Counted from the stretch's first letter, positions 1 through 32,000 are shown. The stretch is DNA of 32,000 bases from Candidatus Iainarchaeum sp. (GCA_043808785.1 JAZDEL010000010.1:180001-212000); one strand, 5' to 3'. The notes: generated by a model not told the origin, from the sequence alone. Made by a program: numbers and translations.

Positions 1-8
1 GCATGTTT

Positions 9-79
9 GGTTCCTGCGGAAACCATACAGCCCCCATATGCCCGCATTTTCGGGGTGCAGGGTTCCTGCGGAAACCATA
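9..79. repeat. Two direct copies of the 19-nt imperfect dyad GGTTCCTGCGGAAACCATA (9-27, 61-79), 52-bp period
   Basis: Identical 19-mers read directly. Each contains TCC-N3-GGAAAC. An AT-rich stretch follows (80-106). The window edge truncates the context. Confidence 0.9.
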
Positions 80-93
80 TAAAACTCTATGGG

Positions 94-103
94 TTAAAAT
101 ATA
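94..103 (+). promoter_or_regulatory. TATA-box-like element (TTAAAATATA) upstream of tRNA-Ser
   Basis: AT-rich octamer about 28-37 nt upstream of tRNA 5' end at 131, which is typical archaeal promoter spacing. Confidence 0.5.
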
Positions 104-130
104 ACAGGGCATTTTGCCCGTGCCTCCCAT

Positions 131-342
131 GCGGGGGTGGCGGAGTGGTCTAACGCGGCAGCCTGCTACAACTTTTTCTTAAAAAGAAAAAGTTGGCAAA
201 AAGAACAGTCCGCGCTTGTGCGCGGACAACTGCCCGCCTTCGGCGGGCTGTTTCTTTTGTCAACTTTTCTTTTTTAAAGAAAAGTTGAGTTGCAGCGAGC
301 TGTTGCCCTCTGGGCGCACGAGTTCGAATCTCGTCCCCCGCG
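131..342 (+). tRNA. tRNA-Ser(GCU), class II, with 129-nt intron (169-297) at the canonical 37/38 position
   Basis: Acceptor GCGGGGG(131-137)/CCCCCGC(335-341), discriminator G342. D-arm GCG-GAGTGGTCTAA-CGC. Anticodon stem GCAGC(158-162)/GCTGT(299-303), loop CT-GCT-A. 14-nt variable arm (304-317). T-arm ACGAG-TTCGAAT-CTCGT(318-334). Intron boundaries sit in a helix-bulge-helix-bulge-helix: CTGC(163-166)/GCAG(292-295), bulges TAC(167-169) and CGA(296-298), outer helix AACT(170-173)/AGTT(288-291). Confidence 0.85.
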
Positions 343-344
343 TT

Positions 345-400
345 AAACCTTTTCGGAGCGTGGGTTTTCGCTTGGGCTCAAACCCACTTCCAAAAGGTTT
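345..400 (+). other. 56-nt extended stem-loop immediately 3' of tRNA-Ser
   Basis: AAACCTTTT(345-353) pairs with AAAAGGTTT(392-400). The inner stem is TGGGTTT(361-367)/AAACCCA(381-387). It could be a trailer/terminator structure; function unknown. Confidence 0.5.
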
Positions 401-402
401 GC

Positions 403-476
403 GAAAAACGTTAGCCTGCAAAAGGCTTGCGAAAGAAACACAAGGCACGGTTGGAGAAAAACGTTAGCCTGCAAAA
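403..476. repeat. Perfect 21-nt direct repeat GAAAAACGTTAGCCTGCAAAA (403-423, 456-476), 53-bp period
   Basis: Read directly. Lies in the 180-nt spacer between tRNA-Ser and the 3' end of the permease gene. Confidence 0.9.
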
Positions 477-522
477 AGAAGGGTTTCCGCTTCGCGGAAA
501 TCACGCCGCTTATTTGCGGTTT

Positions 523-1500
523 TCAGAACAGCATGCCCTGCACGGCGTTGAATATGTAGCCCGTTATTATTACCCCCAGTGCCACGGTTGCGAAGAAAAT
601 AACCACAAGTCTCGGTTTCATCACGCGCTTCAGCATTATCGCCTCGGGCAAACTTAACGCCGCGGTTGCCATCATGAACGCGAGCGCAGTGCCAAGAGGA
701 ATTCCCTTTTCAAAAAGCGCCACTGCTATGGGAACAACAGCAGCGCAGTTCGCGTAAAGTGGCACGCCTATAAGCACCGCGAGCGGCACTGTGAATATTC
801 CCCCGCCCTGCACGATTGCGTTTATTGCCTCCTCCGGAACAAAGCCGTGTATCAGCGCCCCGATTGCAACTCCCGCAATAACCCAGAGCCATATTTTTTT
901 TACAATTGAAACCCCCTCCTTCAGGCCGAAGCCCGCCCTCTCGCGCAGGGTGTTGTACCTCGCCTTCCACTCCGCAGATTTCCCCTCTCCCGCAAACTCC
1001 CGCTCGACATATTTCTCAAGCCCCATCCTGCCGAGGATAATTCCCCCTAAAGTGCCCATAATTATTCCGCCGAGCACGTAAAGCGCGGTAACCTCCCAGC
1101 CGAAGAAGCCGAGCATTATCACGGCAACATATTCATTCACAAGCGGCGAGGTTATGAGGAATGAAAAATTCACCCCAAGCGGCACGCCCGCCTCCATGAA
1201 CCCTATGAAAACGGGTATCGAGGAGCAGGAGCAGAACGGCGTTACCGCACCGAAAATCGCGGCAATCAGGTTTCCCAACCCCGCGCGCCTGCGGGAAAGA
1301 ATTTCCCTTACCCTGTGCTTCGGCAGGTATGTGCGCAGGAACCCCACAATCGCAATCATCACGAAAAGCAGGATAAGTATTTTTATGGAATCATAAATAA
1401 GGAAATTCAGCGATTCCGCGAGCGTGCCACCGCTTTCGCCGAAAACCGCGCGAACGACAAAATCCGCAAAAGCCTGAATAGGGTAAAACAAGTCAACCAT
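523..1500 (-). CDS. Multi-pass membrane permease, COG0701/ArsP_1-like family
   Basis: 325-aa ORF with about 8 hydrophobic segments and the TPFCSCSS motif I associate with this permease family. A central hydrophilic loop separates two halves. Confidence 0.7.
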   Translation of the reverse strand: MVDLFYPIQAFADFVVRAVFGESGGTLAESLNFLIYDSIKILILLFVMIAIVGFLRTYLPKHRVREILSRRRAGLGNLIAAIFGAVTPFCSCSSIPVFIGFMEAGVPLGVNFSFLITSPLVNEYVAVIMLGFFGWEVTALYVLGGIIMGTLGGIILGRMGLEKYVEREFAGEGKSAEWKARYNTLRERAGFGLKEGVSIVKKIWLWVIAGVAIGALIHGFVPEEAINAIVQGGGIFTVPLAVLIGVPLYANCAAVVPIAVALFEKGIPLGTALAFMMATAALSLPEAIMLKRVMKPRLVVIFFATVALGVIITGYIFNAVQGMLF

Positions 1501-1565
1501 TTTTCCGCCCCTCTGCCCGATTATGCCCGCTTACCCTTTTAACCCTTTCCCAACCCATTTGAACC

Positions 1566-2141
1566 ATGAAGAAAAAAATATTCGCGGTCGCGTTTTTGTT
1601 TTTGGTTCTTGCCGGCTGTTCACAGCCTGCAGAGAACACAAACACTTCCGCGGGTTCGGGCAGCCCCGCGGTTAACGCTGGCGGGAACCAGCAGTCTTCT
1701 GGAGGGGATGATGCAATGAAAACGGTTGCGAAAGGCGACACTGTGAAAGTTGAATACGTCGGGAAGTTCCCCGGCGGGGAAGTGTTTGACAAAAGCGAAG
1801 GGCGCGGGCCGCTTGAATTTACCGTCGGCGCGGGGCAGATGATTGCGGGCTTCGATGAGGCTGTTGTGGGGATGAAACTTAACTCGGAGAAAACCGTAAC
1901 AATTCCTCCCGAGAAGGCTTACGGAACCCTTGACCCTTCGCTTGTTGTGGAGGTTCCCCTCGCCAACATAGGCGGGGACGGGAATGTGCAAATAGGCTCG
2001 ACACTTACCGCCGCCAACGGCAGACAGGCAACGGTTGTAGGCATCAGCGACGGCAATGCGAAAATCTCATTCGCCCACCCCCTTGCGGGAAAAACCCTGG
2101 AATTCCGGATTAAGGTTGTATCTATTGTGAAGGCAAAATAG
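1566..2141 (+). CDS. Secreted lipoprotein FKBP-type peptidyl-prolyl cis-trans isomerase
   Basis: N-terminal signal with lipobox LAGC. FKBP core: VKVEYVGKF..GEVFDKS...PLEFTVGAGQMIAGFDEAVVGMK. Confidence 0.85.
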   Translation: MKKKIFAVAFLFLVLAGCSQPAENTNTSAGSGSPAVNAGGNQQSSGGDDAMKTVAKGDTVKVEYVGKFPGGEVFDKSEGRGPLEFTVGAGQMIAGFDEAVVGMKLNSEKTVTIPPEKAYGTLDPSLVVEVPLANIGGDGNVQIGSTLTAANGRQATVVGISDGNAKISFAHPLAGKTLEFRIKVVSIVKAK

Positions 2142-2178
2142 GCGCGCTTCCTTCAAAATATGTGAAACCACAGAAACC

Positions 2179-2186
2179 TTTAAATA
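2179..2186 (+). promoter_or_regulatory. TATA box (TTTAAATA) for the antitoxin-PIN pair
   Basis: 32 nt upstream of ATG 2218, which implies a short or absent leader. Confidence 0.55.
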
Positions 2187-2217
2187 TGTGTTCTCACATA
2201 TATTCATCGGTGATGTT

Positions 2218-2451
2218 ATGGGAAATATGACTCTTGCAATCCCCGATGAACTGCAGAAAAAGATGTCAAAGCATTCGGAAATAAGGTGGAGCACGGTTGC
2301 CAGAACCGCCCTTGAGCGGAAACTATCCGAGCTCGAACTGATGGATAAATTGCTCTCGAGAAGCGAACTCACGGAGGAGGACGCGGAAATGATTGGGCAC
2401 GACATAAAGTCGCAGATAATGAAGCGCTTCGAAAAAAGGTTTGGCTCATGA
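2218..2451 (+). CDS. Small antitoxin-like protein (VapB-like partner of the PIN protein)
   Basis: 77 aa from ATG 2218; the ORF track starts at GTG 2188. Its stop overlaps the PIN start (ATGA at 2448-2451). N-terminal strand-like MTLAIPDELQKKM is followed by helical acidic regions. Confidence 0.6.
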   Translation: MGNMTLAIPDELQKKMSKHSEIRWSTVARTALERKLSELELMDKLLSRSELTEEDAEMIGHDIKSQIMKRFEKRFGS

Positions 2452-2861
2452 AGCTTGTTGTGGACACGAACCGCATAATCGCCGCGCTCGTTCGGGACTC
2501 CTATTCCAGGCGCATAATTCTGTCCGAAAAGTTCGAATTTGCCACAGTTGAGTTCGGCATTTCCGAGGTAAAAAAGCACAGGAATTACATACTCAAGAAG
2601 GCAAAACTCAGCACTGAACAATTTAATGATTTAATGACGAGGTTCCTCGTCAGGATTGAGGTTCTTTCCGAGGAAGAAATAAGCGCCAAAGCATACGCCG
2701 ATGCCGTAAAAATAATGGGCGCGATAGATAAAGCCGACGTGCCTTTCATCGCCCTTGCGCTTGGAATAAAGAACGACGGAATATGGTCGGATGACGGGCA
2801 TTTCCTGAAGCAAAAGGCTGTGAAGGTCTGGCGGACGAAGCCGCTGGCAGACAAGCTTTAA
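2448..2861 (+). CDS. PIN-domain ribonuclease (VapC-like toxin)
   Basis: 137 aa. N-terminal VVDTN motif and later acidic residues (SDDGHF) are typical of PIN domains. 4-nt overlap with the upstream small gene. Confidence 0.75.
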   Translation: MKLVVDTNRIIAALVRDSYSRRIILSEKFEFATVEFGISEVKKHRNYILKKAKLSTEQFNDLMTRFLVRIEVLSEEEISAKAYADAVKIMGAIDKADVPFIALALGIKNDGIWSDDGHFLKQKAVKVWRTKPLADKL

Positions 2862-2888
2862 TATCCCCTCGCCCTATAATTATTTCAC

Positions 2889-2972
2889 GCACGGGTACCG
2901 AAGCGGCCGAACGGGCCGGACTCAAGATCCGGTGGCTTAGTGCCTTCGCAGGTTCGAATCCTGCCCCGTGCA
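2889..2972 (+). tRNA. tRNA-Leu(CAA), class II, no intron
   Basis: Acceptor GCACGGG/CCCGTGC, discriminator A2972. Anticodon arm CCGGA-CTCAAGA-TCCGG. Long variable arm. T-arm GCAGG-TTCGAAT-CCTGC. Confidence 0.9.
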
Positions 2973-2978
2973 CTTACC

Positions 2979-3011
2979 CCTACAAAAAACATACATTTAT
3001 ATATTTGTAGG
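2979..3011 (+). promoter_or_regulatory. TATA box TTTATATA (2996-3003) bracketed by 8-bp inverted repeat CCTACAAA(2979-2986)/TTTGTAGG(3004-3011)
   Basis: The TATA ends 23 nt before the Fic ATG at 3026, consistent with a leaderless transcript. The inverted repeat embraces the TATA, so it may be an operator, or a hairpin after tRNA-Leu. Confidence 0.5.
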
Positions 3012-3025
3012 TCTAAATATTATTC

Positions 3026-4021
3026 ATGGCATACCTGAAGGAAAAGGCAATAAGCGGCAAGAAGTATCTCTACTTAACCAAATCCATCAGGCTGCCTGAC
3101 GGCAGCGTTAAAACCCTGCAGAAGCTTCTGAAGGGCGATGAGGGCAAGGCAGGACTTAATGCGCTCGAGCCGAAATATGCGGATTTTTTTGTGCAAAAGG
3201 AGAAGGATGCTTATGTCGAATCCGCGCTCGGGAAATACAAAACCGATTCGGTTTTCACGGCGGCGGAAATAAAAAAAATAGAGGAAATAAAGGCCGACTA
3301 CAGGCGCATCCTCAAAGGCTTAACAAAAGAGCAGAGGAAGGACGTGTTCGACAGGTTTACCGCGAACTTCACGTACGAATCGAACGCAATAGAGGGCAAC
3401 AGCCTCACTCTCAAAGATGTGGCAATCGTGATGTTCGAGAAAAGGGCTGTCGAGGGCAAGGACTTGAGGGAAATTTACGAAACAAGGAACAGCCGCGAGG
3501 TGATGGAGCGGATGCTGAAGAATAAGTTCGGCATAGGGGAAAAGGACATACTGAGCATGCACAGGATGCTCATGAAAAACATAGACACAAGAACCGGCTA
3601 CAAAATAATCCCGAATTTTATCACGGGCAGCACAGTAAAGCTCGCTCTGCCTGAAGATGTGCCGCGTGAGATGAACGGGCTTATCGAATGGCATGAGAAG
3701 GGCGCTGAGAAAATTCACCCTTTGCAGCTTGCCGCACTTTTCCACGGCAAGTTTGAAAGGATTCACCCCTTCGAGGACGGCAACGGCAGGGTTGGCAGGT
3801 TCCTTTCCAACATAATCCTCATGCAGAACGGATACCCGCCGCTGATAATAAGGAAAAGCCAGCGCGATTCATACATCAAATGCCTCGAGGATTTCCACAG
3901 GGGCTACACAACAAACCTCGAGCGCTTTTTCCTCGAGAAATACAAGAAAACCTACAGGAATTTCTTCGCGGTTTACCTGAAGTATGTCGGCTCCGCCAAA
4001 GAGAGGGCTGCGAAAAAGTAA
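3026..4021 (+). CDS. Fic-domain protein (AMPylase family) with intramolecular inhibitory motif
   Basis: Canonical Fic motif HPFEDGNGRVGR. An upstream SNAIEG segment fits the [S/T]xxxE[G/N] inhibitory-helix motif, placed N-terminal to the core (class II arrangement). Confidence 0.9.
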   Translation: MAYLKEKAISGKKYLYLTKSIRLPDGSVKTLQKLLKGDEGKAGLNALEPKYADFFVQKEKDAYVESALGKYKTDSVFTAAEIKKIEEIKADYRRILKGLTKEQRKDVFDRFTANFTYESNAIEGNSLTLKDVAIVMFEKRAVEGKDLREIYETRNSREVMERMLKNKFGIGEKDILSMHRMLMKNIDTRTGYKIIPNFITGSTVKLALPEDVPREMNGLIEWHEKGAEKIHPLQLAALFHGKFERIHPFEDGNGRVGRFLSNIILMQNGYPPLIIRKSQRDSYIKCLEDFHRGYTTNLERFFLEKYKKTYRNFFAVYLKYVGSAKERAAKK

Positions 4022-4039
4022 GGCGCGGTCACCCGCGCC
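4022..4039 (+). terminator. GC hairpin GGCGCGG-TCAC-CCGCGCC directly after the Fic stop
   Basis: 7-bp perfect stem followed by TTTCC. Lies between convergent genes. Confidence 0.4.
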
Positions 4040-4144
4040 TTTCCACGAGGGGCAGACAAATTTTTTCAGGGGGCGGGTCGGGTTAGTCAAAGCATTATAA
4101 CTGCTTTGTGCATAAATTACATCATGCGCCGAAGTGCGGGAGCG

Positions 4145-4753
4145 CTATATTGAAAACCAATCTCTATTGCTTAGCCCCTCTTTCCACTGCAAGAACTTTT
4201 TTTGCGTTTCTGAAACCATGTTGACCTCTTTCGTGTCAACAATGTAAGGCCTGCCAATGTTTTTTTCAGAGTCAATCACAACGAGCCAATTTTTCGCGTT
4301 CAAATTAAAACCGTGCTTTGCGGCTTTCGTTCCCTCCTCATTCATTTGATGTACAATGTCATTAAAATTTCTCAGAGTGTGAACTTGAGGATTTAACCCT
4401 CCAGGATTCACGTAATCAACTACTTTAAACTTGCCCCCTTCAGACAGGTCGGTCATTATAATGGAACCTCTCTCCGAAAGCATGAACCTTGGGGGGACAC
4501 TCAATTTGAGTTTTTTCAATTCGCCTAAAATGAAAACTGACCGTGGATATAAGCCTTCAAAGCCTGCCTTGAAAATCTTCTCCACAAAGGGCAGCCTTTT
4601 CCTGCCGATTGTTACTAAAACACGCCGAGACCTCCCGGCAACTCCGCCACCAGCATCCTGCCCGGTCTGTTCAATTGAACATTCAAAAGAATTGCCGCGG
4701 TGGCGTATCAGTCTTGATTTAAGGCTGCCGCCATGGCTTATTATCAGGAGCAT
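4145..4753 (-). CDS. Hypothetical protein (orphan, AT-richer than its surroundings)
   Basis: 202-aa ORF with ordinary soluble-protein composition. AT-rich TATA-like sequence upstream (about 4775-4785). No motif I can name with confidence. Confidence 0.55.
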   Translation of the reverse strand: MLLIISHGGSLKSRLIRHRGNSFECSIEQTGQDAGGGVAGRSRRVLVTIGRKRLPFVEKIFKAGFEGLYPRSVFILGELKKLKLSVPPRFMLSERGSIIMTDLSEGGKFKVVDYVNPGGLNPQVHTLRNFNDIVHQMNEEGTKAAKHGFNLNAKNWLVVIDSEKNIGRPYIVDTKEVNMVSETQKKFLQWKEGLSNRDWFSI

Positions 4754-4900
4754 ACTATAAATACGAGTACAACATATTTATTAGTTTGCATATCGTGCGG
4801 CTCATCCTTTCAGCCCCCGCACCGGCAACCTACTCTCCCGCAACCCTTATTAACCAGAACGCGCATATGCAATAAAGCGCCGGTGATTTGAAACCAAAAC

Positions 4901-4997
4901 AACTTTTCTTTAAAAAAGAAAAGTTTTCAAACTGAAAGTTTGAAAATTTTCGGGCATAGCCCGAAAAGTTGACAAAAGAAACAGTTCGCCCGCGGAC
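4901..4997. repeat. Intergenic array of four hairpins related to the tRNA-Ser intron (opposite orientation)
   Basis: 4901-4925 is the reverse complement of 262-286 (25/25). 4971-4984 is the reverse complement of 248-261 (14/14). The inserted 45 nt (4926-4970) forms two further hairpins (4926-4944; about 4947-4968). A GC palindrome lies at 4985-5000. Confidence 0.9.
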
Positions 4998-5017
4998 GAA
5001 CAATTTGGGTTATTCCC

Positions 5018-5221
5018 ATGCCCGAATGCAAAAAGGAAAAAAACCTGAAGAACTGCACATGCACCTACAAAGGCTGCGCAAGAAAAGGGATGTGCTGCGA
5101 GTGCATAGCGCACCACCGCGAGGCGGGCGAGATTCCCGGCTGCCTCTTTTCAAAGGAAGCGGAACGCTCGTACGACCGCAGCATTGAAAAATTCATCGCC
5201 GATGCGCAGGCGCGCCGCTAA
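5018..5221 (+). CDS. Small cysteine-rich cytoplasmic protein (DUF6485-like family as I recall it)
   Basis: 67 aa with the pattern ECKKE.NLKNCTCTY.GC.RKG.CCECI.HH...GE.PGC.F; 9 Cys in the first 42 residues. Confidence 0.6.
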   Translation: MPECKKEKNLKNCTCTYKGCARKGMCCECIAHHREAGEIPGCLFSKEAERSYDRSIEKFIADAQARR

Positions 5222-5607
5222 GCGAACTTCAAAAACTTTATTTTAACCGTGAGTTCCTTCGCCGCCTTTCCCTTCAGCAGGGTGCCGTTTATTTTCTTCG
5301 CGCCGAGCGTTACCGCGATATGCAGGTCCCCCGCATACTTCCCGTCGCCCTGCCTTATGAACTTCCCGCTCCCCGCGCTCAGCCTCTCGACGTCAAAGCT
5401 TTTCCTGCTCTTGAACCTGTTCCCCTCGAAATAGTTCATGAACCCTTCCTTCCAGAAGCCGCTCATTTCGCTTACCCTGAACTCGTTCAGCCCCGATTCT
5501 TCCGCAGCCTTGTGTATGCACCCGAGTATGTCCTCCCCGTCCTCGAGCGCTATTTTCATTACCTGTTCCGCAGCCTTGTCCCTTGAATATTCCGATTGTA
5601 TCGCCAT
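5218..5607 (-). CDS. PPC/DUF296-like protein (predicted DNA-binding PCC domain)
   Basis: 129 aa. The layout ..GEDILGCI...AEE.GL..F.V....G... then GDLHIAVTLGAKKINGTLLKG resembles the PPC domain C-terminal H.H...GG.L segment. Weak. Confidence 0.45.
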   Translation of the reverse strand: MAIQSEYSRDKAAEQVMKIALEDGEDILGCIHKAAEESGLNEFRVSEMSGFWKEGFMNYFEGNRFKSRKSFDVERLSAGSGKFIRQGDGKYAGDLHIAVTLGAKKINGTLLKGKAAKELTVKIKFLKFA

Positions 5608-5765
5608 TATTCCACCCCGTTCCGCACACCAGTGCAGAATGATGGATGCAATAAAGTAAATAAAAAACTAACCCGCACGCGGCAGAACCGCGGTTTTTCG
5701 GTTTTGCATGCCGGAACAGCCAACCCGCGCGTTTTTTGGTTTTTATGCCTGCGCAGGGAAGCACA

Positions 5766-6170
5766 TCAGTAAACCTTTATAACCGCGCAGGATTCGTCCA
5801 CTTCGACAAAATGGTTCGCCCTTCCCTCCCCGAACGCGGAGCACTGGTTTTCCTGCACGTTATCCACATCCGCGCGCGGGGAGTGCACGACATCGCAAAC
5901 CCATTCGGGGAATTCCTGCAGCGGGTTCGCAAGGCAGGGCCCGTTTGAAAGGTCGGCACCCTTGGCAAACTGTGCCTTGCAGAGCGCGATGCAGGCCTGT
6001 TCCGGTGTTGCTTCGCCCGCGGCGCCCGATGCCGCCCTCATCGCCTCAATGCCTCTTCCGACAGTTTCCGCAGCCTCTTTCTGCGGAACAGCGGTGCCTT
6101 TTGTCATTTCCGATGCGCAGCCAAAGAGAAGAACAGCAAGCGCAACCGCAGGTATGATTTTTCCGTACAT
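5766..6170 (-). CDS. Secreted Cys-containing lipoprotein, function unknown
   Basis: Signal peptide with lipobox LFGC. Its start overlaps the thyX stop by 1 nt (TGATG). Confidence 0.65.
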   Translation of the reverse strand: MYGKIIPAVALAVLLFGCASEMTKGTAVPQKEAAETVGRGIEAMRAASGAAGEATPEQACIALCKAQFAKGADLSNGPCLANPLQEFPEWVCDVVHSPRADVDNVQENQCSAFGEGRANHFVEVDESCAVIKVY

Positions 6171-6937
6171 CAGGAAACGCCCTTGATTACTTCATTCCTC
6201 GGGAGATATCTCCCGCACCCCTTCGCCTCGGGGCAGTAGCCCAGCCTTTCGCACACGGGGCCCGCATTGCCAAACAGCAAAGGTGCAGCCTTCTTCAGTT
6301 CCTCAAGCATCGCATTCGCAAGCTCCCTTATCTCCCACTGCGCGCGCGTGCAAAGCCTGCGCTCGAAAAAGTTCATCAATGAGCGGGCGTTCATTGTAGT
6401 AATTATGCGAGTTTCGGCAGCATTAGGGAGAACAAAGCGCGCATCCTCCTTTGGCACGCCCGCAGCTGCAAGTTCGGCGTAAAGTTTCCTGCACTCCTCC
6501 ATATGCGCGAGGAATTTTTTGTTCGCCTCCTTGTTTTCCTTTACCTTCGGCGGAACAATGAATGCGAAATTTTTCTCGTCGACATAACGTTGCGATTGCT
6601 GGGAGTGTGACGCAATCCTGTGCCTCACCAATTGGTGGGTGCACGCCCTGCTCACGCCCTCGATGCCGAAAGTGAAGTTCGCGTGCTCGAGCACGGAAAA
6701 GTGCCCCGAGGCAACGAGGTGGTTGATAAGCTTCTCCACCTTTGCCTTATCCATTTTTTTCTGCAGTTCCTCTATGTCAACGCCCGCATAGCACAGGTGC
6801 CCCGCTGTGGCAATTGTTAATTCGGGCTCGTTCGTGTGGCGCAGCAGCACGACCTTTAATTTTTTTTCCGAACCCTGCAAACCGCCGCCGTTTTTTGTTT
6901 TTTTATTTTCGCCCATGCTCTCACAACCTTTCCTCAC
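6170..6937 (-). CDS. thyX: FAD-dependent thymidylate synthase ThyX
   Basis: ThyX signature RHRIASHSQQSQRY (RHRxxSxxxxSxR). GTG start at 6937 overlaps the guaB stop (GTGA). Alternative ATG at 6916. Confidence 0.9.
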   Translation of the reverse strand: MRKGCESMGENKKTKNGGGLQGSEKKLKVVLLRHTNEPELTIATAGHLCYAGVDIEELQKKMDKAKVEKLINHLVASGHFSVLEHANFTFGIEGVSRACTHQLVRHRIASHSQQSQRYVDEKNFAFIVPPKVKENKEANKKFLAHMEECRKLYAELAAAGVPKEDARFVLPNAAETRIITTMNARSLMNFFERRLCTRAQWEIRELANAMLEELKKAAPLLFGNAGPVCERLGYCPEAKGCGRYLPRNEVIKGVS

Positions 6938-8406
6938 GCACCCCTGAAATAATTCGGCGCCTCCTCGGTAACCATTATGTCGTGCGGGTGCGATTCCTTG
7001 AGGGAAGCCTCGGTGATTTTCACAAGGCGCGCCTTCTTGTGCAGTTCCGAAATATTTGCAGCCCCTACCAGCCCCATTCCAGACCTCACCCCGCCGAGCA
7101 TCTGGTAAACCAATTCTTCAATAGTTCCCTTGTAAGGCACCACGCCCTCAACGCCCTCCGCAACAAATTTCCCGCGCTCCTGAACGTGCGACTGGAAGTA
7201 CCTGTCCTTCGAGCCCGCCTGCATCGCCCCGATTGAGCCCATGCCCCTGTACTGCTTGAACTTCCTGTTGTTCAGGAAAATCGTTTTCCCCGGGGTTTCC
7301 TCGCACCCCGCGAAAAGCGAGCCGAGCATTACGGAACTCGCCCCTGCTGCAAGCGCCTTTGTTATGTCCCCGCTGTATTTTATCCCGCCGTCCGCAATAA
7401 TGGGCACATCGTGCCTCTGCGCGGCCTTTGCGCAGTCCGTTATCGCGCTTATTTGGGGGACGCCCACGCCCGAAATAACGCGCGTTGTGCATATCGCCCC
7501 GGGCCCGATGCCGACCTTAACCGCATCCGCACCCGCCTTTATCAGCGCCTCCGCAGCCCCCGCAGTTGCGACATTTCCGACAATCAAGTCAATGTCAAAT
7601 TCCTTCTTGTATTTCGCAGCAGCCTCAATCACGTTTTTGCTGTGCCCGTGCGAAGTGTCGAGCACAAGCACATCAACTTCGGCCTCGACAAGCTTCCGTG
7701 CGCGCTCCATGTCGTTGGGTCCGATTGCAGCCCCGACCCTTAATCGGCCTCTCTTGTCCTTGTTCGCATGCGGGTGCCTTATTGTTTTCATCACGTCGGT
7801 CATCGTGATAAGGCCCTTCAATTTTCCCGACTTATCCACAACAGGCAGTTTCTCAAGGCGCCTGCTGTGCAGAATCTCCTTCGCCTCCTCGAATGTAACC
7901 ATCCTGTCCACGGTTACCAAATCCTTTGTCATTATGTCGCGCGCTTTTTTGTAAACATTGTCCTCGAAAAGCAGGTCGCGGTTTGTCACAAGCCCGACAA
8001 GCTTTCCTTTATCCACGACGGGAAAACTGCTTATCCCGTGCTCCTGCTTAAGGCGCAGGATTTTCTCTATGGTTTCATCAGGGCTTATCGTGAAAGGCTC
8101 GGTAATAATCCAGAATTCCGAACGCTTAACCCTTTCCACCTGCGCTGCCTGCTCCTCTGGGGAAAGGTTCTTGTGTATAATCCCGATTCCGCCCTGCTTC
8201 GCAAGCGCAACTGCGGTGCGCCATTCCGTTACGGTGTCCATTGCAGCGCTCACGAGCGGTATGTTGATGCGTATGTTTCTGGTAAGCCGCGTTTCAAGCG
8301 AAACAGCGGAAGGAAGCGTTTCGGAATAGCCGGGAACAAGAAGTACGTCGTCAAAGGTGAGGGATTCTTCCATTGCGCCCGCGGGCGAAAACTTTCCCTT
8401 TGCCAT
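6934..8406 (-). CDS. guaB: IMP dehydrogenase with CBS pair
   Basis: 490 aa. N-terminal LTFDDVLLVPGYS, CBS insert, catalytic loop GIGPGAICTTR, and GGIKYSGD phosphate-binding segment. Confidence 0.95.
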   Translation of the reverse strand: MAKGKFSPAGAMEESLTFDDVLLVPGYSETLPSAVSLETRLTRNIRINIPLVSAAMDTVTEWRTAVALAKQGGIGIIHKNLSPEEQAAQVERVKRSEFWIITEPFTISPDETIEKILRLKQEHGISSFPVVDKGKLVGLVTNRDLLFEDNVYKKARDIMTKDLVTVDRMVTFEEAKEILHSRRLEKLPVVDKSGKLKGLITMTDVMKTIRHPHANKDKRGRLRVGAAIGPNDMERARKLVEAEVDVLVLDTSHGHSKNVIEAAAKYKKEFDIDLIVGNVATAGAAEALIKAGADAVKVGIGPGAICTTRVISGVGVPQISAITDCAKAAQRHDVPIIADGGIKYSGDITKALAAGASSVMLGSLFAGCEETPGKTIFLNNRKFKQYRGMGSIGAMQAGSKDRYFQSHVQERGKFVAEGVEGVVPYKGTIEELVYQMLGGVRSGMGLVGAANISELHKKARLVKITEASLKESHPHDIMVTEEAPNYFRGA

Positions 8407-8562
8407 ATCAGTTTGGTGTTGAAACGGTTTTTAAGGTTAATGGGGAAGTGCGGAAAACGCGGCGAAAGCCCCGAAACCGCGCGGAAAACAAACCCCAAAA
8501 CCCCCGAAACCGCGCGGGTTTGCGGGGTTTTTTTGCGGGCAAAACCCGCAGTGGCGCTTGCG

Positions 8563-10068
8563 CTATGCAAGCCCAACTCTCCCATGCACCGCGTGCTTCA
8601 GCAGTTTTCCCGCTGCGGAAACCGCGCGCGTGAAGGGCAGCGCGGCAAAGAACGCAAACGCCAGCACTGCAGTCGCCTCCCTGCTGTAAATTATCGGCAC
8701 CCCAAGGCGCGGCAGCTGCTCGTACAGCAGGAACGTCATCCACGCGAAGCACAGCAGGACAAACACATTCAGCGCGAACCCGCGCAGGAGCGAAACCGTG
8801 TAGGGCGTGTGCTGCTTCAGCCCGCTTTCCGCGCGCTTCAGTTTGAAGAATTCGGGGATATGGGCCATAGCCCTGCGGTGCAGCTCTACCCTGTCGTACA
8901 AAGGCTGGAAAATTATCACGCTTGCCGCAATCAGCAGGAAGGCGAGCGCGGAAACGATGCTCCCTTCGGCAGCGGGAAGCACGGTCGCGGAAACCGTGGC
9001 AATTATCACAACAAACTCCCCGAGCGGGAGCAGGAGTATTGCGGTCGCGCTCGAGTCATGTTTCGAAAGCCCGAACAGCGGGCCCAGTATTGCGGCAACG
9101 ATGCTGTGCGAGGCGAGCGCGACAAGCACGAGCAGGAGCGCAATCCCCGCAAGCAGCAGCAGCTCCTGCAGCGCGGGTATCGCAACCGCCCCCGCGGCGC
9201 TGTCGTAAAATATCGTGGTTCCGAAAACCACAAAAAAGAAAACAAGGAAAAAGTCGCGCATGAAGTTCACATCGCGCTTTATCTTCTCCCCCGAGGGCGT
9301 TTCCGCAAGAGCGAACCCCGCGAAATACGCGCCGAGCGCGCTCGAAAGCCCGAGAAGCACGCCCACGGTTGAAACAAGCAGCCCCACGCCAAGCGCGTAA
9401 AGCGTAACCTCCGTATGCCCGTAGCCGTTCTTTATAAGCCAGTTCCCCACGCGCTGCGAGAGGTAGTGTATCGCAAAGAATGCCGAAACCGCGAACACGA
9501 GCGCGGTCAGCGCAAGGTTAATCCCCGCCCCCGCTTCGGACATCTGGGTTATAAACACCAGAAGAAGTATCCCGAGGAAGTCCTGCAGTATGAGTATCGA
9601 AATCGCGAGCTGTGTCGGCGGGTCCTTCAGCAGGCCCCTGTCTATTGCGAACTTCGCAACAACCGCGGTGCTTGTGCAGAACAGCATGAAGCCTATTATT
9701 ATCGAGGTTATAAGCGTGTATCCGAGCGTGAACATTATCAGCATTCCCAAACCCGCGGAGAGCGCCATGTCCACGAGCGCAAGCCCGAAAGAGGCGGAAC
9801 CCGCCTTCAGGAAATCCTTCAGCGAAAGCTCGAGCCCGAGGTAGAAAAGCAGTATGAACAGCCCGAGTTCGCCGAAACCCGCGACAAGCGCGTCCTCGGG
9901 GTTCAGGTAGCCGAGCAGGAACGGCCCGAGGATGAAGCCCGCAAGTATGTAGCCCAGCACGGGGTTCTGCCCGAACTTCTTCACGATTACGCTTATCCCT
10001 ATCGCGACAAGGATAATTATGCCTATTACCGTCATTGGCATTGTTTCGAGCTGCATCGCTAATAACAA
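8563..10068 (-). CDS. Monovalent cation:proton antiporter (CPA2/Kef-like), membrane domain only
   Basis: 501 aa, about 12-13 TM segments. The N-terminal VLGYILAGFILGP motif is typical of Na+/H+ exchanger family proteins. Confidence 0.8.
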   Translation of the reverse strand: MLLAMQLETMPMTVIGIIILVAIGISVIVKKFGQNPVLGYILAGFILGPFLLGYLNPEDALVAGFGELGLFILLFYLGLELSLKDFLKAGSASFGLALVDMALSAGLGMLIMFTLGYTLITSIIIGFMLFCTSTAVVAKFAIDRGLLKDPPTQLAISILILQDFLGILLLVFITQMSEAGAGINLALTALVFAVSAFFAIHYLSQRVGNWLIKNGYGHTEVTLYALGVGLLVSTVGVLLGLSSALGAYFAGFALAETPSGEKIKRDVNFMRDFFLVFFFVVFGTTIFYDSAAGAVAIPALQELLLLAGIALLLVLVALASHSIVAAILGPLFGLSKHDSSATAILLLPLGEFVVIIATVSATVLPAAEGSIVSALAFLLIAASVIIFQPLYDRVELHRRAMAHIPEFFKLKRAESGLKQHTPYTVSLLRGFALNVFVLLCFAWMTFLLYEQLPRLGVPIIYSREATAVLAFAFFAALPFTRAVSAAGKLLKHAVHGRVGLA

Positions 10069-10147
10069 TCACTAACTGCAATAAAAGGCTTGCGCCCGCG
10101 CGCTTTGGGGGTTCCCGCGGGCTTTCGGATTGAATGCGGGGGGCCGC

Positions 10148-10193
10148 GGGTTTGCATGCGCGGAGATGCGGGGTTTGCATGCAGGAAGATGCG
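10148..10193. repeat. Tandem 23-nt repeat GGGTTTGCATGC(G/A)(C/G)GGA(G/A)GATGCG x2
   Basis: 10148-10170 and 10171-10193 match at 20/23. Lies in the divergent intergenic region between the antiporter and the giant surface-protein gene. Confidence 0.85.
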
Positions 10194-10336
10194 TTATTTC
10201 CCGCATCCCCCGCACGCGCGGCAAACCAGAACCCATATAAATAATAATGCAATATTATTAGTGGCACCAAGGAATGGTTTTGCCTGCTGCAGCAGTGGGC
10301 TGCTTGGGCGCGGTGTGTGGGGGTTGTGCTTAGTTT

Positions 10337-13300
10337 ATGTGCCGCAGAATGCCGCTTTCGGCGGCTTTCCTTGCGCTGCTCGTTGTTTTTGCAGGGCAGG
10401 CGTGCGCTTACCCGTTGCCTGCCGCAGGCCAGGCAGGCGCCAACTCCGATGCAGGCACGCAGGCATGGGGCACATTCTTCCTGCAGGGCGCCGGAGCCGC
10501 GCCCCTGACCGCCGGCCAAATAATCCTTGCCCATGCATATTCCGACCCCGAACTTTCAAGAACAGCCTCCTCCCTTGAGCGCCTGCACTCAAGCCGCGCA
10601 TATTTCGGCGCCGAAAATTCACTTGCGCAATTCGAAACCCTCTCGAAAATGTTCTCAAGCATTGAAATAAGCCTTGAATGCCCGCGGCAAAGCGGATATT
10701 TCCCCTATCCCTGCGCCAGGAAACAGGGCGAGGATTTCCTGCAGTGCGCGGGCGTTTCCCTTGAGAATGAATTCAGGAAAGCCGATGGTTCCGACACGCG
10801 GATAAAGCACACAATAACCCTGCGCAACCTCACTTCGGAAACGCAGAAGCGCAGCATGAGCATAATGCTAAGCACCGATGCAGCCTATCTCCAGTCGGAC
10901 ACAAACACATTCACCCCTTCCTCGGAGTATCAGCACGTTGCCACAAAATCAGGCAGCATGCGCTTTGAAAATTCCGCTGATGCGGACTTCAACGCATTCA
11001 CGCTTGACTTTACAGTTGACGCTTCCCTCAGGCTTCTTGACAGCGGCAAAAAACAGTTCGGGGTTTACGACTGGAGCGATTTTGAGAAAAGCGGATTTGA
11101 TGCCGATACAGTAATCTACATGCGGAACGGGAAGGCGGTTATGGAAACAATGCTTGAAATATCCCTCCGGCCCGGGGAAACTGTTTTTATAGACCCGAGC
11201 TATGACATGAACAGAAGCTCCGATTTCAATGTCAGGTTTGACGGCGGCACAGCCAGCGACCAGCTCGGGTATACTTATGGCAGCGGCTCCGGAGTCCAGC
11301 TGGTAAACGCAGACGGCGGCGCCTACACAAACGACCTCCTCCTGACGGCCTATCTTGCAAATGTCGGCCAAACCGACAACGGCGCAGTCTACCTCATAAA
11401 AAACATAGACGGCATAACCTCGGGCACAACAAAAGACCTGAACACAAGCTCCAGTTGGGATGTCAGGTTTGCAGGCGGCGCAACCAGCGACCAGCTCGGA
11501 TATACTGAAAATAGCGGCTCCGGAGTCCAGCTGGTAAACGCAGACAACGGCGCCTATTCCAACGACCTCCTCCTGACTGCCATTTATGCAAATGTCGGCA
11601 CCGGCCAAACCGACAACGGCGCAGTCTACCTCATAAAAAACATAGACGGCATAACCTCGGGAACAACAAAGGACCTGAACACAAGCTCCAGTTGGGATGT
11701 CAGGTTTGCAGGCGGCGCAACCAGCGACCAGCTCGGATATACTGAAAATAGCGGCTCCGGAGTCCAGCTGGTAAACGCAGACGGCGGCGCCTACACAAAC
11801 GACCTCCTCCTGACCGCATATGCCGCAAATGTCGGCCAAACCGACAACGGCGCAGTCTACCTCATAAAAAACATAGACGGCATAACCTCGGGCTCAACCA
11901 GCGACCTGAACACAGTCTCCAAGTTCGATGTCAGGTTTGACGGCGGCACAGCCAGCGACCAGCTCGGGTATACTTATGGCAGCGGCTCCGGAGTCCAGCT
12001 GGTAAACGCAGACAACGGCGCCTACACAAACGACCTCCTCCTGACCGCATATGCCGCAAATGTCGGCCAAACCGACAACGGCGCAGTCTACCTCATAAAA
12101 AACATAGACGGCATAACCTCGGGAACAACAAAGGACCTGAACACAAGCTCCAGTTGGGATGTCAGGTGGGACGGCGGCGCGGCCACTGACGAGCTTGGGT
12201 ATACAGGGTATTATACAGGGTCCAGTTATACTTATGGCGGCGGCTCCGGAGTCCAGTTTATAAACGCAGACAACGGCGCCTACACAAACGACCTCCTCCT
12301 GGCAGCCACTCTTGCGGATGTCGGCCAAACCAACAACGGCGCAGTCTACCTCATAAAAAACATAGACGGCATAACCTCGGGAACAACAAAGGACCTGAAC
12401 ACAAGCTCCAGTTGGGATGTCAGGTGGGACGGCGGCACAGCCAGCGAGTATCTCGGAAATACCCGTGGTGACACTGCTGCTAGCGGCAGCTCCGGAGTCC
12501 AGTTTATAAACGCAGACAACGGCGCCTATTCCAACGACCTCCTCCTGACTGCCATTATTGCAGATGTCGGTAGCGGGCAATCAAACAACGGCGCAGTCTA
12601 CCTCATCAGGAACATAGACGGCATAACCTCAGGCTCAACCCGAGACCTGAACAAAGGCACGGATTTCAATGTCAGGTGGGCAGGCGGTGTATCCAACGAT
12701 AATCTTGGAAATACCAATAATAGCGGCTCCGGAGTGCAGTTAGTAAACGCAGACAACGGCGCCTATTCCAACGACCTCCTCCTCACTGCGGTTTATGCAA
12801 CTGTCGGCCAAACCAACAACGGCGCAGTCTACCTCATAAAAAACATAGACGGCATAACCTCGGGCTCAACCAGCGACCTGAACACAGTCTCCAAGTTTGA
12901 TGTCAGGTTTGCAGGCGGCGCAACCAGCGACAAGCTCGGATGTACTGAAAATAGCGGCTCCGGAGTCCAGCTGGTAAACGCAGACGGCGGCGCCTACACA
13001 AACGACCTCCTCCTGACTGCCATTTATGCAAATGTCGGGCAATTCGACAACGGCGCAGCCTACCTCATCAGGAACATAGACGGCATAACCTCAGGCTCAA
13101 CCAGAGACCTGAACAAAGGCACGGATTTCAATGTCAGGTGGGACGGCGGCACAGCCAGCGAAAAGCTTGGATATACTAATACCAGCGGCTCCGGAGTCCA
13201 GCTGGTAAACGCAGACGGCGGCGCCTACACAAACGACCTCCTCCTCACAGCCTATATTGCAGATATCGGCCAAACCGACAACGGCGCAGTCTACCTCATC

Positions 13301-15541
13301 AGAAACATAGACGGCATAACCTCGGGCACAACAAAAGACCTGAACACAAGCTCGGATTTCAATGTCAGGTGGGACGGCGGCGCGGCCAGCGACCAGCTTG
13401 GAGATACTGAAAATAGCGGCTCCGGAGTGCAGTTAGTAAACGCAGACAACGGCGCCTACACAAACGACCTCCTCCTGGCAGCCACTCTTGCGGATGTCGG
13501 CCAAACCGACAACGGCGCAGTCTACCTCATCAGGAATGTGGCTACCGCCCCCAACACCGCCCCCGACGTGAATGTAACCTCCCCCTCGGACGCAAACTAC
13601 CTCTCGCAGTATGCCGGAGGATACGACCATAACGTTGCGCTTGTTTTCAGCGTGCAGGACGCGGACAACGGCATGCTCTATGCGGATATTTACCGTTCCG
13701 CATCCGCGGGCGCGTTCACAACCGCGATAATAAACGACCTGAACCTTAACGATGATGCAAACCTGCCCTATCTCACCTGCGACGACACAACATGGACGGA
13801 TGCAACAACCTGCGTCTTCGACTGGAACGTTGCAGGGGCAGCGGACGGAAACTACTTCATCGATGTGAATGTGTTTGACACTTCCGACCTGAACAAAGTG
13901 GATTCAAGCAATATTTCCTTCATGATTGACAACACGAAGGCAAGCACGAGCTGGGACGGCAACACAACATGGAGCAAGTACGACCAGAACATAACTCTCA
14001 CGTGCACCGATGACGACTCGGGTTGCGCAAGCACTAAGTACAGGCTTGACACCAACGGCGCCTCAACGGTTAGTTATGGTTCGTGGCAAACCTACACAGC
14101 GGCGGGAATACAGGTAACAAACGACGGGAACTTCGCCCTTGACTTCAACAGCACGGATGCCGCGGGCAATGTCGGGGACGTGAACACCAAATACGTGCTC
14201 ATAGACAAGAACGCACCTAGCGTTTCAATAACCTCCCCGGCGGGAGGGGCAACACTGGCATCGTCTTCAGTAACGATTGAATATTCGGGCACTGACACGA
14301 ACAGCGGAATCCGGGCATATTATGTGAAGGCGGATTCGGGGAACTGGTCCGCCAACGGCACAAACACGTCGTACACATTCGCGGCACAATCGAACGGCCA
14401 GCACACATACTATGTTCTTGCGCAGGACATGGCGGACAACAACAGTTCGGATGCGAACGTTACTGTTACAGTAAATGCGTCGAGCACTGACAGTTCCGGC
14501 TCGAGCGGCGTCGGCAAATGCGCCTACCGCGAGGGCACAATCTGCGCGCAGGGCGAGGCTTGCTCTGGATATTGGATTTTGAGCGAGGACAGCACCAGGT
14601 GCTGCAGCGGCACCTGCAGTGTTTCCGCCGGCGGGGGCGAAGGAGAAGGAGGCGGCGGAGGGAAACCGCGCGAGGCGGAATTGAGGGACATAATTACAGT
14701 TGAAAATGCCCAGCAGCTGCTCGGCTATGAGGGCTTGCCCATCCTTGACCAGACAGGGAGTGATGTCGGGCTTAATGCAAAGAAGATCGCCACTGACAAT
14801 TACCTCGGCTTCGTAAGGCACCTCAGGGTGCAGTCTGTCTGGGTAGCATCAAAGGCCGAGAAATACAGGAACACCGTAACCCTTATACTGAAGAACAAAA
14901 GCGGCAGGGAACTGCGAGGCATTGAGCTGTTTGAGGCAATACCAAAAACCTTTGTAGCAAACGCTTCCCTGATAAAGAGCGACAGCAACTTCGTTGTTGT
15001 TGAGGCTGACCCGCTGCTGAAGTTCACAATCGGCGAACTTAAGGCGGGGGAAAGCGCAAGCTCAACATACACATTCGACAGCAACCTTGCAATGGGGCCG
15101 ATAACCGAAGTGCAGTTTGCCGCAGTGCCCGTGCCTGTCGTGCTGCTCGACCTGGAGGCCGATGACGCGTGCATGGGCGTGTACTGCAATGATTTTGACC
15201 CGTGCACAAGGGATTACTGCAAGGCAGGGGGCTGCGAATTTGCGCCAATGGCTGACGGCGCAAAGTGCGGGAATGGAATGGTTTGCAAAGGCGGGGAATG
15301 CCTTGCCAAGGGGCGGAAGCAGCAGGAGCCGCAAGAGCAGGGGCAGGCTGCAGCGGAACCGCAGGAAGTGCAGTTAAGCCAGGCCGCATTGGTGCTGGCT
15401 ATTGCAATCATGGCTGCTGTAATGACGTATTTAAGCGGCAGGGCGAAAGGCGCTGGTTTAAGCGCAAGGGGAAAGAAAGGTGCGGAAGTCCATGGAAAAG
15501 CCGCCCGCTGGGCGCACCCCTGGCGGCCCAAGAAGGATTAA
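10337..15541 (+). CDS. Giant secreted cell-surface protein: signal peptide, 10 FG-GAP-like repeats, Ig-like domains, Cys-rich modules, C-terminal TM anchor
   Basis: 1734 aa. N-terminal signal (..FLALLVVFAGQACA). Ten 77-85-aa repeats with LGYT..SGSGVQLVNADNGAYTNDLLLTA....NGAVYLI, matching FG-GAP/integrin-alpha-like blade logic with a DxNxDG-like loop. Then 3 Ig-like modules (e.g. TLTCTDDDSGCASTKYRLD...). A CARDB/DUF11-like module. The Cys-rich motif CNDFDPCTRDYCKAGGCEF..DGAKC. A TM helix LVLAIAIMAAVMTYL plus a basic tail. Confidence 0.85.
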   Translation: MCRRMPLSAAFLALLVVFAGQACAYPLPAAGQAGANSDAGTQAWGTFFLQGAGAAPLTAGQIILAHAYSDPELSRTASSLERLHSSRAYFGAENSLAQFETLSKMFSSIEISLECPRQSGYFPYPCARKQGEDFLQCAGVSLENEFRKADGSDTRIKHTITLRNLTSETQKRSMSIMLSTDAAYLQSDTNTFTPSSEYQHVATKSGSMRFENSADADFNAFTLDFTVDASLRLLDSGKKQFGVYDWSDFEKSGFDADTVIYMRNGKAVMETMLEISLRPGETVFIDPSYDMNRSSDFNVRFDGGTASDQLGYTYGSGSGVQLVNADGGAYTNDLLLTAYLANVGQTDNGAVYLIKNIDGITSGTTKDLNTSSSWDVRFAGGATSDQLGYTENSGSGVQLVNADNGAYSNDLLLTAIYANVGTGQTDNGAVYLIKNIDGITSGTTKDLNTSSSWDVRFAGGATSDQLGYTENSGSGVQLVNADGGAYTNDLLLTAYAANVGQTDNGAVYLIKNIDGITSGSTSDLNTVSKFDVRFDGGTASDQLGYTYGSGSGVQLVNADNGAYTNDLLLTAYAANVGQTDNGAVYLIKNIDGITSGTTKDLNTSSSWDVRWDGGAATDELGYTGYYTGSSYTYGGGSGVQFINADNGAYTNDLLLAATLADVGQTNNGAVYLIKNIDGITSGTTKDLNTSSSWDVRWDGGTASEYLGNTRGDTAASGSSGVQFINADNGAYSNDLLLTAIIADVGSGQSNNGAVYLIRNIDGITSGSTRDLNKGTDFNVRWAGGVSNDNLGNTNNSGSGVQLVNADNGAYSNDLLLTAVYATVGQTNNGAVYLIKNIDGITSGSTSDLNTVSKFDVRFAGGATSDKLGCTENSGSGVQLVNADGGAYTNDLLLTAIYANVGQFDNGAAYLIRNIDGITSGSTRDLNKGTDFNVRWDGGTASEKLGYTNTSGSGVQLVNADGGAYTNDLLLTAYIADIGQTDNGAVYLIRNIDGITSGTTKDLNTSSDFNVRWDGGAASDQLGDTENSGSGVQLVNADNGAYTNDLLLAATLADVGQTDNGAVYLIRNVATAPNTAPDVNVTSPSDANYLSQYAGGYDHNVALVFSVQDADNGMLYADIYRSASAGAFTTAIINDLNLNDDANLPYLTCDDTTWTDATTCVFDWNVAGAADGNYFIDVNVFDTSDLNKVDSSNISFMIDNTKASTSWDGNTTWSKYDQNITLTCTDDDSGCASTKYRLDTNGASTVSYGSWQTYTAAGIQVTNDGNFALDFNSTDAAGNVGDVNTKYVLIDKNAPSVSITSPAGGATLASSSVTIEYSGTDTNSGIRAYYVKADSGNWSANGTNTSYTFAAQSNGQHTYYVLAQDMADNNSSDANVTVTVNASSTDSSGSSGVGKCAYREGTICAQGEACSGYWILSEDSTRCCSGTCSVSAGGGEGEGGGGGKPREAELRDIITVENAQQLLGYEGLPILDQTGSDVGLNAKKIATDNYLGFVRHLRVQSVWVASKAEKYRNTVTLILKNKSGRELRGIELFEAIPKTFVANASLIKSDSNFVVVEADPLLKFTIGELKAGESASSTYTFDSNLAMGPITEVQFAAVPVPVVLLDLEADDACMGVYCNDFDPCTRDYCKAGGCEFAPMADGAKCGNGMVCKGGECLAKGRKQQEPQEQGQAAAEPQEVQLSQAALVLAIAIMAAVMTYLSGRAKGAGLSARGKKGAEVHGKAARWAHPWRPKKD
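11222..13536 (+). repeat. Tandem coding repeat array, 231-255 bp period, 10 units
   Basis: Long exact DNA identities between units, e.g. 11435-11545 = 11672-11782 (111 nt). Open antisense frames are a by-product. Confidence 0.9.
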
Positions 15542-15568
15542 ATACAACCTTGCGGTTGTCTATTCCGC

Positions 15569-16759
15569 ATGAAACCCGATGGTTCGCTTGGTTACGAACT
15601 CGCCTTACTCCGCAGGCTTGTTTCCTTCCGCACTTTCAGCCCCGAGGAAAAGGGCTATTCCGCGTGCGCGGAATTCGTAGCGCGCGAGGGGAAGAGGATA
15701 GGGGCGAAGGTTAAGCGCTTCTCCCCGAAGGCGAAGGGCGGGGTTCCGATGCCGAACCTCATAATTTCCCTTAACCGCGGGGCAAAGGAAACCCTGCTTC
15801 TCATAACGCACTATGACACGGTTCCCGCAGGGGAAGGGTGGGGAAAAAGGGACCCGTTCCGCCTTTTGCTGAAGCGCGGCATTGTTTACGGCAGGGGCGC
15901 GGGGGACGATAAGGGCGCTATTGCCGCGGCTTTGGGCGCGATGCGCGAACTTGCACACGGAAAAAAACTGCGCCGCAACGTAAAGTTGGCTGTTGCATGT
16001 GATGAGGAGAACGGCGGCGCTTACGGCATGGGTTACCTTGCGAAGCACTGCAGGCACGCGCTTAAGGCTGATGCAGCGCTTGTGATTGATTCGGATGCTA
16101 AAATTGTGGAGCACGGGTGCAGCGGAACCGTTTCCGCCGAACTCACGCTCACGGGCGCGGAGGGGCACGCCGCATGCCCGCACCTGAACAGGAATGCCCT
16201 TGAGGAGGCGCTCCCATTCCTTGTTTCGCTTGTGCGCGAGTACAAAAAACTGCGCGAAAAAAAGCGCTCAAAGGCAAATGCATGCAGGGGAAAATTCCCG
16301 AAAGTGTGGGGCAGGTTCTCCCTTACCGTTCTCAACGCCGGGCAGAAAACAAACATGTTTCCGGACCGCGTTTCCGCCAAATTTGATATCCGCGCACTGC
16401 CGGAGGAAAGCGCGGGGGAAGTGATGCGCGAGTTCCGTTCCTTTGTGAAGCGGATGGTTAGGAAACACAAACTCGCGCGCTTCCGCCCTCGCCTGTCCCT
16501 GAAAGGGAGCACCGGCTACCTCACGCCCGAAAATGCGGAATTCATTCGCGAACTTCGCGCTAACCTGCGCGGCATCACGGGGAAAAAGTTCAGGGCATGC
16601 GCCGTGCTCGGCGCGGACGACGGCAGGTTTGTTGCTCGGCTGGGCATTCCCGTTGCGGGCTTCGGCCCCGGGGGGAAGAACGAGCACTCGCCGAGGGAGA
16701 GCATAAGCCTTCGCAACATTGCGCTGACGAAGGAACTGATAAAGCGGTGCTGCCTGTAG
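15569..16759 (+). CDS. M20-family metallopeptidase/deacylase (ArgE/DapE/LysK-like)
   Basis: 396 aa. ITHYDTVPAGEGW, GRGAGDDKGAIAA, and CDEENGG metal-ligand motifs. Confidence 0.8.
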   Translation: MKPDGSLGYELALLRRLVSFRTFSPEEKGYSACAEFVAREGKRIGAKVKRFSPKAKGGVPMPNLIISLNRGAKETLLLITHYDTVPAGEGWGKRDPFRLLLKRGIVYGRGAGDDKGAIAAALGAMRELAHGKKLRRNVKLAVACDEENGGAYGMGYLAKHCRHALKADAALVIDSDAKIVEHGCSGTVSAELTLTGAEGHAACPHLNRNALEEALPFLVSLVREYKKLREKKRSKANACRGKFPKVWGRFSLTVLNAGQKTNMFPDRVSAKFDIRALPEESAGEVMREFRSFVKRMVRKHKLARFRPRLSLKGSTGYLTPENAEFIRELRANLRGITGKKFRACAVLGADDGRFVARLGIPVAGFGPGGKNEHSPRESISLRNIALTKELIKRCCL

Positions 16760-16792
16760 GCAAAATAGGCGCGGTTAGGAATTTCCTTGCCG

Positions 16793-17077
16793 CTAACTGC
16801 CTTCAATCACTATTGCGTTCGGCACGAACCTGGGGTCAGTCTGGATTGCGTTCGGAACGAATGCTTCTTCGGTCTGGATTGCAAGCACGCGTGCCGGCTG
16901 GATTATGATTCCGTTCGGCACGAACGCGGGCGCGTCTATCTGGATTCCGTTGACAAGCGCAGGCGACTTTACCTGAACCGCCAGCGGCACAAACGCAGGC
17001 TCATCCATTACTACCGCACTTGCACCCGAAGCCAGGAACAGCACCGCAATTCCGAGCATGAATATTTTCGCTTTCAT
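16793..17077 (-). CDS. Small secreted protein with four (A/R)FVP(N/L) repeats
   Basis: 94 aa from ATG 17077 (MKAKIFMLGIAVLFLASGASA signal). Repeats: PAFVPLAV, PAFVPNGI, EAFVPNAI, RFVPNAI. The DNA shows the corresponding CGTTCGG(C/A)ACGAA repeats. Confidence 0.55.
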   Translation of the reverse strand: MKAKIFMLGIAVLFLASGASAVVMDEPAFVPLAVQVKSPALVNGIQIDAPAFVPNGIIIQPARVLAIQTEEAFVPNAIQTDPRFVPNAIVIEGS

Positions 17078-17147
17078 GTGTGCAATTAGCGCTGACCTGC
17101 ATTTAAACCTTTCGCGGGTGTTATTTGCCGGGTTCGGAGGTGAAAAA

Positions 17148-17480
17148 ATGAAATGCGCCTGCGGAGGAAAGCTTGAGGAGATAAAGACGGACATGGATTT
17201 TTTCGGCGGGAAGGTGGTTGTGCGGGACGTGCACGCATTCTACTGCCCGAAGTGCAGGGAGGAGATGTTCGATTCGAAGGAGGGCGACAGGATTTTCGAT
17301 GAAGTTTCAAAACTGAACATCGTGCAGCCATTCGAGAGCAGGAAGAAAATCGCAAAAGTCGGGAACAGTTTCGCAATTCCCGTTTCAAAGGAGATTGCGG
17401 ATTACCTGCAGATAAAGAAGGGAGGGGAAATAAAGATAACCGTTCAGGGGCAGAAAAGGCTCCTTGTGGATTTGGCTTAG
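17148..17480 (+). CDS. Zinc-ribbon (YgiT/MqsA-type) + AbrB/SpoVT-domain DNA-binding protein
   Basis: 110 aa from ATG 17148, preceded by GGAGGTGA (17136-17143). CxC..(27)..CPKC zinc ribbon. C-terminal KVGNSFAIPVSKEIADYLQIKKGGEIKI is a swapped-hairpin AbrB-like motif. Confidence 0.7.
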   Translation: MKCACGGKLEEIKTDMDFFGGKVVVRDVHAFYCPKCREEMFDSKEGDRIFDEVSKLNIVQPFESRKKIAKVGNSFAIPVSKEIADYLQIKKGGEIKITVQGQKRLLVDLA

Positions 17481-17532
17481 CGCTTCCGCGCAAGGTTTAT
17501 ATAGCCGAAAAGCCTCTAAATCTGCACAAGTG

Positions 17533-18471
17533 ATGTTGATGCGCTTTCCATTATTCGCGTTCGCGCTTCTTGCCGCGGCGCTTCTTTTATTCGGCTGCGC
17601 AGCCACTGAAGATGGCGGGGCGGGCACAGCCGAGCAGGCTTCTGCAGGTTTGGGGAGCGCAGGCACTGCTGCTGATGCTGCGGGCACAGCAACAGCCGAA
17701 GCAGGCAAAGGCGCCGCGGGAGAACCCGCAGGCATGGGTGCTGCAGAAGAAACCGCCGCCGCTGCAGCAGGCACGCAGTTCAGCGAATGGAAAGCCCCCG
17801 ACGGTTCAATCACATTGCAGGTTCCCGCAGGGTGGAAGGCGACAGAGAAGCAGGTCGACACCTGCACAGTGAACTGGTCGGTTGAAAATGCCGCGGGAAC
17901 GAGTTCCGCATACATGGCAAACCAGATACTTGTCTTTAAATCCGAGGATGCGCGGCAGATATACAAGGCGTACGGCATGAGCGGAATCGACAGCACGCCC
18001 GTTTCCGATTACCTCGGCGCGGAAGCGGCGTCTGCGCAGGTTGTTGCGCCGCTTTCGGGCTCGGGCAGCCTGCAGGTCACCGCAAGGGACGATGCCCTTA
18101 CGCAGCAGTTCTTGCAGGCTGTCTGCATTTCAGGCCTTGCCGCATGCGACGCCTCTGTTTTCGAGGCGACATACGAAAACAACGGAACCTCAATGCGCGG
18201 CAAATACCTTGTCCAGTCCTTCGATTTGGGCGACGGCATGACTTGGTGGGTAAATGTCTGGGGCTACACGGCGCCGGCAACGGAGTGGGGCGCTTCCAAA
18301 GGCACGCTCGAGGAAATATTCACATCCGTGAAATACACGGAAGGCTGGGCGGCAAAGTGCGGGCAGAATGCCGCGTCAACAACAGGCGTAATCGATGAAG
18401 TCATCAGGAGCCGCCAGGAAGCCTCCGGCAAGTCCGCGGAAGAATGGGATGAATACATACGGGGCGGGTAA
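17533..18471 (+). CDS. Lipoprotein with Ala/Gly-rich linker, function unknown
   Basis: Signal plus lipobox LLFGC from ATG 17533. About 75-aa low-complexity A/G/T/E linker, then a globular domain with several Cys and Trp. Confidence 0.65.
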   Translation: MLMRFPLFAFALLAAALLLFGCAATEDGGAGTAEQASAGLGSAGTAADAAGTATAEAGKGAAGEPAGMGAAEETAAAAAGTQFSEWKAPDGSITLQVPAGWKATEKQVDTCTVNWSVENAAGTSSAYMANQILVFKSEDARQIYKAYGMSGIDSTPVSDYLGAEAASAQVVAPLSGSGSLQVTARDDALTQQFLQAVCISGLAACDASVFEATYENNGTSMRGKYLVQSFDLGDGMTWWVNVWGYTAPATEWGASKGTLEEIFTSVKYTEGWAAKCGQNAASTTGVIDEVIRSRQEASGKSAEEWDEYIRGG

Positions 18472-18519
18472 CCTGCGGAATGGTTCTCTTCATCGTGTTT
18501 GCCGCATCGCCCCGCCTGT

Positions 18520-19080
18520 TCATTTCCTTTTTCTAGTTACTTTCCCCCAAAGGTATCTTGCCGCCCCCGGTCCAGGCAAGAATTTTCTTTGCGCCTTTCT
18601 AATCTTTTCATGTACCCAGGATTTTTTTAATTTCGGCTCGCCTATTCTTGCCCTGGCAAGGTAAAAATTGGAAAGATAGCGTTTCATAAACCCTTTTTTG
18701 GGTTCTTTGACCAGCAGCACGTTGCCTTTTGCGTCGACAATCATGTGGCTGTATCTTCCCTTAATTTCCTTGAATGGCAAATCCTTTTTCAGTTTTCCTG
18801 TGGAAAGCATTTGCAGAAGGGTGCCCTGCTCGTATTTCGCCCCCATGGCGCGCAGGCTCATGCACCCCGCATAGCCGGTGGCTGCTATAAGCGGAATATT
18901 GCCAAGTATCCCTGCAGCCCCATAAAACATGGCGCCGCAAACTATAACCCCCATCTGAGATTTTATCTGGCCTATAACTGTCCTGGCATTCGCGTCTAAA
19001 TCGCCATATTTTATAAAAATGCTCCCCGGGAATTCTTTGGCTAAGTTTTCGCCGGATTTGAACAACACCATTTCCGCCAT
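18520..19080 (-). CDS. Hypothetical membrane protein (AT-richer orphan)
   Basis: 186 aa. Two glycine-rich hydrophobic segments (GVIVCGAMFYGAAGILGNIPLIAATGYAGC) and a basic C-terminus. Lies 24 nt downstream of the ribL-like gene on the same strand. Confidence 0.5.
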   Translation of the reverse strand: MAEMVLFKSGENLAKEFPGSIFIKYGDLDANARTVIGQIKSQMGVIVCGAMFYGAAGILGNIPLIAATGYAGCMSLRAMGAKYEQGTLLQMLSTGKLKKDLPFKEIKGRYSHMIVDAKGNVLLVKEPKKGFMKRYLSNFYLARARIGEPKLKKSWVHEKIRKAQRKFLPGPGAARYLWGKVTRKRK

Positions 19081-19104
19081 ATTGATTCCTCATTGATTTG
19101 ACCG

Positions 19105-19590
19105 TCAAACCAGCGGCAGCCTTTTCCTCAGCAGTGAACTCTTGTTAGTTTCGTGCAGGTAAGGTTTTGCCCTCACGATTTTCGGCAGGGGCCTGATGCC
19201 CGCAGCGGAAAGCCGCAGCGTGAGCACGTCCTCATCCTCCCTTGCGTCATAACCAAGCACGAGAACCGCGGGTTTTTGTTTTTTTATTTCGGCGAACCTT
19301 TCCGCCGCGCTTTCGCTGCCGAGCACGGCAACATCCACAACCCTCAGCGCCCCGACAAGCGCAAGCCTGTCCTTTTCCGGGTTCACGGGCAGCGCGCCCT
19401 TCTCGGAAAGCGCAACCCTGTCGCGCGCCACGACAACAACCAGTTTCCCGCGCCCATGCGTTTTCCCTTTTTTGCCCGCGCCTTTTCCCGCGGTTCCCGC
19501 GAGTTTTTTCGCGCTCTGGAGGTAATGCAGATGCCCTGCATGGAGGAAATCGAAAGTGCCAAATGCCATAACCGTACTGCTCTTTTTCAT
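19105..19590 (-). CDS. ribL: Cytidylyltransferase-fold nucleotidyltransferase, RibL-like archaeal FAD synthase
   Basis: GTFDFLHAGH (HxGH) motif, VVVARD, and C-terminal layout resemble archaeal RibL. Contains a Gly/Lys-rich insertion (AGTAGKGAGKKGKTHGRGK). Confidence 0.6.
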   Translation of the reverse strand: MKKSSTVMAFGTFDFLHAGHLHYLQSAKKLAGTAGKGAGKKGKTHGRGKLVVVVARDRVALSEKGALPVNPEKDRLALVGALRVVDVAVLGSESAAERFAEIKKQKPAVLVLGYDAREDEDVLTLRLSAAGIRPLPKIVRAKPYLHETNKSSLLRKRLPLV

Positions 19591-19737
19591 AAACTTAATA
19601 TACTCATTCGGTGTTTAATAATACTAACCCTTAACCCCAATCCCGCCAATCAAACCCTTCGCGGGTTTTGGTTTTTTGTGCGGGTTGTTTGGGGCTTGGT
19701 TTTTGTTCGGGGTTGTTTGCAGAACGGCGTGGTTATT

Positions 19738-20742
19738 ATGAACGCGGAAGAAAGGATGGCGCTCATAAGGCGCAACACTGTGGAGCTGGTTACCGAGGGC
19801 GAGATCGGGCAGCTGCTCAGGGAAAAAAAGCGCCCCGTTACTTACTGCGGCTATGAACCCTCTGGCGAGGTTCATTTGGGGCACGCCGTGACTACTACTA
19901 AACTAATGGACCTTGCCGATGCGGGTTTTGAGGTAAAGGTGCTTCTTGCGGACTGGCACGCATTCCTCAACAACAAGGGCGATTGGGATTTCATAAACGG
20001 CACCACAAAAATGTGGGAGAAGGCTTTCAAAAAGCTCGGCCTGAAGGATGCGAAATTTGTCCTCGGCTCGCAGTTCCAGATGAAGGAGGCGTACATTGCG
20101 GACCTCCTCACATTGTGCCAGCGGGTCACAGTAAACCGCGGCCTGCGCGCAATGCAGGAAGTTTCGCGCGATATAGAGAACGCGAAGGTTTCGCAGGCCG
20201 TTTACCCCCTGATGCAGGCCAATGACATAAAGCATCTGGGTGTCGATGTTGCGGAAGCGGGCATCGAACAGCGCAAAATTCACATGCTTGCGCGCGAGCA
20301 CCTGGAAGGCATCGGCTACAGGAAGCCGATGTTCGTGCACACGCCGCTTATAAATTCCCTGCTCGGGTCGGGAACGAAAATGTCCTCGAGCGTGCCCGGC
20401 ACTAAAATGTCCTCGAGCGACAAGGGTTCGCTTATTTCCGTGAGGGACAGCACCGAGGAAATAAAAAAGAAGATCGCCCGCGCCTATTGCCCGGAAAGGG
20501 CCGCGGAGAACAACCCCGTTCTCGAAATTGTCCAGTTGGTAATTTTCCCGCGCCTCGAGAACGGGAAAAAGGCGTTCGAGGTCAGGAGACCTGAAAAGTT
20601 CGGGGGGGATGTTGCGTTTTCATCCTACGCGGAACTGCACCGCGCTTTCGCGGAAGGGAAATTGCACCCCGCTGACCTGAAGGCGGCAACTGCGGCTTAC
20701 CTCGCGGAAATATTCGCGCCTGTGCGCGAAGTGTTCAAATAG
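19738..20742 (+). CDS. tyrS: Tyrosyl-tRNA synthetase, archaeal type
   Basis: 334 aa from ATG 19738. YCGYEPSGEVHLGH (HIGH-type), LLADWHAFLN, and KMSSS (present twice). The ORF-track 5' extension (19153-19737) runs antisense to ribL and is not coding. Confidence 0.9.
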   Translation: MNAEERMALIRRNTVELVTEGEIGQLLREKKRPVTYCGYEPSGEVHLGHAVTTTKLMDLADAGFEVKVLLADWHAFLNNKGDWDFINGTTKMWEKAFKKLGLKDAKFVLGSQFQMKEAYIADLLTLCQRVTVNRGLRAMQEVSRDIENAKVSQAVYPLMQANDIKHLGVDVAEAGIEQRKIHMLAREHLEGIGYRKPMFVHTPLINSLLGSGTKMSSSVPGTKMSSSDKGSLISVRDSTEEIKKKIARAYCPERAAENNPVLEIVQLVIFPRLENGKKAFEVRRPEKFGGDVAFSSYAELHRAFAEGKLHPADLKAATAAYLAEIFAPVREVFK

Positions 20743-20769
20743 CAACGCAATGCGTGTCTTGGTGATTTT

Positions 20770-21798
20770 TTGCCTTTTCCGTGGAAGTTGAGTTTATTCT
20801 CCGGGCATCCTGCGCATTCCAAAACCCTTTCGCAGCACGAAAAAATTAAGCGCGGGGCGATAAAGGGCGTTGGCGATGCGCGCCACATAAGGCACATTCC
20901 CCTCAATGAAATTCCCGAGGGCGCGCTTTTCGTTGCGAATTATGCCTTCCGCACGGTCGGGAAAAAATTTCTCGTAAGGTTTGAGAAAGGGGCTCTCCAA
21001 AAAAAGTTCGAGCTGCGCAGCGAGGGCGGGAAGCTTTCATGGGTCGGCGCAAGCGGCATATTGAAGTGGTCGAACAAGGACGCATACCTTTCCCTGCGCC
21101 CCGCCGCACTGGACCTTCCATCCGCGGGCGAGGTTAAAAAGGCGGTTCAGCAGCGTAAGCGGCCGCCGCTCAGGCTGCCTGTGGAGGACAGGATTGAAAA
21201 AGTGGAACGGATGATTGCCTATGCGGAATTGCTGACCGCAGGCAGGTGGGCGGATACATCTGCAGAGCTTGGCACGGTTAAAACTTCCTGGGTTAAGGGC
21301 AGGATGCTTATTGAAACCCCCCGCGGCGGAGGCAGGTCGACATACGTTGAAAAATCAGGGGAGGGAGTTTTTGCGCCCAGATACATGCGTGCTGAAATAG
21401 TGCCGCTCAAAAGCGTTCCAACAGGCGTTTCGTTTCCGGACTTGCGGGCAGGCTACTACCAGGGTTACGCAGGGACGCTGATGCACATATCCTTTGAAAG
21501 AACGCTCGGCAAAGTTACAAAAACAGTCGAGGCTGTATGCATTTCCGGCGGCAAGGAAGCAGTTTACCCGATATATCTCCGTGCGCGCGGCCCGAATGAA
21601 AACCCGCAGTATTTTTTCAGCAGGGAGGGCAGTTTTCTGATTACTGTCCTGAAAAGCCAGAATGCAAAAATAACGCCCGTCGTGCTGCGCGAAAAGAACA
21701 GGCTTGTCAGGGGCTGCCGCATTGAAAGGGGCGACAAACTTGTGAAAGGCAAAAGCGGCAATCTTGTGGAGGATGTAATTTACAGGGAAGGCACGTAA
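20770..21798 (+). CDS. Hypothetical protein, 342 aa, non-ATG (TTG) start in ORF track
   Basis: Long ORF with normal K/E/R-rich composition. No recognisable motif. The first in-frame ATG comes only after roughly 150 codons. Competing antisense ORFs look spurious. Confidence 0.45.
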   Translation: MPFPWKLSLFSGHPAHSKTLSQHEKIKRGAIKGVGDARHIRHIPLNEIPEGALFVANYAFRTVGKKFLVRFEKGALQKKFELRSEGGKLSWVGASGILKWSNKDAYLSLRPAALDLPSAGEVKKAVQQRKRPPLRLPVEDRIEKVERMIAYAELLTAGRWADTSAELGTVKTSWVKGRMLIETPRGGGRSTYVEKSGEGVFAPRYMRAEIVPLKSVPTGVSFPDLRAGYYQGYAGTLMHISFERTLGKVTKTVEAVCISGGKEAVYPIYLRARGPNENPQYFFSREGSFLITVLKSQNAKITPVVLREKNRLVRGCRIERGDKLVKGKSGNLVEDVIYREGT

Positions 21799-21856
21799 TG
21801 GCCGCGGGGGAGGCGCGGCACAACCTTTAAATACACCCTTTTCCTTATATAAAACC

Positions 21857-22489
21857 ATGAATCCGCTGAAACTGTTCGTTTCGCCGCGCAGGGCCGTGAG
21901 GGACGCATACGAGAAGCCTAACCTTGCTATTGCGTTCGTGCTTGTCCTTGCTCCCGTCGTTTTCGTCGCGGCAATGCAGTCCTTCCTCGGCCTTGAGTTT
22001 GTCATTCAAGATTTCGCATGGACGCTTGCCTCCACAATCCTCGCATGGCTTGCGGGCGGGATTATACTTTACATACTCCTGTACGCGCTGAAGGGCGGAA
22101 CAATACACGGCAGGCTTTCGGGCGCGCTATCCGCATTCTCCCTCCTTTACGCAATAAGGTTCGCGATATTCGCGGTGTTCTTTGCGGCGATAATGCTTGT
22201 AGCGCCGCAGCTGCCCGCAAAACTCTCCGCGCTTACGCACACCGCGCCCGGCATGGATGACGCGCAATTAATGTCCGAACTCGGAAACATCCCCACGGCA
22301 TCGCAGGACACCGTGCTGATAATTATGCCCCTCACATTCGTTGTGCTTTCCCTGCTCGTGCTGTTTGCGGTTTATTTCTTCTACCTCCTTGTTGCCGAGG
22401 AAGGCAGGGGCGGCCTGCTGAAGAACCTTGTGATGATGGTTCTTTTCCTCGGGTTCCTGATACTTATAAATTCCGTACTCGGCGCCTGA
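21857..22489 (+). CDS. Yip1-domain-like integral membrane protein
   Basis: 210 aa, 5 TM segments after a short cytosolic N-terminus (FVSPRRAVRDAYEKPN), a topology typical of the Yip1/DUF1282 family. Confidence 0.5.
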   Translation: MNPLKLFVSPRRAVRDAYEKPNLAIAFVLVLAPVVFVAAMQSFLGLEFVIQDFAWTLASTILAWLAGGIILYILLYALKGGTIHGRLSGALSAFSLLYAIRFAIFAVFFAAIMLVAPQLPAKLSALTHTAPGMDDAQLMSELGNIPTASQDTVLIIMPLTFVVLSLLVLFAVYFFYLLVAEEGRGGLLKNLVMMVLFLGFLILINSVLGA

Positions 22490-22576
22490 TTGCGCCCCCC
22501 GCGGCTTTGAACAGCCCGCGCGCGCGGTTAAGCAAACCCCGCAAACCCGCGCGCTATTTTGGCTTGCGCCAAAATG

Positions 22577-22623
22577 CGCCCATTCGGGCATTCGCCCGAA
22601 TAGGGCGGTTTTTTTGTTTTTTT
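22577..22623 (+). terminator. Hairpin plus long T-tract downstream of the Yip1-like gene
   Basis: Stem TTCGGGC(22583-22589)/GCCCGAA(22594-22600), extended by CGCCC/GGGCG, followed by T8-G-T7 (22609-22623). Confidence 0.6.
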
Positions 22624-22803
22624 GCGCGCTTTTTCCCTGCCCCCCATGGCGCGGACTTTTGCGCCCTTTTTCCCGTGTTTTTTCGGCAGTTTCCGCGGAA
22701 AAACCCGCAAAAAATACCCTTATAAACACTATGGGCTGGAGAAAAATATTATTGGCGCAGGTATCCTGAAAGGGCTTGCGCCGAAGCCCGCAATGGTGTC
22801 TGC

Positions 22804-23004
22804 ATGCGCGTGAAATGCCCGGAATGCAAGGAACCCTTCGATTTGAGCGTTAACGATTACGATGAAGGGGACTCTGTGGAGTGCCCCGAATGCTCATCGG
22901 AATGCACCGTTACGGTTAAGGGCGGAAAGCTGAAGCTTGCAAGCGAGAAGGAAAAGTATTACGACGCCGACGACGAATTCTACGGAGAAGAGGAAGAGGA
23001 GTAA
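22804..23004 (+). CDS. LysW/ArgW-like zinc-ribbon protein with acidic C-terminal tail
   Basis: 66 aa. CPEC..(19)..CPEC zinc ribbon, a beta-rich middle, and the C-terminus DDEFYGEEEEE. The latter resembles the EDWGE-type tail of amino-group carrier proteins. Confidence 0.45.
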   Translation: MRVKCPECKEPFDLSVNDYDEGDSVECPECSSECTVTVKGGKLKLASEKEKYYDADDEFYGEEEEE

Positions 23005-23148
23005 GCCCGGGTTCCCCCCTGCCCCGGACCAAAGCGCCAAAAAATAAACCCGCCCCACAGCAGCCTTGAGCCCCCCGCCAAAAAATAAAACAACTTAAAA
23101 TAACTTGCGCACGGTATATTTCGGCTGTGTTTGGCGCCTTGTGGTTTC

Positions 23149-24552
23149 ATGCTGAAGGTTTACAATTCACTCTCCCGCAAAAAGGAGGAATTCGCCCCGC
23201 TGAAGGGCAAAACCGTGGCAATGTATGTCTGCGGCCCCACTGTGTATGGGCCGGGGCACATAGGGCACGCGCGCACCTATGTCGCGTTCGACATAATCAG
23301 GCGCTATATGGAGTGGCGCGGCTATGCAGTCAAGTTTGTCATGAACATCACGGACGTCCACGACGACATGATAAAGCGCGCGGGCGAACTCGGCATAACC
23401 ATTTTCGAGCTCGCCGACAGGAACATCGCGCTCTTTTTCAAGGACATGGAGGAACTCGGCATAAAGCCCTCGGACAAAAACCCGCGGGTTACGGAAACAA
23501 TCCCCGACATCGTGGACGCGGTAAAAACCCTGCAGAAAAAAGGCTATGCATACGAAACCGCGGACGGGGTTTATTTCTCGGTTGCGAAGTTCAAGGGGTA
23601 CGGGAAGCTTTCGCGCCTGAACGCGAAGGAAACAAAAACAGGCACGCGCGTCGACACGGACAAATACGAGAAGCGCTCCGCATCCGATTTCGCGCTCTGG
23701 AAGAAATCGAAAGAGGGCGAACCCTCCTGGGATTCGCCGTGGGGAAAAGGCAGGCCTGGCTGGCACATAGAGTGCAGCGTGATGTCGCGCAAATTTTTAG
23801 GGGACAGGATAGACGTGCACGGCGGCGCGGTGGATTTGATTTTCCCGCACCACGAGAACGAAATAGCGCAGAGCGAAGCCCTTACGGGGAAAAAACCGTT
23901 CGTGAAATACTGGATGCATGCGGGCTTCCTCAATGTCGGGGGGGAGAAGATGAGCAAGAGCCTCGGGAACTTTATCGAAATTCCGGAGCTCCTGCGCGAG
24001 TACGACCCGAAGCTGTTCCGTTTCTTTGTTTCGGGTTTGCATTACAGGTCGCGCGTGAACTTCGAGAAAAGCCTGATGGAGGGCGAGAAGGCGACTCTGG
24101 GAAGGCTGAATGAGATGATACAGCGCCTGCTCTCAGTGAAGGGCGCAGGAAAGGGGGAAAAGAAAGGGAATGTGGCTGCACTTGTGGCTTCCTCACGCAA
24201 AAAGTTCGCGGAAAAGATGGATGATGACTTCAACCTTCCCGCCGCGTGGGCGGAACTGTTTGCCTTTGTGAAGAAAGTTAATGCGCTGCTCGCGGAAAAT
24301 AAACTCTCGCGCGCGGATGCGGAAGAAATCCTGAAATTCCTGCGCGAACTTGATTCCTTCCTCGGGGTTTTCACGTTCGAAAAAAAGGAGGAGGAAAAGC
24401 TTGGCGCCGATATTGGTGCCCTTGTTCAGGAGCGCGAAAAGGCGCGCAGGGAAAAGGACTTTTCAAAGGCGGATGAAATCCGCGAGAAACTGCGCGGGAT
24501 GGGAATACTCCTTGACGACACGCCGCAGGGCGTAAAGTGGAAGAGGGCGTGA
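23149..24552 (+). CDS. cysS: Cysteinyl-tRNA synthetase
   Basis: 467 aa from ATG 23149. CGPTVYGPGHIGHAR, WHIEC, KMSKSLGN. Confidence 0.95.
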   Translation: MLKVYNSLSRKKEEFAPLKGKTVAMYVCGPTVYGPGHIGHARTYVAFDIIRRYMEWRGYAVKFVMNITDVHDDMIKRAGELGITIFELADRNIALFFKDMEELGIKPSDKNPRVTETIPDIVDAVKTLQKKGYAYETADGVYFSVAKFKGYGKLSRLNAKETKTGTRVDTDKYEKRSASDFALWKKSKEGEPSWDSPWGKGRPGWHIECSVMSRKFLGDRIDVHGGAVDLIFPHHENEIAQSEALTGKKPFVKYWMHAGFLNVGGEKMSKSLGNFIEIPELLREYDPKLFRFFVSGLHYRSRVNFEKSLMEGEKATLGRLNEMIQRLLSVKGAGKGEKKGNVAALVASSRKKFAEKMDDDFNLPAAWAELFAFVKKVNALLAENKLSRADAEEILKFLRELDSFLGVFTFEKKEEEKLGADIGALVQEREKARREKDFSKADEIREKLRGMGILLDDTPQGVKWKRA

Positions 24553-24555
24553 CTG

Positions 24556-24972
24556 ATGAAAGTACTCATGTGGCACTGCAAAGAATTTGAAGCCGCGCTT
24601 GTCGGAGAATCCGACATGCCCGAAACCGTAATCCCTGAAAAAAAGAGGATGGAAACCGAAAAGATGGGCAACTGCATAGTGGCGATGGTCACTGTCGAGA
24701 AAAAAGATGTGCCTTCCGCGAGTTCGAAAAAGTGCGTTGCGGAAATAAAAAAATTCGCCGCAGACACAAAATCCGCAAATATCGTAGTAATGCCGTTTGT
24801 CCACCTTTCGAACAAGATAGCGGATTCGGGGCAGGCATTAAAAACGGTCGAACTTATCGAGGGTGCGCTGGCGGCGGATTTTAACGTATTGAGGTCCCAC
24901 TTCGGGCACCACAAGGAACTCCTCCTGCACACTTTCGGGCACAAGGTAAATGTCAGGTACAGGGAACTGTAA
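24556..24972 (+). CDS. Free-standing archaeal ThrRS-type editing domain (tRNA-Thr-ED-like trans-editing factor)
   Basis: 138 aa. Collinear with my memory of the Pyrococcus ThrRS N-terminal editing domain: MKVLMWHC.., VAMVTVEKKD, VVMPFVHLSNKIA (versus VYPFAHLSSELA), SHFGHHKELLLHTFGH (versus APFGYYKAFKISCKGH). Starts 3 nt after the cysS stop. Confidence 0.65.
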   Translation: MKVLMWHCKEFEAALVGESDMPETVIPEKKRMETEKMGNCIVAMVTVEKKDVPSASSKKCVAEIKKFAADTKSANIVVMPFVHLSNKIADSGQALKTVELIEGALAADFNVLRSHFGHHKELLLHTFGHKVNVRYREL

Positions 24973-25022
24973 CGCCCTTGCCAAAAGGTTTAAATAACTG
25001 GCAGCAGTATATATCAACTATA

Positions 25023-25068
25023 CCCGCCGCCACTGCTTCGGCGGTGGCGGGCGTTCCATATTCTTTTT
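25023..25068 (+). terminator. GC-rich hairpin (25023-25051) followed by T5 (25064-25068)
   Basis: CCCGCCGCC.../...GGTGGCGGG stem with one G-T pair. Lies downstream of the cysS/ThrRS-ED pair and about 27 nt downstream of a TATA box (24989-24996). Confidence 0.5.
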
Positions 25069-25094
25069 AACCTTTGTGGCTACTTTTACGTCAT

Positions 25095-25778
25095 ATGACG
25101 ATAGGCGGCAATTGCGATTCCGCGGTATTCATCGATGGCGGATTTTTCGACCATGTCCTTGACGATGCCGCGCCTCCGAAATTAAATCCTAAAAACCCCG
25201 AACGCGGCGAGTTTTTCCGCCTCGACTACAACCTGTTCGCGGAAAAACTGTGCGAACTGTGCGGAGCGAAACGGCTGAGGACGTATTATTATCACTGCCG
25301 CCCCATAGATGACGGCTCGGGGTATGCGAGGGCGAAGAACAATTTTTATAACGGCTTGATACGCACCCCGCGTTTCGAGTTCAGGGAGGGGAAATTGAGC
25401 AGGCACAGGCTGTTGTGCAAAAGCAAATCCTGCCAGCAGCCGCTCGTCTGCAAGGTTTGCGGGCGGGAGCAATGGAAAATCGAGCAGAAAAGAACCGACG
25501 ATTTGCTGATGGTCGATGTCGTTAGCCTGAGCTGGCGGTATCTCATAAAGAAGGCGATTCTTGTCGGCGGCGACAGCGATTTCGTCCCCGCGTTCAAGGA
25601 ATCGAAGGAGGCGGGAGTTATTGCATACCTTGCCAACTATGTGTCCCGCAACCCGAATTCAAAAGTCAGGGTTCACGACGAACTTTACGACTTGTTTGAT
25701 GAGCGGATTGAAATAACCCCCGAATTCATAATCTCCTGCGGGAAGTATGTGAAGAGGGCGGATGCGCCTGGCGGCTAA
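25095..25778 (+). CDS. NYN-domain (LabA/DUF88-like) predicted ribonuclease with inserted Cys4 zinc ribbon
   Basis: AVFIDGGFF at the N-terminus and ILVGGDSDFVPAF later are NYN/PIN-like acidic motifs. CKSKSC..(7)..CKVC insertion. Confidence 0.7.
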   Translation: MTIGGNCDSAVFIDGGFFDHVLDDAAPPKLNPKNPERGEFFRLDYNLFAEKLCELCGAKRLRTYYYHCRPIDDGSGYARAKNNFYNGLIRTPRFEFREGKLSRHRLLCKSKSCQQPLVCKVCGREQWKIEQKRTDDLLMVDVVSLSWRYLIKKAILVGGDSDFVPAFKESKEAGVIAYLANYVSRNPNSKVRVHDELYDLFDERIEITPEFIISCGKYVKRADAPGG

Positions 25779-25847
25779 AAACGCGCCAGCGCAACCCTTT
25801 TAAACAACCTGAAACAATACTCTAATTAGCCGCGGACCGCGGTTGGT

Positions 25848-25971
25848 GCATGTTATGGCTTCGGCGCTTGGCTTAACCCTCGGGGGCGGTGCCGCATGGT
25901 AGCCTCGGCGCTTAACCCGAACCGCAAAGGGGGCTTTGCATGGTAGCATCCGCGCTTGACCTGACCCTCCT
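25848..25971 (+). repeat. Three tandem, diverged copies (46, 44 nt) of the antiporter gene 5' end, each starting GCATGGTAGC-like
   Basis: Units at 25848, 25894 and 25938. The first two encode mini-ORFs MASALGLTLGGGAAW* (25855-25902) and MVASALNPNRKGGFAW* (25896-25946). The main ORF starts MVASALDLTLL at 25940. Confidence 0.85.
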
Positions 25972-27775
25972 CGTGGATTTGGGGCTTATACTTGTTCTCG
26001 CCACAGTGTTCAGCTACCTTGCAAGGGCGCTGAAACAGCCCAGCCTTATCGCATACATTGCGGCAGGGCTTGTTCTCGGCCCCCTTGGGCTGGGCGCGAT
26101 GGGAATAACCTTCGGCGGCGTTCCCCTGGGCGTAACCAACGTGCAGGATGTGATGATACTCTCGGAATTGGGTGTTGCGTTCCTGCTGTTCGGCGTGGGG
26201 ATTGAATCGAACTTTTCCAAACTCAGGGAATTGGGCAAGGTAGTGCTTGTCGGCGGCGTTGTGCAGGTGCTCGTAACCGCGCTCGTGGTTTTCCTTGCCG
26301 CATACCAGCTGGGGCTTGTCGGGTTTGAGCAGGCGGTTTACATAGGGCTGATTGTCGCTTTCTCAAGCACGGTAATTGTGGTAAAAATCCTCTCCGATTC
26401 GCACCAGATAAGCACGCTGCACGGCAGACTGCTTATAGGCTTCCTTGTTGTGCAGGACATGCTTGTGATTCTTGCAATGCCCCTGCTTGCAAACCTCGGC
26501 GAACTCCTCTCCCCTGCAGCCGTGCTCCCGATATTCATGCAGGGGGTTTTAATAATCGGCATCGCGTACCTGCTCAACAGGTATGCATACCCGAAAATTT
26601 TCGGCTTCGCAACAAAATCCGAGGAACTCCTCTCCCTTGTCGCGGTTTCCTCCTGCTTTGTTTTCATAGTTATAGCCTACCTGCTGAACTTTTCAATCGC
26701 TGTCGGTGCGTTCATCGCAGGCTTAAGCATTTCCACCCTTCCTTACAACCTCGAGGTTTACAACAAAATCCGCGGATTAAGGGATTTCCTTGCGACGATT
26801 TTCTTCGTAACTCTGGGGATGCAGATAAGCCTTGATTTCGTTTCCGTGCCGTTGGCGCTGGTGCTGCTTGTTGTGGGCGCGGTTTTTTTCCTCAAGCCGG
26901 CACTCATATACCTCATAAGCCTTTTCTCCGGCTTCGGTTCCAAGGTTTCACTTGTAGTTGCGCTCGCGCTTGCGCAGGTTTCCGAGTTCTCGTTCATATT
27001 GCTCAGCGAGGGCAGGGATGTCCTTGGCGTAACCCCCGGCCTTTACTCATTCCTCCTGCTCGTGATTGCTGTTTCAATGGTTATTACCCCATATGTGATG
27101 GCAAACACCGCGGGAATAAACGCGCTTTTCTCAAGGGTTTTCGGCACCGCCGCAGTGCCGCTTAAGCGCAAGGCGTTTTACAGGAGGATAAGCATGCTTG
27201 AAACAATTCCCGAGGGCCTGCGCAACCACATAGTCATTGTGGGAGGCGGAACAATGGGCCTCAGCCTTGCGACAGCGCTGAAAGGCAGCGACGAGCGCGT
27301 GATTGTTGTGGACCATGACTCTGAAAAGGTTTTCAAGTGCATGAAGGAGTGCATAAATGCCGTTTACGGCAGCGCTGAAAACACCGAGGTAATGCGGCGC
27401 GTGAACCTTGCGGAGGCGAAATTGCTCGTGCTTGCTATGCCTGATGTCCGCGCAACAAATTTCCTCATAACCCACGCGAAAAAAATAAACCCCTCGCTTG
27501 TTGTTTTCGCGCGCGCGCACTTTGCGAGTGACGCGCTCGATTTCTACGGGCGCGGCGCGGATTTTGTCGTAATGCCGCACATAATAGGCTCGAACATTTT
27601 CCTGCGCGAGGTGGGGAACTTCCTCGATAAGGGAAGGGTGAGTTACATAACCAATTACAAGGACGAATACCTGAAATACCTGAAGGAAGAGCTGGAGGGC
27701 AGGGGCGTTGCTCCCATATGCCCGCCGGATGAAACCAGAAAGGCCGCGCCCGAACTGTTCCCGAAAGAAGAATGA
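25940..27775 (+). CDS. Kef-type K+/H+ antiporter (CPA2) with C-terminal RCK/TrkA-N domain
   Basis: 611 aa. About 12-13 TM segments, then the Rossmann motif IVIVGGGTMGLSLA. Confidence 0.85.
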   Translation: MVASALDLTLLVDLGLILVLATVFSYLARALKQPSLIAYIAAGLVLGPLGLGAMGITFGGVPLGVTNVQDVMILSELGVAFLLFGVGIESNFSKLRELGKVVLVGGVVQVLVTALVVFLAAYQLGLVGFEQAVYIGLIVAFSSTVIVVKILSDSHQISTLHGRLLIGFLVVQDMLVILAMPLLANLGELLSPAAVLPIFMQGVLIIGIAYLLNRYAYPKIFGFATKSEELLSLVAVSSCFVFIVIAYLLNFSIAVGAFIAGLSISTLPYNLEVYNKIRGLRDFLATIFFVTLGMQISLDFVSVPLALVLLVVGAVFFLKPALIYLISLFSGFGSKVSLVVALALAQVSEFSFILLSEGRDVLGVTPGLYSFLLLVIAVSMVITPYVMANTAGINALFSRVFGTAAVPLKRKAFYRRISMLETIPEGLRNHIVIVGGGTMGLSLATALKGSDERVIVVDHDSEKVFKCMKECINAVYGSAENTEVMRRVNLAEAKLLVLAMPDVRATNFLITHAKKINPSLVVFARAHFASDALDFYGRGADFVVMPHIIGSNIFLREVGNFLDKGRVSYITNYKDEYLKYLKEELEGRGVAPICPPDETRKAAPELFPKEE

Positions 27776-27810
27776 GCGGAATTTTTCGCCAGCCTTTTTG
27801 CGGGCAGCGT

Positions 27811-27870
27811 GATTTTTGCCCAAGCAAAAATCCTTCTTTTTGTAAACTTTTTCTTGCAAAGAAAAAGTTT
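27811..27870. terminator. Two perfect palindromic hairpins between the convergent antiporter gene and tRNA-Trp
   Basis: GATTTTTGC-CCAA-GCAAAAATC (27811-27832). AAACTTTTTCTT-GCA-AAGAAAAAGTTT (27844-27870). T5 runs on both strands give bidirectional terminator logic. The second belongs to the AACTTTT hairpin family. Confidence 0.6.
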
Positions 27871-28006
27871 GGGGACAGAGGGATTTGAACCCCCATCAGC
27901 TGGTCGCTCCAACTTTTTGCAAACTTTTGGGAAGCGAAACTGCAAAAGTTTCGCGCTCCTAAAAGTTTCTGGAGCCAGCCGCACTGCCGGGTTATGCTAT
28001 GTCCCC
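27870..28006 (-). tRNA. tRNA-Trp(CCA) with 64-nt intron (27905-27968) at the canonical 37/38 position
   Basis: Minus-strand read: acceptor GGGGACA/TGTCCCC, discriminator A. Anticodon stem GCTGG/CCAGC, loop CT-CCA-GA. T-arm GGGGG-TTCAAAT-CCCTC. Strict BHB: CTCC/GGAG central helix, bulges AGA and CGA, outer helix AACTTTT/AAAAGTT. Confidence 0.85.
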
Positions 28007-28019
28007 TTTCGCGCTTGCG

Positions 28020-28667
28020 CTATTTTCCCTTAACGCCTTTCCAGTCTTCCCTGAACCTTTTTATTCCCGCGTCCGTGAGTTCATGCTTAAACATTTCCTC
28101 AATCACGCGGAAGGGCACAGTGGCAACGTCCGCGCCGAGGAGTGCCGCCTCTTTCACATGCTCCACAGAGCGGACACTTGCAACAATCACCTTTGTCTTC
28201 ATCCCGTAATTCCTGTAAACCTGCAGAATATCCCTTACAACATCCATTCCCTTTTCCCCTTTGTCATCAAGGCGCCCGACAAAGGGGCTCACGTAGTCCG
28301 CGCCCGCCTTTGCGGCAATCAGCGCCTGGTTCGCGCTGAACACAAGCGTCACATTGGTGCGAACGCCCTTTTTCTTCAGTCCGCGCACTGCCTTCATTCC
28401 CTCCTGCGTCATCGGAACCTTGATAATCACGTTCTTGTGAATCTTCGCGAGTTCCAATGCTTCCTTAACCATGCCGCTTGCGTCATCGCCCATAACCTCC
28501 GCGCTTACTGGGCCGTTGACAATGCCCGCAATTTCGCGCACCGTCTCCCTGAAATCCTTTCCCGCCTTTGCGACAAGCGTGGGGTTTGTTGTAACGCCGT
28601 CGGCAAGGCCCCATTCCGCAGCCTTCCTGACCTCCTCAACAACCGCGCTGTCCACGAATATCTTCAT
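28020..28667 (-). CDS. tal: Transaldolase / fructose-6-phosphate aldolase family (short type)
   Basis: 215 aa from ATG 28667. MKIFVDSA...[13 protein letters not shown] (Schiff-base Lys context), SPFVGRLDD. The ORF-track 5' extension is not needed. Confidence 0.9.
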
Positions 28668-28696
28668 GCACTCGCCATTCAGAATTAGCCCTTCCT

Positions 28697-29695
28697 TTAT
28701 TTTAAATCCTTTTGGTTCAGCCGCGAACGCACCACTGAGCCTGTTTTTTCCAGCACGGCCCCTTTTCCCGTTCCCCTCGCCTTTCCCAGCGCGCGCATCC
28801 CCTTTGCGTGCTCTTTCTCCCATTCGCGCACGAACTTTCCGCTTTCTATGTTATGTAGCAGTTTTCCCAAGCCCTTGTCCTTTTCCCGCGCGCTTTCACC
28901 GAAAAACCGCGAGCCGAATTCCGCGGTATTGCTCACCCTTTCATACATCCCCTCTATGCCGTGCTTCTCAATCAGCGCACAAACCGAGGCTGCGCCCTGC
29001 ACGCAAAATAAGTAAGCGAGTTCGGCAGGGTAGCCGCGCTTGGTTAGTGTTTCAAATGCGTCTTTCATGGTTCCCGCTATGCCCCCGCAGAGCACAGCCT
29101 GCTCCCCGAAAAGGTCGCAAACGGTTTCGTGCCTCAAAGTGGTTTCAAGCACGCCGACGCGCGCCAAACCGATGCCCTTCGCGAGCGCAAGTGCAACGCC
29201 GTGTGCAGAGCCGCTCACATCTTGCTCAACCGCGATTAAGCCCATCAAACCCCCGCCCTTAACAAAATTCTCGCGTAGGGTTTTTCCGGGTCCGATTGAG
29301 GTGCACAGCACAATATCAACGTCCGCGCGCGGCTTTATGGTTCCGAAAACGATGTTCATCCCGTGCGCGAAAACGAGCGCGGAGCCGCGCTTAAGGTTTG
29401 GGGCAATTTCGCGCGCATACACATGCGGCTGTTCCTCGTCAGGAAGCAAAACCAAAACAACATCCGCTTTGCGGGTTGCGGTTGCGACATCAAAAACATC
29501 AAACCCCTCCCCTTTGGCGCGGTTCCAACTTTTTCCTTTGCGCACGCCCACAATTACATCAAGCCCCGAATCCCGCAGGTTCAGCGCCTGTGCCGAACCC
29601 TGCGAACCGAAACCCAATACTGCGATTTTTTTGTTTTTTAAGGGCGCGAGGGAGGCGCCCTTTTCGGAGAACCATTTTGCGGGCATATGCAGCAA
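28697..29695 (-). CDS. ilvC: Ketol-acid reductoisomerase (class I)
   Basis: 332 aa. [21 protein letters not shown] Rossmann motif and FAHGMNI, typical of KARI. Confidence 0.9.
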
Positions 29696-29726
29696 TTTGT
29701 GCCCGAATCACTTTTTATACAATTTG

Positions 29727-30854
29727 TTAGCGTAGCCAATTCCCTTTGTAGATTCTATAGTGAGTCTTTAGTTTCTTGTGCCCTTCCTTGCTTAAAAAAT
29801 CTTCCCAGCCGTCTTTTGGAAATTGCCTGTTAAGGAACTCGTCGAAATGTTTAAATCTGCGCTGCCTGTATATCAGCGATTCCACTATTTTGCTCATTTC
29901 CTGCTTTTTCACATTTCCTAAGTATGTCAGCCAGTGGCGTTTTCCATATTTTGGTTGGAGCATGTTGTCATATGCGGAATAAACCGAAACAAAGGCGTTG
30001 CCTTCGGGGGTTATGGCAATTTCATCGGTCTTGAAACTGGCGCGTATTTCTTTGAGCTTGTCGAAGTCACGGGCAGTAGTGTCAGACCATGCTGGCGGCT
30101 TGTACTGCCTTGCGCCGCCCGCCCGTACTATGGACCTTGCCGGGTGTATGTCTATCCAGTAGGCTTCCAACGGGGCAGGCACCTTGCCCCCTATGGCTTC
30201 TAACGTTTCCTTGCTAACCCCCCTCGGGTCTGAAAGTTCCCGCCTCACGTCATTGGCATAGGGGCCCCTTACATTTATATGCAAATGCGGCTCCCTCAAT
30301 GACATGTCAGTTTTATAGAGGAAATTAGCCAGAAGAAAAATGCGGTCTTTAAGTTTTTTGTCCGTCTTAAAATGCGCGGGGTCTGCACTTATGTAAAAGT
30401 CTATTTTTGGATACGTGCCATCAATTAGCGGCTTCTGCAACTCCAACTGTCTCATTTTTTTTGAAAATTCTGCCGGATTTGCGGGAATAAAAGACCCGTT
30501 TGAAAGAACCTCTACTCGCAGCGCATCGCGTGCCGCTTCGCGCAATATCTTGAAAAAGTCCTTATGCAGGCTGGGCTCCCCGCCCGTGAGCCTTATTTTG
30601 GTGTATCTTGAGCTCATAGAGTGTATTACTTTCATTGCCACTGCCGTTTCCATATCCCTTTCGGTGCCGCGTTCAGACTTGCTGATGCAAAACTCACAGT
30701 TGGAATTGCAGCGGTTTGTTAGGATTAAAGTGACTCTATTTAGGTCATTAAACATAAAATTGTGGACTGCGTCCCTGAGATTGAAGTATTCTTGGCCCCT
30801 GCGCATGAAATCCCAGTCTTTTTTCGCCATTTTGGAAAACCCTTTCAGATACAC
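29727..30854 (-). CDS. Radical SAM enzyme, unknown function (AT-richer orphan)
   Basis: CNSNCEFC (CxxxCxxC) cluster motif at about residue 49, and GGEPSL SAM-binding motif. GTG start at 30854 lies 1 nt from the aminotransferase stop. Alternative ATG at 30830. Confidence 0.8.
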   Translation of the reverse strand: MYLKGFSKMAKKDWDFMRRGQEYFNLRDAVHNFMFNDLNRVTLILTNRCNSNCEFCISKSERGTERDMETAVAMKVIHSMSSRYTKIRLTGGEPSLHKDFFKILREAARDALRVEVLSNGSFIPANPAEFSKKMRQLELQKPLIDGTYPKIDFYISADPAHFKTDKKLKDRIFLLANFLYKTDMSLREPHLHINVRGPYANDVRRELSDPRGVSKETLEAIGGKVPAPLEAYWIDIHPARSIVRAGGARQYKPPAWSDTTARDFDKLKEIRASFKTDEIAITPEGNAFVSVYSAYDNMLQPKYGKRHWLTYLGNVKKQEMSKIVESLIYRQRRFKHFDEFLNRQFPKDGWEDFLSKEGHKKLKTHYRIYKGNWLR

Positions 30855-30855
30855 T

Positions 30856-32000
30856 TTATTTCTTATATAATTTGTTCACAACTTCCGCCATCAGCCTTAC
30901 TCCCTCTGTTATTTCCTTATCCTCCATTATCAGGCTGAACCTCACGCACTCCCTTGCGTGCTTCCAGCCTTTCCCCGTGCCTGGGAAGAACGGGGAACCG
31001 GGCACTACAATCACGCCCGCTTCCTTGAGGCGCTCGAACAATTGCCAGTCAGAGCAGGGCAAACCCTTGAACCAGACCCACGCAAAGAACGTTCCTTCGG
31101 ATTTGTGCAGGAAATAAGGAATAGTGCCATCAATGTATTTCGAGCACGCGGAGCGGAAAACCTTCTGCTTGCCGTGGTAGTGCTTCTTCACTGCCCCTTT
31201 GCACAGGCGGACCATGCTGCCGTTTGCAAGCATCCTGCGCGCAACCTCCTGCCCGAATATCGGCGGGAACAAACACACATTCGCCTGGAACGCCTTCAGG
31301 GGTTCAATCAGTTCTTTTGCGCCCACAGCAACCCCCACCCTCGCCGCTGCAAGCCCGGCCTTCGAAAAGCTGAACGTTGTAATCACGTTCGGCGCGCTTA
31401 TGTATTTCATGGGCGCATAGCAAACATTGGGCACGGGCGGCGCATAAGCGCAGTCGATTATCACGGGTATTTTTTTCTTTCCCGCCTGCTTCACGATTTC
31501 CCTTACCTCCGAATCGTGCAGGACATTTCCCGAAGGGTTCGAGGGGCGGGAAAAAATAATTAAGCCTACGCCGTCAAGGTTCAGGTGTTCGAAATGCACG
31601 TTATATTTGAACTCGTGCTTCCCCGTAACCGTTATCTTCGGCCTGATGCCGACCAGCGCCTTGTCCCCTACCCCCAGGTGCATGTAACCCGTGTACTCGG
31701 GAACCAGGGGGAAGAGTATTTTTTTTCTCTTGCCCTTCGCCTTCCCCGCTAACGCGTTCGCGGCGTAATAATAAACCATCTGGCTGCCCGGGGTGACAAT
31801 TATATTTTCCTCATTCGCCTTCAGCCCAGTATGCTTCTTCAGGTGCCTCCCGAACTCCTGCATGAACGGCGCGTAACCCCCGGTTGAGCCGTACCTGCAG
31901 AACACAGCGCCGAACTCATCCGAATCAACAACCTTGCGCGCGGTTTTCCTCACTTCCGCAAGCACTTTGGGAATTATCGCGGGGTTTCCCGCGCCGAAAT
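30856..32000 (-). CDS. Class I/II PLP aminotransferase, valine-pyruvate (AvtA)-like; 5' end outside the window
   Basis: SFSKAGL PLP-lysine motif. The frame stays open upstream of the track's GTG (..FGAGNPAIIPKV..), resembling the GGGNPA N-terminal motif of AvtA-type enzymes. It therefore continues beyond 32000. Confidence 0.75.
   Translation of the reverse strand, partial: FGAGNPAIIPKVLAEVRKTARKVVDSDEFGAVFCRYGSTGGYAPFMQEFGRHLKKHTGLKANEENIIVTPGSQMVYYYAANALAGKAKGKRKKILFPLVPEYTGYMHLGVGDKALVGIRPKITVTGKHEFKYNVHFEHLNLDGVGLIIFSRPSNPSGNVLHDSEVREIVKQAGKKKIPVIIDCAYAPPVPNVCYAPMKYISAPNVITTFSFSKAGLAAARVGVAVGAKELIEPLKAFQANVCLFPPIFGQEVARRMLANGSMVRLCKGAVKKHYHGKQKVFRSACSKYIDGTIPYFLHKSEGTFFAWVWFKGLPCSDWQLFERLKEAGVIVVPGSPFFPGTGKGWKHARECVRFSLIMEDKEITEGVRLMAEVVNKLYKK

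Follow-up and report, generated by a model that had tools for sequence, protein, structure and literature searches.

The segment at positions 4901–4997 of the window, by which the whole 32,000-nt stretch of Candidatus Iainarchaeum sp. DNA analysed here is meant, is tentatively read as one copy of a conserved DPANN cis module of stable-RNA precursors, a recombining module placed at RNA boundaries. The window has a G+C content of 53% and encodes IMPDH, CysRS, Trp/Tyr-RS, Fic, ArsP and other proteins; its IMPDH matches an NCBI protein of a Candidatus Diapherotrites archaeon MAG with 100% identity.

The module, called the cassette in what follows, is composed of three parts. The first is an AT-rich hairpin of the form AAC-Y8-N3-R8-GTT, the 5′ arm of which contains pyrimidines only and the 3′ arm purines only; the second, after a linker of 1–9 nt, is a purine tail which mirrors the 3′ arm of the hairpin and is not its complement; and the third is a GC-rich hairpin of variable, covarying sequence. 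In type A cassettes the 3′ arm AAAGAAAA is followed by the tail AAAAGAAA, and in type B cassettes the 3′ arm AAGAAAAA by the tail AAAAAGAA. The mirror-repeat tail is the most unusual feature of the cassette and had been overlooked in the earlier note on this DNA. The cassette copies of the window, together with the genes next to them, are the following (coordinates of the window, strand, feature).

130–343, + strand: tRNA-Ser(GCU) gene (ARAGORN with introns; orthologs aligned)
169–297 by BHB geometry, 169–287 by ARAGORN, + strand: tRNA-Ser intron
170–208, + strand: cassette copy 1, at the 5′ splice site of the intron; arm and tail are both of type B
170–194, + strand: hairpin of copy 1, AACTTTTTCTT-AAA-AAGAAAAAGTT
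195–208, + strand: linker and mirror tail of copy 1, GGCAAAAAGAACAG
209–247, + strand: two GC-rich hairpins in the middle of the tRNA-Ser intron, TCCGCGCttgtGCGCGGA and CCCGCCttcGGCGGG
248–287, − strand: cassette copy 2, inverted, on the 3′ side of the tRNA-Ser intron; the 40-mer that recurs at 4900–4984
248–261 and 262–286, − strand: tail′ CTGTTTCTTTTGTC and hairpin of copy 2, respectively
346–408, + strand: degenerate cassette in the tRNA-Ser 3′ trailer, with the stem base AACCTTTT...AAAAGGTT, a nested GC hairpin and, after the stem, the tail-like GCGAAAAAC
4901–4925, + strand: hairpin of cassette copy 3, type A
4926–4970, + strand: long-form extension of copy 3; the same 45-nt unit occurs twice in the related MAG L050
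4926–4944, + strand: hairpin A of the extension, TTCAAACTgaaAGTTTGAA
4945–4970, + strand: hairpin B of the extension, AATTTTCGGGCataGCCCGAAAAGTT, family-type
4971–5007, + strand: mirror tail of copy 3, GACAAAAGAAACAG (4971–4984), then the GC hairpin TTCGCCCGCGGACGAA and CAATTTG
5018–5221, + strand: DUF6485 gene, 67 aa, Cys-rich (Pfam PF20095, E = 6.9e-10)
27811–27869, − strand: cassette copy 4, directly 3′ of tRNA-Trp; in + strand coordinates the hairpin is at 27845–27869, tail′ at 27833–27844 and the second hairpin, GATTTTTGCccaaGCAAAAATC, at 27811–27832
27870–28006, − strand: tRNA-Trp(CCA) gene (Rfam tRNA, 50.5 bits; ARAGORN)
27904–27968, − strand: tRNA-Trp intron, a single family-type stem-loop with the base AACUUUU/AAAAGUU

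The match between the tRNA-Ser intron and the 4901 locus, from which the earlier note had started, was found to be exact: the reverse complement of 248–287, CAACTTTTCTTTAAAAAAGAAAAGTTGACAAAAGAAACAG, is identical at 40 of 40 positions to 4900–4925 joined to 4971–4984. The 45 nt which split the match (4926–4970, TTCAAACTGAAAGTTTGAAAATTTTCGGGCATAGCCCGAAAAGTT) contain the two hairpins that had been described in them, A and B, and GAAAAGTT is present twice, at 4918–4925 and at 4963–4970, the end of the 45-nt segment. A GC-rich hairpin lies 3′ of both 40-nt copies, as had been stated, and the CAA(C/TT)TG segment is the 3′ strand of the CAG...CTG closing stem of this second hairpin. The hairpins that had been called related do belong together, with AACTTTT-N11-AAAAGTT being found four times in the window (170, 262, 4901 and 27845) versus 0.00 expected from 100 shuffles of the window. 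A relaxed stem-base pattern gave 11 overlapping matches versus 0.08 expected, about seven of them at tRNA-linked or cassette sites, and added as family members 346–399 in the tRNA-Ser 3′ trailer, 4945–4970, and 27911–27950 within the tRNA-Trp intron.

One genome per species was scanned for the hairpin AACTTTTYYTT-N3-AARRAAAAGTT, and at least 113 loci were obtained. Among the matches listed, those of bacteria (cyanobacteria, Bacteroidota and others) had unrelated flanks without the tail, and many of those of archaea continued with N(1-2)CAAAAGAAAC and then a GC-rich hairpin; this tail was outside the search pattern and yet recurred. Cassettes were found in Iainarchaeum/Diapherotrites MAGs, in the complete genome GW2011_AR10 and in Micr-, Pace-, Aenigm- and Altiarchaeota MAGs, and some contigs filed under other taxa carry the hairpin with the same tail and GC hairpin. 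The closest relative with several loci, among the matches listed, was the MAG JBDRDO01, the IMPDH of which is 86% identical. When the tail was included in the pattern, a metagenome scan gave 18 further loci, at least nine of them at tRNA intron 5′ splice sites. No cassette copy with the tail was present in viral contigs, where a single AT-rich chance match without the tail was seen. Tail and second hairpin recur in independent assemblies (NCBI, ENA, JGI, Logan), which removes the assembly chimera that the earlier note had allowed for. In about 35 of 53 modules the second hairpin (within the 36 nt after the tail) has a perfect stem of 7–10 bp, the stems being of unrelated sequence, and such variable perfect stems point to selection on a single-stranded fold.

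Rfam searches of 4700–5100 and of 24 related loci, at both gathering and permissive thresholds, matched only tRNAs and SRP RNA; the cassette, the sequence preceding 4901 and the AGAGCGGGCTTCCGGTA units gave no match. No account of the cassette was found in the literature searched, including that on DPANN tRNA introns, on archaeal mirror repeats and triplexes, and on Diapherotrites introns. It is a tRNA-linked, A/T-rich variant of the intrastrand-triplex/REP-like class and, in addition, an intron and trailer family that was not found described.

The types of arm and tail were in complete agreement, 46 modules being A/A, seven B/B and none mixed (Fisher p = 6.5e-9). At least eight rarer arm variants each have their own mirrored tail, as exemplified by the arm/tail combinations AAGAAAAGG/GAAAAGAA (at the SRP RNA flank), AAAGAAAGG/GAAAGAAA, AAAGAAAAAG/CAAAAAGAAA, AAAAGAAG/CAAGAAAA, AGAAAGAAAAA/AAAAAGAAAGAG, AAAAAGAGAAAAG/CAAAAGAGAAAAA (in a tRNA-His trailer) and AAAAAAGAAAA/AAAAGAAAAAA, and a joint change of both arms and the tail was seen in more than 10 variants. 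In 52 modules of identical geometry 97.6% of the hairpin was paired and 41 double changes were counted in it, the 5′ arm and the tail were parallel complements in 95.5% of the cells in register versus 54–74% when slid by 1–3 columns, and 29 double changes of 5′ arm and tail were counted versus 9.8 in shuffles (0 of 500), these covariation counts and shuffle statistics being inflated by the common descent of the copies. Stronger evidence than the shuffle statistics comes from the many distinct variants and from the changes at orthologous sites. The orthologous tRNA-Ser(GCU) intron of five genomes showed three states of arm, arm and tail, namely type B, type A and CCTTTCTTT/AAAGAAAGG/GAAAGAAA, each of them internally consistent. 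In one of these orthologs, L136, each of the two tails fits its own hairpin and is not complementary to the other tail. Among imperfect hairpins G·U and C·A mismatches, an asymmetry of which would bear on RNA-level versus DNA-level folding, numbered 8 versus 3, few and partly artefacts.

A mirror repeat of a homopurine arm is not producible by duplication or inversion and is a poor fit to a dimeric protein site. The mirror rule would be the sequence rule for a third strand that folds back on the hairpin, and from the covariation of both arms and the tail we infer the probable signature of an intrastrand triple helix. The sequence layout of the cassette, with a pyrimidine stem, a purine stem and a mirrored third stem, is that of the PIT/BoxC/TMECO elements.

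The 0.94 Mb of retrieved DNA contained 115 modules with the pyrimidine/purine hairpin and the mirrored tail, 46 of which were located in or at most 12 nt from ARAGORN tRNA genes, tRNAs with 12-nt flanks making up about 1% of the bases; these counts are conditional on the retrieval of the comparison loci by the hairpin pattern and are not the fraction of tRNAs that carry a cassette. Such a tabulation of positions relative to tRNAs had been suggested in the earlier note. The 46 tRNA-linked modules were distributed among the start of the intron (5′ side, 25), the 3′ side of the intron (2), the position right behind the tRNA 3′ end, in many cases at 0 nt (13), and the position directly before the tRNA 5′ end (6). 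In every one of them the hairpin adjoins the mature RNA, usually at 0–4 nt, and the tail points away from it; since the hairpin is the proximal part on both sides of the RNA, it is the RNA boundary that sets the polarity, whichever way transcription runs. In addition, a variant cassette starts at the last base of an SRP RNA (L067 5897–6167, Rfam 121.6 bits), and the position of the degenerate tRNA-Ser trailer copy is occupied by an intact cassette in the ortholog of the same relative.

The remaining 69 modules do not adjoin an ARAGORN tRNA. Some of them belong to tRNAs missed by ARAGORN, others are copies which start at protein-gene stop codons in AT-rich relatives (L038, L049, L096), and one conserved unit of unassigned nature is also among them. 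The cassettes of tRNA-Cys 5′ leaders are downstream of TATA boxes, with the boxes 95–125 nt upstream, and from this location they are probably read through in transcription. A role of the hairpin as a promoter was considered and rejected, the tRNA promoters being ordinary TTTAAA/TTATAA boxes about 30 nt upstream, which the cassette does not resemble. A tRNA-Leu gene of the window is without a cassette.

Both introns of the window have the geometry of archaeal BHB tRNA introns when drawn by hand, with a canonical BHB at 37/38 and with the outer helix AACU/AGUU and the 3′ bulge CGA in common; the helix that the earlier note had described as flanking the BHB is real and identical in the two. In tRNA-Ser the central helix is formed by CUGC (163–166) and GCAG (292–295), the bulges are UAc and cgA, and the outer helix is formed by AACU (170–173) and AGUU (288–291). 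This geometry puts the end of the Ser intron at 297, where ARAGORN gives 287, and is the one correction to be made to the sequence observations. In tRNA-Trp the central helix is CUCC/GGAG, the bulges are AGa and cgA, and the outer helix is AACU/AGUU. In both introns the first four bases of the hairpin (AACU) are also those of the outer helix. The typical introns of 61–68 nt in the retrieved loci often contain little beyond the hairpin, the tail, the GC hairpin and a few closing bases. For cassettes at tRNA 3′ or 5′ ends a BHB was likewise tried, and no second bulge 4 bp away could be drawn, so that canonical endonuclease recognition at tRNA ends is unsupported.

The repeated GAAAAGTT on the two borders of the 45-nt segment had been taken for an 8-nt target-site duplication, a reading that found no support. 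The 45-nt unit is not unique to the window but is a conserved long form, found again after the hairpins that follow two tRNA-Gly genes in L050. Relative to the window, the L050 unit has undergone compensatory changes of one base pair of hairpin A and of three base pairs of hairpin B, none of its changes being disruptive, and GAAAAGTT is replaced by GGAAAGTT in these copies. Hairpin B (4945–4970), AATTTTC-GGGCataGCCC-GAAAAGTT, has the stem base common to the family and is of the family type, and the repeated GAAAAGTT is therefore read as a feature of the family and probably not the footprint of a transposition; microhomology recombination would account for it equally well. Similar nesting was found in the tRNA-Ser trailer (346–399) and in the tRNA-Trp intron, and a short AGTTG duplication flanks the second intron hairpin. 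The nesting junctions fit recombination via the common stem base at least as well as they fit a transposase footprint.

According to the reading preferred here, the hairpin and the tail would fold into an intrastrand triple helix, as predicted from the covariation. In the hairpin-to-tail direction this would be of the purine motif, with A·A-T and G·G-C triples, and in the tail′-to-hairpin direction of the pyrimidine motif, with U·A-U and C+·G-C triples. The cassette would act in the primary transcript, or in a displaced DNA strand, as a self-contained fold that prevents base pairing between the tRNA body and the flank or intron sequence and presents the cleavage site to the end-processing and splicing nucleases; in introns, the base of the hairpin would supply the outer helix of the splice motif. 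Copies would spread and be reshuffled by recombination through the shared stem base AACTTTT/AAAAGTT, and this would account for the 40/40 identity, for the nesting in the long form and for the gains and losses confined to particular lineages. This putative function is deduced from placement and covariation, and in the commonest orientation the RNA could form a purine-motif triplex only, which is not an established stable RNA fold. The wider proposition is possible, on a rather speculative footing: that DPANN archaea use an intramolecular triple-helix cassette as a standard boundary module of stable RNAs, many introns being this module placed after the 5′ exon, with the hairpin base as the outer helix of the splice motif.

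The turnover of the cassettes makes a selfish interspersed repeat of the REP or BoxC(PIT) type, or a MITE, a serious rival, although on balance a doubtful one. Such a repeat would survive where it is harmless (introns, trailers, intergenic regions) and would be mobilised by a structure-specific recombinase or transposase, for which the triplex-capable fold would be the recognition structure. The exact 40-mer occurs at non-orthologous sites in two genomes, in the intron and at 4901 in the window and in the tRNA-Arg trailer of L113, and orthologous sites differ in whether they carry a copy: the second hairpin of the Ser intron is present in the window and in L136 and absent from L067, L128 and AR10, that is, found in two of five orthologs. 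Nested and tandem arrangements are seen not only in the 45-nt long form but also in the tail-plus-hairpin units, of which there are five in L073, and in the three tails of AR10. These observations support a probable turnover of the cassette family by recombination, and they favour the selfish repeat, as do the inverted pair in the Ser intron, which resembles a REPIN, and an architecture like that of TMECO/BoxC in E. coli, intrastrand-triplex repeats with a link to genomic rearrangement (PMC4666352). Against it, the sequences of hairpin and tail have been kept in several DPANN phyla and at matching positions of orthologous introns, at which the triple covariation indicates purifying selection and not decay. 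The facing of the hairpin towards the mature RNA from both sides in 46 of 46 copies would not be predicted for a two-ended transposon, and no tailed copy was found in viral contigs. A classic MITE does not fit: the solo copies (4901, 27845, L018, L113 and others) are one-ended and lack flanking terminal inverted repeats, the inverted hairpin pair is restricted to the Ser intron, and the putative target-site duplication is probably the shared stem base. Thus, of the mobile or recombining module tied to tRNA introns that the earlier note had put forward, the multi-copy family and its turnover by recombination were retained, and the MITE with an 8-nt target-site duplication was not.

The location of cassettes immediately after tRNA and SRP RNA 3′ ends, and at protein-gene stop codons in the AT-rich relatives L038, L049 and L096, would also suit a bidirectional transcription terminator or insulator of stable-RNA genes and some protein genes, in which the T-tracts of the arm and of the tail complement would stop the archaeal RNA polymerase from either side. 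In agreement with such a terminator, the + strand has five T5 runs in the interval that separates tRNA-Trp from the convergent Na+/H+ exchanger gene, and the tail′-to-hairpin direction offers a GC hairpin and then a U-tract. However, the same T-tracts (T5, T4, T4, T6) are found inside the tRNA-Ser intron, and T-tracts are found in the tRNA-Cys 5′ leaders downstream of the promoters, and in both places they must be read through; with T4–T6 runs at these sites the cassette does not belong to the archaeal oligo-T intrinsic terminators. No copy follows any of the window's approximately 30 protein genes, the 4901 copy is between divergent genes, and a terminator gives no account of why the tail mirrors the arm. 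A generic terminator is unlikely.

The structured leader of the DUF6485 gene that the earlier note had seen in this segment is very improbable, whether as a 5′ leader or as another regulatory element specific to that gene. The cassette is 34 nt upstream of the DUF6485 start codon, and upstream of the ortholog in a relative of 94% identity (L114) the hairpin differs and the tail, the GC hairpin and CAATTTG are kept. In L114, however, the cassette comes immediately after the stop codon of an upstream gene read in the same direction, unrelated tRNAs are flanked by the same cassette elsewhere, and the ortholog of the type found in L115 (a relative of 86% identity) and L117 has an upstream region of 53 nt without a cassette, which shows the cassette to be dispensable as a leader. 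The neighbouring gene of L115 also differs, and L115 was rejected as a strict empty site, the flanking gene not being orthologous. The copy at 4901 breaks the boundary rule, with no mature RNA upstream of the hairpin according to Rfam. A hidden tRNA half or ncRNA at 4790–4900 was considered and discarded: there were no tRNA-like or C/D-box features and no conserved homolog, and the fold was unconvincing. The copy is probably not an element specific to the DUF6485 gene and has most likely been relocated to its place between two divergent genes, where the intergenic region is rearranging. Finally, a chance low-complexity palindrome or an assembly chimera, for which the AT-rich hairpin and the unrelated tailless matches in bacteria could be cited, is effectively refuted by the shuffles (four copies observed, none expected) and by the recurrence of the unsearched tail and second hairpin in the NCBI, ENA, JGI and Logan assemblies.

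Among known systems, BoxC/PIT/TMECO are the intrastrand-triplex repeats of Enterobacteria (Holder et al. 2015, PMC4666352). Like the cassette, they have a pyrimidine stem, a loop, a purine stem, a short loop and a second purine stem as potential third strand, and are multi-copy, intergenic and associated with rearrangement of the locus. For TMECO triplex formation was demonstrated in vitro (PMC4666352); for the DPANN cassette it is predicted. TMECO is G/C-rich (CCCTCNCCC...GGGNGAGGG) and has no reported link to tRNAs or RNA boundaries; in contrast, the cassette is A/T-rich, is followed by a covarying GC hairpin, has a fixed polarity at mature RNA ends and is found inside tRNA introns.

Transposition and gain of BHB introns in archaea are known from the Thermoproteales and from the Caldiarchaeum model (PMC3293823). 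As in the reported archaeal intron families, a sequence is common to introns of different tRNAs and to non-intron loci; unlike them, the unit described here is also a 3′ trailer, a 5′ leader and an SRP RNA flank, is conserved across phyla and has a mirror-repeat tail, and in the DNA covered no recombinase-bearing element and no tailed viral or plasmid relative of it was found. The REP/BIME/REPIN elements are likewise short palindromic repeats just after genes, sometimes as inverted pairs, which evolve by duplication and recombination, REPs being transcribed within 3′ regions, as the cassette probably is. Unlike the cassette, REPs are species-specific, tied to a RAYT transposase, lack a third-strand tail and show no preference for tRNA-exon boundaries.

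In the tail′-to-hairpin orientation, found in the tRNA-Cys leaders and on the 3′ side of the intron, the tRNA cleavage site is immediately preceded by one A-rich and two U-rich strands, an arrangement that recalls the triple helix located before a tRNA-like RNase P site in MALAT1/MEN-beta, and the triples predicted for the cassette would be U·A-U and one C+·G-C. The order is, in contrast, third strand, linker and hairpin and not an ENE internal loop that clamps a tail, and with most cassette copies in the opposite orientation the likeness is an analogy only. The leader and trailer complements of split tRNAs (Nanoarchaeum, Caldivirga) share with the cassette a structured sequence after the tRNA 5′ half which is part of the BHB; unlike split tRNAs, the halves are contiguous here in one gene, and no half-genes or promoters were found inside the introns.

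If the structural reading is true, the cassette would be a sequence-defined and widely conserved candidate for a biologically used archaeal triple helix, and, among triplexes of the purine or pyrimidine motif, the first long one to have a conserved role in archaeal cells. The introns of many DPANN tRNAs, their trailers and leaders and the SRP RNA flank would then be made of a single module, and one and the same fold would offer splice sites and both tRNA ends to the processing machinery. Such a shared module would bear on the origin and spread of archaeal tRNA introns, as well as on the recognition of pre-tRNA ends in lineages with broad-specificity splicing endonucleases, and a true boundary module would link intron origin to gene-end modules. 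In DPANN MAGs, tRNA genes that are disrupted or contain introns and are missed by standard tools have a strong marker in the cassette, which is also of help in flagging contigs that were binned to a wrong taxon.

GGAGCG…C(G/A)CTTCC was common to the nested interior of the hairpin in the tRNA-Ser trailer (window 350-395) and that of the tRNA-Trp intron (window 27925-27960), which, from sequence, suggests a second recurrent sub-module within the family stem base (AACTTTT/AAAAGTT). Downstream of the tRNA-Ser trailer, two copies of GAAAAACGTTAGCCTGCAAAA were found at window 403-423 and 455-475, a duplication that looks like the tandem tail-and-hairpin units of comparison locus L073, where five are present. 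Directly upstream of the tRNA-Ser promoter region, GGTTCCTGCGGAAACCATA occurred twice (window 9-27 and 61-79) with a spacing of 52 nt, and a related hairpin, GGGTTTCCGCTTCGCGGAAATC, was located at window 481-505. These copies could belong to a distinct family of small hairpins or mark where a repeat array ends.

Among the loci retrieved with the hairpin pattern (L-numbers; positions local to each), five assemblies showed a conserved unit in which a TATA-like box is followed, after some 8 nt, by AGAGCGGGCTTCCGGTA and then by the hairpin and purine tail of the cassette, the tail mirroring the 3' arm of the hairpin.

L011 7830-8000 (minus strand), TATA-box/AGAGCGGGCTTCCGGTA/cassette unit
L073 3024-3224, the same unit
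L088 3060-3260, the same unit
L091 1395-1595, the same unit
L130 784-984, the same unit

All five units were located in divergent intergenic regions, and none had a match in Rfam. The unit could be either a short 5' exon or a gene for a small RNA whose start coincides with the cassette. In L039 (6880-7103) the cassette was flanked on both sides by copies of a roughly 40-nt unit (…CCTCAAAATTCGCGCCGTAAAACAGCAGCGCAAC), with a spacing of about 165 nt.

A variant whose second purine run repeats the arm directly instead of mirroring it was found 3' of tRNA-Ala, with L136 carrying it in the equivalent position.

L127 3665-3702, GCCTTTTTTCC-tgc-GGGAAAAAAGC-ctc-GGGAAAAAA
L133 321-358, the same variant
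L136 4114-4151, the same variant

In a MAG labelled 'uncultured bacterium' (L062, L015), the hairpin and the reverse complement of the tail (tail') were embedded within a repeat of at least about 300 nt, present in at least six copies with conserved flanks (…GGAAGGGGTTTCATTCGGCAGGTG… / …GAGAACCGGTTCAC…ATGAATCGCCCGCCGA…), and this repeat may represent an RNA element of larger size, structured or mobile.

L062 400-720, 2100-2430 and 5130-5460, repeat with hairpin and tail'
L015 5100-5400, 5500-5800 and 7600-7900, repeat with hairpin and tail'

Archaeal intron-containing tRNAs and the cassette were found on contigs labelled as bacterial or methanogen.

L003, L011, L028 and L088, JAFCBY01, 'Falkowbacteria'
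L038 and L096, CAYHXI01, 'Methanosarcinales'
L020, L068 and L091, 'Chloroflexi/Chloroflexota'

The bins or labels of these contigs are probably wrong; the tRNA-Trp of L028 is homologous to that of the window. Nostocales genomes (L014, L019, L048, L078, L079, L082 and L104) had another conserved repeat in common, centred on AACTTTTCCTTGCCAAAGAAAAGTT and flanked by …GAGAGTTTCATC / TC(A/C)GCAGCTTT…. This repeat lacks the mirrored tail and has no relationship to the cassette of the archaea.

The window also contained a 1734-aa ORF (10337-15541) with about 10 tandem repeats of 231 nt (77 aa) each, 60-99% identical, and probably encoding a large surface protein of repetitive structure.
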